51,316 nt of DNA from assembly GCA_964629675.1 (NCBI GenBank), contig CAZVUG010000011.1:1-51316 (forward strand), in the 5' to 3' direction. The notes beneath the pieces were generated by a model. The model searched no databases, had not been told where the DNA came from, and saw only the letters and a list, made by a program, of their open reading frames with translations. Of this stretch, positions 1 to 51,316 are shown one piece after another (positions within the stretch are counted from its first letter, which is position 1; each line of letters opens with the position of its first letter). Source of the DNA: an uncultured Candidatus Saccharibacteria bacterium. GTDB lineage: Bacteria > Patescibacteriota > Minisyncoccia > Portnoybacterales > UBA2143. The position numbers and the translations under genes were made by a program.

Positions 1-168
1 GAGGGCAGCTGGGGTATAAGAAGTGATTTTCTCGACGCTGGCAACCTCTTTTGGTCGGCTACTACCAAATCCGGTGGTACCCACTACGCTTGGTTCGTCT
101 ACTTGCACTACGGCTACACGACCTACCCTGATAAGACTCGTGAGTATGACTCCCGTTGTGTCCGGTAG
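1..168 (+). CDS. 3' end of DGR1 target protein (C-type-lectin-like / DUF1566-type variable C-terminus), truncated by the window edge
   Basis: Frame +1 is open from base 1 to TAG at 166-168: EGSWGIRSDFLDAGNLFWSATTKSGGTHYAWFVYLHYGYTTYPDKTREYDSRCVR*. It has the FWS..T....AW.V....G......K.....RCVR pattern of CLec-fold DGR targets and contains VR1. It is absent from the ORF track because it has no start in the window. Confidence 0.92.
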   Translation, partial: EGSWGIRSDFLDAGNLFWSATTKSGGTHYAWFVYLHYGYTTYPDKTREYDSRCVR

Positions 169-182
169 TTCTGGCCATAATT
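35..182 (+). repeat. DGR1 variable region (VR1) with IMH-like 3' end
   Basis: Ungapped alignment to 774-921 (offset 739) gives 21 mismatches, 19 of them at TR adenines. Confidence 0.95.
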
Positions 183-236
183 TGATAATTCGATGATTTA
201 ATTATTCAATTATTTTCTTCATTTCTTCATTTTTTC
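181..236 (+). repeat. Degenerate 8-nt periodic T-rich repeat downstream of VR1
   Basis: tttgataa|ttcgatga|tttaatta|ttcaatta|ttttcttc|atttcttc|attttttc. Confidence 0.6.
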
Positions 237-239
237 ATT

Positions 240-602
240 ATGTCTCGTTATTTCCACATTCCAATTTTTCAGCAAGGATATGATTTGAATTTGCAAATCT
301 ACCGAACAACGCATAATTTTCCCCGGGAGTATAAATATACTTTGGGACAAGAATTGAAAAAAGTATCAAGCGAGCTTTTGGACTATATTGTCAAAGCCAA
401 CCAGAAAAGGGATAAAGATCTCTGTTTTGCCGAAATAAGAAGCCGGATTGAACGTTTGCGAATCTATTTTAGAACAGCCTATGATTTGAAAATAATCAGA
501 ATTGAAAAATTTACCTATTTCAGCCGAACTTTAGAAATGATTGCCAAACAAAATGCTGGCTGGGAAAATTGGTTCTTTGATAAAAAAAGGGAAGTTCAAT
601 GA
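240..602 (+). CDS. avd: DGR accessory variability determinant (Avd-like four-helix-bundle protein)
   Basis: 120 aa basic helical protein with IFQQGYDL...NFPREYKYTLGQEL...LRIYFR...GW motifs; lies between VR1 and TR1. Confidence 0.9.
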   Translation: MSRYFHIPIFQQGYDLNLQIYRTTHNFPREYKYTLGQELKKVSSELLDYIVKANQKRDKDLCFAEIRSRIERLRIYFRTAYDLKIIRIEKFTYFSRTLEMIAKQNAGWENWFFDKKREVQ

Positions 603-603
603 A

Positions 604-773
604 GCCAGAATTCTTATTCAGCTCTAATGAAAGTTAAAGCGAATAAGGAGCGAGCAAAAAAATTATGGCGATTCCGTTTTCCATTAATAAAATCAATGGA
701 ATAAAGTATTGATCAGCCATACCTTGCTTTGGCAAGGATTGGCTGAGTTAAGAAGAAATAGCGGAAATATCTC
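604..773 (+). ncRNA. Structured 5' leader of DGR1 template RNA
   Basis: Hairpins at 613-647, 679-701 and 713-746; helix 672-678/760-766; motifs GCCAGA, GAGCAAA, GCGATTCC and GCGGAAATAT shared with the DGR2 leader. Confidence 0.65.
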
Positions 774-921
774 ACGCTGGCAACAACTTTTGGTCGGCGA
801 CTACCAAATCCAATGATACCCACAACGCTTGGAACGTCAACTTGAACAACGGCAACACGAACAACAATGCTAAGACTAATGAGTATGACTCCCGTTGTGT
901 CCGGTAGTTCTGGACATAATT
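774..921 (+). repeat. DGR1 template region (TR1)
   Basis: AAC/AAT-rich copy of VR1 with 13 AAY codons in the VR frame; non-coding position between avd and RT. Confidence 0.95.
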
Positions 922-2104
922 AATCTTTGTTCTTTGGCTTCCTTGGATTTCTCTTTAATTGAAAATAATTAAAGTTTTCATCAGCTGGCTGAAGATAAGC
1001 TTTCAAAACTTGAAAATGTTTTTGGTAAAGGGATTTTCTTAATTTAAAAGTGTTAGCATGCTTAAATTGGCCGTAATAAGAATTAATAACCGAAAGAATT
1101 TCAGTAAGCTGCTTATTAAAAATTTTGGCATTTTTCGGCAGGGGATTTTGATTAAACTGCCACAATTTTCTCTTGAAATTACCGACTATTCGCCGGCGAA
1201 TTAAAGAATAATGAGGCTTGATTATGAAGCCGACAAAATTAATTCCTTGATTGACGGAGCGGAGAATTGTTTTATCGGGATGAAGTTTTAAAGCAAGTTT
1301 TTCTCTAAGAAAATTATCAATTTGCTTGGACCAATCTTTTAATTGCTGCTGATTTTGGCTGAGGATTAAAAGATCATCAACATACCGTAAATAATATTTA
1401 ATTTTCAATTGGTGTTTTACAAATTGGTCTAGCTCGTTTAAATAAACATTAGCAAAGAATTGGGAAGTTAAATTACCAATCGGCAAACCTTGATTTTGCG
1501 GAACTTTGAAAAGAGATTTATGGCTAGGAATTAGCTGAAAGAGCTTTAGGTCTCCCTTGGCGTAAAAATCCTTAGTCGGATCTTGAAAAATAATTTTCTG
1601 GGCTAGCTGGAGAATTTCCTGATTATGAAGATGTTTTTTAATTAATGCAAAAAGGATGTCTTTCTTCAGAGACATAAAGAAAGCGGAGACATCAGCTTGG
1701 AGATAATAAGCCGGCTGGGAAAAATTAAGGCTGATTTTTCTAAGAAATTTCCTTAAATCTTTAATCGCATAATGAGCTCCTTTGCCTTTGCGGCAGGAAT
1801 AAGAATGGTGGATAAATTTTCTTTCCCAAGTTGGCTCTAAATATCTGACTAGAAGATGATGGATGATCCTGTCTCTGAAATCAGCGGCAAAAACTTCGCG
1901 AGGCTTTGGCTGGGTAACGACAAAACAGATTGATTGGCCGGGATAATAAGCTTGTTGCTGCAATTCTGATTCCAGTTTCAGCAGTCCTTTTTCAAAAGAC
2001 AATTCAAATTTAGCTGCCTTAACAGTTTTTCTCTTTCTTCGCCGGCATTGGTAGTAGGCGATTAAGAGATTCTGGAAAGAAAATAATTTAGATTGGCTAG
2101 CCAT
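920..2104 (-). CDS. DGR reverse transcriptase (RT1), antisense to TR1
   Basis: KPREVFAADFRDRIIHH, SYSCRKGKG, GLPIGNLTSQFFANVYL, YLRYVDD, INFVG; 394 aa with no endonuclease domain; adjacent to a TR/VR pair. Confidence 0.95.
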   Translation of the reverse strand: MASQSKLFSFQNLLIAYYQCRRRKRKTVKAAKFELSFEKGLLKLESELQQQAYYPGQSICFVVTQPKPREVFAADFRDRIIHHLLVRYLEPTWERKFIHHSYSCRKGKGAHYAIKDLRKFLRKISLNFSQPAYYLQADVSAFFMSLKKDILFALIKKHLHNQEILQLAQKIIFQDPTKDFYAKGDLKLFQLIPSHKSLFKVPQNQGLPIGNLTSQFFANVYLNELDQFVKHQLKIKYYLRYVDDLLILSQNQQQLKDWSKQIDNFLREKLALKLHPDKTILRSVNQGINFVGFIIKPHYSLIRRRIVGNFKRKLWQFNQNPLPKNAKIFNKQLTEILSVINSYYGQFKHANTFKLRKSLYQKHFQVLKAYLQPADENFNYFQLKRNPRKPKNKD

Positions 2105-2253
2105 TCATTATATTTTAAAACATGTTTAAAATTAATTTATCAGCCAAGGATTATAAAGAAATTACGATGATTTATATAATCACTCATAATGAGTTTAAAA
2201 AAAATTATTATTTAGCAAAGGTCGGTTAAAAATAATGTAAGTTGTTAATAATT

Positions 2254-2919
2254 ATGATTAAAAAAGAAATATTAAAAAAGAATGAAAAATTAATTAAAAT
2301 TCTGCTGATTATTGCTATCCCGATAGCCATTGCCAGCATCGGCTATTTTTTAGTTAAAGCGCAATCAGTTTCTGATGATTTTACGACTGATGACAATATC
2401 GCTGATACTTGGCAGACAACGGTAGCGACTAGCACAGGAGAGGTTACTTTAGAATTAAGAGATTGCGATGTCGGAGAGGGAATTTGGTTTTGTAATGCTT
2501 CAACTACCTGCGCTAATTATTTGGGCGATGGCGATTATATCTTAGTAGCGCAAGATGACCTGGGGACGACCAAGCAGTGGAAAACCGCTAAGACAGCCTG
2601 CGATCAGCCTGAATGCGGAATCAAAGGAGGTAACAATGGAGATAATTTAGTGGCTGATAACACAGTTGATTTCAGCACTAATGGCTATAATGCGCGGGAT
2701 GCCTGTAAGGCGATTGGCGGTAGATTGCCGACTAAAGATGAACTTGATTGTATTTATGACCATAAAGCTGATTTTGGAAATAATTTTGCTGCCAGCCTCT
2801 ACTGGTCAAGCACGGATTTCTCGGCGGAGCACGCCTGGGTACAGAGCTTCACGACTGGTACTCAGGGCATCTACAATAAGACTCGCAGCACCTACGTTCG
2901 TTGCGTTAGGGGCTGGTAG
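2254..2919 (+). CDS. DGR2 target protein: N-terminal TM/signal, Cys-rich linker, DUF1566/Lcl-like CLec domain with VR2
   Basis: Hydrophobic LLIIAIPIAIASIGYFLVKA; ARDACKAIGGRLPTKDEL; YWSST...AWVQSF..G...K....VRCVRG. ATG at 2254 is preferred over the TTG at 2242. Confidence 0.92.
   Translation: MIKKEILKKNEKLIKILLIIAIPIAIASIGYFLVKAQSVSDDFTTDDNIADTWQTTVATSTGEVTLELRDCDVGEGIWFCNASTTCANYLGDGDYILVAQDDLGTTKQWKTAKTACDQPECGIKGGNNGDNLVADNTVDFSTNGYNARDACKAIGGRLPTKDELDCIYDHKADFGNNFAASLYWSSTDFSAEHAWVQSFTTGTQGIYNKTRSTYVRCVRGW
2783..2913 (+). repeat. DGR2 variable region (VR2)
   Basis: Ungapped alignment to 3134-3264 (offset 351) gives 18 mismatches, 17 at TR adenines. Confidence 0.95.
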
Positions 2920-2920
2920 G

Positions 2921-2967
2921 TTTGAAATTTGTTAATTTGACATCTTGAGTCTTTAAAATTTTAAAAT
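2921..2967 (+). repeat. Degenerate 8-nt periodic T-rich repeat downstream of VR2
   Basis: tttgaaa|tttgttaa|tttgacat|cttgagtc|tttaaaat|tttaaaat. Confidence 0.55.
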
Positions 2968-2972
2968 TTTTA

Positions 2973-3133
2973 TCTATGGCCAGATCTTTCGGATGTGAAT
3001 TTCATTAGCACCGAAAGGAGAGCAAAGCATACCTACCGCGATTCCTGCTGCCTCGGTAAGAAGCGGGGCATTGTAGGTCAAAAGGTCTTTCATGATATCG
3101 TCAGACCTTTGGAGAAAATTTGAGTGCGGGAAT
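2973..3133 (+). ncRNA. Structured 5' leader of DGR2 template RNA
   Basis: Hairpins at 2986-3017, 3049-3070 and 3081-3110; helix 3041-3048/3126-3133; closing stem 2973-2980/3285-3292. Confidence 0.65.
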
Positions 3134-3264
3134 ATTTTGCTGCCAGCAACTACTGGTCAAGCACGGAGAACTCGGCGGAGAACGCCTGGAAACAGAACTT
3201 CACGACTGGTAATCAGAACAACAACAATAAGACTAACAGCAACTACGTTCGTTGCGTTAGGGGA
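3134..3264 (+). repeat. DGR2 template region (TR2)
   Basis: AAC-rich copy of VR2 with 11 AAY codons in the VR frame. Confidence 0.95.
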
Positions 3265-3301
3265 GATGGGTAGGCTTAGCTAATGCCATAGACCATTAAT
3301 T

Positions 3302-3682
3302 ATGCAAATAAGTAATACTAAAATTTACTATAAGCTGTATTTGCTGACAAAACATTTTTACTTGATAGTTAAAAATTTTCCCAAGGAATATAAATATGAA
3401 TTAGGCAGAGATATAATCAGGTTATCGTGGCGTTGTCTTGACTTATCGCTTGAAGCCAACTCAGCCCGAAATCAAGATAAAAGAATAAAAATAACAGAGT
3501 TAAATAAAGTTTATGAAAAATTAAAAATGAGAGTTAGAATGAGCCAAGAAATTAATTTAATTACAATCAATCAATTTGCGCATATTGAAGAATTTTATTT
3601 GCTTGAAATTGGTCGCATGATTGGAGGATGGAAAAAGTGGTCGGAAGATAAAATAGAAAAAAGGCAAGCAGTTGCCAATTAA
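3302..3682 (+). CDS. avd: DGR accessory variability determinant (Avd-like four-helix bundle)
   Basis: IYYKLYLL...NFPKEYKYELGRDI...LKMRVR...EIGRMIGGWKK; immediately upstream of RT2. Confidence 0.92.
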   Translation: MQISNTKIYYKLYLLTKHFYLIVKNFPKEYKYELGRDIIRLSWRCLDLSLEANSARNQDKRIKITELNKVYEKLKMRVRMSQEINLITINQFAHIEEFYLLEIGRMIGGWKKWSEDKIEKRQAVAN

Positions 3683-3696
3683 TAAATTATGGATTT

Positions 3697-4869
3697 ATGG
3701 ATATTTTGACATACAGTAACTTGTACCGCGCTTACTTGGATTGCCGAAAAACAAAACGCAAAACCGCTAACGCTTTAAAATTTGAAATTGATTTAGAACG
3801 TAATTTAGAAATATTATTATCAGAGCTTAAAAGCAAAAAATATCAGCCAGGCCGTTCAATCTGTTTTGTGGCCACCAACCCTGTTCCCAGGGAAATATTC
3901 GCGGCTGAATTTAGAGACAGGATTGTTCATCATTTATTAATTAGAGAAATATTACCCATTGGAGAGCGTAATTTCATTTTTGATTCTTACGCTTGCCGCA
4001 AAAACAAAGGAACGCACCAGGCGATTAATCGGCTAAAAAAATTTATTAGACAAACTACGGGCAACGGAAACAAAAATGTTTTTTATGCCCAATTGGACGT
4101 CAAGGGATTTTTTATGGCTATTGACCAGCGAATTTTATATAATTTAACAAAAAAGTTAGTCAAGAAACAAAAAAGACCGCAACATTGGAAGCAAGATGTT
4201 TTATGGCTGACAAAAAATATTATCTTTCATAATCCAGCGGAAAATTATATAACCAAAGGGGATCCTGCTTTATTCAATCTAATCCCAACGCATAAATCAT
4301 TGCGTTGCCAGCCCAAAGGCAAAGGACTGCCAATCGGTAATTATACTTCTCAGTTTTTCGCCAACTTATATCTAAATGAATTAGACCAATTTATAAAAAG
4401 AAAACTTAAGAGTAAATATTATATTCGTTATGTTGATGACATTATTTTACTAGATGCTGATAAAGAAAAATTAAAATATTTAAGGAATAGAATTAATAAT
4501 TTTTTAATGAAAAACCTAAGATTAGAATTAAATGTAAATAAAGTTCGCTTTCAACTTTTAGTTAAGGGAATAGATTTTTTAGGGTATTTTGTTAAACCTG
4601 ATTATGTATTAGTTAGACAGAAAGTAATTAAGCGGCTGAAGAATAATTTATTTAAGATGAGTTTTGCTAATTTTAAATTTTTAAATAAACAAATGTTTTT
4701 AAAAAGAAACTTAGCGATGATTAATTCTTATTATGGCCATTTTAACCATGCGCAAAGTTTTAATTTAAGAAAAAATATCTATAATAGCCATTTAGCAGAA
4801 CTAAGAAATATTTTTTTGCCCAAGAAAGGATTTAGTTGCTTAAAAATAAATAATAAATATGTTGCCTGA
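3697..4869 (+). CDS. DGR reverse transcriptase (RT2)
   Basis: PREIFAAEFRDRIVHH, DSYACRKNKGTH, GLPIGNYTSQFFANLYL, YIRYVDD, IDFLGY. Confidence 0.95.
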   Translation: MDILTYSNLYRAYLDCRKTKRKTANALKFEIDLERNLEILLSELKSKKYQPGRSICFVATNPVPREIFAAEFRDRIVHHLLIREILPIGERNFIFDSYACRKNKGTHQAINRLKKFIRQTTGNGNKNVFYAQLDVKGFFMAIDQRILYNLTKKLVKKQKRPQHWKQDVLWLTKNIIFHNPAENYITKGDPALFNLIPTHKSLRCQPKGKGLPIGNYTSQFFANLYLNELDQFIKRKLKSKYYIRYVDDIILLDADKEKLKYLRNRINNFLMKNLRLELNVNKVRFQLLVKGIDFLGYFVKPDYVLVRQKVIKRLKNNLFKMSFANFKFLNKQMFLKRNLAMINSYYGHFNHAQSFNLRKNIYNSHLAELRNIFLPKKGFSCLKINNKYVA

Positions 4870-7483
4870 AAATAAAAATAAAATAAATCAGCGCTTTTTA
4901 AATATCCCTACTAATATATTTATGGGCCTGTTTGTAGTTTATTTGTTATTTTTTGCCGGCGTGATTGTTGTAAAAGCTGATGATTATCATAAACAAGGCG
5001 CTTTGCTATCAACAAATCTGTTAAGCGGGCTGGAAGATGTGGCTATTATCCAATCTTTTGAATGTACTGCGGATGTGCCTGCCTCGACTACTTTAAGTGT
5101 GACTTTTTCGCAAGACGGGACTCATTGGGTTAATCAATACGGTTATAAGGGTTTTTATGATGATTGTTCAGACGGCTCTACGACAATTGATCTAACTGCC
5201 TTGGAATGGACTGACGCTAATTTTTACTACAAACTTAAACTTGAAACTGCCAGCACAACTTTGACGCCCACAGTTAGCGGCATTCAAGTTAATTACTCTG
5301 ATAGTTATACGCCGCCAGCTTCTGGGCAGGACGGTTATTATAAACAAGGAACAGTGCTTTCGACTGATTTATTAGAAGGGATAGATTTAAATTTCAACGG
5401 TACGGAAAAATTTGGCTATCAAATTGATTCATTGCCGGCTGGGACGACAGTTCAAGTGCAATTCAGCCAGGATAGCGTTAATTGGTATAGTTCAACTAGC
5501 ACTCTCTGGGCTTGGGATACTTTGTCAGCAGGCGATCATTCTAATGCTGCCAGCGCAGTTGATTTATCAGAACTAAATTGGATTAGAAACAGTTTTTATT
5601 ATAAATTAAAATTTACTACTTCTGATAGTAGCCAAACGCCGGTTGTTAGCGAGATAAAATTATTAAGAAGCAGCACCTCTATTGATGATGATTCACCTGA
5701 TTTTTCAGAAGGGGTTGATGATCCCACAGGCAGCGCGCCTACTCCCTTTATTTCAACAATCATGGAAAACCCTGAATTAGGCCAATTCAGCAAGCTTTTT
5801 GACTGGGAAGCAGAGGTAGAATGCGACCTGACAGCCACGACCACCAGGGTTTTTTCCGGTTCCTTTACCGGAGCAGTCAATCACGGCGACACTGTCACTT
5901 GTGTCAGTGGAGGCATACACAATGGAATTACTGCTCGCGTTGTCTCAACAAGCACCAGCCAGCTTTTGCTGGATAATGCCACTTCTTCAGAAGCGGTTAT
6001 TCTCTCGGCTGGCGATAAATGGCAGGTAGATGGCGATAACTACTTTGCTCTTGCCGGCTCGGCCAACGAATTAGGCGATACTGCATATGCGGTGGCGAAA
6101 ATAGATGGAACCTGGTCTGCTGCCGACACCACGGCTGTGACCATTGACGGCTGGGAAACAGACGCCGATAACTATATCAAAATTTACACCACCAAGACAG
6201 CGAGGCATAATGGCAAGTGGGATGAGGGGAAGTATAGGATTGAGACTTTAGTTGACACTATTGTAAACCAAGAAGATTATGTGCGAGTTGAAGGTCTACA
6301 AATATATACAGAAGATAAAGGTTATATAAATTATGGAGATGGCGAGTTGCACTTAAGCTATTGTATAATTAAATCAGATGGTGGTGATGGTAGTTATGGT
6401 GTATATTATTTCGGAGATCACACTTCTACATTTAAGATGTGGAATAACATAATTTATGATTTTAATGGGACAAGTAGTTATTGCGTCTGTAGAATTGAAG
6501 GCTATTCTTATTGGTACAATAATACTGTTTATAACTGTACTGTTGGTTTTTCGGGTTATACAGGGGACGGAATATTAGTAGCGAAAAACAATATAACTCA
6601 AAGCTGCACGACTGGGTATGACAATTCAAGCTATTATGATACCCACTCCCATAACATCTCATCAGACGCTACATCGCCAGATGCGGCGTATCAGAACAAG
6701 AATGTTTCTTTTGCCGATGAGGATGGCGATGACTTTCACTTGGCGGGGAATGATGCGGCGGCGCGCAATGCCGGGGTGGATTTGTCTGCTGATGCTAATT
6801 TGGCTTTTTCTGATGATATTGATGGGGAAGAAAGAGGTTATCGGGGCTGGGATATTGGCGCGGACGAGACCTTTAAGTCCCTGATGATTAACACTCCCCA
6901 GAGAAAACGCCTCACAGACGGCTTAGTCGGCTACTGGACCTTTGACGGTCCGGATATGGACTGGTCATCTACCACGGCTGAAGTATTGGACCAAAGCGGA
7001 CAAGGCAATGACGGCGATGTGACCAATATGTCACAACAGTCTGTCGCCTCTGGTATCTCCGGCCAAGCGTTGGACTTTGACGGCGTGGATGATTATGTGG
7101 ATGCGGGGAATCTTGGCAGCGGAATTAAAACAATAGCTTTCTGGCTTAAGGCAGACGACATAACTAGCCGTAAGATTATTAATATAGACGGAACAGATCA
7201 AATTGAGATTGATGGCAGTAGTGATATTCAAGCAACCAGTTTTCCAAACGCAACTATTTATGTAGACGGAGCAGTTGCATCAACCATAACCGATGATTGG
7301 CACTTTGTTACTATCACAGATAGCACTGGAGTTAACGCTTCAACGATGAACATTGGGCGTGTTTCAACATCATATTTCGATGGCCTTATTGACGAAGTGC
7401 GGATATATGACCGAGCGTTGAGCGTGGATGAGGTTGGGGAGTTATATCGATCTGGATCAAGAAGATATAAGATTAAGCAATAA
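4859..7483 (+). CDS. Large secreted/surface protein: two tandem N-terminal repeat domains, beta-helix-like middle, C-terminal LamG/concanavalin-like domain
   Basis: Signal-like GLFVVYLLFFAGVIVVKA; duplicated KQG..LST.LL.G...FSQD...W...FYYKLK...TP.VS.I; WNNIIY/YNNTVY and WDIGADE; GLVGYWTFD...ALDFDGVDDYV...FDGLIDEVRIYDRALS. The start could be the ATG at 4922. Confidence 0.8.
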   Translation: MLPENKNKINQRFLNIPTNIFMGLFVVYLLFFAGVIVVKADDYHKQGALLSTNLLSGLEDVAIIQSFECTADVPASTTLSVTFSQDGTHWVNQYGYKGFYDDCSDGSTTIDLTALEWTDANFYYKLKLETASTTLTPTVSGIQVNYSDSYTPPASGQDGYYKQGTVLSTDLLEGIDLNFNGTEKFGYQIDSLPAGTTVQVQFSQDSVNWYSSTSTLWAWDTLSAGDHSNAASAVDLSELNWIRNSFYYKLKFTTSDSSQTPVVSEIKLLRSSTSIDDDSPDFSEGVDDPTGSAPTPFISTIMENPELGQFSKLFDWEAEVECDLTATTTRVFSGSFTGAVNHGDTVTCVSGGIHNGITARVVSTSTSQLLLDNATSSEAVILSAGDKWQVDGDNYFALAGSANELGDTAYAVAKIDGTWSAADTTAVTIDGWETDADNYIKIYTTKTARHNGKWDEGKYRIETLVDTIVNQEDYVRVEGLQIYTEDKGYINYGDGELHLSYCIIKSDGGDGSYGVYYFGDHTSTFKMWNNIIYDFNGTSSYCVCRIEGYSYWYNNTVYNCTVGFSGYTGDGILVAKNNITQSCTTGYDNSSYYDTHSHNISSDATSPDAAYQNKNVSFADEDGDDFHLAGNDAAARNAGVDLSADANLAFSDDIDGEERGYRGWDIGADETFKSLMINTPQRKRLTDGLVGYWTFDGPDMDWSSTTAEVLDQSGQGNDGDVTNMSQQSVASGISGQALDFDGVDDYVDAGNLGSGIKTIAFWLKADDITSRKIINIDGTDQIEIDGSSDIQATSFPNATIYVDGAVASTITDDWHFVTITDSTGVNASTMNIGRVSTSYFDGLIDEVRIYDRALSVDEVGELYRSGSRRYKIKQ

Positions 7484-7548
7484 ATTTGGAAAATATCGTA
7501 AAATATAATATAATTAGCTAAAGATAATTAATAAAGAAGGAGAAAAAA

Positions 7549-9891
7549 ATGAGTAAAATATTTAATTTGATTATCAGATATTCTTTGTATGGATTAATCT
7601 TTTTGATTCCGTTGTTCTGGCTGCCTTGGACAACTGAAACATATGAATTTAACAAGCTTTTTCTGCTCGTTATTTTAACAGCAGTTGCCTTTATGGCTTG
7701 GCTGGCCAAAATGGCCCTAACTCGGAATAAGATTGTTTTTTATCGAACGCCGCTTGATATTTTCATCTTAATCTTTATGGCCTTAATCGTTTTAAATGCT
7801 ATCTTTTCAATTGACAGTGTTAGCTCTTGGGCCGGGGATTACGGACGCTTTTCTAATGCAGCCGCTGGCTTTCTTGCTTTAGGCTTAATCTATTTCGTTA
7901 TTTTAAATAACGTTAAAAAAGTTAAAAAGCTTTCGACAGAAAAACTGCTTAATCTGTTTATTGGCTCATCGGCAATAGTTGTTTTAATCAGCTATTTATC
8001 ATTATTTAAATTCTGGGAAAAAATCTCAGTAATTCCTTCTTATTTGAAAAATATCTTTTTCAATCCAATTAGCGCTAATGGTGAATTATTAAGCGTCTTT
8101 TTAGGCATTATTGTCGGAGTAGCCGTTGGCTTGTTTATTAAAATGAGATTAGCCCAAGAAAACTCTAAATTTGCAAAAGGGCAGTCTCTTTTCTTGATCT
8201 TGCTTACCTTTGCCTCTTTGTTCCTGATGGCAGTCATAGATTCTTTTGAGTCTTGGCTAGTTTTAGGAATTTCAATGTTTATTCTAGTAATAGCTTCTTT
8301 TTGGACGCGCTTGTTTAGAGAAAGAATTAATCTGCTTATTCTGCCAATTTTGTTGATTCTAATTTCTTTAACCGGCTTATCAATGAATTTCCAACAGATT
8401 TTTCAAGAAAAGATGGGCTTAGGCAACAATATTCCTCAAGAAGTAATTTTAGATTACGGAATAACATTTGATATTACTTGGCAAACGCTGAAGGAATATC
8501 CTTTACTTGGCTCTGGCTTAGGAACCTTTACAGATGATTTTAATCGTTTTAAGCCGGCAGAATTTAATCAGAGCTCTTTTTGGAATTTTGAATTTGACAG
8601 AGCGCCTAGCCAAATCTTAGAAATGGTTTCAACGACTGGTGTTCTCGGCGTCTTGAGTTGTCTGGCTTTAATGATCGTTGCCTTGCTAATTAGTTTGGCT
8701 GGCTGGCGGAAGTCCAAGCAGATTTTAATCATTCTGCCTCTCTTTCTAGGTTTTGTTTCTTCTTTAGTAGCTCAATTTGTCTATTATGGCAGTTTAACTA
8801 TTTACTTTCCTTTCTGGGCTTTCTTAGCTTTAATTGTGGTTAGTCTCCGCGGAAATGAAATACTGCCAAAGAAAAAAATTTCCTTTTCTTTTAAGAAATT
8901 GCCGGAAGTCGGCTTGATTATGAATGTCGTCATGATTATTCTTTTCTTTGGCTTGGTTGCCTTAATCTATCTAGGATTTCTGTTTTACAAGGCAAATGTT
9001 AGTTATAAGGAATTTGTTGTTAATCAGCCGGCAGAATTAAAAGAAGCTGTCTCACAAATTGAAAGAGTCGTCAGATTAGACCCTTACCGCTGGCAATATC
9101 ACCAAAGACTTTCCCAATTTTATTTAATCGCTGCTCAGGCTGAAGCTGACAAGCCGAAAGAGCAGGCAGAAATTAGCTTGATTCAAGGATATGTTTCCGG
9201 AGCTATCCAACAGGCAAAATTATCTACTGAAATCAGCCCTAATTTATTTGGTCCTTGGCTGAATCTGGGAAATATTTACAGCAATTCGCGGCTATTAGTT
9301 AACGGCGCTTTGCCTTTTGCCATAGATGCATATAACAAGGCGCTGGAATTAAATCCCTACAATCCGATTCTCTATCGGGAGCTTTGCCGCAGCAGCCTTT
9401 TTATAGAAGAAAATGATTTTGAAGACACTATTTATTACTGCCAAAAAGCTATTGAGTTAAAGCCAAATTACTTAGATGCTCAAATGCAATTAGCTTTAGT
9501 CTTTGAGAAGAAAGGCGATTTAGAAGCAGCCACCAGGGAGCTGGAGTCAATCTTAGCTAAGATGAAAGGGACGAGCTTTTCCCGTGATTCGCAGTTAGCC
9601 CAGACAATCACAGAAATATATTTTCAGCTAGGGCGGTTTAATTTTAACCTGAAGAATTTTGCTAAAGCAATTAATTGGTTTGAGCAGTCAGTTATTGTCG
9701 CTCCGCAATATTCTAATGCCCGCTACGGCTTAGCTTTAGCCTACCAGAATAACGGCCGGCTGAAAGACGCTATTATCCAAATGGAAATTCTAGCCGAAGC
9801 TATTCCGGACAATGAGCAAGTCAGACAAATCTTGGCAACAATGAGGGATCAGGCATTGTCTGAAGCAGACGCCGAAGAGCCAGAAGATTAA
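7549..9891 (+). CDS. O-antigen ligase/Wzy_C-like multi-TM protein with C-terminal TPR repeats
   Basis: About 12 TM segments, YPLLGSGLGTF motif, and TPR motifs (AYNKALELNP, KAIELKPNY, ARYGLALAY). Confidence 0.75.
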   Translation: MSKIFNLIIRYSLYGLIFLIPLFWLPWTTETYEFNKLFLLVILTAVAFMAWLAKMALTRNKIVFYRTPLDIFILIFMALIVLNAIFSIDSVSSWAGDYGRFSNAAAGFLALGLIYFVILNNVKKVKKLSTEKLLNLFIGSSAIVVLISYLSLFKFWEKISVIPSYLKNIFFNPISANGELLSVFLGIIVGVAVGLFIKMRLAQENSKFAKGQSLFLILLTFASLFLMAVIDSFESWLVLGISMFILVIASFWTRLFRERINLLILPILLILISLTGLSMNFQQIFQEKMGLGNNIPQEVILDYGITFDITWQTLKEYPLLGSGLGTFTDDFNRFKPAEFNQSSFWNFEFDRAPSQILEMVSTTGVLGVLSCLALMIVALLISLAGWRKSKQILIILPLFLGFVSSLVAQFVYYGSLTIYFPFWAFLALIVVSLRGNEILPKKKISFSFKKLPEVGLIMNVVMIILFFGLVALIYLGFLFYKANVSYKEFVVNQPAELKEAVSQIERVVRLDPYRWQYHQRLSQFYLIAAQAEADKPKEQAEISLIQGYVSGAIQQAKLSTEISPNLFGPWLNLGNIYSNSRLLVNGALPFAIDAYNKALELNPYNPILYRELCRSSLFIEENDFEDTIYYCQKAIELKPNYLDAQMQLALVFEKKGDLEAATRELESILAKMKGTSFSRDSQLAQTITEIYFQLGRFNFNLKNFAKAINWFEQSVIVAPQYSNARYGLALAYQNNGRLKDAIIQMEILAEAIPDNEQVRQILATMRDQALSEADAEEPED

Positions 9892-9898
9892 TTTAGGG

Positions 9899-9926
9899 TT
9901 GACAAATTTTAATAGGTGATTATACT
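9899..9926 (+). promoter_or_regulatory. Sigma70-type promoter for rpoBC
   Basis: TTGACA (9899-9904), 16-nt spacer, TATACT (9921-9926). Confidence 0.6.
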
Positions 9927-10040
9927 TATATTAAGTAAGCAAAAATATTATTAGTCATCAAAGATAAAAAATTAAACTAATATAAAAAGACCCTTCTAAT
10001 GGGATGGTTTTAGTTTGTTTTTGTTACGCATTAATTGGCT

Positions 10041-13000
10041 ATGCCTAATAAATTTAATTTTCAATTACCTGATCTTATTGAGGTTCAAAAAAATTCCTAT
10101 CGTTGGTTTTGGGAAAAAGGCCTGAGAGAATTGCTGGATGAAATTTCGCCAGTTAAAGAATGGGGAGGAAAAAATTTAGAACTTCATTTTCTAGACTACC
10201 GTCTAGAAGAACCTAAATATGATGAGTTTGAAGCCAAGGTTCATAATGTTTCTTATGAGGCTTCTTTGTACTGCCGAGTAAAATTAGTTGATACAAAAAC
10301 AAAACAATCAAAGGAAACAGAAGTTTTCTTAGGTGATTTTCCCCTGATGACCGATCGCGGCACTTTTATTGTTAATGCAGTTGAGAGAGTCGTTATCTCC
10401 CAGCTAATGCGTTCGCCGGGGGTTTTTTTTGTTTCTCAGGTTCTCAAAGGAGGACAGTTTTTTGGCGCCAAAATTATTCCTAATCGGGGAGCTTGGCTTG
10501 AATTTGAAACAGACAGTGATGGAGCAATTGGCGTTAAAATTGACCGTAAAAGAAAAGTGCCGGCAACGTCAGTCTTGCGCGCTTTCTGGGCGATCGAACA
10601 GACCCATCCAGCTAAAAGGGAAATTGGCAATGAAGAGATTAAAAAGCTTTTTGCTGATATTAACAAAGGTGAGACCGACTATATTGAATCTACTTTAAAT
10701 AAAGATCCGGCTAAAACTGTCGGTGATTCTTTCGTTGAAATCTACCGCCGCATCAGGCCAGGCGACTTGGCGACCGAAGATAATGCCCGCAGCTTTATTG
10801 AGGCAATGCTTTCTTTCGAAAGATACGACTTGAGCGAGGTTGGCAGATGGAAATTCAACCAGAGATTAGAATTAGAGAAATTGAATAAAATTACAGAAGC
10901 AGAAAGAGTTTTGCGTTTTGCTGATATTGTCAAAGTAGTCAGAGAAATTATTAAGTTTAATAATAATCCTTTAGCTCAACCGGATGATATTGATCATTTA
11001 GGCAATCGCCGAGTAAAAAGTTTTGGCGAACTTTTGCAGAATAAATTAAGAGTCGGTCTTAGCCGAATGGAAAGAATTATTAGAGACCGCATGTCAACTT
11101 TAGAAGAAGATGAGCTAGGCCCGGGACAATTAATTAATGCTAAGCCGTTTATGGCTTCAATTAAAGAGTTCTTTTCTTCTTCACAGCTTTCCCAATTCAT
11201 GGATCAGCGAAATCCTTTAGATGAGTTGGAGCATAAACGTCGATTCTCGGCAATGGGCCCAGGCGGCTTAACTAGAGAAAGAGCCGGCTTTGAAGTTAGA
11301 GACGTCCATTCCAGCCATTACAGCAGAATTTGCCCGATTCAGACTCCAGAAGGACCTAATATCGGTCTAGTTGGCCATTTAGCCAGTTGCGCTCGCTTAA
11401 ATAAATATGGCTTTATTGAAGCTCCTTACCGAAGAGTTATTAAGGGCAAATTAACTAATGAAATTGTCTATTTAGACGCTTTAGAGGAAGAGAAATATAA
11501 TATTGCTCATGGCGGTACGCTAATTGACCAAAAAGGAGAAATTGTCGGCCATGAAGTAGAAGCTCGAGTCCACGGACAGCCAAGCACAATTGCTAAATCT
11601 AAAGTTAATTTTATTGATGTCTTACCGCAGCAGTCAATCAGCATTGCTACTTCTTTAATCCCTTTCTTAGAGCATGATGATAGCAACCGTGCCCTGATGG
11701 GATCTAACATGCAGCGGCAGGCAGTTAGCTGCGTTAAGCCGCAAGCGCCTTTAGTCGGTACTGGCATAGAAAGAAAAGCAGCAACTGATTCAGGCCAGGT
11801 AGTAGTTGCTGAAGAAGATGGCAAAGTAGAAGAGGTTGATGCTGAACATATCGGCATTAAAATTAAAAATTCAGCCAAAATTAGAAGATATCCTTTGCGT
11901 TCTTTTTTAAGAACCAACCAATATACCTGTATCTGCCAAATCCCTTTAGCTAAAAGAGGGGATAAAGTTAAAAAAGGAGACGTTTTGGCCGACGGAGCAG
12001 CGACTGATAAAGGGCAGTTATCTCTTGGCCAGAATCTTTTAGTTGCTTTTATGTCTTTGCGGGGAAGCAATTTCGAAGACGCTATTATTATTTCCCAAAA
12101 AGTAGTTAAAGATGATCGCTTTACTTCAATCCATATTGAAAGCTTCAATTGCGATGTCAGAGAGACTAAATTAGGCCCGGAAATAACAACGCCGGATATT
12201 CCTAATGTCGGCGAGGAAAAGCTGAAAGACTTAGACGAGGAAGGTATTGTCCGTATTGGCGCAGAAGTCGGGCCAAAAGACATTCTTGTCGGCAAAATTT
12301 CTCCTAAAGGAGAAACTGATTTGACTGCTGAAGAAAGATTATTGCAGGCTATTTTTGGCGAAAAAGCCAGAGATGTTAAAGATACTTCCTTAACAATGCC
12401 TCATGGCAAAAGAGGCCGCGTTGTTAATATTCAAGTCTTTTCTCGGGACAAAGGCGATAAATTGCCAGCTGGAGTTATTCGAAGCATCCAGGTAGAAGTA
12501 GCTCAATTGCGCAAAGTTTCAGTCGGAGATAAATTAGCCGGACGCCATGGTAACAAGGGGGTTATCGCTAGAATCTTGCCGGAAGAAGACATGCCTTATC
12601 TGGCTGACGGAACTTCAGTCGAGATTGTTTTAAATCCTTTAGGCGTTGCTTCGCGAATGAATATTGGTCAGATTTTGGAAACTCATTTAGGCTGGGCAGC
12701 AAATGCTTTGGGAATTCAGATAAACAGCCCGGCTTTAGCTGGTCTAAGCTCAGAAGATATTAAGGAAAAATTAAGAAAAGCTGGTTTGCCGGAAGACGGT
12801 AAAGTAACTTTGTATGACGGCCGTAACGGAGAGCCTTTTGAACAAAGGATAACGGTTGGTTATATATATATACTAAAGCTTCTTCATTTAGTAGAAGATA
12901 AGATACACATGCGCTCAATCGGCCCGTACTCTTTAATTACGCAGCAGCCTTTAGGCGGCAAGGCGCAATTCGGCGGACAAAGATTTGGCGAAATGGAAGT

Positions 13001-13208
13001 CTGGGCTTTAGAAGGCTATGGATCAGCTCATACTTTGCAGGAAATGCTGACAATTAAGTCAGATGATATTAGCGGCCGAGCAAATGCTTACGACGCAATC
13101 ATTAGAGGAAAGAAAATTGAATCAGAAAATGTTCCAGCTTCTTTTAATGTCTTATTAAACGAGCTTAAGTCAATTGGCTTAGACGTAGAATTGGTTGGTG
13201 AAAAATAA
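10041..13208 (+). CDS. rpoB: DNA-directed RNA polymerase beta subunit
   Basis: [42 protein letters not shown]. The ORF track starts at TTG 10035. Confidence 0.99.
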
Positions 13209-13213
13209 TATTT

Positions 13214-16200
13214 ATGTCAACAAAATTTACTGATTTTAATTCCATTATTTTAAAACTAGCTTCTCCGGAAGATATTTTAAAGTGGTCCCATGGAGAAGTA
13301 ACCAAGCCGGAAACTATTAATTACCGCACTCAAAGGGCTGAAAAAGACGGTCTTTTTTGCGAAAGAATTTTTGGTCCGGAGAAAGATTGGGAATGCGCCT
13401 GTGGAAAATATCGCCGAATCCGCTATAAGGGAATTGTCTGCGACAGATGCGGCGTTGAAGTAACCCGCGCTTCAGTCAGGCGCGAAAGAATGGGTCATAT
13501 CGCTCTGGCCGTACCGGTCTCCCATATCTGGTTCTTAAGAGGAGTCCCTTCTAAAATAGGGTTAGTTTTGGACCGCTCAGTTCAGGAATTAGAAAGAATT
13601 ATTTATTTCGCCGGCTACATCATTACAAAAATTAACGAAGAAGAAAGAAGTAAGGTTATTCATGAGATAAAGGAAGAATCAAGGAGAAAAACCAAGGGAG
13701 TTGCCGCTAAAGAAAAAGTTCAAGTCAAGAGAATGAGAGACGAAGCTATCCATGAATTAAAATCTTTGTATCTTCATCAGGTTCTTTCGGAAATAGAATA
13801 CCGGAATTTAAGCTTAAAATATGGCTCTGTTTTTGAAGCGGGGACCGGCGCAGAAACCTTAAGGAATATTTTTAAAGAAATAAATTTAGAAGCATTGGTT
13901 AAAGATTTAAATGACCAGGCCAAAAGAGTCTCGCCGGCTATTAAAAGAAAAGTTATGAAGCGTCTGCGGGTAGTTGAAGGAATGCTTCGGGCTAAAATAA
14001 GGCCGGAATGGATGTTTTTAACAGCTTTGCCGGTTTTGCCTCCGGGCTTAAGGCCAATGGTCCAGTTAGATGGAGGCCGTTATGCTACTTCTGATGTTAA
14101 TGATCTTTACCGCCGGGTTATTAATCGCAATAACCGCTTAAAGCATTTAATTGAATTAGGCGCTCCCGAAGTAATTTGCCGCAATGAAAAAAGAATGTTG
14201 CAAGAAGCGGTTGATTCCTTGATAGATAATACCAGCCGGCGCGGCCAGGTAACTGTCGCTGCTTCAACTGGCCAAAAAAGAAGCTTGAAATCATTAGCTG
14301 ACATGCTAAAGGGAAAACAAGGCCGGTTCAGGCAGAATCTTTTAGGCAAAAGAGTTGATTATTCAGCTCGCTCAGTTATTGTTGTCGGTCCTGAATTAAA
14401 ATTAGGCCAGTGCGGTTTGCCTAAATATATGGCCTTAGAGCTTTTCAAGCCATTTGTTATTAATAAATTAATTGAAAGAGGCCTAGCTCATAATGTTCGC
14501 GGAGCAGGCCGGTTAATTGAAGAAGAAATTGACGAAGTCTGGGGCATTTTGGAAGAAGTCACGCAGAAGCGTTATGTCCTTTTAAACCGAGCGCCTACGC
14601 TGCATCGCTTGGGCATCCAAGCTTTTCAACCAGTTTTAATTGAAGGCAATGCTATCCGCCTTCACCCAATTGTCTGCCGGGCTTTTAACGCTGACTTTGA
14701 TGGAGACCAGATGGCTGTCCATCTTCCCCTAGGCGAGGAAGCGCAAAAAGAAGCCAGGGAAATTATGTATTCAGTCAATAATCTGCTTAAGCCGGCTACC
14801 GGGGAGCCAGTCGCTATTCCTACCCAGGACATGGTTTTAGGCTGTTTCTGGATGACAGACATGAGGGATGGTCTTAAAGGAGAAGGCAAATTTTTTACCA
14901 ATGAACAAGAAGCTCTTCTGGCAAAGCATTTTGGCGCAGTTGATTTAAGAGCCAAAATTAAAGTTAGGTTAAATCCGCAAGACACTGAAATGACAGAGAC
15001 ATCAGTTGGCCGGTTAATTTTCAATGAATCTTTGCCGAAAGAAATGAAATTTGTTAACAAAGCAATGGATTCGAAAAGCTTGCGGAAATTAATCGCTGAT
15101 TTAATCGATAGATTTGGTATCCAGAAAACGGCTCTTGTCTTGGATAAAATCAAAAGAGTTGGCTTTAAATATTCTTCAACTTCCGGCATTAGCTGGGGAA
15201 TGGACGATCTGAGAATTTCTCCGCAGAAAAAAGAATGGATTAAAGAAGCCCGCCAGCAAGTAGAAATTGTTATGCAGCAATTTGACGAAGGCCTTTTAAC
15301 TGACAGCGAAAGAAAGGCTAAAATTATTGGTATTTGGCAAAGCGTCACTGATAAAGTCGGTAAAAGCACTTTAGATCTTTTAGAAAAAGACAGTTCTATC
15401 TACAGCATCTTTGCTTCGGGAGCCCGCGGATCTGCCGGCCAGCTTGCTCAGATGAGCGGCATGAAGGGCTTGGTTGTCAATCCAATTGGAGAAACTATTG
15501 AATTGCCGATTATTAGTTCATATAAAGAAGGCTTTAACGGCTTGGAATATTTCATCTCTACTCATGGAGGCAGAAAGGGATTGGTTGACACTGCCTTAAA
15601 TACAGCTAACGCTGGATATTTAACTAGGCGCTTGATTGATGTCTGTCAAAATATTGTTGTTAGGGAAAATGACTGCCATGACAATAAAGGTATCTTTATC
15701 TACAAAGAAGATGAAGAAAGCATTGGCAATTCTTTTGCCTCAAGAATTATCGGCAGAACAATTTTAGAAACAATTAAAGTTAAGCCTTCAGAAAAAAAAC
15801 AGAAAAAAGATGAAATTTTAATTAAAGCCGGTGAATTAATTAGCAGTGAAGTTGCCCAAAAAATAGAAGAGGGCGGCATTGAAAAAATCAGAGTTAGGTC
15901 AGCTATTAGCTGCCAGTCGGAAAACGGCATTTGCCAGAAATGCTATGGTTATGATTTGTCTAGAAATGAATTAGTTAAAATAGGCGAAGCCGTCGGTATT
16001 GTAACTGCCCAGGCAATTGGTGAGCCGGCAACTCAGCTGACTTTAAGAACATTCCATGCTGGAGGAGTCGCTGGCGCCCAAGACATTACTCAGGGCCTTC
16101 CACGAGTCGAAGAAATTTTAGAAGTCAGATCTCCCAAAGGAAAGGCGGTTATTTCGGAAGTTGACGGCCGGGTAACAGATGTTCTCGAAAGAGGATATTA

Positions 16201-16789
16201 CAAAGTAATCCAGATAGAAACTAAGGAAAAAGGAAAAAGGAAAAGCTTGGAGTACAGCGTTCCTCGGCAAAAGGCAGTCTGGGTTGAGAAGGGCGATTTA
16301 GTTTCCCGAGGCCAGCAAATAGTTGAAGGCCATATTGATTTAAAAGAGCTTTATAAAAATGGCGGCGAAGAAGCAGTCCGCCGATATATTATCAGGGAAG
16401 TTCAGCAAATATATACTTTTGCTGGAGAAAAAATTAACGATAAGCATATTGAATTAGTTGTCCGGCAAATGCTTTCTTATGCCAGAATTAAAAATCCAGG
16501 CTCAACTAGATTTTTATCAGGAGAAGTAATTAATAAAAATCGTTTATTAAAGATAAACGAAAAAGCAGCTAAAGAAAAAAAAGAGCCAGTTACTTTCGAA
16601 CCTCTGCTCCTAGGCATTAGTCGCGCTTCTTTAAGCACCGAAAGCTTTTTAGCGGCCGCTTCTTTTATTGAGACAACGCGCGTTTTAATCAACGCCAGCA
16701 TTAAAGGGAGCGAAGATAAACTCAAAGGATTGAAAGAAAACGTAATTATTGGTAAACTAATACCAGCAGGTACTGGATATCAAAAATAA
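13214..16789 (+). CDS. rpoC: DNA-directed RNA polymerase beta' subunit
   Basis: Zn finger CERIFGP..CACGKY..CDRC, catalytic NADFDGD, GLKENVIIG. Confidence 0.99.
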   Translation: MSTKFTDFNSIILKLASPEDILKWSHGEVTKPETINYRTQRAEKDGLFCERIFGPEKDWECACGKYRRIRYKGIVCDRCGVEVTRASVRRERMGHIALAVPVSHIWFLRGVPSKIGLVLDRSVQELERIIYFAGYIITKINEEERSKVIHEIKEESRRKTKGVAAKEKVQVKRMRDEAIHELKSLYLHQVLSEIEYRNLSLKYGSVFEAGTGAETLRNIFKEINLEALVKDLNDQAKRVSPAIKRKVMKRLRVVEGMLRAKIRPEWMFLTALPVLPPGLRPMVQLDGGRYATSDVNDLYRRVINRNNRLKHLIELGAPEVICRNEKRMLQEAVDSLIDNTSRRGQVTVAASTGQKRSLKSLADMLKGKQGRFRQNLLGKRVDYSARSVIVVGPELKLGQCGLPKYMALELFKPFVINKLIERGLAHNVRGAGRLIEEEIDEVWGILEEVTQKRYVLLNRAPTLHRLGIQAFQPVLIEGNAIRLHPIVCRAFNADFDGDQMAVHLPLGEEAQKEAREIMYSVNNLLKPATGEPVAIPTQDMVLGCFWMTDMRDGLKGEGKFFTNEQEALLAKHFGAVDLRAKIKVRLNPQDTEMTETSVGRLIFNESLPKEMKFVNKAMDSKSLRKLIADLIDRFGIQKTALVLDKIKRVGFKYSSTSGISWGMDDLRISPQKKEWIKEARQQVEIVMQQFDEGLLTDSERKAKIIGIWQSVTDKVGKSTLDLLEKDSSIYSIFASGARGSAGQLAQMSGMKGLVVNPIGETIELPIISSYKEGFNGLEYFISTHGGRKGLVDTALNTANAGYLTRRLIDVCQNIVVRENDCHDNKGIFIYKEDEESIGNSFASRIIGRTILETIKVKPSEKKQKKDEILIKAGELISSEVAQKIEEGGIEKIRVRSAISCQSENGICQKCYGYDLSRNELVKIGEAVGIVTAQAIGEPATQLTLRTFHAGGVAGAQDITQGLPRVEEILEVRSPKGKAVISEVDGRVTDVLERGYYKVIQIETKEKGKRKSLEYSVPRQKAVWVEKGDLVSRGQQIVEGHIDLKELYKNGGEEAVRRYIIREVQQIYTFAGEKINDKHIELVVRQMLSYARIKNPGSTRFLSGEVINKNRLLKINEKAAKEKKEPVTFEPLLLGISRASLSTESFLAAASFIETTRVLINASIKGSEDKLKGLKENVIIGKLIPAGTGYQK

Positions 16790-16819
16790 TATCCAATCAA
16801 TAATTAGAGATTTTTGCTT

Positions 16820-19018
16820 GTGGCTAAAAAAAAGGAGATATCTCAAAAAAAGAAAAAAGAAAAGAAGAAATCGTCTCTTCGCTCAGAAACTAAAAAGGGC
16901 ATTTTAGGGATAGTTTTCTTTACTTTGGCTATTCTGAGCCTCTTAAGCTTTTTTAAAGGAGCTGGCATCTTTGGCGAATATTTTTTTGATATTTCACGCT
17001 TTCTTTTCGGCAGGGGATTTTTCTTAGTAACTCTTATCTTTGCCTTGGCTGGCTTAGCTATTCTTGTCCCTCGTTTCAGCTTTAAAAAAAAGGAAAAGCC
17101 AATTTACAAGACAATCTTAATTGGCATTTTAATTTTTCTCTTTAGCGTTTTAGGATTATTCCATTTAGTTCTTGGCGGAGGAGCTTTAGAAACAGAAAGT
17201 TTTTCCCAGTCTTTAAAAATGGAAAAAGCTGGCGGCTATATCGGTCTAATTGCTGGCTATCCTTTAGTCAAATATTTCGGCTTTTGGGCCAGCTTGATTA
17301 TCTTTCTGGCAGCTTTAATTATTTCTGTTCTGATTACTTTTAATATTCCTTTGCGCTTTGCTAAAGAAAAAAATGAAGATAAAATTGATAAAAATGAGCC
17401 GGATTTCCAAAATAGCCGTGAATTATTAGCAGAGAAACCGGAGAAGAAAAGCTTTTGGCAGGGCTTTAAAGAAAAAGCAACTCAAGAATTAAAAAAAGAA
17501 AAAACAGCTGAAGATTTTTCTCGGCCAGTTTTAAGAGAAGAGGCTACTGAAGACAAAGAAATAAATCTTTCTCAGGATAATATTAAAACAGAAAAATTCC
17601 GGAAAGACAAAGGGGGATTCAAACTGCCGCCAGTTGACCTTTTAGAAAAAGAAAGAGGCAAGCCGACAACAGGAGATATTAAATCAGATATTAATATTAT
17701 CAAAAGAACCTTGGGCAATTTCGGTATTGAAGTGGAAATGTCGGAAGTCAATATCGGGCCAACGGTTACTCAATATACTTTGAAGCCGGCTGAAGGAGTA
17801 AAGCTCTCTAAAATTACATCTTTACAGAATGATTTAGCTTTAGCTTTAGCAGCTCATCCCTTAAGATTAGAAGCGCCTATCCCAGGAAGATCTTTAGTCG
17901 GTATTGAAGTACCTAATCGCTCAGTAGTTTTAGTTAGGGTACGTAATTTAATAGAAGGAGATTCTTTTCAGAAATCTACTTCAAGATTGGTTCTTGCTTT
18001 AGGTAGAGATGCTGCTGGCAATCCAGTTGTTTCTGATTTGGCCAGAATGCCTCATCTTTTAGTTGCTGGAGCTACCGGGACAGGAAAAACGATTGCTTTA
18101 AATAATTTAATTATCAGCTTGATTTATCGTAATTTTCCGGAAGATTTAAAATTAATTTTAATTGATCCTAAGAGAGTTGAATTCAGCATTTATGACGGTA
18201 TTCCTCATTTATTAACGCCAGTCATTACCCAAGGAGAAAAGGCTGTTGGCGCTTTAGGCTGGGCAGTCAGCGAGATGGAGCGGCGCTTTGAAGTTTTGGA
18301 AGGATCAGGAGACAGGAATATTGAAAGTTATAATAATAACAATGGCAACCTTCCTTATATCGTCATTATTATTGACGAATTAGCTGATTTAATGGGAAAA
18401 TACGGTCGGGAAGTAGAATCAAGAATTGTCCGCTTGGCCCAAATGGCGCGAGCTGTCGGCATCCATTTAATTGTCTCGACGCAAAGGCCTTCAGTTGAAG
18501 TTATCACTGGCCTGATTAAGGCTAATATTACTTCTCGAATTGCTTTTCAAGTAGCTTCCCAGATTGATTCGCGGACAGTCTTAGACATGGGCGGCGCAGA
18601 CAAACTTTTAGGCAATGGCGATATGCTCTTTTTAGCTGGTGATTCAGCAAAACCTCGCCGAATCCAGGGAGCTTATGTCTCAGATACAGAAGTTAAAAAA
18701 GTAGTCAGCTATTTGAAGGAAATGCAAATTCCGGAATACGATGATGAATTAGACTCTTCAACTATCAAAGAAAAAGAAATTAGCAGCCAGCGGAACTTAG
18801 GAGGATTTGATAGCGAAGAAGATGAGTTGTATAATGATGCTAGACAAATAGTTGTTCAAAGCAAAAAAGCATCAGCTTCCTTGCTGCAAAGACGTTTGCG
18901 AGTTGGCTATGCCAGAGCAGCTAGATTATTAGACGTTTTAGAGGAAAATGGCGTTGTTGGTCCGGCGGACGGGGCTAAGCCAAGAGATGTTTATGAAAAG
19001 GAAGAAGAAAATGATTAA
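16820..19018 (+). CDS. ftsK: DNA translocase FtsK
   Basis: N-terminal 4TM region, [22 protein letters not shown], gamma domain [20 protein letters not shown] at 16820 or TTG at 16814. Confidence 0.96.
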
Positions 19019-20039
19019 AAAAACAACAAAAACAAAAGAGAATACAGAAAGCAAAGAAAAGCGGCAAAAATTATTAGACTTAACCGTAGATGAAATTAGA
19101 AGCCGTTTTGGCGATGGCTCAATTATGAAATTAGGCGATGCTAAGCATGTTAATGTGGGTGCTATTCCGACTGGCTCAATATCTTTGGATATAGCTTTAG
19201 GCGTGGGAGGTTTTCCTAAAGGGAGAATTATTGAAATATATGGCTTGGAATCAAGCGGTAAAAGTACTTTGGCCCTGCATGCTGTAGCAGAAACGCAAAA
19301 AAAAGGCGGCTTAGCTGCCTTTATCGACGCAGAGCATGCTTTAGATCCGGAATACGCTAAAAAATTAGGAGTCAAAATTAATGATTTGCTAATTTCTCAG
19401 CCAGATACTGGCGAGCAAGCTTTAGAAATCTTAGAAAGCTTGGTCAGGTCAAAAGCAGTTGATTTGGTAATTATTGATTCAGTTGCTGCTTTAACTCCAA
19501 AAGCAGAAATTGAAGGAGAAATGGGCCAGCAGCATATTGGCTTACAAGCTCGCTTAATGAGTCAGTGTTTGCGAAAATTAACAGCGATTACGGCTAAGAG
19601 CAATACGACCGTTATTTTTATCAATCAGATTAGAATGAAAATCGGCGTTATGTTCGGCAATCCAGAAACAACGCCTGGCGGAAAAGCCCTAAAGTTTTAT
19701 TCTTCAGTTCGTTTAGAATTGCGCCGATCAGCCCAAATTAAGCAGGGTGATCAAATTATCGGCAACAGAGTTAAAGCCAAAGTGGTTAAGAATAAGGTAG
19801 CGCCTCCTTTCCAGCAAACTGAATTTGATATTTTTTACAATGAAGGAATTTCCCGCTTGGCAGATATTATTAATACTGGCGTAAAAATGGGCATCATTAG
19901 CCGCAGTGGCGCTTGGTTAAATTACGGCGAGGAAAAATTAGGCCAAGGAATGGAAGCTTCTAAGAATTATCTAAAAGAAAATCCCCGTTTATTAACGGAG
20001 ATTGTTCGAGGAATCAGAAAAGGAAAATTAGATCAATAA
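19011..20039 (+). CDS. recA: Recombinase RecA
   Basis: [38 protein letters not shown]. The ATG at 19011 overlaps the ftsK stop. Confidence 0.98.
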
Positions 20040-20040
20040 T

Positions 20041-20241
20041 CTATTTTGTCGTAAATGGTAAAAGGCCCATAATACGGGCTTTTTTTATTGCCTTAGCTAA
20101 TTGGCGCTGATGTTTGGCGCAAGTTCCAGTTCTTTTTGGTGGCAATATTTTTACCTGTCCTGATAAAAATCGGGAAAGAAGCTCAGTGTCTTTGAAATTT
20201 ATTTCTTCAATTTTATTTTTACAAAAATAACAATCTTTCAT
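20041..20241 (-). CDS. rpsR: 30S ribosomal protein S18 (Zn-binding C+ type)
   Basis: CYFC...KILPPKRTGTCAKHQRQLAKAIKKARIMGLLPF. Confidence 0.97.
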   Translation of the reverse strand: MKDCYFCKNKIEEINFKDTELLSRFLSGQVKILPPKRTGTCAKHQRQLAKAIKKARIMGLLPFTTK

Positions 20242-20261
20242 TTTAATTAATAGATTTAAGA

Positions 20262-20768
20262 TTAGAAGGGGATATCATTAATATCCACTTTTTCGGCGTT
20301 TTTGCTTTTATCTTCTTGGCTGTCCGGCTCATTATTCTCTTGGCTAATCGGCTCTTCTGACTCAATGACCGGAATTTCATCTTGGGAAGTACTATTATCT
20401 TGGGAGAAAGGTTTTGCTGGCTGGCCATTTGTTGAAGAAGCGCTTCTTGGCCCCATCTGCATATTGTTGGCAATAATCTCGGTTCGTTGCCGCTTAACGC
20501 CATTTTGGTCTTCCCATGAACGGGTTTGTATCCGGCCCTCTATCAAAATTAACTGCCCTTTAGTAAGATAGCGCGAACAAATGTCAGCCAATTTGCCAAA
20601 AGTAACTATATTATGGAAATCAGTGGCTTCTTGCTTGTTGCCACTTTGGTCAACCCAAATTCTATTAGTGGCAATACTGAAAGAAACGACAGATTGCCCT
20701 GAAGGCAAATTTCTGCTTTGCGGATCCTGGGTTAATCTGCCAGCGATGATTGCTTTATTAAGATTCAT
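20262..20768 (-). CDS. ssb: Single-stranded DNA-binding protein
   Basis: NLNKAIIAGRLTQDP, IEGRIQTRSW, C-terminal DIPF. Confidence 0.97.
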   Translation of the reverse strand: MNLNKAIIAGRLTQDPQSRNLPSGQSVVSFSIATNRIWVDQSGNKQEATDFHNIVTFGKLADICSRYLTKGQLILIEGRIQTRSWEDQNGVKRQRTEIIANNMQMGPRSASSTNGQPAKPFSQDNSTSQDEIPVIESEEPISQENNEPDSQEDKSKNAEKVDINDIPF

Positions 20769-20809
20769 AATTTTTATTAACGCAAAAAGAAGATAAACTG
20801 CTTATTGCG

Positions 20810-21322
20810 CTACTCATTAAGTATTTCTTCTAATTTTTTATCTAAATCTTCTATGCTTGATTTTTCTTTTTTCTCCATTTTCTTTTCTGTTCTTTCTTCT
20901 TCCGGCAAAACAGGCTCGACTTTATCAATCATTTTTGATGATAAATCAATATCGTCAATTTCCTTCTCCTGGAAAATATTCTTCTTAATTGCTTTTTTTT
21001 CTTTTTTGGCTTTTGTTTGCTTGTTGGAAATTAAATAACGGAGAATGCTTTTTTCTAGATTAAGCTCTTGGCTGAATTCTTTAATATATTCAGGGAATAG
21101 TTCAAAATTAAGAGTTAAATAAAAAGCGTCTGTGCTTTTTTGCATGGGGTAGCTTAATTTGCGGCTGATAATCTTTTCAGCAAGATTATCAATTTCTTCA
21201 ATTTTTCCTTCTTTCTTCTCAATCATTTGCTTAATCTTCTGAACTGATTCAGTTATTTCTTTTTCTTCTAGATTAGCAGAAAAGATTAAGGTAATTTGAT
21301 AAGATTTATTTTCTTTTTCCAT
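20810..21322 (-). CDS. rpsF: 30S ribosomal protein S6 with charged C-terminal extension
   Basis: YQITLI...RKLSYPM...ILRYLI; position in the rpsF-ssb-rpsR operon; ATG at 21322. Confidence 0.85.
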   Translation of the reverse strand: MEKENKSYQITLIFSANLEEKEITESVQKIKQMIEKKEGKIEEIDNLAEKIISRKLSYPMQKSTDAFYLTLNFELFPEYIKEFSQELNLEKSILRYLISNKQTKAKKEKKAIKKNIFQEKEIDDIDLSSKMIDKVEPVLPEEERTEKKMEKKEKSSIEDLDKKLEEILNE

Positions 21323-21329
21323 ATTAAGT

Positions 21330-21358
21330 AAGATAGCAGAAAAAAAATAAAAGGTCAA
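21330..21358 (-). promoter_or_regulatory. Promoter of rpsF operon (extended -10, near-leaderless)
   Basis: Minus strand: TTGACC, 17-nt spacer, TATCTT preceded by TGC; ATG is 7 nt downstream. Confidence 0.55.
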
Positions 21359-21364
21359 CCTCGA

Positions 21365-22249
21365 TTAATGATTTTTTGTCAGATGATATCCTCTGAAAAA
21401 ATCTGCTCCAGACATTGGTTTTTTACCGGCTGGCTGGACTGTTTCTAAAAGAAGATAGCCTTTAGCTGTCGGCAGGGCATAGGGCTGCTTTCGGGAAACG
21501 GCTTTTGCTTTTAAAATTTTAATCCGCAAATTATTAAATTCAGTCCAAGCGCCAGGCCAAGGGTAAAAAGCTCTGATTTGCCTGCTGATTTGAATAGCTT
21601 CCTGGCTCCAATCAATCCTGCCGTCCGGCCGGGTAATGATTTTAGTGTAAGTAGCTTTTTCTTCTTGCTGGCGAATTGGCTTAATTTTTTTATTTAAATA
21701 ATCGGGCAGGGTATTTAATAAAAGATCAGCCGCTAACTTAGCTAACCTTTTCTCTAAAGTCTGGTAATTATCCTCTTTTTTAATTCTTAATTCCTGCTGG
21801 GTAACAATTGGCCCGTGGTCAATTTTATCGTCCATTAGCATAATTGTCAGGCCGGTCTTTATCTCGCCACGCAGGATAGCTGTCTGGATAGGGGAAGGAC
21901 CGCGATATTTTGGCAATAAGGAAGGATGCAAATTCAAGCTGCCATTAGCCGGAATTTCTATTATTTCTTGGGGAATGATCTGGCCATAGGCTGCTAAGAT
22001 AATTAACTCAGGCTGCAGATCAATTAATTCTTCTTTTATTGAAGATATGTCTGCTGGTTGGCAGAGAGGCAGCTTTAATTTTAAGGCAGCTTTTTTGACT
22101 GGCGAGAAAACTATTTCCTGTTGTCGGCCAACTGGCTTGTCTGGGGAAGTGATAACTTTAACAAGCTGATATTTTTCTTTAATTAGTTTAGCTAAAGCCG
22201 GGACAGCAAATGTTGACGTGCCGATAAAAATAATTTTAGCTTTTTCCAT
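21365..22249 (-). CDS. fmt: Methionyl-tRNA formyltransferase (copy 1)
   Basis: IIFIGTSTFA, PDKPVGR, NLHPSLLPKYRGPSPIQ, RAFYPWPG. Confidence 0.96.
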   Translation of the reverse strand: MEKAKIIFIGTSTFAVPALAKLIKEKYQLVKVITSPDKPVGRQQEIVFSPVKKAALKLKLPLCQPADISSIKEELIDLQPELIILAAYGQIIPQEIIEIPANGSLNLHPSLLPKYRGPSPIQTAILRGEIKTGLTIMLMDDKIDHGPIVTQQELRIKKEDNYQTLEKRLAKLAADLLLNTLPDYLNKKIKPIRQQEEKATYTKIITRPDGRIDWSQEAIQISRQIRAFYPWPGAWTEFNNLRIKILKAKAVSRKQPYALPTAKGYLLLETVQPAGKKPMSGADFFRGYHLTKNH

Positions 22250-22251
22250 AA

Positions 22252-22698
22252 TTAATGATGATAATCAGTAATTAAAATTCCGTGTAAATGGTCAACTTCG
22301 TGCTGGATAACTCTGGCTAAAAGGTCTCTTGCTCTTATTTTAATTGTTTTCCCTTCAGCATCAAGTGCTTTGACAGTTATTTTGACTGATCGCTTAATTG
22401 GCAGATAAATGCCTGGCAGGCTTAAGCAGCCTTCTTCCATAGTTGATTGCCGGGCAGAGCGGCTTTTGATCTGGGGGTTAATTAAAACAAGAGATTCTTG
22501 ATCTGGGGCGGGCTTAACGACAATAATCTGCAGAGATCTGTTAATCTGCGGCGCTGCTAAGCCAAGGCCGTCTTTTACTTCCATAGTTTCAGTCATATCT
22601 AAAATTAGTTGCTTTAAGTCAGCATTTATTTTTCCTACTTCAGCTGATTCTTTTCGCAAGACAGGATTTCCTTGTCCGGTTTGAATAGGTAAGATCAT
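22252..22698 (-). CDS. def: Peptide deformylase
   Basis: GLGLAAPQI, EGCLS, QHEVDHLHG. Confidence 0.97.
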   Translation of the reverse strand: MILPIQTGQGNPVLRKESAEVGKINADLKQLILDMTETMEVKDGLGLAAPQINRSLQIIVVKPAPDQESLVLINPQIKSRSARQSTMEEGCLSLPGIYLPIKRSVKITVKALDAEGKTIKIRARDLLARVIQHEVDHLHGILITDYHH

Positions 22699-22702
22699 AT
22701 TT

Positions 22703-23140
22703 TTATTTTATTATTTTCCATTCAATGTCTGATTCTTCTCCAGCAAATTCAAGCCATTCGTTATCTTCGCTGATAACATACCATTTCTTTTTTGCTTTTG
22801 ACCAAACCATCGCATTTCCTTGAAAAAAAGGCTTTTTGATTGGTTTTTTTGGCTTAAGCCGGTCTATTTCCAGCCATTTTTTAGCAACTGTTTCAATCGT
22901 ATAGTCTAAGCCTCTTGATTTGGCCCAGCGAGATATCTTCTTAATTGATTGTTTAGCCTTATCAACTGATCCGGCTAATTCTAAGAGCTGCTTGGCTGAT
23001 CTGGTATAGCGCGAATAAACTATCTTTTTCTTTTTAGCACTTTCTTTAATTTCGTCTAAGCTTAGACCTTTAGTCTTGAAATAATAATTGACAATTTTCT
23101 GGATATCAGTTTCTTGTTTCTTTTTTTTGGGCTTAATCAT
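22703..23140 (-). CDS. Conserved hypothetical basic protein (homologous to C-terminal domain of 48309-48986)
   Basis: Shares YYF..KGLSL, YSRYT..AKQ.LELAGS, KKPFFQGN.MVWS and EWLEFAG with the second copy. Confidence 0.8.
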   Translation of the reverse strand: MIKPKKKKQETDIQKIVNYYFKTKGLSLDEIKESAKKKKIVYSRYTRSAKQLLELAGSVDKAKQSIKKISRWAKSRGLDYTIETVAKKWLEIDRLKPKKPIKKPFFQGNAMVWSKAKKKWYVISEDNEWLEFAGEESDIEWKIIK

Positions 23141-23196
23141 CTTTAATATATTTTGCTGCTCTTCTCATTATAGACCTTATTTGATATAATTCAAGC

Positions 23197-23772
23197 ATGA
23201 TTAAGAAAAGAATTTTTATTGCTGTCAACCTGCCAGAATATCTTAAAGAAAAATTATTGTCTCTGCAAAAAGATTGGGCGAATCTGCCAGTCCGCTGGAC
23301 GAGAAAATCAAGCTTGCATATTACACTGGTTTTTATCGGCTATCTGGATAATCAGGAAATGCTGGAAGTCTGCCAGACAGTCCAAAGAATTGGATCAGCT
23401 CATCAGCCTTTTTCCATAAGATTATCAGAAGTTTGTCTGGGGCCGACAGCAGACAATCCGCGAATGATCTGGGCAAAAGGGCAGTCTAATCCAACTTTAG
23501 CAAAATTAAAGAATGATTTAGAAGATTCTCTGTCAGGCGCTAATTTACATAGCTATCGACAGGATAACCGTGCTTTCAGTCCTCATATTACTTTAGCCAG
23601 AATCAGGCCTTGGGATTGGCGCCTACTGCCGCAAAAACCGGAAATAGAGAAAGAAATTTCCTTGAATTTTCCGGTGGAATCAATGGAAGTTATGGAAAGC
23701 CAATTAAAAAGAAGCGGCGCTGAATATACTATTCTTGAATCAGCTTTGCTCGGAGATAAAAATAATGGATAA
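23197..23772 (+). CDS. thpR: RNA 2',3'-cyclic phosphodiesterase (2H family), copy 1
   Basis: RIFIAV and two HxT motifs (LHITLVFIG, FSPHITLAR). Confidence 0.93.
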   Translation: MIKKRIFIAVNLPEYLKEKLLSLQKDWANLPVRWTRKSSLHITLVFIGYLDNQEMLEVCQTVQRIGSAHQPFSIRLSEVCLGPTADNPRMIWAKGQSNPTLAKLKNDLEDSLSGANLHSYRQDNRAFSPHITLARIRPWDWRLLPQKPEIEKEISLNFPVESMEVMESQLKRSGAEYTILESALLGDKNNG

Positions 23773-24466
23773 AATAGAGATTTTGGGAGTTAAAATTAAT
23801 AATTTGAGCGAAAAAGAAGTCTTGCAGGAAACAGAAAAGATAATGGAAGGGCCGAAACAATGCTATCTAGTCACGCCTAATCCGGAATTTTTGGTTTTAG
23901 CCCAAAAGGATGAAGAATTTAAAGAAATTCTTAATCAAGCTGATTTAGCTGTTCCTGACGGAATCGGTATTATTTTCGCTTCGCGTTTTTTAAAAAGGCC
24001 GATTCAGCAGAGAGTCCGGGGATCTGACTTGATGGAAAAAATTTGCTGTTTAGCCAATCAGAAAAAATGGCGCGTTCTCTTATTAGGCGGCCGGCATAAA
24101 GTAGCTGAAAAAACAGCTATTTTTTTAGAAAAAAGATATCCCGGCCTGTTAATTGAAATTTTGTCTGAAGAAAATCCAAAAGCTAAAGGCATTCCTTCGG
24201 GACCGTCAGTCCTTTTCGTTGCCTTCGGAGCTCCTAATCAGGAAAAATGGATAGCACGCCATCTATCTCTCTTGCCAGAAGTTAAATTAGCCGTTGGTAT
24301 TGGCGGATCTTTTGATTTTTTTTCTGGCAGGATTCGGCGGGCGCCTCTTTTTTTCCAAAGAATAGGGATAGAATGGCTATGGCGCTTAGCTCTTGAGCCT
24401 TGGCGTTACAAAAGAATTATCAAAGCAGTTGTTGTTTTCCCTTGGCTAATTTTAAAAAAGAAGTAG
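23765..24466 (+). CDS. WecB/TagA/CpsF family glycosyltransferase
   Basis: VTPNPE, ADLAVPDGIG, FGAPNQEKWI, GIGGSFDF, EWLWRL. ATG at 23765. Confidence 0.92.
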   Translation: MDKIEILGVKINNLSEKEVLQETEKIMEGPKQCYLVTPNPEFLVLAQKDEEFKEILNQADLAVPDGIGIIFASRFLKRPIQQRVRGSDLMEKICCLANQKKWRVLLLGGRHKVAEKTAIFLEKRYPGLLIEILSEENPKAKGIPSGPSVLFVAFGAPNQEKWIARHLSLLPEVKLAVGIGGSFDFFSGRIRRAPLFFQRIGIEWLWRLALEPWRYKRIIKAVVVFPWLILKKK

Positions 24467-24475
24467 AATGTTTTT

Positions 24476-25780
24476 ATGAAAAAAGATTACCAAATTAATT
24501 TAGAAAGAGTTAGAACAGCTTATTTGATCGGCATCAAAGGAGTCGGCATGACTGCTTTAGCTCAAGTTTTGCAAAGCAAAGGCATTAAGGTCTTAGGTTC
24601 GGATACGCCAGAAAAATTCTTTACAGATAAAGTTTTGCGGAAAATAGGGGTTAGTTTTAAAGAAGGCTTTAAAAAGGAAAATGTTCCGGCTAATTTTGAT
24701 TTAGCTATTTCTTCAGCAGCTTATCTGGGAGAAAAGATAACTAACGTAGAGGTCGCAGAAGTTTTAAAAAGAAAGAAGCCTCTTTTGTCTTACGCTCAGG
24801 TTCTAGGCCTTTTGTTTGAAAAGTATTATGGTATTGCTGTTGCTGGAACTCACGGTAAAAGCACAACGACGGCAATGTTAGGCTTTATTTTAGAAAAAGC
24901 CGGCTTTGAGCCGACAGTCATTGCCGGAACAGAAATTATTAACTGGCAGAGCAATGCCCGGGCCGGCCAATCTGAATATCTAGTTGCCGAAGCTGATGAG
25001 TACCGGGAAAGTTTTTTAAACTATTCGCCACAAGGCTTAATAATTACTAATTTAGAATACGATCATCCTGATTTTTTTAAAAGCTTTGCAGCTTACCAAA
25101 AAGCTTTTCGAAAAATAGCCAGAAAAGTTCCTCGCCAGGGCTTTATCATTATTAATAAAAAAGATCCTGAAGTTAAAAAGATAGTCCAGGGCGTTTCTGC
25201 CCGAGTTATTGAATATGATCCGGATAAAGCCAGTTTAAGGCTGCTTCTTCCAGGAAAGCATAATTTATTAAATGCCTTAGCTGCCCAGGCAGCTAGTTTG
25301 GAATTAGGCGTTAGCGAAAGCTTAAGCAAAAAAGCTTTGCTTGAATTTAAAGGAATCAGGCGGCGATTTGAGATAAAGAAAAAAGAGAGAGGAATTACTT
25401 TTATTGATGATTATGCCCATCACCCAACTGAAATTAAAGCCAGCCTGACAGCAGCCAGGGAGTCTTATCCTGGCAAGGTGATTTGGGCTGTCTTTCAGCC
25501 GCATACTTTTAGCCGGACAAAAGCTCTTTTGCCAGATTTTATTAAGTCTTTTGACCAGGCAGACAAAGTTATTATCCTAGATATCTATGGATCAGCCAGA
25601 GAAAAAGTGGGCAAAGTCCATTCTCTGGATTTAGTCAGAGGAATATTTCGAAGAAATAAAAATCAGCTGGTTAAATATATTCCCCAATTAGAAGAAGCAA
25701 AAGAATATTTAAAAAAGCATGCTCAGAGTGGGGATATTGTTTTAGCTATTGGTGCTGGCGATGTTTGGAAAATAATTTAA
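24476..25780 (+). CDS. murC: UDP-N-acetylmuramate--L-alanine ligase (copy 1)
   Basis: IGIKGVGM, AGTHGKSTTT, EADEY, RRFE, DDYAHHPTEI, FQPH, GAGDV. Confidence 0.93.
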   Translation: MKKDYQINLERVRTAYLIGIKGVGMTALAQVLQSKGIKVLGSDTPEKFFTDKVLRKIGVSFKEGFKKENVPANFDLAISSAAYLGEKITNVEVAEVLKRKKPLLSYAQVLGLLFEKYYGIAVAGTHGKSTTTAMLGFILEKAGFEPTVIAGTEIINWQSNARAGQSEYLVAEADEYRESFLNYSPQGLIITNLEYDHPDFFKSFAAYQKAFRKIARKVPRQGFIIINKKDPEVKKIVQGVSARVIEYDPDKASLRLLLPGKHNLLNALAAQAASLELGVSESLSKKALLEFKGIRRRFEIKKKERGITFIDDYAHHPTEIKASLTAARESYPGKVIWAVFQPHTFSRTKALLPDFIKSFDQADKVIILDIYGSAREKVGKVHSLDLVRGIFRRNKNQLVKYIPQLEEAKEYLKKHAQSGDIVLAIGAGDVWKII

Positions 25781-25785
25781 GAGAC

Positions 25786-25794
25786 TTATCCACA
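25786..25794 (+). promoter_or_regulatory. Perfect DnaA box
   Basis: TTATCCACA in the intergenic region after murC. Confidence 0.55.
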
Positions 25795-25944
25795 AGCAGG
25801 TTTTTATTTAATGGATAAATATGATATGATTATTGTAAGAGGAAATTAGAGAACGAATAAATAATTTAAATAAAAAAGGTCCCTTATCTAATCGTCTTTC
25901 CTTTTTTAAAAAAGAAAAGGCAAGAGAATAAGGTGAAAATAATT

Positions 25945-26193
25945 ATGTCAATTTGGATCTGGATAATTATTGCTTTAATAGTGATTATCGGTATTATCTT
26001 CTGGATGAAATCTAAAAAAGGAGGGGAAGAAGTTTCTGAATTTAAAGAACCAGAGATAAACAAAGATTTGCCGGAAGAACCAGTCCAGGAAGCAAATCCA
26101 GAAACACGACCGGCAGAACCAGCTGAACAAAAACCAGCCGAAGATAATTCAGAGTCTTTCTCTAATTCAGACGAAGAAAACAGGCAGATGTAA
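25945..26193 (+). CDS. Small single-TM protein with acidic Pro/Glu-rich tail
   Basis: MSIWIWIIIALIVIIGIIFWMKSKK followed by a low-complexity tail; positional homologue of 51086-51268. Confidence 0.75.
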   Translation: MSIWIWIIIALIVIIGIIFWMKSKKGGEEVSEFKEPEINKDLPEEPVQEANPETRPAEPAEQKPAEDNSESFSNSDEENRQM

Positions 26194-26212
26194 TTTGCGC
26201 CAAAAGATAATG

Positions 26213-26243
26213 AAAATCCTCCGTTCTCCTAGCGGGGGATTTT
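26213..26243 (+). terminator. Rho-independent terminator
   Basis: AAAATCCTCCGTT/AGCGGGGGATTTT stem (2 G-U pairs) followed by a T-rich run. Confidence 0.7.
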
Positions 26244-26279
26244 ATTTTTCAGAAAAAATGTGTTAGAATAACTGTATTC

Positions 26280-27068
26280 ATGAAAAAAAATATACGCCAC
26301 CCGCTGATCTTTTCTTTGCTGCTAATTATTTTTCTTTTCTTCATGGGCAGCAAAGGCTATCTGGCAATGGCTGAAGACAATTTTGTCAAAGCCATTTCAC
26401 CTGTTCAAAAAAGAATCTATCAGTTTTCTTTAAAAGGGAATAATTTTATTGATCTCGTTTTTTCTCTGCGCAATTCACATCAGGAAAACGTCGAGCTGGC
26501 AGAAGAAAATAACCGCTTGCTGGCTAAAATTGCTCAGTTACAAGGAACTGAAGCAGAAAATGAATTTCTGCGACAACAAAACGGCTTACCAATTCCCCAA
26601 AACAAGGAATTAATTTTAGCAGAAATAATTGGCCGGAGCTTAGGCAATAACGGTTATTTTTTAATTAACAGAGGAAGTCTGGATGGTCTTCAAGAAAAAG
26701 CAGTCGTTATTTATCCGGGCAATATTTTAATTGGGCTGGTTACTAAAGTGAATGAATCTTTCTCTGAGGTTTGCCTGATTATTAATCCAAGCAGCAAGGT
26801 TAATAGCTTGATCAGGGATTCTCAAGTAAGCGGTTTAACTGAAGGCACTGGCAACGGCTTGATTATTGATTTATTGCCTCAAGATAAAGAAATCAGGGAA
26901 GAAACTTTAGTTGTCAGCTCAGGAGCTGCCGGCATCTTCCCGGCTAATTTATTGATCGGCAAAATAAAAAAGGTTATTTCTCTGCCAACAAATATTTGCC
27001 AAAAGGCAGAAATTGAAACAGCTGTAGATTTCAATCAAATAGAAAAAGTCCTAGTCATTAAAAAATGA
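26280..27068 (+). CDS. mreC: Rod shape-determining protein MreC
   Basis: N-terminal TM, coiled coil with ENEFLR, INRGSLDG, GIFPANLLIG; order mreC-mreD-mrdA. Confidence 0.9.
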   Translation: MKKNIRHPLIFSLLLIIFLFFMGSKGYLAMAEDNFVKAISPVQKRIYQFSLKGNNFIDLVFSLRNSHQENVELAEENNRLLAKIAQLQGTEAENEFLRQQNGLPIPQNKELILAEIIGRSLGNNGYFLINRGSLDGLQEKAVVIYPGNILIGLVTKVNESFSEVCLIINPSSKVNSLIRDSQVSGLTEGTGNGLIIDLLPQDKEIREETLVVSSGAAGIFPANLLIGKIKKVISLPTNICQKAEIETAVDFNQIEKVLVIKK

Positions 27069-27550
27069 AGACGTTAATTGACGTATTAATTTTGTTGTTT
27101 TTGCTTATTCTAGAAAGCGCTTTATCTCCATTACTGAATATTTCAGGAATAATGCCTAATCTGGTTCTGCTTTTTGCTCTCAGTTTGGTAGTCTTAGAAA
27201 GCTATCAAGAAAAATGGAAAATTATTTTGTTAGCTGGCTTGCTGGTTGATTTACTGACCAGCCTGCCTTTTGGTTTTGTCAGTTTAAGCTTAGTCCTTTC
27301 CTCGTATCTGGTTGACTGGTTTAAGCAGAAAATTTTTTCGGCAATAAAATTCTGGATTATCATAATCTTAATTAGCTTAGGAATTCTTTTCTACAATCTA
27401 TTTTTGATTATTTTAGCTAAATTATTTCAGATTGAGTTAAGGTGGGATTTTGCTTATTTCGCTGGCTTATTGATTTATAATCTGGTAACGGCCATAATTA
27501 TTTATTATGGGATTAAAAGTATTAAAAAAATATTTTGTCAGAAGAAATGA
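27065..27550 (+). CDS. mreD: Rod shape-determining protein MreD
   Basis: Hydrophobic 161 aa protein, PNLVLL, AGLLVDL..SLPFG; overlaps the mreC stop. Confidence 0.85.
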   Translation: MKTLIDVLILLFLLILESALSPLLNISGIMPNLVLLFALSLVVLESYQEKWKIILLAGLLVDLLTSLPFGFVSLSLVLSSYLVDWFKQKIFSAIKFWIIIILISLGILFYNLFLIILAKLFQIELRWDFAYFAGLLIYNLVTAIIIYYGIKSIKKIFCQKK

Positions 27551-29438
27551 AAGCAGCGATATTGAAGCAGAGGAAATTTTTTTAGATAGCGAAGCTATCC
27601 GTTCTTTAGAAAGGAAAGGCAAGCTAGAAAAACCAATATCTGCCCTTAATTTTATTATTTTTTTTATTCTGATTGTTTTCTCCCTTTCAATCCTCTTTGT
27701 TAGGACGGGCTATTTGCAGATTATCAAAGGAAGCTATTACCAAGATTTAGCTCAGGGAAATAAATTAAGAATTTATCCAGTTATTCCGCCTCGCGGTGTT
27801 ATCTATGATCGGAACGGCGAATTACTGCTTTATAATATTCCCGGCTTTGATTTAATTATTGACTTAAATGACTTTTTAGATAATTCTTCAACTAAACAAA
27901 AAGAAATTTTAGCAGAGATAGCAGATATTGCCCAAAAAGATGCAAAAGATTTACAACAAGAAATTAAAAATGCTCAAGGGAAAAGCTCTTTAACTTTGCT
28001 AAAAGGATTTGTTCGCGATCAAGCTTTAATTTTAGAAAGCAAAGTTGCTCAATGGCCGGGCGTTCGCATAGCTGAAAAAGGCAAAAGGTATTATGTTAAT
28101 GGCTTGGCTTTTTCTCATCTTTTGGGCTATACCGGCAAAGTCAACCAAAATGACTTAGAAAATTACGAAGGATATTTTCTGGAAGATGAAATCGGCAAAG
28201 CTGGTTTAGAAAAAGAATACGAAGAAATATTAAGGGGCATTCCCGGACAAGAGCAATTTGAAGTTGACTCTTCCGGACAAAACCGCAAGCTTCTAGCCTT
28301 CGAGCCTCCGCAAGAGGGAAATAGCTTAATTCTGTCTATTGATAAAAAGCTACAGGAAAAAACATATCAGGCTTTAGAAGATCAGATTAAAAAAATTAAC
28401 CAAGAGGGAAATCGAGCAAAAAAGGCAACTGTTTTAATAGCTAATCCGCAAAATGGCCAAATCTTAACAATGGTTAGCCTGCCAACTTTTGATAATAATC
28501 TTTTTGCCCAGGGAATTTCTTCAGCAGATTTAAATTTGTTAAAAGAAAATCCAGACAGGCCTTTTTTAAATAGAAACGTTGCCGGCCAATATCCGCCTGG
28601 TTCTACTTTAAAGCCGTTAATTGCTTCAGCTGCCTTAGAAGAAAATATTATCAAAGCCAGTAAAACAATTAATTGTCAGGGGGAAATTATTATTCCTAAC
28701 AAATATAATCCTAATATTATTTATCATTATCCTGATTGGAAAGCGCATGGCTTGACTAACATGGTTAAGGCGATTGCCGAATCCTGCAACGTCTATTTTT
28801 ATACTATCGGCGGCGGTTTTGCTCAATTTGAAGGATTAGGTCTGCCTAAAATTAAAGAGTATTTGCAGCTTTTCGGCTTAGGCGAAAAAACAAATATTGA
28901 TTTGCCTCAGGAAGAAGCTGGCCTTATCCCTGACGAAGAATGGAAAGAACAAAACAAAGGCGAGGAATGGGTCCTTGGCGATACTTACCATTTATCAATT
29001 GGCCAGGGAGATGTCTTGGTCACTCCTTTACAGCTGACAATGGCCATCAGCGCTATTGCCAATAACGGAACTTTGTTCCAGCCCCAATTGATAGATAAAA
29101 TTGTTGACTCTCAGCAGAATATAGTTGAAAATATTTCGAGCAAGATTAAGAGAGACAATTTTTTAGCGAAAGACAATCTTGCTGTAATCCAAAAAGGGAT
29201 GAGAGAAGCTGTTTTAAGCGGTTCAGCCAAATCTTTAAGCAGCTTGAATGTTAAAGTGGCCGGCAAAACCGGAACAGCCCAATTTGGCAGCGAAGACAAA
29301 ACACACGCTTGGTTTGTCGGCTATGCTCCGATTGATAATCCGAAAATTGCCATAACTGTTTTAGTCGAAGGAGGAGGCGAAGGATATCAAGCAGCTGTTC
29401 CAGTAGCCAAAGAAATATTAAAATGGTATTTTAATTAA
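27507..29438 (+). CDS. mrdA: Penicillin-binding protein 2
   Basis: PRGVIYDRNG, SxxK (GSTLK), SCN, KTG motifs. Confidence 0.95.
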   Translation: MGLKVLKKYFVRRNESSDIEAEEIFLDSEAIRSLERKGKLEKPISALNFIIFFILIVFSLSILFVRTGYLQIIKGSYYQDLAQGNKLRIYPVIPPRGVIYDRNGELLLYNIPGFDLIIDLNDFLDNSSTKQKEILAEIADIAQKDAKDLQQEIKNAQGKSSLTLLKGFVRDQALILESKVAQWPGVRIAEKGKRYYVNGLAFSHLLGYTGKVNQNDLENYEGYFLEDEIGKAGLEKEYEEILRGIPGQEQFEVDSSGQNRKLLAFEPPQEGNSLILSIDKKLQEKTYQALEDQIKKINQEGNRAKKATVLIANPQNGQILTMVSLPTFDNNLFAQGISSADLNLLKENPDRPFLNRNVAGQYPPGSTLKPLIASAALEENIIKASKTINCQGEIIIPNKYNPNIIYHYPDWKAHGLTNMVKAIAESCNVYFYTIGGGFAQFEGLGLPKIKEYLQLFGLGEKTNIDLPQEEAGLIPDEEWKEQNKGEEWVLGDTYHLSIGQGDVLVTPLQLTMAISAIANNGTLFQPQLIDKIVDSQQNIVENISSKIKRDNFLAKDNLAVIQKGMREAVLSGSAKSLSSLNVKVAGKTGTAQFGSEDKTHAWFVGYAPIDNPKIAITVLVEGGGEGYQAAVPVAKEILKWYFN

Positions 29439-29531
29439 AGTTATTAATAATTAATTTAATTTTAATTTCTAATTCGGCAACAAGCTTAGGCATGTTTCAG
29501 GATTAAGATTTAAAATAAGGAATCTATTCAT

Positions 29532-29999
29532 ATGGAATATATTTCACCAGAAGGTTTGGAAAAATTAAAAAAAGAGCTAGAAGAAAGAAAAACAAAGAAA
29601 AGGCATGAAATCGCCCAACACTTAGAAGAAGCTAAGTCATTAGGTGATTTGTCGGAAAACACGGAATATTCAGCAGCTAAAGATGAGCAGATGTATAATG
29701 AAAACAGAATTATGGAATTAGAAGAAATTATTAAAGAAGCAAGCTTGATTAAAGTTTCTAAAGGCAAGAGCAAAATAGTTCAAATGGGATCATGGTTTTC
29801 TGTAAAAATGATGGATCCAGCTAATTCAGCTGTTCGGGAATTCATGATTGTCGGCTCGCAAGAAGCTGATCCAAGCGAAGGAAAAATCTCTTATGAATCT
29901 CCCTTAGGAAAAGCATTTATCGGACGCAAAGTAAATGATATAATTGAAGCAGAAACGCCTCGGGGGAAAACAAAGTATAAAATAATGAATATTAAATAA
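29532..29999 (+). CDS. greA: Transcription elongation factor GreA (copy 1)
   Basis: GDLSENTEYSAAK, ISYESPLGKA. Confidence 0.95.
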   Translation: MEYISPEGLEKLKKELEERKTKKRHEIAQHLEEAKSLGDLSENTEYSAAKDEQMYNENRIMELEEIIKEASLIKVSKGKSKIVQMGSWFSVKMMDPANSAVREFMIVGSQEADPSEGKISYESPLGKAFIGRKVNDIIEAETPRGKTKYKIMNIK

Positions 30000-30001
30000 T
30001 T

Positions 30002-31336
30002 ATGTCTTCTCTAGAAGAAATTAAGAAAAATAGAATAGAGAAATTAAAAAGAATTCAAGAATCAGGAATTGATCCTTATCCAGCAGAAACTCATTACACT
30101 CACCAATGCCAGGAAATAATTGATCATTTTACTAAATTAAGCTCAGGCAAAAAAGAAATTATTTTAGCTGGCCGAATAATTTCTATCAGGGAGCACGGCG
30201 GCTCAACTTTTGCCAATATTCAAGACGGCAGTGCCAGCTTGCAAATTTATTTAAAAAAAGACGAACTAGGGGAAAAGGAATATAAGTTTTTCCAAGCAAA
30301 TTTTGATATTGGCGATTTTATTGAAGCCAGCGGCAGTTTATTCTTAACTGGCCGGGGAGAAAAAACTCTCTTGGTTAAAAAATACCGGCTTTTAAGCAAA
30401 AGCTTAGCTCCTTTGCCAGAAAAATGGCATGGCTTAAAAGAAGTGGAAGAAAGATTTAGAAAAAGGTATTTAGATCTTTTGATGAATAAGGAAGTCAAGG
30501 AGAATTTTATTAAACGGACTGAGATTATCAAAAGCTTGAGGAAATTTTTGGATGAGAGAGGTTTTGTTGAAGTGGAAACCCCTATCCTGCAGACAATTCC
30601 TGGAGGCGCCTCAGCTCGTCCTTTTGTAACTCATCATCATGCTTTGGATATTGATCTTTATTTACGAATTGCCCCGGAGCTTTACTTAAAAAGATTACTT
30701 GTTGGCGGCTTAGAAAAAGTTTATGAAATTGGCCGCTGCTTTAGAAACGAAGGCTTAGACAGCACTCATAATCCTGACTTTACTACTCTAGAATTTTATG
30801 AAGCTTACAGCGATTATGAGAAATTTATGGAAATGACCGAAGAAATGGTCGTCTATGTCTTAAAATCATGCGGCTGCCAAGATATTCCTTGCCAAAGGCC
30901 TTTTAAAAGAGTTGAATTTTCCGCATTAGGCCGGAATGACGATGAATTAAAAGCAAAAATCAAGGAAATAACTGAACCGACTTTTATTATCCATCATCCG
31001 ACAGAGATATCTCCTTTAGCTAAATCTTTAGTAAAAGAGCCAACTAAAACAGCCCGCTTTCAATTAGTTATTAACGGTTTAGAATTAGCTAATGCTTTTT
31101 CTGAATTGAATGATCCTTTGGAGCAAAAAAAACGTTTCCAAAAACAGGAAGAGAATCTGCGAAAGGGCGATCAAGAAGCGCAGAGATACGATCAGGATTT
31201 TATTGAGGCCTTGGAATACGGTATGCCGCCGGCTGCCGGCTTAGGTTTAGGTATTGATAGATTTGTTGCCCTATTGACCAAAGCAAAAAGCTTGAGGGAA
31301 GTAATTTTATTCCCTTTGATGAAACCAAAGGAATGA
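30002..31336 (+). CDS. lysS: Lysine--tRNA ligase (class II, compact)
   Basis: LPEKWHGL, RYLDL, LRIAPELYLKRL, FRNEG, EYGMPPAAGLGLGIDR. Confidence 0.97.
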   Translation: MSSLEEIKKNRIEKLKRIQESGIDPYPAETHYTHQCQEIIDHFTKLSSGKKEIILAGRIISIREHGGSTFANIQDGSASLQIYLKKDELGEKEYKFFQANFDIGDFIEASGSLFLTGRGEKTLLVKKYRLLSKSLAPLPEKWHGLKEVEERFRKRYLDLLMNKEVKENFIKRTEIIKSLRKFLDERGFVEVETPILQTIPGGASARPFVTHHHALDIDLYLRIAPELYLKRLLVGGLEKVYEIGRCFRNEGLDSTHNPDFTTLEFYEAYSDYEKFMEMTEEMVVYVLKSCGCQDIPCQRPFKRVEFSALGRNDDELKAKIKEITEPTFIIHHPTEISPLAKSLVKEPTKTARFQLVINGLELANAFSELNDPLEQKKRFQKQEENLRKGDQEAQRYDQDFIEALEYGMPPAAGLGLGIDRFVALLTKAKSLREVILFPLMKPKE

Positions 31337-31339
31337 GCT

Positions 31340-31897
31340 ATGGATAGAGAACAAGCCTTACAATTAGTCCGCCAGCATGTTAAGAATAATAATAGCGTTA
31401 AGCATATGCTGGCTACTGAAGCGATTATGAGGGCTCTAGCCAATAAGTTTGGCGAAGATGAAGAAACTTGGGGCTTGTCCGGATTAGTCCATGATATTGA
31501 TATGGAAATAGTCGATTACCAGAAACAGCCGGAAAAACATGGCTTAGTCGGAGCCGAAATATTAGAGAAAAACGGCTTTCCAGAAGAAATTAGAGAAGCA
31601 GTTAAAGCGCATAATCCAGCTACCGGCAAAAAAAGGGAAAGTCAGCTAGAGAAGTCTATTTATTGCGTTGATCCTTTAACTGGCTTAATTGTCGCCTCAG
31701 CTTTAGTTTTACCTAGCAAGAAATTAGCTGATCTGAAGGCAACATCAGTTTTAAAAAGATTCAAGGAAAAGTCTTTTGCTCGCGGAGCTAACCGGGAGAT
31801 AATTGCTACTTGTTCGGAAATCGGCTTGAGCTTAGCAGAATTTATCGAGATTGGCTTAGAGGCTATGCAAAAAATTAGTAATGATTTAGAATTGTAA
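31340..31897 (+). CDS. HD-domain (HDIG-like) phosphohydrolase
   Basis: KHMLATE...GLVHDID...H...H, FKEKSFARG. Confidence 0.88.
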   Translation: MDREQALQLVRQHVKNNNSVKHMLATEAIMRALANKFGEDEETWGLSGLVHDIDMEIVDYQKQPEKHGLVGAEILEKNGFPEEIREAVKAHNPATGKKRESQLEKSIYCVDPLTGLIVASALVLPSKKLADLKATSVLKRFKEKSFARGANREIIATCSEIGLSLAEFIEIGLEAMQKISNDLEL

Positions 31898-31916
31898 TAA
31901 TTAATCAGAAAAAATT

Positions 31917-33146
31917 ATGCTTGATATTAAATTTATTAGAGAGAATATAGATGAAGTTAAGGAAGGCTGTCGCAAAAAGCAGGCGGAAGTTGATTTGGAT
32001 AAGCTTTTAGAATTAGACGAAAAGAAAAGAAAATTATTGAAAGAAATTGAAGATTTAAAAGCCCAAAAAAACAAATTAGGCCGAGAAAATATTAAAGAAG
32101 CTAAGCTTTTGAAAGAAAAAATTAAGAAAGCAGAGCCAGCCTTGGAAGAAATAGAGGGTTATCTTTATCAAGCAATGCGCCAGATTCCTAATCTGCCGTT
32201 AGCTGAAGTTCCCGAAGGGAAAGATGAAAGAGATAATAAAGTTCTGCGCGAAGAAGGGCAAAAGAAAGAATTTGATTTTAAGCCCCGAGATTATTTGGAT
32301 ATTGCCGAGAAACTGGATATTATTGACGTTAAAAGAGCTGCCAAAGTTAGCGGTACTCGCTTTGCTTATTTAAAAGGCCAAGCTGTTTTTTTGGAATTTG
32401 CTTTAATAAAATTAGCTTTTGACGTTTTAACTAAGGAAGGCTTTGCCCCGGTTATTCCGCAAGTAATATTAAAACCCAAGGCAATGTCGGGGATGGGCTA
32501 CTTGGATCATGATACAGATGAAGTCTATCATTTACACAAAGACAACCTGTACTTAGTCGGCACTTCTGAACAATCTATCGGGCCGATGCATATGGATGAA
32601 ATCTTTCAGGAAAAAGATTTGCCGCGGCGTTATGTATCTTTTTCAACCTGTTTTCGCCGAGAAGCCGGAGCTTACGGCAAAGACACTAAGGGGATCTTAA
32701 GAGTGCATCAGTTTGATAAAGTTGAAATGTTTATTTTTTCCACTCCGGAAAAGTCAAAAGAAGAGCATCAATATCTTCTTTCTCTAGAAGAAAAGCTGAT
32801 GAAAATGCTTGATTTGCCTTATCGAATAGTCCATTTGTGCTCAGGGGACATTTCAACTTCGTCTGCTTCTACTTATGACGTGGAAACTTGGCTGCCTGGC
32901 CAAGGAATGTATAGAGAAACTCACTCAACAAGCAACTGTACTGATTTTCAATCAAGGCGCCTTAATATCCGCTATCGTTCCCAGAAAAGCAGACAAACAG
33001 AATTTGTCCATACTTTGAATGGAACAGCTTTTGCTATTGGCAGAATGATTATTGCCATTATTGAAAATTACCAGAAAAAAGACGGCACTTTCACTATTCC
33101 GGAAGTTTTAAAAAAGTATATAGATTTTAATTCATTTGATGGCTAA
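31917..33146 (+). CDS. serS: Serine--tRNA ligase
   Basis: MLDIKFIR, GTSEQ, FRREAG, RVHQFDKVE, SNCTDFQSRR, HTLNGT. Confidence 0.98.
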   Translation: MLDIKFIRENIDEVKEGCRKKQAEVDLDKLLELDEKKRKLLKEIEDLKAQKNKLGRENIKEAKLLKEKIKKAEPALEEIEGYLYQAMRQIPNLPLAEVPEGKDERDNKVLREEGQKKEFDFKPRDYLDIAEKLDIIDVKRAAKVSGTRFAYLKGQAVFLEFALIKLAFDVLTKEGFAPVIPQVILKPKAMSGMGYLDHDTDEVYHLHKDNLYLVGTSEQSIGPMHMDEIFQEKDLPRRYVSFSTCFRREAGAYGKDTKGILRVHQFDKVEMFIFSTPEKSKEEHQYLLSLEEKLMKMLDLPYRIVHLCSGDISTSSASTYDVETWLPGQGMYRETHSTSNCTDFQSRRLNIRYRSQKSRQTEFVHTLNGTAFAIGRMIIAIIENYQKKDGTFTIPEVLKKYIDFNSFDG

Positions 33147-34035
33147 AAGAAACCTGAGAAGAAAAAGTAAAAAAAGCTCCTTTTTAAAATGGATTTTTAG
33201 CGGGGGGCTGTTTTTTTGTCTATTGGCTGGCGCTGCCTACTTTTTATTCTTTTCCCATTTTTTTGATATAGAATCAATTGAAGTCAGCACAGCAGAAAAT
33301 TTAATTTATTACACGCAGGAAGAAATACAGGCAAAGGCAGAAAATTTATTGAATCAAGATTTTATTTATCATTATTCTTTAGTAAAAAAAATAGTTTCGG
33401 GAAAGAATCCTTTTTTAATTTCATCGCAAAAAATGGCCAAAGCAATTATTGCCGGCATGCCTGAGGTTGAATCAATCAAAGTACAGAAAAAAATCTGGCA
33501 AAATATGCTGGAGGTCCAAGTCAAAGAAAGAAAAGAAGCTGGCATTTGGTGTGCTGTTGAATATCAAGAGATAGAGAGGACGGAAACAGCTACCTCTAGC
33601 GAAGATTTTTTCGAAGCAAAGCAAGAAAGAATTATTAAAGATTGTTTTTACCTTGACCAAAAAGGAATAATTTACAAAAAATCGCCTTTAGTTAAAGGAG
33701 ATTTTATTCTTAATATTTACAGCCAGGCAGATAATTATCAAATCAAAGATAAAATTATTCCAGAAAAGGCAGTAAGTTTTATGACAACGGTTAAAAAAGA
33801 ACTGTCTCAGATTAAAATGCCTGAAACAGCTATTAAAACAGATTACTTTGAGTATTTCTCTAGCCAAGACTTAAGGATGGAAACAACTCAAGGCTGGCAA
33901 ATATATTTTAACCCAGCTAATTTGGCTAAAGAGCAGACAGAAGCTTTAAAAATGCTATTTAGCCAGGAAATTAAAGAAGGGACACCCTTGCAATATATTG
34001 ATTTAAGAATAGCTGGCCGAGCTTATTACAAATAA
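33139..34035 (+). CDS. Cell division protein FtsQ/DivIB-like
   Basis: Basic N-terminus, one TM, POTRA-like F.IESIEV...VQVKER, C-terminal YIDLR...AYYK. Confidence 0.7.
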   Translation: MAKRNLRRKSKKSSFLKWIFSGGLFFCLLAGAAYFLFFSHFFDIESIEVSTAENLIYYTQEEIQAKAENLLNQDFIYHYSLVKKIVSGKNPFLISSQKMAKAIIAGMPEVESIKVQKKIWQNMLEVQVKERKEAGIWCAVEYQEIERTETATSSEDFFEAKQERIIKDCFYLDQKGIIYKKSPLVKGDFILNIYSQADNYQIKDKIIPEKAVSFMTTVKKELSQIKMPETAIKTDYFEYFSSQDLRMETTQGWQIYFNPANLAKEQTEALKMLFSQEIKEGTPLQYIDLRIAGRAYYK

Positions 34036-34038
34036 TTC

Positions 34039-35784
34039 CTAAGGAATATAATAGACGAAGATAGAATAGCCGATAACTGCGATTGGCTTGTATTGATTAA
34101 GCCACTGGTAATAGCCGTTTCCGCCGTCAAATCCTTTTACCGGAATAGCCCGGCCTCCCTGCAATTCATTAACAGAAACAGCTAAATAAGAATTAGCCGG
34201 CAGCTGGTTGGGATCTTGCCGGGAATCCCATCGATGATACTTGCTGCCAAGATAATATTCCGGCGACCCGCCGCCGAAATAATTTAAATAAATTGATTCA
34301 ATCTTATTCTTTTCAACAAAACTGGCTAATCTTCTTAAATCTTGCCCCCAATCTAAATTAGAATCAGTAACGTATTGATAGCCGTTCGTCGGCCCGCCAG
34401 TTAACTGGTTGAAATAGGCAAGAAAATGAGGATAGATTCTAACAATCGAAGTAAATTGCCAAAAGATTATTAAGCCTAGTAATAAGTATTTAGTTTTAAG
34501 GTAAGGTTTTTTCAGCCAAAAAGAAATAAACCGGCTTACTAAGATAATAGTTAAAGGAAAGACTGGCAGAAGATGCCTAATGCCGATATTTAAATTTCCT
34601 TTGATACTAACAGCCCAATAAATAACGATAAAGAGGAAAATAGATATTTCGGGGAAATATTTCGCAATCCATTGCTTAACGGCAATATTTTTTTTGCGCC
34701 GAAAAGAGTTAATAAAGAATCCTAAGGCAATTAAAGTCAGCAGATGAAAAGACAAAGGCACTTTTATCAAATAAACAACAGGGAAATATGTTTTCCATGA
34801 TTCAGCGGATATTTGCCCTAAAAAGAAAGTGGTGTTTCCGCCGGCTGTGCGGCTGGCAACCATAATAAAGCCGGTAAAGTATTGGCTGATTGCTCTAAGG
34901 ACTGGCTGTGAGCTCATCCAAATCAAAATATCGCTGACTATTTCCGGAGCAGAAGAATTTTCTAAATTGAAAGTAGTATCTTTAACTTGCTGCTGGATTG
35001 GATAATTGAAAGTATGGAAGTAATAAATAGGCCAGATAACAAGAATAAGGGCTATTAAACCAACTAAGATAGCTGTCAGGCTGTATTTGATAAAAGATTT
35101 CTGCTTAACCCAGGCGTACATTAAAGTAATGATAGCCAAGAAAGGAATTAATAAGACAAGAGAGAATTTAAAGAGTAGAGAAATACCCAAGATGACAGCC
35201 GCTAAAATAATATTTAACAGCTGAGGCTTTTTTAATAATCTCAGCCAGAAAAAGATTGTCATAACTACTCCTAAAGCAGCACCGACATCTGTAGTTACTA
35301 ATCTGCCGTGGGCAAGCAAGGTTGGCGAAAGACACATTAAGACAAGAGACAACAAAGCAGTTTGCTGGCCGAAATTCTTTTTACACCAGAAGAAAACTAA
35401 GCCAATTAAGAAAAGGAGAACTAAAATCATTGATGTTCTGGCCAGCAGCATAATCTGATCTGGGTTATTGCCAGACTGATAGAGAAATTGGCTGGCAAAA
35501 TCAAATTGCAGCCACCAAACAGGATTTTCTGCTTGGATCCAGGAAGAATGATCACGGGGAAAATTAAGATCTGAAAATAACAGGGGAAAAGCAGCTATGT
35601 CTTTGATTAAAGGAGGGTGCTCGGGATTCAGACGGTAATCCTGCTGGCTTAAATAAGAGTAGCCGGCAGCAATATGAGCTGTCTCGTCAAATGTCCAGCA
35701 ATCATTTAGCGAACTGGAAAAACAGACAACAAAAGTAGCGGCTAAAATTAAAAAGGCAATAATGTTGAGATGATTTGATTTCAT
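34039..35784 (-). CDS. GT-C fold glycosyltransferase (PMT_2/ArnT-like)
   Basis: TFDETAH, NPEHPPL, LVTTD, RHLLP, DSNLDWGQDL; many TM segments. Confidence 0.85.
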   Translation of the reverse strand: MKSNHLNIIAFLILAATFVVCFSSSLNDCWTFDETAHIAAGYSYLSQQDYRLNPEHPPLIKDIAAFPLLFSDLNFPRDHSSWIQAENPVWWLQFDFASQFLYQSGNNPDQIMLLARTSMILVLLFLIGLVFFWCKKNFGQQTALLSLVLMCLSPTLLAHGRLVTTDVGAALGVVMTIFFWLRLLKKPQLLNIILAAVILGISLLFKFSLVLLIPFLAIITLMYAWVKQKSFIKYSLTAILVGLIALILVIWPIYYFHTFNYPIQQQVKDTTFNLENSSAPEIVSDILIWMSSQPVLRAISQYFTGFIMVASRTAGGNTTFFLGQISAESWKTYFPVVYLIKVPLSFHLLTLIALGFFINSFRRKKNIAVKQWIAKYFPEISIFLFIVIYWAVSIKGNLNIGIRHLLPVFPLTIILVSRFISFWLKKPYLKTKYLLLGLIIFWQFTSIVRIYPHFLAYFNQLTGGPTNGYQYVTDSNLDWGQDLRRLASFVEKNKIESIYLNYFGGGSPEYYLGSKYHRWDSRQDPNQLPANSYLAVSVNELQGGRAIPVKGFDGGNGYYQWLNQYKPIAVIGYSIFVYYIP

Positions 35785-37340
35785 ATTTCGATTCGATATG
35801 GCTTTTCCCTTATTATTTTACCTTGAGGAAATATTTCTTGAAGCTTTTCCAATGATTGATCATTATGCATTAGGATAATAACAGCTGGCTGGTCAGTTTT
35901 GATTTGGCTGAGATCTTGCCAAGGCAGATAAATGGCTCGGTTATGATCAAATTCAGTTCTTTCAATAAAAATAGGGGTTTGGGCAGCAATAGATAATCCG
36001 TAAAAAGGCTCTCCTTCCTTATTAACTAAAACATATTTGTTGATTGATTCAGGCAAGCTATTAAGATATTCTCCGATCTGGACATAATCTGCTGAGAAAG
36101 CGCTGGCAACTTCCGGACTTTGTCCCCAGTCAATAAAATATTTATTTAAATTAGTTATAGCTGGCTGGATAAAAGATATAATCAGCAAAGCAATGGCTAA
36201 AAATTTATGCCATTTTGTGCCAAAGGAATATATTTTTTCAAAAAGCCAGATGAGACCTAAAGCGGCAAAAAGATAAGCGACTGGAATAACGCCAATAGTC
36301 CTTAAAGCATGAGGCATTCCTTCCATCGTAAAAATTGCCGGAAGCAGCATAATAGCAAACCAAGAAAAAAGGAAAATCCGGTGGAAAAGAGGTTTCTTAA
36401 AAATAGCAACTATTCCTAAGATAAAGAAAATGCCGACAGACCAGACTAGCATCGGCGATCCGGAATAATTATGCCTCCAATTGCCGTCGCCATAGACATT
36501 AAACATTCCCAGAGCTTTGAAAGAGCTTTTAATTAATTCTTGTATTGGAGATTCTCCGGCAAAAATAGAGACTCCTCCAGCGCGGCCGATAAAGTCTTGA
36601 GGCTGATGGTAGAAATAAAGGCCGAGGGGGATAGCCATGATAATAATTACTAGCAAGAACAGATCTAATTTCCACCAGCCGTCTTTTAAATAAACCTTAT
36701 GCCAAAAATTAGACCAGCTTAAGGTTATTGGCTTTTCTTTCTGCCAATATTCAATTATTTTCCAAAGAATAACAATACCTAGAATAAGAACGGCAGCACG
36801 GAAAGCAAGGTAAGTATATAAGCCCAAACCAAAGAAAATGCCTGACCAAATAAAAGACAGAGAGCTTTTTTTTCTGAAGCCGCGCAATAGGAAATAAAAA
36901 GACAAGCAGAGAATTAAGGGGACTAAAATTCCTCGAAAAGCAATTCGGCTAAAATTAGTATGCCAAAAAGAAACAGACAAGAAAAAACTGCTAATTAAAG
37001 CAATCTTTTCGTTAAATAATTCTTTAGCTAACAGATAGAGAGCCAAGACAGTTAAAATGCCCAAGATAGCGCCAACTAAGCGCAGCGACCAGATTGACGG
37101 GCCGAACAATTTAAAGCTGCCGGCGACTAACCAAAGATACAATCCTTCCCGGCCGTTATTTTCAGTATAGAAAACCTTAAATTGATTATTCTCTAAAGAA
37201 GATAAAGCATCATTGGCATTCATTGCTTCGTCGGGATAAAGGCCGGAGGGGATGCTGTCAATTTGCCAGAGGCGAAAAAAGCTGGCAATGAGCAAAATTA
37301 AAATCAAAATAAGAATTCTGTTTTTAGATAATATTTTCAT
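35781..37340 (-). CDS. GT-C fold glycosyltransferase (PMT_2/ArnT-like)
   Basis: FRLWQI..IPSGLYPDEA, SLRLV, WH..FSR, PHALR; many TM segments. Confidence 0.85.
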   Translation of the reverse strand: MKILSKNRILILILILLIASFFRLWQIDSIPSGLYPDEAMNANDALSSLENNQFKVFYTENNGREGLYLWLVAGSFKLFGPSIWSLRLVGAILGILTVLALYLLAKELFNEKIALISSFFLSVSFWHTNFSRIAFRGILVPLILCLSFYFLLRGFRKKSSLSFIWSGIFFGLGLYTYLAFRAAVLILGIVILWKIIEYWQKEKPITLSWSNFWHKVYLKDGWWKLDLFLLVIIIMAIPLGLYFYHQPQDFIGRAGGVSIFAGESPIQELIKSSFKALGMFNVYGDGNWRHNYSGSPMLVWSVGIFFILGIVAIFKKPLFHRIFLFSWFAIMLLPAIFTMEGMPHALRTIGVIPVAYLFAALGLIWLFEKIYSFGTKWHKFLAIALLIISFIQPAITNLNKYFIDWGQSPEVASAFSADYVQIGEYLNSLPESINKYVLVNKEGEPFYGLSIAAQTPIFIERTEFDHNRAIYLPWQDLSQIKTDQPAVIILMHNDQSLEKLQEIFPQGKIIREKPYRIEI

Positions 37341-37420
37341 TTTATTTAATTTTAATATAAAAAGAAATTAATATCAAACAATAATTGTTGACAACTATTT
37401 TTTGTGCTAAAATAGAAAAA

Positions 37421-37774
37421 ATGGTTAATTATAAAATATTAGTTAAAGATATCTTCCTGGATACTCTCTGGGAGGTTTTGTATTTTCCTCTTTGGTGGTA
37501 CAGCCAAGGATTAAAAAAAGCAGCTTCTTTCTGTTTGGGAAAAATTAGTCATGCCTGGCGGATGTTAGCTTTAGTTATTCTTCTGCGGAATTTTTTCAAG
37601 CCGATGTACGGAAGCCGCGGCTGGGACGCTTTTCTGCTAAGTATCGCTAGCCATACTTGGCAAATTTTTTGGCGATTAATATTATTTCTTGTTTGGTCTT
37701 TATTTTGGATAGCTGCTCTAATTATCTGGCTGATTTTGCCAGTTGCTTCAATTATGGGCATTTTTACTCTTTAA
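37421..37774 (+). CDS. Conserved hypothetical membrane protein preceding Clp ATPase
   Basis: YFPLWWYSQG...NFFKPMYG and hydrophobic C-terminus; ATG at 37421. Confidence 0.7.
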   Translation: MVNYKILVKDIFLDTLWEVLYFPLWWYSQGLKKAASFCLGKISHAWRMLALVILLRNFFKPMYGSRGWDAFLLSIASHTWQIFWRLILFLVWSLFWIAALIIWLILPVASIMGIFTL

Positions 37775-37796
37775 ATTTATTAATTTTATATAGAAA

Positions 37797-40328
37797 ATGA
37801 ATCTAACTTTTAATCCTGGACTTAATCTTTTAAGAATAACTCAAAGAAAATTAAGAAAATTCTTAGGTTTTATCTTTTTGCTTTTGCTAATTGCTTTCGG
37901 CTTTTTTGGAATATATATTTTAATTGCAGAATCTAAATTGAATATTTTTTCTCTTTCTTTGCTGACCGATATGTTTATTTTCTATTTAATTCAAAGAAAA
38001 GAAGAAAAGAAAAATATTATTAAACAAATTAATCCGGAGAAAGAAATAGAAATTTCCTTATTCCTTGATTCTTCTGCGCAGCAAGCCCTAGAAAAAAGCT
38101 GGGTTCTCTGCTGGCGAAAAAATTATCCTTCCTTAAGGCCAATTCATCTTTTCAATTCTTTTTTAGAAAATAAGGAATTCAAGAAAATCTTAAAGAGATT
38201 AAATTGCTTACCAAAAGAAGTTAAGCAGAAGACTAAGCATGTTTTTAAAAATCCTAATTTTCGCCAGCAGATAAGCAAGGGCGAGAAAAAATTTAATCCG
38301 AAGATTGCTTCAGATGTTAAAAGAATTTTTGACAATGCTTATCTCTTTGCTTTGGAAAATCAAAAAAAGCAAATAAGCGCCTTGGATATTCTCTGGGCTA
38401 TTTCTCAAGAAAGAAATTTAGTCAGCATAATTTTTGAAGAATTCGGAATTGAGCCTCGGGAAATTTCTCGGGTAATCCAATGGACTCAGCTGGAAAATAA
38501 GATTAAAGAAGAAAAGAAATCTTTTCTTTGGCGTTCACTGCTTAAGCCAAAAGGCAAATTAGACCGGGCAATGACTGCGGCAACTACTCCTTGGCTAGAT
38601 AAAGTTAGCCGGGATTTAACTCTTTTGGCAAGAGATAGCCAATTCGAAACAATCTTAGGAAGAGGCAAAGAAATCAAAGATATTTTTAATCTTTTTGCCA
38701 GCGGGCAGATTGGCGTTGTTCTTGTTGGAGCGGATAATATTGGCAAAAGATCAATACTGAAAAAATTAGCTCAACTAATGGCTGAAGAAAAAGTGCCTGG
38801 CTTTCTTCAAGATAAAAGGTTGGTCGAATTAGATGTCAGCAGCTTGGTTGCCTTAAGTAAGGCCAGAGAAAAAGGGGAGGAATATTTAAAAAGAATTATT
38901 TTTGAAGTAGCCCGGGCTGGCAATATCGTCTTGGTTATTTCTAATATAGACAGGTTGGTTGGCCTCAGAGCGATCGCCAGCGGATTGGACTTTTCAGAAA
39001 TTATGGCTTCCGGAATTCAGAGCAAATCTTTTTTCCTAATCGGCACTTGTCGTCCGGATGATTTTGCGGCAAAAGTTGAAAACCAGATCTTAGGCCAGGA
39101 TTTAAGTAGAATTAACGTGAATGATCCGCCGGAAGATTTGCTTTGGCAGATCTTAGCTGCTAAAATTTTTGCCATTGAAGAAAAGCTGCACATCCTTTTT
39201 TCGGAGAATGCTTTGGAAGAAGCAATTGATTTGGCCGAGAACTATATTTACGGAAAATCATTAACAGCCAAAGCAATTGATTTATTAATAGAAGCAGGCT
39301 ATTACGTTAGGCAAGAAAGAGGCCGAGGCGCTTTAGTTAAAGACAAAGATATTGCTGAATTAGTCTCTAAGAAATCTAATGTTCCTTTAGGGGAAGTTAG
39401 CGAAATTGAAAGGGAGAAATTATTAGAGCTGGAGAAGTTAATTCATCAGCGCTTAGTCAATCAAGAAGAAGCTGTCAGAGCAGTTGCTTCTTCTTTAAGG
39501 CGGGGCCGCCTAAGGACACAGAAGGGCGAAAGGCCTTTGGCTAATTTTCTTTTTGTCGGACCTACTGGAGTAGGCAAAACAGAATTGGCTAAATCATTAG
39601 CCAGAGTATATTTCGGCAGCGAAGAAAAAATGATTCGTTTAGACATGTCTGAATATCAAGATAAAAGCAGTCTTGCCAGAATGATTGGTTTCCGCGGAGG
39701 AAAAGAAATTAACAGAGGTTATTTAACAGAAGCAATTAAGCGGCGTCCTCATTCTCTTCTTCTCTTAGATGAAATAGAAAAAGCCCATCCAGATATTCTT
39801 AATCTTTTTTTACAGGTAATGGATGATGGGCGCTTAACTGACGCTTCCGGAGAGACGATTAATTTTACAAATATTATTTTAATTGCTACTTCAAATGCTG
39901 GAACTAATTTTATCCAAAGGGAAATCCGCCGAGGAGTTAACTACAATGATATCCAAAGGCAATTAAATGAAAAAGTTTTGTTAGAAAAATTCAGCCCGGA
40001 ATTTTTAAATCGATTTGATAAAATCGCCCTTTTTAAAAGTTTGTCCCTAGAAAATGTTGAGAAAATTGTATATATTTTCTTAAAAGAGCTAAGGGAAAAA
40101 TTAGAAGATAAGGGAGTTGAATTAGAGGTTGAAGAAGAAGCTATTGAAGAATTAGCTAAGCAGGGCTATGATCCAATGTACGGAGCTCGTTCTTTGCGCC
40201 GATTAATTCAAGATAAAGTAGAGGATCAAACAGCCAGCATGTTTTTAGAAAATAAGTTTAGGCGTCGCGATAAATTAATTTTAAAGAAAGGATTAGTCTT
40301 TGAGGTTGAAAAAGCACCAAAGATTTAA
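37797..40328 (+). CDS. ClpA/B/C-family AAA+ ATPase with N-terminal TM helices
   Basis: Clp-N-like repeats; degenerate NBD1; intact NBD2 (GPTGVGKTE, RLDMSEY, LLDEIEKAHP, PEFLNRFD, GARSLRR). Confidence 0.88.
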   Translation: MNLTFNPGLNLLRITQRKLRKFLGFIFLLLLIAFGFFGIYILIAESKLNIFSLSLLTDMFIFYLIQRKEEKKNIIKQINPEKEIEISLFLDSSAQQALEKSWVLCWRKNYPSLRPIHLFNSFLENKEFKKILKRLNCLPKEVKQKTKHVFKNPNFRQQISKGEKKFNPKIASDVKRIFDNAYLFALENQKKQISALDILWAISQERNLVSIIFEEFGIEPREISRVIQWTQLENKIKEEKKSFLWRSLLKPKGKLDRAMTAATTPWLDKVSRDLTLLARDSQFETILGRGKEIKDIFNLFASGQIGVVLVGADNIGKRSILKKLAQLMAEEKVPGFLQDKRLVELDVSSLVALSKAREKGEEYLKRIIFEVARAGNIVLVISNIDRLVGLRAIASGLDFSEIMASGIQSKSFFLIGTCRPDDFAAKVENQILGQDLSRINVNDPPEDLLWQILAAKIFAIEEKLHILFSENALEEAIDLAENYIYGKSLTAKAIDLLIEAGYYVRQERGRGALVKDKDIAELVSKKSNVPLGEVSEIEREKLLELEKLIHQRLVNQEEAVRAVASSLRRGRLRTQKGERPLANFLFVGPTGVGKTELAKSLARVYFGSEEKMIRLDMSEYQDKSSLARMIGFRGGKEINRGYLTEAIKRRPHSLLLLDEIEKAHPDILNLFLQVMDDGRLTDASGETINFTNIILIATSNAGTNFIQREIRRGVNYNDIQRQLNEKVLLEKFSPEFLNRFDKIALFKSLSLENVEKIVYIFLKELREKLEDKGVELEVEEEAIEELAKQGYDPMYGARSLRRLIQDKVEDQTASMFLENKFRRRDKLILKKGLVFEVEKAPKI

Positions 40329-40338
40329 TTTTAAATTT

Positions 40339-40977
40339 ATGAGAATAAAAATTAAAGATATCATTCTTAGTTTAATAATTGGAGAAGCGGCTGGCTGGCT
40401 TCTTTTAGTAGTTTTAAAAAATCTTGGCGAGGGGATTCCTCAAATTAAAATAATTCCTTTTTGGATTTGGCCGGTTTTCTTTCCGTTATTTTGCTTAACT
40501 TGGTTTCTCTTTGCGGCAATCTTAAGCCAAAAGATTAAATCTTTCTTCCAAATTGGCAAATTTGTCCTAGTCGGCGGCTTTAATTTTTTAGTTGATTTGG
40601 GCGTTTTGAACTTATTGATTTTTATCAGCGGCATAGCCAGCGGAATGCTTTTTTCAACTTTCAAGGCAATTGCTTTTACCATAGCTGTTATTAACAGCTA
40701 TTTCTGGAATAAACTTTGGACTTTTAAAAATCCAACAGATAATTTAGCAGAAAAAAATGCTGTAAAGAAGACGGGAAAAGAATTTATTCAATTTGTTGTT
40801 GTTAGTTTGATCGGCTTAGCCGTTAATAATTTAACAGCTTCCTTAATAGTTAATTGGCTTGGCCCGCAAGGAGGTATTAATCCGACAACTTGGGCTAATC
40901 TAGGAGCTTTAGTTGCTTCTTTCATTGGCATGTTCTGGAATTTTGTCGGATATAAGTTTATCGTCTTTAAAAAATAA
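40339..40977 (+). CDS. GtrA family membrane protein (lipid-linked sugar translocase-like)
   Basis: KFVLVG..NFLVD, NSYFWNKLWTF, WNFVGYKFIVF. Confidence 0.88.
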   Translation: MRIKIKDIILSLIIGEAAGWLLLVVLKNLGEGIPQIKIIPFWIWPVFFPLFCLTWFLFAAILSQKIKSFFQIGKFVLVGGFNFLVDLGVLNLLIFISGIASGMLFSTFKAIAFTIAVINSYFWNKLWTFKNPTDNLAEKNAVKKTGKEFIQFVVVSLIGLAVNNLTASLIVNWLGPQGGINPTTWANLGALVASFIGMFWNFVGYKFIVFKK

Positions 40978-40993
40978 TTTAGAAACCTTTAAT

Positions 40994-42091
40994 ATGTCTT
41001 TAGTTTTATATCGAAAATACCGGCCGCAGACTTTTGCTAAAGTAATTGGCCAAGAACATGTGGTACGGACTTTATCTAACGCAATTAAATTTGATCGGGT
41101 AGCCCACGCTTACTTATTCACTGGCCCGAGAGGAACGGGGAAAACAACAATTGCCCGTTTATTAGCTAAGGCTGTTAATTGCCAAAATAAAGAAAATTAT
41201 GAGCCTTGCAATAAATGTCCGTCTTGCCTGGAAATTAATGAAGGCCGATCTTTAGATTTAATTGAAATTGATGCTGCTTCTAACCGCGGTATTGATGAAA
41301 TCAGGGAATTAAGAGACGGCATTAAATTTAGTCCAAGCAGTTTGAAATACAAAGTTTTTATTATAGATGAAGTTCATCAATTGACTAAGGAAGCCTTTAA
41401 CGCTTTGTTGAAAACTTTAGAAGAGCCGCCAGCTCACGCTCTTTTTATTTTAGCAACAACCGAAATTAATAAAGTGCCGCAGACTATTATTTCACGAACG
41501 CAGCGATTTGATTTTTATAAAATCCCTTTGGAAAAATTAATTGAACGGTTTCATTGGATTGCTCAGCAAGAAAAGGTAAAAATAGATAAGCCAGCTTTAG
41601 AATTAATAGCTTTAAATGCTGATGGTTCAGTTAGAGATGGAGAAAGCTTGCTAGGTCAAATTGTAGCAATGGCTGGCGGAGATAAAGAAATTACTTTAGA
41701 AGAAGTGCAGGATATTTTAGGTATTACAGATATTAAATCAGTTCAGGATTTAGTTGATTATCTCAGCCAGAAAAAAATTAGCGAGGCTATTTCTCATATT
41801 AATCATTTAGCGAATAATGGATTTGATCTAATCCAATTCGCAAAATCATTAATCAGCTATCTGCGTAAAATGATGATTTTAAAGGTAGACGTTAATTTAG
41901 CTTCTTTAGTTGCTGCTGAATTGACTAATGAGCAAAAAGATACCATAATCAAACAAGGAGAAAATTTTTCAGAGGCTGACCTTGTTAAAATAATACATAT
42001 TTTTATTGAAGCACAGAATCAAATTAAATTTGCTGATTTTCAGCAATTGCCTTTAGAATTAGCTGTTGTAGAATATTGTCAGCCAAATTAA
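40994..42091 (+). CDS. dnaX: DNA polymerase III subunit gamma/tau (short form)
   Basis: LYRKYRPQTF, GPRGTGKTT, C..C..C Zn site, EIDAAS, IIDEVH, NALLKTLEEPP. ATG at 40994. Confidence 0.97.
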   Translation: MSLVLYRKYRPQTFAKVIGQEHVVRTLSNAIKFDRVAHAYLFTGPRGTGKTTIARLLAKAVNCQNKENYEPCNKCPSCLEINEGRSLDLIEIDAASNRGIDEIRELRDGIKFSPSSLKYKVFIIDEVHQLTKEAFNALLKTLEEPPAHALFILATTEINKVPQTIISRTQRFDFYKIPLEKLIERFHWIAQQEKVKIDKPALELIALNADGSVRDGESLLGQIVAMAGGDKEITLEEVQDILGITDIKSVQDLVDYLSQKKISEAISHINHLANNGFDLIQFAKSLISYLRKMMILKVDVNLASLVAAELTNEQKDTIIKQGENFSEADLVKIIHIFIEAQNQIKFADFQQLPLELAVVEYCQPN

Positions 42092-42095
42092 TAAT

Positions 42096-42167
42096 TGGGG
42101 AGTAGCCAAGCGGTAAGGCACATGGTTTTGGTCCATGGATGCGCAGGTCCGAATCCTGCCTCCCCAG
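42096..42167 (+). tRNA. tRNA-Gln (TTG)
   Basis: Acceptor TGGGGAG/CTCCCCA; D arm GCC-AAGCGGTAA-GGC; anticodon stem CATGG/CCATG with loop TT-TTG-GT; T stem GCAGG/CCTGC; CCA not encoded. Confidence 0.93.
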
Positions 42168-42197
42168 CCGTTTAGTGCTCGGTATCGAGGACCGAGA

Positions 42198-42392
42198 GGC
42201 TTGTGGGTCTTGAGCTACCGGGACAATCCTATATGTATTACAATAAGAAAAAATTATTAAACTAAATTATTATGAAAAATAGAGCTTTTTCTAAAATTCT
42301 ACTTTTGAGTTACTCCGACTAAGATGCTTCAGTGGAACATGTCGAAAAGGCCTGAATTACCCCTTAAAACGTCGGCTCAAGACCGAGGAGCC
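42198..42392 (+). ncRNA. Putative structured ncRNA, 6S RNA-like
   Basis: Perfect 10-bp long-range stem GGTCTTGAGC (42206-42215)/GCTCAAGACC (42375-42384) plus GGCT/AGCC; about 195 nt; 3' CCCTTAAAAC..GGCTCAAG resembles the 6S closing stem. Confidence 0.4.
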
Positions 42393-42404
42393 AGCTAATT
42401 ATTT

Positions 42405-42860
42405 ATGCTTCAATATTTAACATTAGAACAATTTAAAAAACTGAAAGAAAAATTAGATTATTTAAAAACAACAGAAACTCAAAAAATATCAGAGCTTATT
42501 AGGCGCGCTGCTTCGTTTGGCGACCTATCTGAAAACTCTGCTTATACTGACGCAAAAGAGAGGCAAGCGTTTTTACAGGGCAAAATTTCAGAATTAGAGG
42601 AAATAGTTAATAATGTTAAAATTATTGAGAAAAAACAAAACAATGAAGTTCAAGTTGGCTCAATAGTAACAATTATAGCAGATGGAGTAAAAAGTAAAAT
42701 CAATATTGTTGGTTCAAGCCAATCCAATCCTTTGAAGGGGAATATCTCAAACGAATCGCCTTTAGGTAAAGCCATTTTAGGTAAAGTTGTAGGGGATATC
42801 GTAAAAATTAAAACTGAAGAAGGAGGCGAATTTAGTTATAAAATAGACTCAATAAATTAA
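42405..42860 (+). CDS. greA: Transcription elongation factor GreA (copy 2)
   Basis: FGDLSENSAY..AKE.Q, VQVGS.V, ISNESPLGKA. Confidence 0.9.
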   Translation: MLQYLTLEQFKKLKEKLDYLKTTETQKISELIRRAASFGDLSENSAYTDAKERQAFLQGKISELEEIVNNVKIIEKKQNNEVQVGSIVTIIADGVKSKINIVGSSQSNPLKGNISNESPLGKAILGKVVGDIVKIKTEEGGEFSYKIDSIN

Positions 42861-42880
42861 ATTATTTTAGACTAAAAGAT

Positions 42881-43573
42881 ATGATTATAGAATTTTTGAA
42901 AAATATCAGGGTTAAGACTAGAAAATATTGGTTATTAATAAACGTGGTTCTCATTTTTTCTGTAGTTGTTTTGACGCTAATGAATATTAGTCAAATTTTT
43001 AGTCTTCTTCTTGTTTTTATCGTTTATACGGTAGGGTTTAATGCGATAATTAATAGAAAAGAGATCGTAAAACTTCTTTTCTATTTTTGGATCGTGTTAT
43101 CTTTGTTGATTTTTATATCTTCGCTAAGAGAGATGAAGATTTTTTCGTTTGAAGCAATGTCTAAGGCCTTGTATAATTTTGTAATAGTTGATACAGTTGT
43201 TGTCGTTTTTCTCGGAATAGCTATTCTGTTATTCGGTATTATTCCAGTTTTTCTATTGAACTTTTTAGACAAAAAGCGTAATCGTGTATTGTATGATATC
43301 AATCAAGCTGTGTTTTATATTTATAGACATTTAGACGAAGAGGTTCTCAAAAAGACAGCAAAAGAAGAAATTAAAAATTTAGTGAGACTTCTTTGTGAGA
43401 AATATGAACTCTCAAAAAATATTATTGTTGATGAAGAAATAGCTAAAGAATTTAATGATTTAACTAGCGAAGAAATACAAAAAATTTTAGATTTAGAAAA
43501 AGAATATATGAAAATAATGAGAATCAAAAATAGAAAATTAGAAAACAAAAAATTTATTGGAAACTTAAATTAA
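42881..43573 (+). CDS. Hypothetical membrane protein (about 4 TM plus charged C-terminal domain)
   Basis: Long ORF with hydrophobic segments and no recognised motif; very AT-rich. Confidence 0.7.
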   Translation: MIIEFLKNIRVKTRKYWLLINVVLIFSVVVLTLMNISQIFSLLLVFIVYTVGFNAIINRKEIVKLLFYFWIVLSLLIFISSLREMKIFSFEAMSKALYNFVIVDTVVVVFLGIAILLFGIIPVFLLNFLDKKRNRVLYDINQAVFYIYRHLDEEVLKKTAKEEIKNLVRLLCEKYELSKNIIVDEEIAKEFNDLTSEEIQKILDLEKEYMKIMRIKNRKLENKKFIGNLN

Positions 43574-43761
43574 TTTTATAAATGATACGAAAGGAAAGTT
43601 TGGTTTTTTTAAGGAGAACAACCTTTTCTCTTTATTGGCAAGATAATTTCTATATTAGTTTTTAAACTGAAAAGAATTAAAAATTAATAGGATTAAAAAA
43701 TAAAGAATCTATCCAGAAAATCGCCTTTTGGCGAATTTTTTGATACAATTAGAATTAAAAT

Positions 43762-46323
43762 ATGAACCAACAAAAAAATAACCTTAATAAATTTCCAAAT
43801 ATTTTTGATTATACAATCAAAGGAGAGAAGGATGGAGTGAAAGAATTCAAAACTAATTCCATAAAAGGCATTAGCGAAAAAGAAGCCAAGGTTCGGATTT
43901 TAGAATACGGTAAGAATATTTTAACAACACGGGAAATTAAATGGTGGCACATTTTATTACGGCAATTTAAATCAGCTTTTATTTATCTACTTTTTGCCGC
44001 AGTTATTATTACTCTTCTTTTGGGGCAATATGTTGAGTCGGGAATGATTTTTTTATTTTTACTAATTAATACTGGCTTAGGTTTCTATCAGGAATTTCGT
44101 TCCGAAAAGACAATTTTGCTCTTAAGGCGATATATTCTTTCCTATGCTAAAGTGGTGCGGGACGGACAGACGAAAAGAATAGCAAGTAATAACCTCGTCC
44201 CAGGAGATATTGTTGTTTTGGAGACCGGAGATATAGTTCCAGCCGATGTCCGTTTTCTTGAAATAGAAGGTTTGTTGGTTGACGAAACAGTATTAACCGG
44301 AGAATCAACACCAGTTTATAAAAAAGTAAATAGATTATCTAAAAAAGCGGAAGCTTACCATGAATCTCTTAATATTGGTTTTTCTGGAACATTAGTTGTT
44401 AAAGGTAGAGCTAAGGCTTTAGTTTTAGCAACTGGAAACAATGCCGCTATCGGCCGAATCGCTAAGCTATCTAGCGAAACAAGAAGCGCGAGTAATTTTG
44501 AAAAAGGAATTTCTCATTTCACCGCTTTTATTTTAAAATTGGCTGGCTTAACGCTAGCTCTTGTTTTTTTAGCTAACGTCTTAGTTAAAAGAGGAAATTT
44601 GGATTTTATTGAATTAGTAATTTTTTTAATTGCCTTAACGGTTAGTGTAATTCCCGAAGCTCTGCCAGTAGTGACTACTTTTTCGCTTTCTCAAGGAGCC
44701 AGACGTTTAGCGAAACTGAAGGTCGTAGTTAAAAGGCTTTCAGCGGTTGAGGATTTGGGTGGTATTGAAATTCTTTGTTCCGACAAAACAGGTACCTTAA
44801 CCGAAAATAAATTAGAAGTAGTTGATATTTACTCTAAGAATTCAAAAAAGACCTTATATTATGCCGCTTTATGTACAGCTTTTGAGCAAAGGAAGAAAAA
44901 AGAACCTTTTGATATTGCTATTTGGAAGAAGCTTAATAAAGACCAAATTCAAGAAATAAATCTCTGTCGTAAATTAAAAGAAATTCCTTTTAATCCAGAA
45001 ATGAAAAGAAATATTGTTTTAGCGACTGAAGGCAAAAAAGCAAATTTGGCTATGGTTACTCTTGGCGCTCCAGAAGAAATAATAAAACTTTGCCAGAACT
45101 TGAACGAGTTAGAAGAAACTAAAATAAATCAATGGATAAACCAAGAAGGCAAGAAGGGGAATCGTATTTTAGTGATAGCCGAAAAACATTTAAAGAAGCA
45201 AGAAAAAGAATCATTGAAGATTAGTGCGGAAAAAGAAAATAATTTTAATTTTTTAGGAATTATTTCTTTTGCTGATTCAATTAAAAAAACTACTGATGAT
45301 ATTGTTAGGCAGGCGAACAAACTTGGAGTTAAAATTAAAATAATCACTGGAGATAGCCGCGAAGTGGCAGGAAACGTGGCCTTTCAAATTGGTTTGATTG
45401 ATTTGCCGGAAAAAGTTATTACTGGCAAAGAATGGAATAATTTTAACGAAAAGCAGAAATTAAAAGCAATGGAAGAATATCAAGTTTTCGCTCGTTTTTC
45501 GCCAGAACAAAAATATTCTTTGGTTGAAAAGTTAAAATCAAAATATAGGGTTGGATTTTTAGGAGAAGGTATAAACGACGCTCCAGTTCTAAAACTATCT
45601 GATGTTTCTTTGGTAGTGGAAAGCGGAGCTGATATCGCTAAAGAAACAGCTGACATCGTGCTTTTAAAGAAAGACTTAAGGGCTATTTTGAATGGTATTG
45701 AAGAAGGAAGAAGAGTTTTTGCCAATACAATTAAATACATTAAAATTACCTTAATTTCAAATTTTGGCAATTTTTTTGCTATTGCTACGGCCTCTTTATT
45801 GATTGATTTTCTGCCTATGCTTCCTTTACAGATTTTGCTGGTTAATCTATTGTCTGATATTCCCATGATTGCTGTTTCAACTGATACTGTAAATAAAAAA
45901 GAACTCCAAACTCCTCAAAAGTATAATATTAAAGATATTGCTTTTTTTTGTATTATTTTAGGTGTTTTAAGCACTTTATTTGATTTTATTTTTTTCGGGC
46001 TCTTTTATCGCATATCACCGCAGGTTTTGCAAACCAATTGGTTTATTGGCAGCATTTTAACTGAATTGGTTTTAATCTTTTCTATTCGAACTAAAATGTT
46101 TTTTACTAAGACCAAGCGTCCATCGGGAATAGTTATATTGTTTTCTTTAATAGCGGCTTCAACAACAATTGTTTTACCTTTTACTCTTTTGGGACAGAAG
46201 ATCTTTAACTTCATTAGACCAGAAAATAGTCATTTCGTAATAGTTATTTCTCTTGTAATAACTTATTTCTTCTGCTCGGAGATTTTAAAGTTATTTTATT
46301 ATAAAAAGTTTAATAATAAATGA
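43762..46323 (+). CDS. P-type cation-transporting ATPase, MgtA-like
   Basis: PGDIV, LTGES, IPEALP, DKTGTLT, ITGD, GEGIND, NFGN, PMLPLQIL..NLLSD, QTNWF. Confidence 0.9.
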   Translation: MNQQKNNLNKFPNIFDYTIKGEKDGVKEFKTNSIKGISEKEAKVRILEYGKNILTTREIKWWHILLRQFKSAFIYLLFAAVIITLLLGQYVESGMIFLFLLINTGLGFYQEFRSEKTILLLRRYILSYAKVVRDGQTKRIASNNLVPGDIVVLETGDIVPADVRFLEIEGLLVDETVLTGESTPVYKKVNRLSKKAEAYHESLNIGFSGTLVVKGRAKALVLATGNNAAIGRIAKLSSETRSASNFEKGISHFTAFILKLAGLTLALVFLANVLVKRGNLDFIELVIFLIALTVSVIPEALPVVTTFSLSQGARRLAKLKVVVKRLSAVEDLGGIEILCSDKTGTLTENKLEVVDIYSKNSKKTLYYAALCTAFEQRKKKEPFDIAIWKKLNKDQIQEINLCRKLKEIPFNPEMKRNIVLATEGKKANLAMVTLGAPEEIIKLCQNLNELEETKINQWINQEGKKGNRILVIAEKHLKKQEKESLKISAEKENNFNFLGIISFADSIKKTTDDIVRQANKLGVKIKIITGDSREVAGNVAFQIGLIDLPEKVITGKEWNNFNEKQKLKAMEEYQVFARFSPEQKYSLVEKLKSKYRVGFLGEGINDAPVLKLSDVSLVVESGADIAKETADIVLLKKDLRAILNGIEEGRRVFANTIKYIKITLISNFGNFFAIATASLLIDFLPMLPLQILLVNLLSDIPMIAVSTDTVNKKELQTPQKYNIKDIAFFCIILGVLSTLFDFIFFGLFYRISPQVLQTNWFIGSILTELVLIFSIRTKMFFTKTKRPSGIVILFSLIAASTTIVLPFTLLGQKIFNFIRPENSHFVIVISLVITYFFCSEILKLFYYKKFNNK

Positions 46324-46426
46324 ACGCTTAATTATTTGAATTAATAGAAAAACAATAAAGTAAAATTTTCCTATTTTAATTTTAAACAAAGTCACGGATT
46401 AGCAATCTTAATTTAAATATTTAAAA

Positions 46427-46801
46427 ATGAACAACAAAGAGTTTGAAGAAGCCGTTAAAGAGGGGATAAATGCAATTCCGAAAAAGTTTTTAGAGAAACT
46501 TGATAATGTTGATATCTGTATCGAAGAAGAACCGGAACCAGATCAATTAAAAAAAGTAAAAAGAGGAGAAAATTCTCTAATTCTTGGATTATACGAAGGT
46601 ATTCCTCAAATAAATAGAGGAAGCTATGGACAGGTTTTGCCTGACAAAATAACTATTTTCAAAAGGTCAATTGAAAGAGTTGCTCAATCCAAAGACGAAA
46701 TTAAAAAAACCGTTCGAGATACGGTTTGGCATGAAATTGCGCATCATTTTGGGATGAATGAAGCTGAAGTCAGACGCGCGGAAAGAAAGAGAAGAGGTTA
46801 G
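46427..46801 (+). CDS. Zincin-like metallopeptidase family protein
   Basis: LGLYEGIP, LPDKITIF, VWHEIAHHFG (HExxH). Confidence 0.9.
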   Translation: MNNKEFEEAVKEGINAIPKKFLEKLDNVDICIEEEPEPDQLKKVKRGENSLILGLYEGIPQINRGSYGQVLPDKITIFKRSIERVAQSKDEIKKTVRDTVWHEIAHHFGMNEAEVRRAERKRRG

Positions 46802-47382
46802 GTCTTTTGGGTTTTTTCTATCCTGCGGACGTATTCTTTTTTCTCGGTATTGATTTCAATAACATCTCCTTGCTCAATAAAGAGGGGAACATTTATTTCC
46901 GCGCCAGTTTCCAAAACAACAATTTTATTTCCTGATTGGGCTCGGTTGCCTTTAATGCCAGGCGGAGCTTCAACTACTTCTAATTCTATTTTAATCGGTA
47001 AAGATATGCCGATTATTTTTTCTTTAAAGACCAAGGTTTCAACAATCTGATTAGCTTTTAAGAAATTAGCTATAGAGCCAATTTTTTCTTTGGAGATTTC
47101 AATTCGTTTTGAAGGATTTTCTATTTCAGAAAAAGTAAATTTATCTCTATGGGAAAAGATAAATTTTATTTTTGTTTTTAAAATTTCAGCCTGTTCAAAA
47201 ATATCGGAAGAATGAAAAGTTTTAGAGATTATTTTTTGAGTAATTAAGTTTTTTAATTTTACTTGCAAAACAGAACTGCCTCTTGCCTTAAACATAGGCG
47301 CTGCTTCAATTATTTCATAAGGTTCATCTCCGATAATAATTTGAACCCCTTTTCTTAGATCAGCATAAGTTATTGTTGTCAT
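46798..47382 (-). CDS. efp: Elongation factor P
   Basis: DLRKG..I...EPY, KLKNLIT, LPIKIELEV...PGIKG, LETGAEINVPLFIEQGD.I.INT....YVRR. ATG at 47382. Confidence 0.92.
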   Translation of the reverse strand: MTTITYADLRKGVQIIIGDEPYEIIEAAPMFKARGSSVLQVKLKNLITQKIISKTFHSSDIFEQAEILKTKIKFIFSHRDKFTFSEIENPSKRIEISKEKIGSIANFLKANQIVETLVFKEKIIGISLPIKIELEVVEAPPGIKGNRAQSGNKIVVLETGAEINVPLFIEQGDVIEINTEKKEYVRRIEKTQKT

Positions 47383-48277
47383 AAAAACCTTTTTTAAATT
47401 CTTCAGCAAGTAAAGGTTTCTTACCCTCTTGCTGAAGCTTATTAATTACAAGATAATCTTTTTTACATTTTAACGATACTTTATGAGGATTTTCTGATTC
47501 TGAAGCATAAGCTTCTAATATTTTTATTCTTATTTTTTTGCCTTTCTTCTTTAAGAAAAAGAAAGATCCAGGCCAAGGATTAAAAGCCCTAACTTGTCTT
47601 TCTATTTCTTGAGCTGACTTTGATAAGTCGATTTCTCCGTCTTCTTTTTTAATAATTTTTGTGAAACTAACCTTTGGTTCGTCTTGCTCTTTAGGTTGAA
47701 TTTCTTTATTTATGTATTTGGGAATTGTTGCGATTAATAGTTCGGCGCTTAATTCGGCCAAATCATTGCTTAATTCTTCAAAAATTATATTGTCTTTTAT
47801 TTGGTAATTTATATTTGAAACTATCTTACCATGATCCATTTCAGCGTCAATTAAAATTATTGTTACGCCAGTTTTTTTGTCTCCATTTAGAAGAGCTGTT
47901 TGGATAGGCGCTGGGCCTCTGTATTTGGGCAAAAGAGAAGGATGAATATTAAGAAATCCATACTTAGGGATGCTTAGTATATCCTTTGGAATAATCTGTT
48001 TGTAAGCCACCACGATCCCTAAGTCTGGCTTCAAGTCTTTAATTTTTGTATTTATGTCATTAATTTTGTTTGGTTGCAAGACAGGAATTTTATATTTCTG
48101 GGATAGAACTTTAGTTGCGGAAGGAGTGATGATCTTTTTTCTACCAACTGGCTTGTCTGGAGCAGTAATAACTAAAACAGGCCTATAGTTGTTTTTTATA
48201 AGTTTGTCTAAAACGATTGAACTGAATTCTGGGGTTCCTAAGAAAACAATTTTAATTTTTTTATAATTATTTAGCAT
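47360..48277 (-). CDS. fmt: Methionyl-tRNA formyltransferase (copy 2)
   Basis: IVFLGTPEFS, PDKPVGR, NIHPSLLPKYRGPAPIQ, RAFNPWPG. Confidence 0.95.
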   Translation of the reverse strand: MLNNYKKIKIVFLGTPEFSSIVLDKLIKNNYRPVLVITAPDKPVGRKKIITPSATKVLSQKYKIPVLQPNKINDINTKIKDLKPDLGIVVAYKQIIPKDILSIPKYGFLNIHPSLLPKYRGPAPIQTALLNGDKKTGVTIILIDAEMDHGKIVSNINYQIKDNIIFEELSNDLAELSAELLIATIPKYINKEIQPKEQDEPKVSFTKIIKKEDGEIDLSKSAQEIERQVRAFNPWPGSFFFLKKKGKKIRIKILEAYASESENPHKVSLKCKKDYLVINKLQQEGKKPLLAEEFKKGFYDNNNLC

Positions 48278-48308
48278 TGATCATTTATTAGCGATCAATA
48301 ATCAGCGC

Positions 48309-48986
48309 CTATTTAGTCGTGCGCCATTCAATTTCCTCTTTCTTGCCTGCGAATTCTAACCACTCTCCATATTGGTCAATCACATACCACTTTTTCTTAG
48401 TTTCTGACCAAACCATTTGATTGCCTTGAAAAAAGGGTTTTTTAACAATCTCTTTTGGTTTTAATTTGTCTATTTCAAGCCATTTTTTAAAAACAGTTTC
48501 AATCGCGTAATCAAGATTCCTTGATTGAGCCCATTTCGCGACTATATCAATCGCTTTTTTGGCTTTCTCTAAAGAACCGGCTAATTCTAAAACTTGTTTG
48601 GCTGGTTTAGTGTAACGCGAATAAATAATTTTTCTTTTTCTAGAATCTTTTTTAAGTTGTTCCAAAGAAAGTCCCTTGCTTTGAAAGTAGTAGGTAACAA
48701 TCTGACGGATAGCTGTTTCCTCTTTTAACTCTTTATAATATTTAATACTTCCTTTTTTAATATATTCTTCAATTTTTTGCGCGCTACTTTTGCCAATTCC
48801 AGGAATTTCTTGCAACCCTTTTAGCTTCTTTTCTTTATAGATTTCAGAAACATCCTTTTCTAGGTTATCTAAAATTTGAGCTGCTTTATGATAAGCCCGA
48901 ATTTTGAAAAAAGAAGCTCCTTTTAGATTTAGATACTCTTCAATTTCATAAAATATTTTAGAAAGTTTTTTATTTATGTTTGTCAT
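48309..48986 (-). CDS. PolX-type N-terminal helix-hairpin-helix domain fused to a conserved hypothetical domain
   Basis: N...KIF.EI..YL...FKIRAYHKAA...LQEIPGIGKSSAQKIEE; the C-terminal half is homologous to 22703-23140. Confidence 0.8.
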   Translation of the reverse strand: MTNINKKLSKIFYEIEEYLNLKGASFFKIRAYHKAAQILDNLEKDVSEIYKEKKLKGLQEIPGIGKSSAQKIEEYIKKGSIKYYKELKEETAIRQIVTYYFQSKGLSLEQLKKDSRKRKIIYSRYTKPAKQVLELAGSLEKAKKAIDIVAKWAQSRNLDYAIETVFKKWLEIDKLKPKEIVKKPFFQGNQMVWSETKKKWYVIDQYGEWLEFAGKKEEIEWRTTK

Positions 48987-49049
48987 TTTTGAAATTATTT
49001 TTCAACGCTTTAATCTTAACTTTTTTTATGATAGAATTCAATCAATAAT

Positions 49050-49625
49050 ATGAATCAGAAACATAGAATTTTTGTTGCGATAAATTTGCCCAAAAACATA
49101 AAAAAGAAATTAAGTGATTTTCAAGATGATTTCCGCGCAATGCCGATTAAATGGACGAATGTAAATAATCTGCATATCACTTTAGCGTTTTTGGGATATC
49201 TTGAAGATAAAGACCTTTTAGAGATTTCTAAAATTGTGAAACAAGTTGTTGCTAACCAAACGTTATTTCACATTACTTTAAATAAAACTTGTTATGGTCC
49301 TTTGAAGACAATGCCTCCGAAGATGGTTTGGGCGCAATTTGAAAATTCAGAGAACTTTAATTCTCTTAGGATTAATTTAAGTAATTTATTCTCAAATTCA
49401 GAGATTATCCGTTTTTCTTTAGATAGAAAAAAGTTTTCTCCGCATATTACATTGGGGAGAGTTAAAAAAATGGAATGGCGTCAGATTGAACCTGAAGACA
49501 GGCCAGAAATTGGACAAGATTTAAATTTAAAGTTCACGGTTGATTCTATTGAAATAATGGAAAGCAAGCTTAAAAGAAGCGGACCTGAATATTTTATCTT
49601 AGAATCGGTCAAATTTAAAGAATAA
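49050..49625 (+). CDS. thpR: RNA 2',3'-cyclic phosphodiesterase (2H family), copy 2
   Basis: RIFVAI, LHITLAFLG, FSPHITLGR. Confidence 0.93.
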   Translation: MNQKHRIFVAINLPKNIKKKLSDFQDDFRAMPIKWTNVNNLHITLAFLGYLEDKDLLEISKIVKQVVANQTLFHITLNKTCYGPLKTMPPKMVWAQFENSENFNSLRINLSNLFSNSEIIRFSLDRKKFSPHITLGRVKKMEWRQIEPEDRPEIGQDLNLKFTVDSIEIMESKLKRSGPEYFILESVKFKE

Positions 49626-49631
49626 AAATAA

Positions 49632-50960
49632 ATGAAAATACATTTTATTGGAATTGGAGGCATAGGCGTAAGCGCTTTAGCGCAATATTATTTGGAAAAA
49701 GGGGACACAGTTAGTGGTTCTGACTTGGTTTTGTCTGAAGTGACTGAATTTTTAAAGGGAAAAGGAGTTAGAATTATGATTGGCCAGCATCAAGCTAAAA
49801 ATTTACCGAGTGACGTAAGTTTAGTTATTTATAGTCCAGCGGTTAAAAGAGATAATCCTGAACTTTTCAAAGCGCGCGAGTTGCAGACTGCGAGTTATAA
49901 ATTAGAGATTAAAAGTTATCCAGAAGCTTTGGGCGAACTTACAAAAAAATACTTTACAATTGCAGTATCAGGCACTCATGGAAAAAGCACTACCAGCTCA
50001 ATGGCGACTTTAATTTTAATAAAAGCAGGGTTTGACCCTACGGTTGTTGTTGGAACTAAATTAAAAGAATTAGGCGGAACTAATTTTAGAATGGGTAAAA
50101 GCAAGTATCTCGTTATTGAGGCTGATGAATGGAACGCATCTTTTCTGAATTATTGGCCCAAAGTCATTGTTTTAACATCCATTGAAGAAGAACACCTTGA
50201 TTATTATAAAAACTTAAAACATATTTTAAAAACCTATCAAGAATATATTCGTCGTTTGCCCGAAGATGGAGTTTTAATTGCCAATCGAGACGATAAAAAT
50301 ATATTAAAATTAAAAGGACAAAACTCAAAATTAAGATTTAAAGCGCGCAATTACAGCTTAACGCAAAAAGACGCTAAAAAAATTGGACAAATTTTAAAGG
50401 TTCCCGGCAAACACAATGTCTTGAATGCTTTAGCCGCGTTAAATATTGCTAGAATTTTAAGAATTTCCGACCAGATAATTTTTAAAGCTTTGTCAGAATA
50501 CACTGGAATTTGGCGCAGATTTGAAGTGAAGAAAGCGCAAACTAACCATAAGGATTTTACTCTTATTAGCGATTACGCTCATCATCCTACTGAAATAGAA
50601 GCAACCTTAAGGGCTACAAAAACGAAATTTAAGAATAAAAGAATTTGGTGTGTTTTTCAGCCGCACCAGTTTCAAAGAACTTATTATCTATTCAATAACT
50701 TTGTTAGGGTGTTTAAAAGAAACCCGATTGAAAAATTAATTATAACCGATATATACGATGTGGCTGGTAGAGAAAAAAAGACAACTAAAAAACAGATTAG
50801 TTCCGAAAAATTGATTAAAAAAATTAATAAACCCCAAGCTATTTATTTGCCCAAGATAGAAATAACAAATTATTTGAAAGAAAACTTAGAGGGGGATGAA
50901 GTAGTTATTATTATGGGAGCAGGGGATATTTATAAAATAGCAAAAGATTTTTCTGTTTAA
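49632..50960 (+). CDS. murC: UDP-N-acetylmuramate--L-alanine ligase (copy 2)
   Basis: IHFIGIGGIGVS, SGTHGKSTT, EADE, RRFE, DYAHHPTEI, FQPH, MGAGDI. Confidence 0.95.
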   Translation: MKIHFIGIGGIGVSALAQYYLEKGDTVSGSDLVLSEVTEFLKGKGVRIMIGQHQAKNLPSDVSLVIYSPAVKRDNPELFKARELQTASYKLEIKSYPEALGELTKKYFTIAVSGTHGKSTTSSMATLILIKAGFDPTVVVGTKLKELGGTNFRMGKSKYLVIEADEWNASFLNYWPKVIVLTSIEEEHLDYYKNLKHILKTYQEYIRRLPEDGVLIANRDDKNILKLKGQNSKLRFKARNYSLTQKDAKKIGQILKVPGKHNVLNALAALNIARILRISDQIIFKALSEYTGIWRRFEVKKAQTNHKDFTLISDYAHHPTEIEATLRATKTKFKNKRIWCVFQPHQFQRTYYLFNNFVRVFKRNPIEKLIITDIYDVAGREKKTTKKQISSEKLIKKINKPQAIYLPKIEITNYLKENLEGDEVVIIMGAGDIYKIAKDFSV

Positions 50961-51010
50961 ATCGCCTGAGACTAATCTTGAACGCTTAAATGAGTTTTCC
51001 ACTTAATCGT

Positions 51011-51040
51011 TTGACAAAAGTTCAATAAAAAAGCCATAAT
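51011..51040 (+). promoter_or_regulatory. Sigma70-type promoter
   Basis: TTGACA (51011-51016), 18-nt spacer, CATAAT (51035-51040). Confidence 0.55.
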
Positions 51041-51085
51041 GAAGTAAGGTCGAAAGATCAAAAAATAATAAAATTTAAAAAATTT

Positions 51086-51268
51086 ATGTCATTAACAACA
51101 ATTATTTGGATAATTGCGATAATTTTAGTTGTTGGGGTAGCCTTTTACTTAATAAAATCTAAAAAAGACAATGGGAGCGGTTCTGTTGAGCCTCCAAGTT
51201 CTTCTATGCCTCCAACAACACCGTCTGAACCACCTATGTCTCCTCCAGAAGGACCTCCGGCAATGTAA
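51086..51268 (+). CDS. Small single-TM protein with Pro/Ser-rich tail
   Basis: MSLTTIIWIIAIILVVGVAFYLIKSKK plus a PPS/EPP tail; has its own promoter and terminator. Confidence 0.75.
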   Translation: MSLTTIIWIIAIILVVGVAFYLIKSKKDNGSGSVEPPSSSMPPTTPSEPPMSPPEGPPAM

Positions 51269-51287
51269 TTTTGTTTATGTAAAATAA

Positions 51288-51316
51288 AAAAACGCTCATC
51301 TTTGATGGGCGTTTTT
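51288..51316 (+). terminator. Rho-independent terminator
   Basis: AAAAACGCTCATC-TTT-GATGGGCGTTTTT hairpin ending in a T run. Confidence 0.75.

Follow-up and report, generated by a model that had tools for sequence, protein, structure and literature searches.

Two adjoining DGRs of different ancestry in a small-genome bacterium, each with a conserved structured RNA domain upstream of its template repeat

Known DGRs and the layout of the locus

Current understanding of priming, processivity and target restriction in DGRs comes from one phage element, whose essential RNA comes after the template. For BPP-1, with the order mtd-avd-TR-Sp-brt, two reports describe Sp as a structured, protein-binding, priming RNA of 140 nt located 3' of the template repeat (TR) (10.1101/2023.10.23.563531, PMC6182149), and the first of them describes pairing of the 3' codons of avd with RNA beyond the TR. 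The DGR of Legionella pneumophila has the target LdtA, of the DUF1566 or 'CLec2' class of variable repeat (VR) (PMC5758913). Bacteria with tiny genomes are also known to invest in DGRs, sometimes in several, that vary surface-binding proteins. Among CPR and DPANN organisms, Wu et al. (2018) describe a 'CPR set' with the architecture B3, TR-(avd)-RT, and Roux et al. (2021) a clade 2; four DGRs occur in nanoarchaeal genomes described by Paul et al. (2015). Published work also covers genomes that have several DGRs, and elements whose TR and RT lie on opposite strands (PMC5758913, PMC4372165, PMC10907252).

The window analyzed here was the 51,316 nt of contig CAZVUG010000011.1, from an assembly of an uncultured bacterium (GCA_964629675.1). 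Two DGRs adjoin at positions 1-4869, each with an RT, a bAvd protein, a TR, and a VR that forms the 3' end of a Lcl_C gene. This confirmed the preliminary description of two RTs, two Avds and two TR/VR pairs within 4.9 kb: the open reading frames were located where it had put them, and had Pfam matches.

The gene orders had also been described correctly. DGR1 has the order VR-avd-TR with an inverted RT. It begins with a C-terminal fragment of target 1 (1-168, plus strand, 55 codons), the reading frame of which is open at its 5' end, where the start of the window is also the start of the contig. The avd1 gene (240-602, plus strand, 120 aa; Pfam bAvd 55.6 bits, cut-off 40) follows, and RT1 (920-2104, minus strand, 394 aa; RVT_1 68.6 bits, cut-off 29.6) is convergent with avd1, its RNA and TR1. 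RT1 and target 2 are divergent, with a gap of 137 nt in the ORF map (2105-2241) between their starts. DGR2 has the order VR-TR-avd-RT, and all of its ORFs are open: the target 2 gene (2242-2919, plus strand, 225 aa; Pfam Lcl_C 43.2 bits, cut-off 34.9), avd2 (3302-3682, plus strand, 126 aa; bAvd 61.0 bits, cut-off 40) and RT2 (3697-4869, plus strand, 390 aa; RVT_1 72.3 bits, cut-off 29.6). Both units had been called complete, which stands in that each has all four component types, but the target gene of DGR1 is truncated at the contig start.

The RT active site is intact in both units, with a YVDD motif and the stretch IGNLTSQ in RT1 and IGNYTSQ in RT2. The NCBIfam model DivGenRetAVD scored 60.9 bits with Avd1 and 65 bits with Avd2, both below its cut-off of 80. 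No DGR-RT-specific model in NCBIfam matched the RTs; the best match was a group II intron RT, far below its cut-off. The model retron_St85_RT gave 60 and 54.1 bits against a cut-off of 235, which indicates that these are not retron RTs.

Both units resemble the BPP-1 element in having an RT and an Avd, adenine-specific transfer from TR to VR, and a target with a C-type-lectin-fold C-terminus. They differ from it in that a conserved structured domain is located upstream of the TR in both units, and in that there is no downstream Sp with an Avd-binding stem-loop and a priming adenosine: TR1 is followed by antisense RT1 coding sequence from 920, and TR2 by 38 nt before avd2. RT1 is also convergent with its TR, unlike the RT of BPP-1. 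With the CPR and DPANN elements, as far as these are described in the sources cited above, the locus shares a small-genome host, several DGRs per genome, odd gene orders, and TR and RT that are not always co-oriented. Neither unit has the B3 architecture as defined in the text of its source, since avd2 is on the same strand as TR2 and RT2, and RT1 is reversed, though the supplementary architecture tables of PMC5758913 may list both orders.

The pairing itself is therefore a tidy and expected example, because multiple DGRs and opposite-strand TR and RT are already in print. The two units, of different ancestry, occupy about 1% of an assembly of 0.5 Mb. What is less expected is where the RNA lies. 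Very probably, these are two self-contained DGRs of different lineages, each diversifying its own membrane-anchored Lcl_C protein, with an RNA scaffold 5' of the TR. Each RT would copy its own TR RNA by adenine-mutagenic reverse transcription, and the cDNA would home into its own VR, so that the C-type-lectin-like C-terminus of its own target is varied.

Template repeats, variable repeats and target proteins

TR1 (774-921, plus strand) and VR1 (35-182, plus strand) are both 148 nt long and 86% identical, and 19 of their 21 differences are at TR adenines. In the second pair, TR2 (3134-3264, plus strand) and VR2 (2783-2913, plus strand), 130 nt (3134-3263 and 2783-2912) are 87% identical; with position 2913/3264 counted as well, there are 18 differences, 17 of them at TR adenines. 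These base-by-base counts reproduced the adenine-specific mismatches described previously, and the bias was significant in both pairs (hypergeometric p 2e-9 and 1e-8). Nearly all TR adenines fall at codon positions 1 and 2 (43 of 44 in TR1, 41 of 44 in TR2), and there are 10 AAC codons in TR1 and nine in TR2. Both VRs end, in frame, at the stop codon of the Lcl_C ORF. At the 3' ends of VR and TR, where IMH and IMH* would be expected, the two copies remain identical after the last adenine difference for 34 nt in pair 1 and 21 nt in pair 2, and then diverge. A GC-rich inverted repeat was not found after VR1, and the fold around the end of VR2 had a z of -2.9; such repeats are reported in only 34% of DGRs (PMC5758913).

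TR1 resembles TR2 over 56 nt, at 70%. When the whole assembly (17 contigs, 494,614 b) was searched, TR1 matched only VR1 and TR2 only VR2, as had been noted within the locus, and the same was true when only non-adenine positions were scored. The search with each TR, which the preliminary description had proposed, recovered no remote VR elsewhere in these contigs.

The description of the target C-termini as CLec folds held for both proteins, which are Lcl_C or C-type-lectin-like, with a structural match for target 2. The model of target 2 (pLDDT 85.4) has an N-terminal hydrophobic helix at residues 15-42, and its Foldseek matches included 8q4e, the C-terminal domain of Legionella Lcl (E 1.2e-5; phmmer E 6.8e-7), as well as the C-type lectin domains of mannose-binding protein, mannose receptor CRD-4 and CD23. 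The 55-aa fragment of target 1 scored 28.3 bits with Lcl_C, below the cut-off of 34.9. The 5' part of this gene was not found on the other 16 contigs; its orthologues in genomes G020 and G380 are 463 aa and 409 aa long, and both have an N-terminal hydrophobic stretch. The family Lcl_C is PF07603, which we take to be the former DUF1566, and the targets resemble LdtA of L. pneumophila, to the extent that its class is described in the source cited above, in this family, in the fold match to 8q4e, in a VR at the extreme C-terminus, and in a YVRCVR-like motif at the end of the target. Unlike LdtA, they are small and have an N-terminal membrane helix, and neither is a lipoprotein; the host genome is about 0.5 Mb, and the gene orders differ from that of the Legionella DGR.

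Variation in the population was viewed through assembled Logan contigs from data sets X1 and X2, and from X4, which belongs to an unrelated study; such contigs drop rare variants. TR1, TR2 and VR2 each had a single form, and a contig of 120 nt in both X1 and X2 was identical to positions 794-913 of TR1. The TR1-templated VR had at least two further versions, which differed from TR1 only at adenines. The depth of the contig was about 10, compared with 21.5 and 37.2 for these versions, each of which also has 37 nt outside the window; they may come from further target genes or from co-resident strains rather than being alleles of target 1.

These contigs bear on whether only one unit is now active, with DGR2 (or DGR1) an intact-looking silent copy, so that the locus would be a single DGR and a relic. 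VR2 had one form inside a 3.6-kb contig in both X1 and X2, while VR1 was split among variants, and only 34 nt separate it from the break of the contig, as such a reading would have it. This is nevertheless rather unlikely, considering the open frames and YVDD motif of DGR2 and the ease with which rare variants escape contigs. The 17 adenine differences between VR2 and TR2 indicate that VR2 was rewritten in the past, and in P0001, a homolog of target 2 with 81% identity, about 14 of 15 differences in the VR stretch, counted by eye from the alignment, fall at codons with TR2 adenines.

Ancestry of the two units

RT1 and RT2 are 47% identical to each other, and Avd1 and Avd2 31%. The RT phylogeny proposed in the preliminary description was inferred for 39 RTs and placed the two in different supported clades: RT1 in a clade of 11 rows (support 99), beside the RTs G020 and G056a, and RT2 with that of G003 (support 95), although both fall within one larger clade of 19 rows. 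Constraining RT1 and RT2 to group together cost 77 lnL (p-AU 1e-7), in a test for which the group was named after the tree had been seen. RT1 is 73% identical to the RT of G020, and the G020 locus has the same layout. G020, G023 and G028 share the DGR1 order, VR-avd-TR with a convergent RT, and G003 has the DGR2 order, VR-TR-avd-RT; the loci of all four, which hold the nearest RT relatives, have their own adenine-biased TR/VR pairs. The earlier view of the two DGRs as independent was thus borne out by the divergence of their RTs and Avds, by the rejection of a joint RT tree, and by gene orders that recur in the relatives of each.

It is extremely improbable that the adjacency is an assembly chimera of the DGR loci of two strains, or a recent tandem duplication. 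The contig does end inside target 1, and the same sample holds VR-like contigs from other genomes, as a chimera might lead one to expect, but in both X1 and X2 the independent Logan assembly contained one contig that covers 884-4498 with 0 differences, and with it the junction at which a misassembly had been considered. In X4, contigs covered 1923-2190, which includes part of the gap between RT1 and target 2, and other pieces of both units. Tandem duplication was ruled out by the RT identity and the AU test given above.

Two units of different RT clades located 1.6 kb apart were found in one of the 68 RT-bearing genomes sampled. A second genome with paired units, G343, has them about 7 kb apart. 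In the G020 cassette, genes for a GIY-YIG and a PD-(D/E)XK nuclease have been inserted.

RNA upstream of each template repeat

Immediately 5' of each TR is a conserved, strongly covarying RNA of about 190 nt that folds into four helices, and the two copies are homologous. Domain 1, with helices P1 to P4 in the RNAalifold structure, spans 594-793 on the plus strand and ends about 20 nt inside TR1, and domain 2 spans 2969-3156 on the plus strand and ends about 22 nt inside TR2. In six loci, RNAalifold found 38 pairs, 28 of which had compensatory changes. Across 11 matches, 93.3% of cells pair, compared with 40-46% when partners were slid, and 36 of the 38 pairs change on both sides, values reached by 0 of 500 shuffles, in an alignment (A2) that was fitted to the structure of the model and so favors it. 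The model of this RNA, R1, scored 169.7 bits with domain 1, which was used in building it, and 51.3 bits (E 6.5e-12) with the DGR2 copy, which was absent from training. A weak but correctly placed copy was found in G003 (18.3 bits). Among 151 genomes of the class, R1 matched only four places in three genomes, each of them adjacent to a DGR RT or no more than about 1.4 kb from one, and no Rfam family matched positions 1-5200 at E up to 1. The 3' end of the domain overlaps the start of the TR in all six loci with a mapped TR. A published survey of conserved RNA elements, as described in the available part of its text, covered the 40 nt before TRs and the 100 nt after them.

In DGR1, the RNA domain and TR1 are enclosed by a helix of roughly 20 bp, P0, between 588-607 (plus strand), which includes the last codons of avd1, its stop codon and 5 nt, and 934-955 (plus strand), which is antisense to the last RT1 codons. 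Read by eye, the two strands pair at 19 of 20 positions, three of them as G.U, and none of 200 shuffled controls was as stable as the observed -25.0 kcal/mol. P0 was found in all four close DGR1-type loci (DGR1, G020, G133 and G227), with 0 of 200 controls in each, though the letters differ from locus to locus; this duplex resembles the 'cPRT stop' duplex of BPP-1 between the 3' codons of avd and RNA beyond the TR. P0 was not significant by shuffled controls in G023, G028, G303, G148 or G120. The DGR2 counterpart is a weak candidate of only 8 bp, between 2973-2980 and 3285-3292 (both plus strand), which was equaled by 12 of 200 shuffles and has its 5' strand outside avd.

Because P0 is at the DNA level an inverted repeat that flanks the RNA-TR module, and because this module remains intact among relatives that differ in the positions and strands of avd and RT, the 5' element could in principle lie outside the DGR RNA, as a separate regulatory RNA or terminator, or as inverted repeats at a site of inversion or mobility; the inserted nuclease genes of G020 would suit such a site. 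This is very unlikely. On the opposite strand, the G.U pairs read by eye in P0 (3 in G000, 2 in G020) would become A-C mismatches, the helices show covariation in place of sequence conservation, the domain abuts the TR in every mapped locus, and the codons at the 3' end of avd in the Bordetella phage likewise pair beyond the TR, as reported in 10.1101/2023.10.23.563531.

The favored reading is instead that the 5' domain would serve as a scaffold that binds RT and Avd. If so, it explains how the scrambled gene orders found here can work, it marks out the actual unit of transcription, which in DGR1 runs antisense into the end of RT1, and it provides two natural, diverged RNA-protein sets for tests of specificity. 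With an RT, an Avd, a scaffold RNA, a TR and a VR of its own, each unit most probably works as a channel distinct from the other. The two machineries had previously been described as either orthogonal or cross-acting. The flow from template to target is orthogonal by sequence, while on the enzyme-RNA side the homology of the two scaffolds might let an RT-Avd use the RNA of the other unit. Cross-action, in which either RT-Avd uses either TR RNA, would make the pair a matter of redundancy or dosage rather than of two channels. The same four helices in both 5' domains, and the placement of both RTs in the 19-row clade, are compatible with it. We consider it unlikely, given that the DGR2 RNA scored only 51 bits on the DGR1-type model, compared with 141-170 bits for the six training sequences, which match by construction, that the Avds are so divergent, and that layout follows RT clade in both units. 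Sharing of enzymes would still leave each cDNA a single place to home to, its own VR.

In retrons, the msr-msd RNA has a structured part 5' of the template, is closed by terminal inverted repeats, and carries the primer-side strand upstream. The RNA described here is similar in topology only; the RTs are of another kind, and the product is homed into a VR. In the favored reading, the priming site may be set by pairing of the 3' limit of the TR with a strand located between P1 and P2. The primer side would then be upstream of the template, in a retron-like topology, and not, as in the Bordetella phage, in a spacer that follows it. It is possible, and we propose it tentatively, that a small-genome, CPR-like clade uses a permuted DGR RNA, with scaffold and primer strand 5' of the template, a long helix between the end of avd and RNA that closely follows the TR, and upstream priming as in retrons. 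If this is true, the window holds two diverged versions of the RNP, a natural pair for testing how DGR channels are kept separate, and a compact RNA-TR module, around which genes can be moved, for two-channel targeted mutagenesis.

The putative duplex at the 3' end of the TR, P5, would correspond to the short duplex that adjoins the 2'-OH used in the cis-priming of BPP-1. In RNA 1, its candidate primer-side strand (661-669, plus strand), between P1 and P2, is complementary at eight of nine positions, by reading, to the template-side strand (913-921, plus strand) at the 3' limit of TR1/VR1 homology. The register recurs in six loci at offsets of 115-123. The duplex is short, and per-locus shuffle tests were mostly not significant (17 to 258 of 300), so that P5 is a candidate with positional and covariational support, assessed by eye. 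A hairpin at the 3' end of TR1 (894-920) was not conserved in any of three relatives. In RNA 2, the candidate primer-side strand (3024-3040, plus strand) pairs with 3259-3278, within the TR2 boundary and spacer before avd2 (3259-3292, plus strand), at -14.7 kcal/mol, a stability reached by 14 of 300 shuffles; the MFE fold contains this pairing too.

Two intact DGRs with exclusive repeat pairs and separate ancestry

The source assembly (G000) contains 494,614 bases on 17 contigs and is 88.8% complete; the window takes up bases 1 to 51,316 of contig C11. The map of two diversity-generating retroelements (DGRs) within 4.9 kb, as drawn in the preliminary description, was reproduced from the ORF list and a repeat finder. 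In DGR1, a 55-aa, 5'-open ORF on the plus strand (1-168), the fragment of target 1, scored 28.3 bits with the Pfam family Lcl_C, below the cut-off of 34.9. It was followed by avd1 (240-602, plus strand; Pfam bAvd 55.6 bits, cut-off 40; NCBIfam Avd model 60.9, below the cut-off of 80) and, on the minus strand, by the reverse transcriptase gene RT1 (920-2104; Pfam RVT_1). The genes of DGR2 were all on the plus strand: target 2 (2242-2919, 225 aa; Lcl_C 43.2 bits, cut-off 34.9), avd2 (3302-3682; bAvd 61.0 bits, cut-off 40; NCBIfam Avd model 65, below the cut-off of 80) and RT2 (3697-4869; RVT_1). No further RT, Avd or Lcl_C gene was found in the 17-contig assembly by tblastn. There was no compositional sign of recent import, the GC content being no different in 1-4869 (35.3%) and in the rest of the window (36.6%). 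Neither promoter predictions (25 vs 18.4 +/- 4.6) nor terminator predictions (6 vs 4.2 +/- 2.0) in the locus were above shuffles.

Two other features adjoin these genes. The start codon of an 874-aa ORF (4859-7483, plus strand) lies 11 nt ahead of the RT2 stop codon, and this ORF may be co-transcribed with RT2; it encodes an N-terminal hydrophobic stretch and a C-terminal Laminin_G_3/concanavalin-like domain (40.7 bits), without a variable repeat (VR). An AT-rich 30-nt direct repeat (73%) is found directly 3' of VR1 (176-213) and 5' of the target 2 start (2158-2187), and may be due to chance.

Each unit has its own plus-strand direct repeat of template repeat (TR) and VR: VR1 (35-182) and TR1 (774-921) are 86% identical over 148 nt, and VR2 (2783-2912) and TR2 (3134-3263) are 87% identical over 130 nt. 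Base-by-base comparison gave 21 differences in pair 1, with TR adenines accounting for 19 (hypergeometric p 2e-9, 47 template adenines), and 18 in pair 2 with position 2913/3264 counted in, 17 of them at TR adenines (p 1e-8, 44 template adenines); these recounts equal the numbers first claimed. The TR adenines were at codon positions 1 and 2 in 43/44 (TR1) and 41/44 (TR2) cases, and there were 10 and 9 AAC codons, respectively. BLASTN of the TRs and VRs against all 17 contigs showed that TR1 matches VR1 only and TR2 matches VR2 only; between the TRs themselves the similarity is limited to 56 nt at 70%. The two machineries had been described as orthogonal or cross-acting. At the homing step the second option falls away, because in the 17 contigs each TR is homologous to its own VR only and, as judged from these sequences, the DGR1 and DGR2 channels cannot cross there. 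No remote VR was found for either TR, whole or half, including scoring on non-A positions only, in 494,614 bases. A target gene outside the assembled contigs is possible because the genome is 88.8% complete.

RT1 and RT2 are 47% identical, and Avd1 and Avd2 31%. Counting G000 itself, RT matches were found in 18 of 41 relatives (E <= 0.001), in 12 of 59 genomes at the order level (E <= 1e-40), and in 68 of 401 sampled genomes at the class level (E <= 1e-30). A maximum-likelihood tree was built from 39 RTs, namely the two in the window and 37 full or near-full ORFs of fetched loci, leaving out duplicates of one gene and fragments shorter than ~300 aa. RT1 was placed in an 11-row clade (SH-aLRT 99), adjoining the RTs of relatives G020 and G056a, while RT2 paired with that of G003 (95). 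When RT1 and RT2 were forced together, in a group named after the tree was seen, the best tree was 77 log-likelihood units worse (p-AU 1e-7). On this result and the 47% RT identity, tandem duplication is rejected. Gene order tracks the RT tree. The two units belong to two lineages and did not arise by local duplication, and the description of the DGRs as independent holds by RT identity, tree, AU test and gene order. The locus holds two sets of RT, Avd, RNA domain, TR and VR, both intact; the sets are of separate ancestry, and each TR is homologous to its own VR only.

The DGR1 layout (VR-avd-TR, then a convergent RT) was seen again in G020, G023 and G028, each with its own TR/VR pair; adenine bias was shown for the pairs of G023 and G028. 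G020 is the closest relative of DGR1 (RT 73%, Avd 64% identical). The DGR2 layout, VR-TR-avd-RT, recurs in G003 (RT 51%, Avd 50%, target 52% identical), and other relatives have divergent avd/RT, avd-gap-RT or RT-then-avd orders. Of the 68 genomes with an RT, two (G000 and G343) had two RT matches no more than 10 kb apart on one contig. The G343 locus (L070, C10:226000-243000) has DGR units at ~4062-5952 and 11204-13083, inverted and ~7 kb apart, each with divergent avd/RT and its own TR/VR pair; their DNA is 61% identical over 1.2 kb.

Some relatives carry additional elements within these cassettes. The G020 locus (L030, C1) has two small nuclease genes on the minus strand (1584-1838 and 2295-2699 of L030): a GIY-YIG protein (84 aa, 53.4 bits) is encoded between avd and the RNA element, and a PD-(D/E)XK protein (134 aa, 96.7 bits) between VR and avd. 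Long perfect hairpins separate the TR from the RT stop codon in two relatives that share the convergent arrangement: G028 (L034), between the TR end (6167) and the RT stop (6203), and G120 (L038), where a T run comes next. These look like terminators for convergent transcription; in G000 there is no room for such a hairpin between TR1 and the RT1 stop.

Wu et al. (PMC5758913) report that several DGRs are present in ~10% of the complete genomes that have any, that TR and RT can occupy different strands, that DGRs have 48 architectural variants, and that 90% of a CPR set is TR-(avd)-RT. Four distinct DGRs have been reported in a nanoarchaeal genome (Paul et al. 2015, PMC4372165), CPR and DPANN are among the organisms having multiple DGRs (Doré et al. 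2024, PMC10907252), and a CPR-restricted DGR clade has been defined (Roux et al. 2021, PMC8144416). The preliminary observation was right and its interpretation sound, but since multiple DGRs, TR and RT on opposite strands, and CPR DGRs are already published, the two-DGR locus as first described is a tidy but ordinary case of a known kind. What the analysis adds is a putative upstream RNA scaffold common to both units and their clade.

An RNA domain upstream of each template

There is no non-coding sequence 3' of TR1, since the RT1 stop codon sits at 920-922 on the opposite strand, and the spacer between TR2 and avd2 is only 38 nt. Ahead of the TRs there are 170 (TR1) and 214 (TR2) non-coding bases. 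A consensus fold from the avd-to-TR gaps of six DGR1-type loci had 38 pairs, 28 of them with compensatory changes: a hairpin (P1) and a long-range helix (P2) enclosing two hairpins (P3 and P4), with the TR beginning ~10 nt after P2. The covariance model of this domain, R1, matched directly 5' of TR2 (2969-3156; 51.3 bits, E 6.5e-12), a sequence outside the model's input. Other copies outside the input were found in G303 (95 bits), G380 (72), G148 (42) and G120 (26), and with filters off a weak but correctly placed copy was found in G003 (18.3 bits). In the 11 R1 matches, an alignment fitted to the structure of R1, 93.3% of cells had standard pairs, versus 40-46% when partners were slid by 1-3 columns; 36 of the 38 pairs change on both sides, and none of 500 shuffles reached the observed values.

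In all six loci with a mapped TR, the element runs at its 3' end 15-38 nt into the start of the TR. It stays 5' of the AAC-rich template whether avd comes before it (DGR1 type) or after the TR (DGR2, G303, G380), or RT is convergent. In a class survey of 151 genomes with stricter filters, which may miss diverged copies, R1 matched four places in three genomes, and three of the four adjoin a DGR RT. The copy in G148 is on the same contig as the RT match of that genome and under 1 kb from it. A search of 1-5200 with Rfam 15 gave no match at E up to 1; this covers the RT-associated motifs of PMC5737381, provided that they are in that release. In the parts of the DGR literature covered, no description of an upstream RNA element was found; as far as the portion covered goes, one survey (10.1101/2023.10.23.563531) folded 40 nt upstream and 100 nt downstream of TRs and reported stem-loops downstream.

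One candidate structure at the other end of TR1, an 11-bp hairpin at 894-920 (z -2.1 to -2.5), was considered as an IMH* or terminator because the VR1 copy folds less well. It was dropped as a general feature because the equivalent segments of G020, G227 and G133 fold no better than shuffles. The hairpin is specific to G000, and the proposed model does not include it.

Helices around the template and a proposed mechanism

A closing helix around the RNA domain and TR, P0, was found in DGR1, where 588-607 pairs with 934-955 (-25.0 kcal/mol; 0/200 shuffled controls as stable). Its 5' strand takes in the final codons and stop codon of avd1 plus 5 nt, and its 3' strand, 13 nt beyond the TR1/VR1 homology, is antisense to the last RT1 codons. 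Read from the strands by eye, 19 of 20 positions pair, and three of these are G.U, which point to a plus-strand RNA pairing rather than a DNA feature. The same helix occurs at the same distance, with different letters, in G020, G227 and G133 (0/200 controls each); these pairings, like those of P5 below, were read by hand from the strands, MAFFT having misaligned the P0 3' strand in G133. In G020 the GIY-YIG gene parts avd from the RNA element, and the P0 5' strand remains beside the element, not avd. P0 was not significant by the shuffle test in G023, G028, G303, G148 and G120, and the DGR2 version is only 8 bp (2973-2980 with 3285-3292; 12/200 controls as stable). P0 corresponds to the avd:Sp duplex of the Bordetella phage DGR (10.1101/2023.10.23.563531).

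A second, hypothetical pairing, P5, would join the strand just before P2 with the 3' limit of TR/VR homology: 661-669 with 913-921 in DGR1, and 3024-3040 with 3259-3278 in DGR2 (-14.7 kcal/mol; 14/300 shuffles as stable). Across six loci of the DGR1 clade, the best partner fell at offsets 115-123, with covarying letters (pairs read by eye). P5 is kept as a hypothesis because per-locus shuffle tests were mostly not significant (17 to 258 of 300 as stable); in the DGR1 of the window the energy-based search chose another site. The geometry is that required for priming, in that the 3' end of the upstream strand abuts the template base just inside the TR. The upstream strand runs on into P2, and priming from P5 could occur only by a 2'-OH branch, predicted to lie in 667-670 (DGR1) or 3037-3041 (DGR2). 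Priming by a 2'-OH branch is found in the phage DGR and retrons. The sole pair-1 difference beyond the variable part, A at 914 in TR1 and C at 175 in VR1, falls within the proposed P5 duplex, and the VR1 letter, not the TR1 letter, would pair with G668.

In the proposed mechanism, transcript 1 would be plus-strand avd1-RNA-TR1, extending ~35 nt into the antisense of RT1, and transcript 2 would be plus-strand RNA-TR2-avd2-RT2; RT1 would have to be transcribed from the 137-nt gap common to RT1 and target 2. The predicted plus-strand RNAs span ~588 to ~955 for DGR1 and ~2970 to ~3295 or further for DGR2. The folded 5' RNA domain of each transcript would bind its own RT-Avd, and P0 and P5 would carry the 3' limit of the TR to the RT active site. 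The RT would then copy the TR into cDNA, misincorporating at adenines, and this cDNA would take the place of the cognate VR. If the upstream RNA functions in this way, this is a DGR organisation of a new variant type.

Repeat variants in sequencing runs and the target proteins

Population data were Logan assembled contigs from four sequencing runs (X1-X4), rather than per-site allele counts. X1 and X2, with near-identical results, may be the source sample. In both, a single contig covered 884-4498 with no difference, including RT1, the 137-nt gap, target 2, TR2, avd2 and part of RT2. X4, from a separate study, contributed a 268-nt contig (1923-2190) as well as fragments of both DGR units, and X3 had pieces of DGR2 only, at depth 2-3; uncovered parts (all of DGR1 in X3, most of VR2 in X4) were excluded as evidence. 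A misassembly across 2104-2254 had been named as a possible source of the two-unit arrangement. A chimeric assembly of the two DGRs is very unlikely, because the long X1/X2 contig bridges the join and the X4 contig on 1923-2190 reaches into it.

VR2 had a single form, inside the long contig, and the VR1/TR1 region was broken into short pieces. One short contig was identical to TR1 794-913. Another, on 48-130, had 12 differences, those listed (85, 86, 94, 100) being at positions templated by TR1 adenines, and a third, on TR1 787-891, had 15, all listed ones A-to-N. These contigs indicate that the sample has at least three VR versions, written from TR1 or a near-identical template. The variant contigs have depths of 21.5 and 37.2, compared to ~10 for the contig, and 37 nt of each are off the window, so the extra VRs could be alleles, further target genes on unassembled DNA, or from co-resident strains. 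The contig starts 34 nt 5' of VR1, consistent with assembly having broken off at variable sequence. Summed contig depth in X1/X2 was 45-72 at 3133-3306 and 1393-1566, versus ~10 elsewhere, and loose ends were numerous; related TR/VR and RT sequences are evidently carried by other organisms of the sample.

When four orthologous target proteins were used as queries, none of the other 16 contigs yielded the missing 5' portion of target 1. Target 1 is probably a larger, membrane-anchored protein, because its orthologs in G020 (463 aa) and G380 (409 aa) have a hydrophobic stretch at the N-terminus and an Lcl_C domain at the C-terminus. A structure model of target 2, from an alignment of 56 sequences out of 2,719 representatives (E <= 0.001), had a mean pLDDT of 85.4, rising to 94-98 in the final 80 residues, with residues 15-42 forming a long N-terminal helix. 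The top Foldseek match was the Legionella Lcl C-terminal domain 8q4e (E 1.2e-5, TM to target 0.63), which phmmer also matched (E 6.8e-7), followed by a Bdellovibrio C-terminal domain, mannose-binding protein, mannose-receptor CRD-4, CD23 and FGE-like enzymes. The VR codes for the C-terminal 43 residues of the lectin-like domain. P0001, a representative protein with 81% identity to target 2, had 15 differences from it in the VR stretch, ~14 of them at TR2-adenine codons (read by eye), which indicates that DGR2-type writing took place after the lineages of P0001 and target 2 parted.

Follow-up and report, generated by a model that had tools for sequence, protein, structure and literature searches.

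The two DGRs of the window (the whole stretch of 51,316 nucleotides that was analyzed) each carry a conserved leader of 160–170 nt directly upstream of TR, and this leader is probably the structured, protein-recruiting part of the template RNA, which would run from about 12 nt before a GCCAGA motif to about 30 nt past TR and close on itself. Our reading is that this is a circularly permuted DGR RNA, because the order of its elements is like that of the phage DGR RNA but the scaffold is joined on the 5' side of TR.

Gene context of the two DGRs

Pfam searches revealed the system-level set of a DGR, with two RVT_1, two bAvd and two C-type-lectin-like Lcl_C target hits. The genes and repeats are the following:

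35–182, + strand: VR1, at the 3' end of a target gene truncated by the contig start (Pfam Lcl_C)
240–602, + strand: avd1 (Pfam bAvd, 55.6 bits)
774–921, + strand: TR1, from the TR/VR comparison
920–2104, − strand: RT1 (Pfam RVT_1, 68.6 bits), convergent with TR1
2242–2919, + strand: DGR2 target gene (Pfam Lcl_C), with VR2 at 2783–2912
3134–3263, + strand: TR2, from the TR/VR comparison
3302–3682, + strand: avd2 (Pfam bAvd, 61 bits)
3697–4869, + strand: RT2 (Pfam RVT_1, 72.3 bits)

Both TR/VR pairs are real, with the mismatches at TR adenines that define a DGR: 19 of the 21 mismatches between VR1 and TR1 (86% identity) and 16 of the 17 between VR2 and TR2 fall at such positions. Both leaders lie 5' of TR, and the gap from TR to the next gene is only 0–30 nt. 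The genes around the leader vary. It follows the target gene in DGR2 and in the related loci L003, L004, L007 and L008, it follows avd with a convergent RT in DGR1, L009, L021, L022 and L057, and it lies after avd and before RT in L018, L069 and L080. The scaffold adjoins TR in every one of these arrangements, so that leader plus TR behaves as one module, as the initial annotation had proposed. A promoter scan gave no enrichment over shuffled sequences (24 vs 17.6 ± 4), and a TTGACA at 2937–2942 has no properly spaced −10 box.

Leader elements and local fold

The motifs and helices that the initial annotation had described were found in place in both leaders (604–773 and 2979–3133) when read from the sequence. 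Three motifs recur in the same order, namely GCCAGA (604–609 in DGR1, 2979–2984 in DGR2), GAGCAAA (652–658 and 3020–3026) and GCGATTCC (668–675 and 3038–3045). GCCAGA is the most conserved of the motifs, being invariant or almost so in the leader alignments. The elements, including the strands of the terminal helix P0, are the following:

590–607, + strand: DGR1 P0 5' strand, overlapping the last avd1 codons and the GCCA of GCCAGA; partner 935–952
611–649, + strand: DGR1 hairpin A, with strands CTTATTC(A)GCT (613–623) and AGCGAATAAG (638–647), from the sequence, folding, the R3 model and the hairpin A cell counts
650–671, + strand: DGR1 linker, with GAGCAAA (652–658) facing 926–932 and AAUUAUG (661–667) facing CAUAAUU (915–921, TR1 3' end)
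672–766, + strand: DGR1 helix B, with strands TTCCGTT (672–678) and AGCGGAA (760–766), enclosing hairpin C (679–701), a single-stranded stretch (702–712) and hairpin D (713–746)
922–952, + strand: DGR1 3' tail, containing the P0 3' strand (935–952) and antisense to the RT1 3' end
2973–2984, + strand: DGR2 P0 5' strand, of which 2973–2980 pairs with 3285–3292, overlapping GCCAGA
2986–3017, + strand: DGR2 hairpin A, with strands CTTTCGG (2986–2992) and CCGAAAG (3011–3017), from folding, RNAalifold, the R3 model and the hairpin A cell counts
3018–3040, + strand: DGR2 linker, whose partner is roughly 3260–3281 (TR2 3' end and proximal tail), with two possible registers around CCUACC (3032–3037) and GGUAGG (3269–3274)
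3041–3133, + strand: DGR2 helix B, with strands ATTCCTGC (3041–3048) and GCGGGAAT (3126–3133), enclosing hairpin C (3049–3070), a conserved single-stranded stretch (3071–3080) and hairpin D (3081–3110)
3264–3292, + strand: DGR2 3' tail, containing the P0 3' strand (3285–3292)

A near-identical contig piece covers 591–741 of the DGR1 leader with 1 difference (run X4), and nothing further was seen on the leader there.

The claim that the leader is conserved and covarying was borne out by RNAalifold, pair counts, controls and independent models. RNAalifold on 5 relatives returned the same four helices, with 33 pairs of which 20 are compensatory. In a 14-sequence alignment 96.9% of 321 cells pair, a percentage inflated by the fitting of the pair-count alignments to the model; shuffled sequences gave 66.4 ± 1.8% and none of 500 shuffles attained the observed value, while sliding the partners lowered pairing to 35–47%. 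Double changes occur in 23 of the 25 pairs of this alignment, with 3–5 pair types per column, among loci whose RTs are 43–89% identical. Hairpin A, in 9 rows, has 89 of its 94 cells paired, against 27/66 to 50/92 with shifted partners. Furthermore, among paired cells G.U outnumbers A.C by 26 to 4, which points to the TR-sense strand as the RNA.

Folding of single sequences was strong for DGR1 (z −5.1), where the first inner hairpin of the minimum-energy fold departs from that of the comparative model, and weak for DGR2, not exceeding its shuffles (z −1.1). Diverse leaders aligned with plain MAFFT came out too misaligned to use; one of them (A4) was excluded from the counts, and RNAalifold gave no consensus from that of 14 diverse 5' domains (A11). 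The hairpin A signal required a structure-aware alignment. Another alignment (A12) split the DGR2 hairpin, and the window sequence was therefore omitted from the seed of model R3. A full-length model would have 177 positions; the 3' and 5' domains were modelled separately instead.

Covariance models and distribution of the family

The model R2, trained without DGR1, recovers DGR1 at 664–769 (28.5 bits, E 1.1e-4, with the runner-up at 12.3 bits) and scores 86.9 bits on the helix B domain of DGR2. The DGR1 match appeared only with filters off, and was missed by R1 and R2 under default filters. The model R3, trained on four loci outside the window, has its best window matches at 602–670 and 2977–3040; it also matched the reverse complement of the L004 tail. 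In 21 of 24 loci, the 3' end of the model (helix B) falls within −4 to +10 nt of where TR begins. Moreover, a strict descriptor of the 5' domain was satisfied by 22 of 66 TR-upstream segments, against 26 of 1852 controls and none of the 66 reverse complements. Weak model hits at 30400–30505 and 49781–49810 were taken as noise (E near 1, without DGR context).

These results bear on a different explanation of the likeness between the two leaders, namely shared ancestry or chance between neighbouring elements, or an inverted repeat at the DNA level. Two results would fit it: the DGR2 leader alone does not fold better than its shuffles, and the long-range duplexes described below score equally on the antisense strand. 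It is nevertheless extremely unlikely, given the double changes in nearly all pairs among such divergent RTs, the collapse of pairing when partners are slid, the G.U excess, the recovery of both leaders by the independent models R2 and R3 and the silence of the descriptor on reverse complements. The RNAalifold result, the 14-sequence counts, the R2 recovery and the hairpin A counts contradict it.

Concerning the spread of the RNA, the initial annotation had assigned it to a single DGR clade of the CPR. The family is indeed present in CPR, but this assignment is too narrow, since position-correct matches were found in records labelled Woesearchaeota, Gammaproteobacteria and Thiorhodospira sibirica, the extension to Gammaproteobacteria being weak. 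Of 11 distant loci searched with R2 and filters off, 9 were negative at E ≤ 2 (L023, L027, L060, L063, L041, L051, L028, L052 and L064, the last with a single off-target match). R2 was likewise negative, under stricter filters, in a sample of 150 other genomes from the phylum, a search that is uninformative on DGR-bearing genomes.

Long-range pairing

Two long-range pairings go beyond the initial annotation. One joins the linker to the 3' end of TR and the bases that follow, and the other joins the GCCAGA region to the distal tail as P0, whose 5' strand comprises the bases before and inside GCCAGA. Hence, the GCCAGA and GAGCAAA motifs are real, but they are not free single strands, both being engaged in long-range helices. 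Since they are tied up with the 3' end of TR and the tail, the functional unit is leader plus TR plus a tail of about 30 nt, and not the leader alone; with both pairings the RNAs span about 590–952 and 2973–3292.

When cognate partners were permuted among 13 representatives, none of 100,000 permutations reached the observed mean, either for the linker against TR-3'/tail (−17.4 vs −12.0 ± 0.93 permuted) or for P0 (−13.0 vs −8.5 ± 0.74 permuted). P0 is strong in DGR1 (RNAduplex −21.4 kcal/mol, where non-cognate partners average −8.5; first of 15) and ranks 3 of 15 in DGR2 (−12.5 kcal/mol), and it also appears in the cofold of both. The linker duplex ranks 4 of 15 in DGR1 (−15.4 kcal/mol) and first of 15 in DGR2 (RNAduplex −21.0 kcal/mol); the DGR2 linker still pairs fairly well with the non-cognate DGR1 tail (−17.6). 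Across loci, the start of the linker partner ranges from 22 nt before the TR end to 3 nt past it, and 0–4 nt separate the end of the duplex from helix B.

The signal is uneven among single loci. P0 is not over background in 6 of 15 (L031, L037, L021, L018, L003 and L022, ranks 6–11 of 15), and among the linker:tail duplexes that of L008 is weak (−6.4, rank 13 of 15) and that of L003 ordinary (rank 7 of 15). In DGR1, a TR-internal hairpin at 894–920 competes with the proximal duplex and was preferred by the cofold. The leader of L083, whose RT is the closest relative of RT1, comprises only its last ~50 nt because the contig ends there, and it was unusable for the DGR1 linker pairing. Regarding the strand, the long-range duplexes average −15.2 in sense and −14.6 in antisense, with sense better in 13 of 26, so that the strands are not separated by this test.

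The leader could instead only stabilize, process or regulate the TR transcript or the translation of avd and RT, with no direct role in reverse transcription. In L023, where TR abuts the RT gene, the linker-pairing tail covers the RT start codon in the cofold and could couple folding to translation, and the proposed binding of the leader to RT and Avd draws on phage analogy. On the other hand, in DGR1 there is no TR-strand gene 3' of TR, since RT1 is convergent, and the position of the leader is fixed relative to TR and not to any gene. In addition, the two duplexes bracket exactly the TR–VR homology, a placement that a mere UTR element would not require. We therefore consider a purely regulatory leader unlikely.

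Comparison with the phage DGR RNA

The circularly permuted reading comes from the RNA of the Bordetella phage BPP-1 DGR. Both are cis-acting structured RNAs on the TR transcript of a DGR with bAvd and RT, and both partly overlap the last avd codons (here in DGR1). As far as the phage RNA is described in the openly available text of 10.1101/2023.10.23.563531, the order of elements is also shared: a stem-loop, a strand pairing with the last 5–20 nt or so of TR, then, after 0–4 nt, a strand of the duplex abutting the TR 5' end, a short stem-loop, a conserved single-stranded stretch and a long stem-loop. In the same text, initiation is placed at position TR117 in a TR of 134, and the primer and stop strands are 2 nt apart; the TR-3'-complementary strand lying 0–4 nt from a strand of the TR-5'-abutting duplex is thus a phage-type feature that the leaders also show.

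The differences are equally clear. Here the scaffold is 5' of TR, whereas that of the phage is 3' of it, in the interval from TR to the RT gene, which makes this a circular permutation in connectivity; the TR-abutting duplex takes its partner strand from the upstream scaffold instead of a downstream spacer, and an extra terminal helix, P0, joins the RNA ends. Helix B has 7–8 bp compared with 11–12 in the phage. A conserved priming adenosine like A56 is missing, the base preceding the conserved GCG not being a conserved A, and no sequence similarity to the phage DGR RNA was seen. Common descent with the phage spacer RNA is what we infer from the order of the elements only.

If the Bordetella phage RNP is taken as a guide, the parts of the RNA could work as follows. 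The 5' flank would join the distal tail in P0, and hairpin A would branch off beside the RNA closed in this way. The linker would pair with the last TR bases and the proximal tail, and this may be the template:primer duplex, from which cDNA could start by cis-priming at a ribose 2'-OH. Helix B would begin 0–4 nt further on, enclose hairpin C, the conserved single-stranded stretch and hairpin D, and terminate with its 3' strand a few bases 5' of TR, where it may act as the stop duplex, halting the cDNA at the TR 5' edge. RT would be bound by hairpin D together with the single-stranded stretch, and Avd by hairpin A (or P0).

The Rfam family RF03022 (Phage_DGR), for the BPP-1 spacer Sp between TR and brt, corresponds reportedly to RT-10, a motif of Weinberg et al. 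2017. This family had no match on window positions 1–6000 (E ≤ 10), in 20 related loci (gathering threshold, 50 bits) or in 7 loci (E ≤ 1), while the positive control, BPP-1 2750–2882 (−), scored 104.7 bits. Among the RT-1 to RT-19 motifs of Weinberg 2017, none of those in Rfam 15 matched. The suggestion that the RNA is possibly undescribed thus agrees with the searches: Rfam 15 gave no match, and a scaffold upstream of TR is not described in the open main texts covered, including PMC5758913, PMC10907252, PMC8867640, PMC12875486, PMC8144416 and 2026 preprints. The accessible text of a cross-phylum DGR survey reports RNA duplexes around TR and an Avd stem-loop as conserved across phyla, CPR included, an idea that the present RNA shares. 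According to that text, only 40 nt upstream and 100 nt downstream of TR were folded, and a 160-nt upstream scaffold would therefore be invisible to the survey.

Comparison with retrons

In retron msr/msd, the RNA ends are paired. The same scaffold could accordingly prime in a retron-like way, with P0 as the a1/a2 duplex that connects the RNA ends, a nucleotide of the conserved AGA of GCCAGA, immediately behind P0, giving the 2'-OH and cDNA running from the tail into TR. The ends of the leader RNAs do pair through P0 in the cofold and the permutation test, GCCAGA is the most conserved motif, and its sequence is similar to the GGUCAGC around the phage priming A56, as read from the Rfam alignment. 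Nevertheless, such a cDNA would include 20–45 nt of tail without counterpart at VR, and RT would first have to unwind the linker:tail duplex. The RTs are accompanied by bAvd and TR/VR pairs, which are not retron features, and the spacing of 2 nt between primer and stop duplexes, as given in the available text on the phage, agrees with the linker and not with P0. We hold retron-like priming to be quite improbable.

The permuted DGR RNA still shares several traits with retron msr/msd. It is a single transcript with the scaffold 5' and the template 3', its ends pair through P0 (at background level in 6 of 15 single loci), its template would be copied from the 3' end toward the scaffold, and internal 2'-OH priming would be the expected chemistry, which the open text of PMC8867640 places at a guanosine in retrons. 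Unlike in a retron, this RNA goes with a DGR-type RT, Avd and a TR/VR pair whose mismatches are adenine-specific, and the template encodes a protein segment. No retron RNA family gave a match in the Rfam scan, and the RTs lie in DGR cassettes with bAvd.

Implications

To our knowledge, everything known about how reverse transcription proceeds mechanistically in DGRs goes back to a single phage element with its scaffold 3' of the template, and both the surveys and the Rfam model look 3' of the template. That a large share of DGRs, in CPR, DPANN-labelled archaea and Proteobacteria, use a circularly permuted RNA, attached 5' of the template, with a phage-like RNP of primer duplex, stop duplex and grapples for RT and Avd and with closure by a terminal helix, is a possibility that we rate just short of evenly balanced. 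If true, it would account for the working of DGRs in which no spacer separates TR from the next gene, among them many of the ultra-small CPR genomes and those with a convergent RT. Where the mutagenic cDNA begins and ends would be encoded by the two duplexes themselves, and both sites could be predicted from sequence. Annotation of DGRs would also improve, with the RNA model giving the orientation of TR and its limits.

Moreover, if the permuted reading holds, the template cassette would be a self-contained, relocatable RNA gene, with RT on either strand or distant, and it could serve as a second compact chassis for DGR-based targeted mutagenesis tools. The reading can be tested in a small system, consisting of an RNA of roughly 320 nt and two small proteins.

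Two DGR cassettes

Bases 1-5000 of the window comprise two complete diversity-generating retroelements (DGRs), with these template repeats (TR), variable repeats (VR) and genes:

35-182, VR1 of DGR1; its target gene is truncated by the contig start
240-602, avd1 of DGR1 (Pfam bAvd)
604-773, leader of DGR1
774-921, TR1 of DGR1
920-2104, minus strand, RT1, convergent with TR1 (Pfam RVT_1)
2242-2919, target gene of DGR2 (Pfam Lcl_C)
2783-2912, VR2 of DGR2, within the target gene
2979-3133, leader of DGR2
3134-3263, TR2 of DGR2
3302-3682, avd2 of DGR2 (Pfam bAvd)
3697-4869, RT2 of DGR2 (Pfam RVT_1)

Pfam Lcl_C was found on both targets, DGR1's included. TR/VR mismatches fall on TR adenines in 19 of 21 (DGR1) and 16 of 17 cases (DGR2), and there is one VR per TR in the whole 494,614-base assembly. 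In the two metagenome runs that contain the window, contigs break at VR1 and TR1 (window 48-130, 787-913). Short contigs of high depth depart from the window sequence at variable (A-templated) positions, which fits population heterogeneity of VR1 or additional VR copies. TTGACA (2937-2942) and TAAAAT (2962-2967) lie just upstream of the predicted RNA 5' end (2973); their 19 nt spacing is non-consensus and the pair is absent from the promoter scan output.

Leader fold and covariation

The initial annotation had claimed a conserved RNA scaffold before both TRs, consisting of hairpin A (here the 5' domain) and, after a linker, helix B enclosing two hairpins (here C and D; 3' domain). Read directly in the sequence, its motifs and helices all lie where they had been placed, and the observation is confirmed and extended here. 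In single-sequence folding the DGR1 leader is strong (z -5.1) and the DGR2 leader unremarkable (z -1.1), and therefore the case for the fold rests on comparison. Eighty loci, each encoding a relative of RT2 (L handles), were fetched; 67 sources, counting the window as one, proved by script to have A-biased TR/VR pairs.

RNAalifold, applied to DGR2, L003, L004, L007 and L008, independently predicted hairpin A and helix B around two hairpins, with 33 pairs and compensatory changes in 20. R1, a covariance model built on the 3' domain, recovered 15 leaders adjoining TRs, and the 14 used for pair counts omit L006, which is interrupted by an ORF. In this alignment, which was fitted to the model so that pairing is favoured, 96.9% of 321 cells are paired versus 66.4 ± 1.8 in shuffles, double changes occur in 23 of 25 pairs, and none of 500 shuffles attained either the pairing percentage or the double-change count. 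Sliding the partners by 1-3 columns gave 35-47% pairing; this control and the independent RNAalifold result argue that the covariation signal is real. Both RNAalifold and the pair counts bear out the claim that stems differ in sequence while pairing is kept. In paired cells G.U exceeds A.C by 26 to 4, which assigns the helices to RNA of TR sense. For hairpin A, 89 of 94 cells are paired versus 27/66 to 50/92 when shifted (nine true rows of the alignment of R3, the 5'-domain model; four off-target rows dropped).

These models also recover both leaders. R2, rebuilt from the 14-sequence alignment, which does not include DGR1, was run on window 1-5000 with filters off and gave 86.9 bits for DGR2 and 28.5 bits (E 1.1e-4) for DGR1 at 664-769, the next match having 12.3 bits; at default filters, DGR1 was not recovered. 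R3, seeded with L003, L004, L007 and L008 only, has its top two window matches at 602-670 (20.3 bits) and 2977-3040 (19.1 bits), exact in position and marginal in E over 1.2 Mb (0.25 and 0.46).

Long-range pairing

The local helices of the claimed module stand, and two further pairings, with the end of the TR and the sequence behind it, had gone unseen. The linker, which contains GAGCAAA and has GCG at its 3' end, is complementary to the TR 3' end and 20-30 bases beyond. The bases preceding and inside GCCAGA pair with a more distal part of this tail, as a terminal helix (P0).

661-667 with 915-921 and 652-658 with 926-932, linker duplex of DGR1
3021-3037 with about 3262-3281, linker duplex of DGR2
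590-607 with 935-952, P0 of DGR1 (17 bp, -21.4 kcal/mol)
2973-2980 with 3285-3292, P0 of DGR2

Cognate and non-cognate partners were compared in 13 representative loci. The mean was -17.4 for the cognate linker duplex versus -12.0 ± 0.93 when permuted, and -13.0 versus -8.5 ± 0.74 for P0; none of 100,000 permutations attained the observed mean in either case. Individually, the linker duplex is weak in L008 (-6.4, rank 13/15) and ranks 7/15 in L003, six loci have a P0 no stronger than background, and the DGR2 linker reaches -17.6 with the non-cognate DGR1 tail. A sense versus antisense test of these duplexes did not separate the strands. Because linker and tail are complementary, R3 also gave a match on the complementary strand of the L004 tail that follows the TR (1916-1973, minus strand, 17.8 bits).

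A terminator-like hairpin, GUGUCCGG...CUGGACAU (window 894-920), lies across the stop codon of the target at the 3' end of TR1, and VR1 carries it with one mismatch. It and the proximal linker duplex of DGR1 are mutually exclusive because their bases overlap. An extra tail stem-loop between the linker-binding stretch and P0 is present in L004, L007, L008, L021, L023 and L027, located as the phage Avd-binding stem-loop is, and absent from both window elements. In L023 (3993-4050) the TR abuts the RT gene and the leader-pairing tail spans the RT start codon and the first ~45 nt; therefore, RNA folding and RT translation may be coupled in such an arrangement.

Geometry relative to the TR

In 21 of 24 loci, the R2 match has its 3' end within -4 to +10 nt of the point where TR-VR homology starts (median 0.5), the outliers being L016 and two loci with GIY-YIG ORFs, L006 and L062. 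The linker's tail partner starts between 22 nt before and 3 nt after the end of the homology, and 0-4 nt separate the linker duplex from helix B. With duplexes at both homology edges, the VR-copied stretch is therefore exactly bracketed.

The small GIY-YIG ORFs are inside the DGR RNA: L006:626-916 (Pfam 56.7 bits) between the 5' domain (558-630) and 3' domain (893-1003), and L062:5258-5596 (55.1 bits) between the helix B 3' strand (end 5267) and the TR (start 5606). Hairpin C of L008 is long and extended, with a stem like that flanking the L006 insertion.

Comparison with the BPP-1 RNA

To our knowledge, the RNA of Bordetella phage BPP-1 is the sole DGR RNA studied. Its Rfam family, RF03022 Phage_DGR, scores 104.7 bits on BPP-1 and, in the Rfam search that had been suggested, left the leader without a match: the window gave none at E<=10, nor did 20 related loci at the gathering score or a further 7 at E<=1.

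In the portion of Handa et al. (10.1101/2023.10.23.563531) used here, the BPP-1 scaffold is a 140-nt spacer behind the TR. It begins with an Avd-binding stem-loop; the primer strand Sp47-56 pairs with TR117-129, A56 priming, and after two nucleotides Sp59-70 pairs with the last avd codons just before the TR ('cPRT Stop'). A short stem-loop follows, then A-minor adenosines and a single-stranded 'Thumb Ring', and lastly a long RT-binding stem-loop. The leader shares this order: hairpin A, linker:TR-3' duplex and, after 0-4 nt, the 5' strand of helix B, then hairpin C, a conserved single-stranded stretch (R2 search consensus AUUGAUAGUCA) and hairpin D. Past hairpin D, a short linker leads to the helix B 3' strand and the TR, whereas the BPP-1 RNA ends after the long stem-loop and the partner strand of its stop duplex lies before the TR. 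The best reading, on which our confidence is about evenly balanced, is that the leader would be a circular permutation of the phage DGR RNA, in which P0 brings together the new ends; it is drawn from topology, sequence homology not being detectable. The best explanation of the leader is a putative RT/Avd-binding domain.

Weinberg et al. 2017 (PMC5737381), in the part considered, defined motifs RT-1 to RT-19 near RT genes, connected RT-10 with the spacer of BPP-1; their guess was that other DGRs use other RT motifs. The survey in the same portion of Handa et al. (10.1101/2023.10.23.563531) folded only 40 nt upstream and 100 nt downstream of the TR. RNA-structure terms were looked for in Wu et al. 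2018 and none were present. A scaffold upstream of the TR is undescribed in the parts covered of the other DGR papers and 2026 ncRNA-mining preprints searched, and full-text literature searches gave no paper on one; of the Weinberg 2017 motifs, those present in Rfam 15 gave no match. What appears to be new is a DGR RNA scaffold 5' of the TR, a structured DGR RNA with its spacer behind the TR being known from BPP-1.

Distribution

The scaffold had been assigned to a CPR clade of DGRs; the CPR matches hold, but the restriction does not, with R2 matches under Woesearchaeota and Gammaproteobacteria labels. Position-correct matches occur in loci titled Saccharibacteria, Falkowbacteria-like, Wolfebacteria and other CPR groups, and in a Woesearchaeota MAG (L005, by record title). 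A further match is in a Gammaproteobacteria bacterium (L071), and there are weak ones in L069, a MAG labelled Rheinheimera (E 0.061), and in L080 from Thiorhodospira sibirica (E 0.15).

A strict descriptor required a GCCAGA-like motif, a hairpin with 7 contiguous pairs and then RRG. It was satisfied by 22 of 66 TR-upstream segments; among random segments drawn from the same loci the figure was 26 of 1852, and among the reverse complements of the TR-upstream segments it was 0 of 66. Among the descriptor matches that R2 does not reach are loci with the labels Thermodesulfobacteriota, Cytophagia, Bacteroidales and Geobacter. Pooling R2 and descriptor matches, about half of the TR-bearing loci have part of the signature; the others are either too divergent for the models or truly different. 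Two other Rfam RNAs lie ~1-4 kb from the DGR cassette in their loci, DUF3800-V (L008:609-702, minus strand, 51.9 bits) and LOOT (L021:593-689, plus strand, 51.2 bits).

Follow-up and report, generated by a model that had tools for sequence, protein, structure and literature searches.

Background

The closest described system is the DGR of phage BPP-1. In its RNA, Sp47-56 pairs with TR117-129 and is followed by G57 and C58 and then by Sp59-70 (Handa et al. 2024 preprint). Sp59-70 in turn pairs with avd369-379, upstream of TR, forming the cPRT stop duplex (Handa et al. 2018, 2024 preprint). The preprint describes a TR that is looped out, priming by A56, and a G57 that lies opposite G117 (Handa et al. 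2024 preprint), while which base stands at Sp56 is not strictly essential (Handa et al. 2018). Synthesis of cDNA by the BPP-1 DGR is target independent. How DGR cDNA finds VR and replaces it is called poorly understood in the Handa preprint, and a 2026 PLoS Genetics paper (PMC12875486) points to the same gap in what is known of DGR homing. One proposal, which Naorem et al. (2017) made in their Discussion with BPP-1 in view, is that the cDNA-linked RNA primer pairs with DNA of the IMH and determines the direction in which homing proceeds. The idea that this RNA segment serves as a guide for the IMH is therefore not new.

Two co-resident DGRs

The window (the whole stretch of DNA analyzed, 51,316 nt) contains two loci that each carry a reverse transcriptase gene, a gene for a bAvd-like protein, and a TR/VR pair differing at TR adenines, features that place both among the DGRs. 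The parts of DGR1 are listed below.

35-173, + strand: variable repeat VR1, located 3'-terminally in the DGR1 target ORF (stop codon, 166-168)
174-183, + strand: IMH-like segment after VR1
240-602, + strand: bAvd-like accessory protein (Pfam bAvd PF22296, E = 8.3e-15, above the curated cutoff)
611-649, + strand: long GAAA-loop hairpin on the 5' side, 10 nt ahead of the primer strand
660-669, + strand: proposed primer strand, able to pair with TR 913-921 and with the VR flank 174-183
670-671, + strand: linker; G670 is opposite TR G912, and A671 is able to pair with T911
672-678, + strand: 5' strand of a stop-type duplex, TTCCGTT, pairing with 760-766
679-701, + strand: internal hairpin 1 (TTCCATT ... 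AATGGAA), read from the sequence
713-746, + strand: internal hairpin 2, in which 713-727 pairs with 732-746
760-766, + strand: 3' strand of the stop-type duplex, AGCGGAA, ending 7 nt 5' of TR1
774-912, + strand: TR1, the template, in repeat with VR1; copying is predicted to begin at G912
913-921, + strand: IMH*-like 3' end of TR1, the predicted primer-binding site, GACATAATT
920-2104, - strand: reverse transcriptase of DGR1 (RT1), convergent with TR1 (Pfam RVT_1, E = 7.8e-19)

VR1 and TR1 belong to a direct repeat (35-182 and 774-921) with 86% identity. Self-blastn placed 21 mismatches between the two copies, and TR adenines accounted for a fraction of 0.9 of these. Over 313 amino acids, RT1 and the BPP-1 bRT share 30% identity (E = 1e-48). 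In runs X1 and X2, which are possibly the source sample itself, alternative contigs of VR1 had differing letters at A positions of the repeat only, bearing in mind that contigs drop rare variants and that these leave out positions 130-145 of the VR variants and the 914/175 position in variant form, and have no bearing on constancy of the IMH. A search for RNA sequencing runs that contain this stretch found none.

The second element, DGR2, consists of the following parts.

2783-2914, + strand: VR2, at the 3' end of the target ORF 2242-2919 (Pfam Lcl_C, E = 5.6e-11)
2915-2921, + strand: IMH-like segment of VR2
2985-3018, + strand: 5' hairpin of the DGR2 RNA, flanked by the shared motifs GCCAGA ... 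GGAGAGC
3031-3037, + strand: proposed primer strand
3038-3040, + strand: linker, GCG; G3038 is opposite TR2 G3268
3041-3048, + strand: 5' strand of a stop-type duplex, ATTCCTGC, pairing with 3126-3133
3126-3133, + strand: 3' strand of the stop-type duplex, GCGGGAAT, directly abutting TR2
3134-3268, + strand: TR2
3269-3274, + strand: IMH*-like predicted primer-binding site of TR2
3302-3682, + strand: bAvd-like protein (Pfam bAvd, E = 1.7e-16, above the curated cutoff)
3697-4869, + strand: reverse transcriptase of DGR2 (Pfam RVT_1, E = 5.9e-20), 47% identical to RT1

The VR2/TR2 repeat (2783-2912 and 3134-3263) is 87% identical, and a fraction of 0.94 of its 17 mismatches in self-blastn fell at TR adenines. 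A 3-nt in-frame indel separates the VR2/TR2 homology from the IMH-like segment at 2915-2921, adjoining the site. The stop-type duplex of DGR2 has 8 bp, including one G-U pair. Searching TR1 and TR2 against the window's own genome revealed no VR beyond the known one for each, and Rfam gave no family match at E values up to 1 on either strand of window positions 1-5000.

A spacer-like domain upstream of TR

Read 5' to 3', each RNA appears to consist of a long hairpin, a spacer of about 10 nt, the primer strand, and a linker of 2 or 3 nt, followed by the 5' strand of the stop helix, two hairpins, the 3' strand of the stop helix, TR, and IMH*. The linker of each element begins with or contains a G. 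In both elements the strand that starts 2 or 3 nt past the primer strand pairs with 7 or 8 nt that lie shortly 5' of TR, as in the cPRT stop duplex of BPP-1. TR1 abuts the stop codon of the convergent RT gene, and the end of TR2 lies 27 nt from avd, so there is no room for a downstream spacer in either element. With the whole spacer-like domain upstream of TR, the arrangement amounts to a circular permutation of the BPP-1 order.

The region 604-659, which includes the DGR1 5' hairpin, folded at -15.6 kcal/mol (z = -3.21); for its DGR2 equivalent, 2978-3030, the values were -12.2 kcal/mol and z = -1.46, which is weak by itself. The hairpin at 611-649 is a candidate counterpart of the Avd-binding stem-loop of BPP-1 (Sp3-33) and, by this analogy, may bind Avd.

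The first-pass annotation of this DNA had suggested that a helix between the primer strand and the end of TR loops the TR out. Our analysis supports this and supplies a second helix: one lies at the 3' end of TR and the other, adjoining it, pairs just 5' of TR. Because the stop helix forms beside the primer pairing, the two helices have TR as a loop between them. The BPP-1 cryo-EM structure has this same topology, which also recurs with covariation in related elements.

Recurrence and covariation in related elements

The sequences, their geometry, its recurrence, and the covariation within it are direct observations. Among 94 distinct TR elements, the primer-plus-stop geometry was present upstream of TR in 70 and in an equal stretch downstream in 13; with a laxer gap these counts rose to 78 and 20. 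In BPP-1, which served as a control, the geometry was found downstream only. It was missed there at a gap of ≤4 and found at ≤8 because of a bulge in the BPP-1 stop helix, and the sensitivity of the test is therefore imperfect. In 52 of 70 records, a complement of the VR end (a site with at least 6 Watson-Crick pairs) lay 0 to 4 nt away on the 5' side of a stop strand identified independently (at least 7 bp); chance would give about 14. The related elements are not independent of one another, and single-linkage superclusters put 62 of 67 elements into one group.

Strands placed by means of the stop helix formed on average 18.15 pairs with their own TR and VR ends (n = 97) against 15.31 with foreign ends (n = 970), and 30 of the 97 exceeded the 95th percentile of the foreign control. 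The length of the stop-helix run itself separated own from foreign partners weakly (means of 8.72 and 7.94; p = 4e-6).

In an alignment of the window with five relatives, 33 of 46 pairs showed compensatory change. Paired cells made up 94% of the total, compared with 81% in shuffles and 34 to 48% when the partners were slid. Six of the eight stop-helix pairs had compensatory changes, with 97.9% of cells paired across the six sequences. The hairpins behaved similarly: compensatory changes occurred at 8 of 12 pairs in the counterpart of the 611-649 hairpin (helix 2), at 8 of 8 in the hairpin at the place of 679-701 (helix 5, where the window's own row is misaligned), and at 10 of 13 in internal hairpin 2 (helix 6). 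RNAalifold recovered 4 pairs only from a 15-sequence MAFFT alignment because the helices were out of register there. Structure was recovered better from subfamily alignments, and the stop helix was not predicted from that of subfamily A. Scanning with RT1 yielded two loci in metagenomes and none in the viral collection.

Complementarities within the window

The four complementarities that the first-pass annotation had described were all found on direct reading. In DGR1, 660-669 (AAATTATGGC) and 174-183 (GCCATAATTT) are exact reverse complements over 10 bp, as are 661-667 (AATTATG) and 915-921 (CATAATT) over 7 bp. In DGR2, exact reverse complementarity joins 3031-3037 (ACCTACC) to 2915-2921 (GGTAGGT) over 7 bp and 3032-3037 to 3269-3274 (GGTAGG) over 6 bp. 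The primer strands of these two elements of one genome differ, and each fits its own TR and VR.

Whereas the DGR1 strand pairs perfectly with the VR flank, it has one mismatch with TR 913-921, G668 opposite A914. Pairing with TR picks up again past this mismatch, and because C669 can pair with G913 as well as with G174, the VR-specific pairs of DGR1 are only two, G668:C175 (TR A914) and A660:T183 (TR A922). The sole VR-specific pair of DGR2 is at the distal end of the helix, away from the priming pair.

An unanchored search, in which the longest TR and VR runs anywhere in the leader were summed, did no better than shuffles, and we therefore adopted anchored tests. In these, the 14 nt immediately 5' of a stop strand that had been located independently were set against two kinds of VR end, the element's own and those of other loci. 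For DGR1, the empirical p of its 10-bp run was 0.012, where foreign VR ends averaged 4.30 bp; for DGR2, the 7 bp formed with its own VR end gave a p of 0.062. A site finder based on shared position picked noise in many loci. The octamer GCGATTCC is present at 668-675 and again at 3038-3045; two copies in the window compare with 1.44 expected from shuffles, and so the octamer alone is not significant. Nor was the excess of VR over TR pairing (two pairs in DGR1 and one in DGR2) significant in the window, with rough p values of about 0.06 and 0.3, respectively, so that only comparative data bear on a preference for VR over TR.

All of these helices are short, at 6 to 10 bp, and support for them comes from position and recurrence.

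Pairing of the primer strand with VR and with TR

The first-pass annotation had also noted that the match to the VR side was longer than that to the TR side. This is true of both elements in the window (10 versus 7 bp in DGR1 and 7 versus 6 bp in DGR2), but it did not stand as a general rule: the longest run favored VR in 38 of 70 related elements, TR in 26, and neither in 6. Over all 16 columns, the strand paired with TR only 263 times and with VR only 222 times. The narrower statement that did hold concerns offsets 1 to 4 from the priming pair, the four positions closest to it, at which the strand paired with VR only 28 times and with TR only 8 times (p = 0.0012; 37 clusters), while at positions 5 to 10 TR was favored by 63 to 38. 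Counted by distinct primer 5-mers, VR was favored in 17, TR in 6, and neither in 10 (p = 0.035). Many of the VR-only columns come from one large group, 'CACTGT', and elements L017 to L020, L061, and L108 favored TR throughout.

Of 55 such priming-proximal columns, 36 have a TR base other than A; adenine mutagenesis therefore cannot explain the VR/TR difference there. In the BPP-1 record, Sp48-56 is a perfect 9-bp complement of VR118-126, whereas against TR it has mismatches at 120 and 126 and a wobble at 124. Comparative support for the IMH guide idea is partial, and RNA-guided recognition of the target by the primer strand is plausible.

We considered whether the change from A914 in TR1 to C175 in the VR1 flank could be ordinary adenine mutagenesis. 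This is the less likely reading, since relatives whose primer is of the ATTGC type mostly have C at the corresponding VR position, opposite the primer G, and since A914 would lie 3' of the predicted start of copying under the BPP-1 analogy.

The VR flanks also contain TTTG repeats, which are target specific and have no counterpart in the TR flanks.

Proposed role of the primer strand and its alternatives

We think it probable that 660-669 and 3031-3037 are the primer strands of DGR RNAs with an upstream layout, with pairing to the IMH as a second and less certain step. The most likely role of the segment, and one that the first-pass annotation did not name, is that of a cis-primer for cDNA synthesis. 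Here we infer priming and its exact start sites, the binding of proteins, and any part in homing as follows. The primer strand would pair with the last 6 to 9 nt of TR. By analogy with BPP-1, its last paired nucleotide would start cDNA synthesis, which points to C3037 in DGR2 and to C669 in DGR1, where G667 is an alternative and the assignment is ambiguous. The first bases copied would be G912 and G3268, each opposite a G of the linker; for DGR1, both the start at G912 and the role given to the linker at 670-671 are suggested by the likeness to TR G117 and Sp G57 of BPP-1, and G3038 presumably has the same role in DGR2. Synthesis of the cDNA would end at the stop helix. The primer RNA, still joined to the 5' end of the cDNA, could then pair with the DNA 3' of VR, the IMH. 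The closer fit of the IMH than of TR to the priming-proximal bases would help bring the cDNA to VR rather than to TR, and would keep the two co-resident elements apart.

One alternative holds that the segment is a cis-primer and closing helix only, that its match to the VR flank follows from VR/TR homology, that the small number of additional VR pairs is without function, and that targeting is left to proteins or to other features of the DNA. We regard this as unlikely, though a serious contender. Most of the VR match is indeed common to TR (in DGR1, 7 of its 10 bp; in DGR2, 6 of its 7), TR-only pairs outnumber VR-only pairs over the 16 columns, the longest run favors TR in 26 of 70 elements, and the TTTG repeats are another target-specific feature of VR flanks that TR flanks do not share. 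It fits poorly with the 28 to 8 preference for VR over TR beside the priming pair and with the 36 of 55 columns in which the TR base is not A, for which the differences need another cause. The same pattern is present in BPP-1, an element in which the IMH sets the direction of homing (Naorem et al. 2017). Alternatively, the VR flank might be rewritten from the primer, the cDNA-attached RNA being copied into DNA, so that the IMH would be a product and not a landing site. The clustering of VR-specific matches beside the cDNA start, within reach of copying across the RNA-DNA junction, is what this would predict, and several elements (L052 and BPP-1 among them) have a perfect VR complement over 9 to 11 nt. 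We nevertheless consider it improbable, because the boundary of marker co-conversion in BPP-1 is upstream of the first copied base, because removal of the RNA by RNase H has been proposed (both Naorem et al.), and because mismatches or wobbles between primer and VR are tolerated, as in L011, L080, and DGR2, where G3038 is opposite T2914.

That the complementarities are functionless chance matches in AT-rich intergenic DNA is disfavored and seems very improbable. The shortness of the helices, the failure of the unanchored search to beat shuffles, and the chance-level occurrence of GCGATTCC would all be in keeping with it. Against it stand the geometry itself, which is upstream in 70 of 94 related elements and downstream in 13, the controls with own and foreign ends, which favor an element's own, the covariation of the adjoining helices, and a layout that matches a solved RNP.

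A further generalization can be put forward tentatively, with the odds somewhat against it. DGR RNAs would come in at least two circularly permuted layouts, and in the upstream one, that of the window and of most relatives of this RT, the primer would also be a short programmable guide. Three or four of its priming-proximal bases would be purposely mismatched to TR and matched to the DNA immediately 3' of VR, so that the RNA-cDNA would land on VR and never on TR, and distinct guide/IMH pairs would insulate two elements within one small genome.

Relation to earlier work and significance

The largely open-access literature that was searched contained neither an account of a DGR spacer that is permuted or placed upstream of TR nor a comparative test of primer-IMH pairing. 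Predictions for DGRs of candidate phyla, possibly given in Table S3 and Fig. S18 of Handa, may bear on the permutation. One published survey of conserved RNA elements reached no further than 40 nt upstream of TR and 100 nt downstream, and the upstream layout would therefore have escaped it.

The only printed link found between the RNA primer and the IMH rests on one phage. To this the window adds a natural pair of co-resident elements with distinct primer strands, a ready-made swap experiment, and the relatives add comparative evidence that priming-proximal positions fit VR over TR, often where the TR base is not A. The window also adds a second layout for DGR RNAs, with a spacer-like domain upstream of TR. 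For DGR engineering, this layout would indicate where the essential RNA is located in a large clade that includes many candidate-phyla bacteria. If the guide reading is true, changing about 10 nt of the RNA together with the VR flank could direct a DGR to a new target.

Comparison with known systems

The RNAs described here resemble that of BPP-1 in that one continuous stretch of RNA carries the primer strand, the stop strand and, between them, a 2-nt linker whose G faces the first G to be copied. In both systems TR loops out between the helices and the stop helix ends a few nucleotides 5' of TR, a long hairpin lies about 10 to 13 nt ahead of the primer strand, and RT and Avd proteins are present. 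The position of 660-669 relative to the stop strand is that of Sp47-56, and the hairpins at 611-649, 679-701, and 713-746, candidates for stem-loops that bind Avd or RT, occupy matching places and covary in relatives. Unlike in BPP-1, the spacer-like domain lies upstream of TR and not between TR and the RT gene, so that two hairpins, and not TR, separate the stop strand from its partner. Identity between the RT and bRT is only 30%, and the predicted priming base is C and not A.

The primer strand pairs with the VR flank more fully than with TR in both window elements, as the hypothesis of Naorem et al. (2017) would have it, and in relatives the fuller pairing with VR is seen at priming-proximal positions. 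Naorem et al. considered one element, whereas the preference here extends over 37 clusters, is confined to about four positions, and gives way to TR further out. Pairing with the IMH was a hypothesis in that study, and we too can only infer it.

Two other retroelement RNAs invite comparison. The msr-msd RNA of retrons has closing inverted repeats, and cDNA synthesis on it starts at an internal G, from its 2'-OH. Like the DGR RNAs proposed here, it is a self-priming RT template in which a helix of flanking sequences sets an internal nucleotide by the end of the template. Retrons differ in that their RT belongs to another clade, they have no Avd, their product is msDNA and not a homing cDNA, and they have no VR target. 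Group II introns choose their DNA target by RNA through EBS-IBS pairing. No ribozyme, reverse splicing, or target-primed reverse transcription is involved in the elements described here; what they would share with group II introns is that short segments of a retroelement RNA pick the DNA site by base pairing.

Leader segments of two adjoining DGRs are complementary to both repeats

Two diversity-generating retroelements (DGRs) lie within window bases 1-4900, adjoining each other in a host genome of 494,614 bases in 17 contigs. Their parts, among whose Pfam matches is Lcl_C, are as follows (TR, template repeat; VR, variable repeat).

Parts of the two DGRs
ending at 168: DGR1 target ORF, with VR1 at 35-182
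240-602: DGR1 bAvd gene (Pfam bAvd)
170 nt 5' of TR1: DGR1 noncoding leader
774-921: TR1 (alignment with VR1)
920-2104, minus strand: DGR1 RT gene, convergent (Pfam RVT_1)
2242-2919: DGR2 target ORF, with VR2 from 2783
210 nt 5' of TR2: DGR2 leader
3134-3274: TR2 (alignment with VR2)
3302-3682: DGR2 bAvd gene (Pfam bAvd)
3697-4869: DGR2 RT gene (Pfam RVT_1)

In the repeat alignments, the share of TR/VR mismatches falling at TR adenines was 0.9 for DGR1 and 0.94 for DGR2. The two RTs are 47% identical, and RT1 is 30% identical to the RT of the Bordetella phage BPP-1. Of 401 genomes sampled from the window's class, 118, its own among them, carried RT relatives (E value of 1e-30 or better). An in-frame indel of 3 nt (2911-2916 versus 3264-3269) distinguishes VR2 from TR2 directly 5' of their common GGTAGG; the target C terminus from VR2 would read ...RGW*, and TR2 encodes ...RGDG*. 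Simple cDNA replacement would not predict this indel.

The first-pass annotation had claimed that a leader segment, at 660-669 in DGR1 and 3031-3037 in DGR2, is complementary to the 3' side of both its TR and its VR. All four complementarities proved exact in the sequence where they had been placed. The DGR1 pairing with the TR is interrupted by one mismatch rather than ended, G668 lying opposite A914 and C669 pairing with G913. Since C669 thus pairs as well with G913 as with G174 on the VR side, the only VR-specific pairs of DGR1 are G668:C175 and A660:T183; the sole one of DGR2 is A3031:T2921. The octamer GCGATTCC, with two copies in the window, is no more frequent than chance gives.

A candidate primer strand beside a stop-type helix

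Two nucleotides past the DGR1 segment, TTCCGTT (672-678) pairs with AGCGGAA (760-766), which lies 7 nt 5' of TR1. In DGR2, ATTCCTGC (3041-3048) pairs with GCGGGAAT (3126-3133), immediately 5' of TR2. Because the segment pairs with the TR 3' end and the next strand pairs just 5' of the TR, one stretch of RNA is predicted to form two adjoining helices, an arrangement that bears out the earlier suggestion of a helix looping out the TR. Directly past the last common pair, a G faces a TR G in both elements (G670/G912 and G3038/G3268). About 10 to 13 nt 5' of the segment, folding gave a long hairpin with a GAAA loop in DGR1 (611-649; z = -3.21) and a hairpin in DGR2 (2985-3018; z = -1.46, weak taken alone).

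According to the Handa et al. preprint, the cryo-EM structure of BPP-1 contains a template:primer duplex of spacer-RNA positions Sp47-56 with TR117-129, with A56 as the priming base and G57 facing G117, the base copied first. Past C58, Sp59-70 pairs with an avd segment 5' of the TR, forming the stop duplex (cPRT stop). Given this shared layout and its details, we read 660-669 and 3031-3037 as putative primer strands for cis-primed reverse transcription. By analogy with BPP-1, the strand's last paired base would prime the cDNA, copying would begin opposite the linker G and terminate at the stop helix, and the leader hairpins would bind Avd and RT. The DGR1 priming base could be C669, in agreement with the spacing in relatives, or G667, in agreement with the DGR2 register.

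A 22-nt inverted repeat (586-607/935-956; 82% complementary) encloses the entire DGR1 RNA, starting at the end of the avd gene and reaching slightly beyond TR1, within the opposite-strand RT coding region. It may form an outer closing helix or may be a chance match; the 5 kb contain 504 inverted pairs.

Recurrence and covariation in relatives

We collected related DGR loci from one-genome-per-species contigs (80), metagenomes (2) and the window's class (29); self-comparison yielded 102 TR/VR pairs in 81 loci. We then looked for at least six Watson-Crick pairs located 0 to 4 nt 5' of an independently detected stop strand, itself defined by at least 7 bp with the 28 nt surrounding the first base of the TR. 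A VR-end complement was found at this place in 52 of 70 records, versus roughly 14 by chance, and a TR-end complement in 46 of 75, versus about 18. Counted per distinct TR element, the primer-plus-stop geometry occurred in 70 of 94 within 150 nt upstream but in only 13 of 94 within an equal stretch downstream (78 versus 20 at a laxer gap). The BPP-1 control showed it downstream only, and solely at the laxer gap, its stop helix being interrupted by a bulge; the test therefore overlooks some true cases. Strands placed by the stop helix formed a mean of 18.15 pairs with their own TR and VR ends versus 15.31 with foreign ends, and 30 of 97 exceeded the control's 95th percentile.

The DGR1 leader, aligned with five relatives, gave a consensus of 46 pairs, and compensatory changes occur in 33. 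Paired cells amounted to 94%, versus 81% in column shuffles and 34 to 48% with partners slid, controls that overstate independence given just six sequences, all related. The stop helix and hairpins covary, the former with changes on both sides in 6 of 8 pairs. The consensus fold also predicts a 3-bp helix (654-656/667-669) in which the primer strand's 3' end would be sequestered; no compensatory changes were found for it in this alignment. Two hairpins were supported in the alignment of the DGR2 subfamily, which did not predict the stop helix. No Rfam family matched window positions 1-5000.

The 5' hairpin lies between two conserved motifs, GCCAGA and GGAGAGC, which are present in both elements of the window and in the majority of relatives from candidate phyla (loci L003-L013, L030-L037 and L092-L093). 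By their leaders the two window elements fall into separate subfamilies, DGR1 with L011-L013, L092 and L093 and DGR2 with L003, L004, L007, L030, L031 and L037.

Pairing of the putative primer strand with VR and TR

Naorem et al. (2017) proposed for BPP-1 that pairing of the primer with the IMH, the segment at the VR 3' end, accounts for the direction of homing. In the BPP-1 record, Sp48-56 complements VR118-126 perfectly over 9 bp, versus mismatches at 120 and 126 and a wobble at 124 with the TR. The first-pass annotation had stated that the VR match is longer than the TR match; as a generality this fails, the longest unbroken run being longer with the VR in 38 elements, longer with the TR in 26 and equal in 6.

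We anchored each strand at the 3'-most leader base pairing with both TR and VR, treating the two alike, and counted TR/VR-differing columns in one representative of each of 37 clusters. At offsets 1-4 the strand paired with the VR only in 28 columns and with the TR only in 8 (P = 0.0012), although the clusters are not wholly independent and much of the signal comes from a large "CACTGT" group. Offsets 5-10 showed the opposite balance, 38 versus 63 (P = 0.017). The outcome across relatives is mixed. Among distinct primer 5-mers, 17 favored the VR, 6 the TR and 10 neither (P = 0.035). In VR-only columns the TR base was other than A in 36 of 55, so these differences do not stem from adenine mutagenesis.

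In these sequences a narrower rule holds: the TR is mismatched one to three positions from the putative priming pair and the VR is matched there. BPP-1 obeys it, U54 lying opposite C120 in the TR and A120 in the VR. The comparative data and the published hypothesis suggest that the cDNA-linked primer RNA would pair with the VR flank. A rival reading, in which the primer RNA does not recognize the flank but serves as the template from which it was copied, strikes us as unlikely. The two co-resident elements constitute a natural swap experiment bearing on this question.

VR flanks and population variants

Tandem TTTG-containing units, mostly with a period of 8 nt, occupy the 50 nt 3' of the VR at many loci, including the window (176-215 and 2921-2950), L011, L012, L058, L092 and L095. 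In 31 of 97 VR flanks there were at least three TTTG, as against none of the 85 TR flanks (Mann-Whitney P = 3e-13). The window's own units run ATTTGATA, ATTCGATG, ATTTAATT and onward at a spacing of 8, the first overlapping the IMH-like segment at 174-183. They may be a target-site element, the counterpart of the BPP-1 stem-loop 3' of the VR.

Contigs from two sequencing runs (X1 and X2), both of which may be sources of the assembly, match the DGR1 repeats with alternative letters at 48-130 and 787-891. All changes in the TR copy (824-860) affect an A, and the VR copy has four (85, 86, 94 and 100). Because these letters look like VR1 variants within the population, DGR1 may be active. One contig diverges at 164/903: it tracks the repeat to ...CCGG and then runs into unrelated A-rich sequence where the stop codon and the IMH-like segment would stand. 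It may represent a further copy, or a variant strain without the primer-complementary flank.

Relation to the BPP-1 DGR RNA

BPP-1 already provides the precedent for a primer strand, for a TR that is looped out and for the guide hypothesis. A literature search largely confined to sources other than subscription journals found neither a description of an upstream (permuted) DGR RNA layout nor a comparative test of primer-IMH pairing; a published conservation survey covered solely a joined stretch made up of the 40 nt before and the 100 nt after the TR.

The window elements share with BPP-1 the predicted primer helix, the linker G opposite a TR G, the stop helix and the TR looped out between them, and their 5' hairpins sit at the place of the BPP-1 Avd-binding stem-loop. 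They differ in that the BPP-1 spacer lies 3' of the TR, whereas the spacer-like domain lies 5' of it in both window elements. There is no space for a spacer 3' of either TR, TR1 abutting the convergent RT gene at its stop codon and TR2 ending 27 nt before avd. The window's order results if the BPP-1 RNA is closed into a circle by its 3' and 5' ends and then opened between IMH* and the Avd-binding hairpin.
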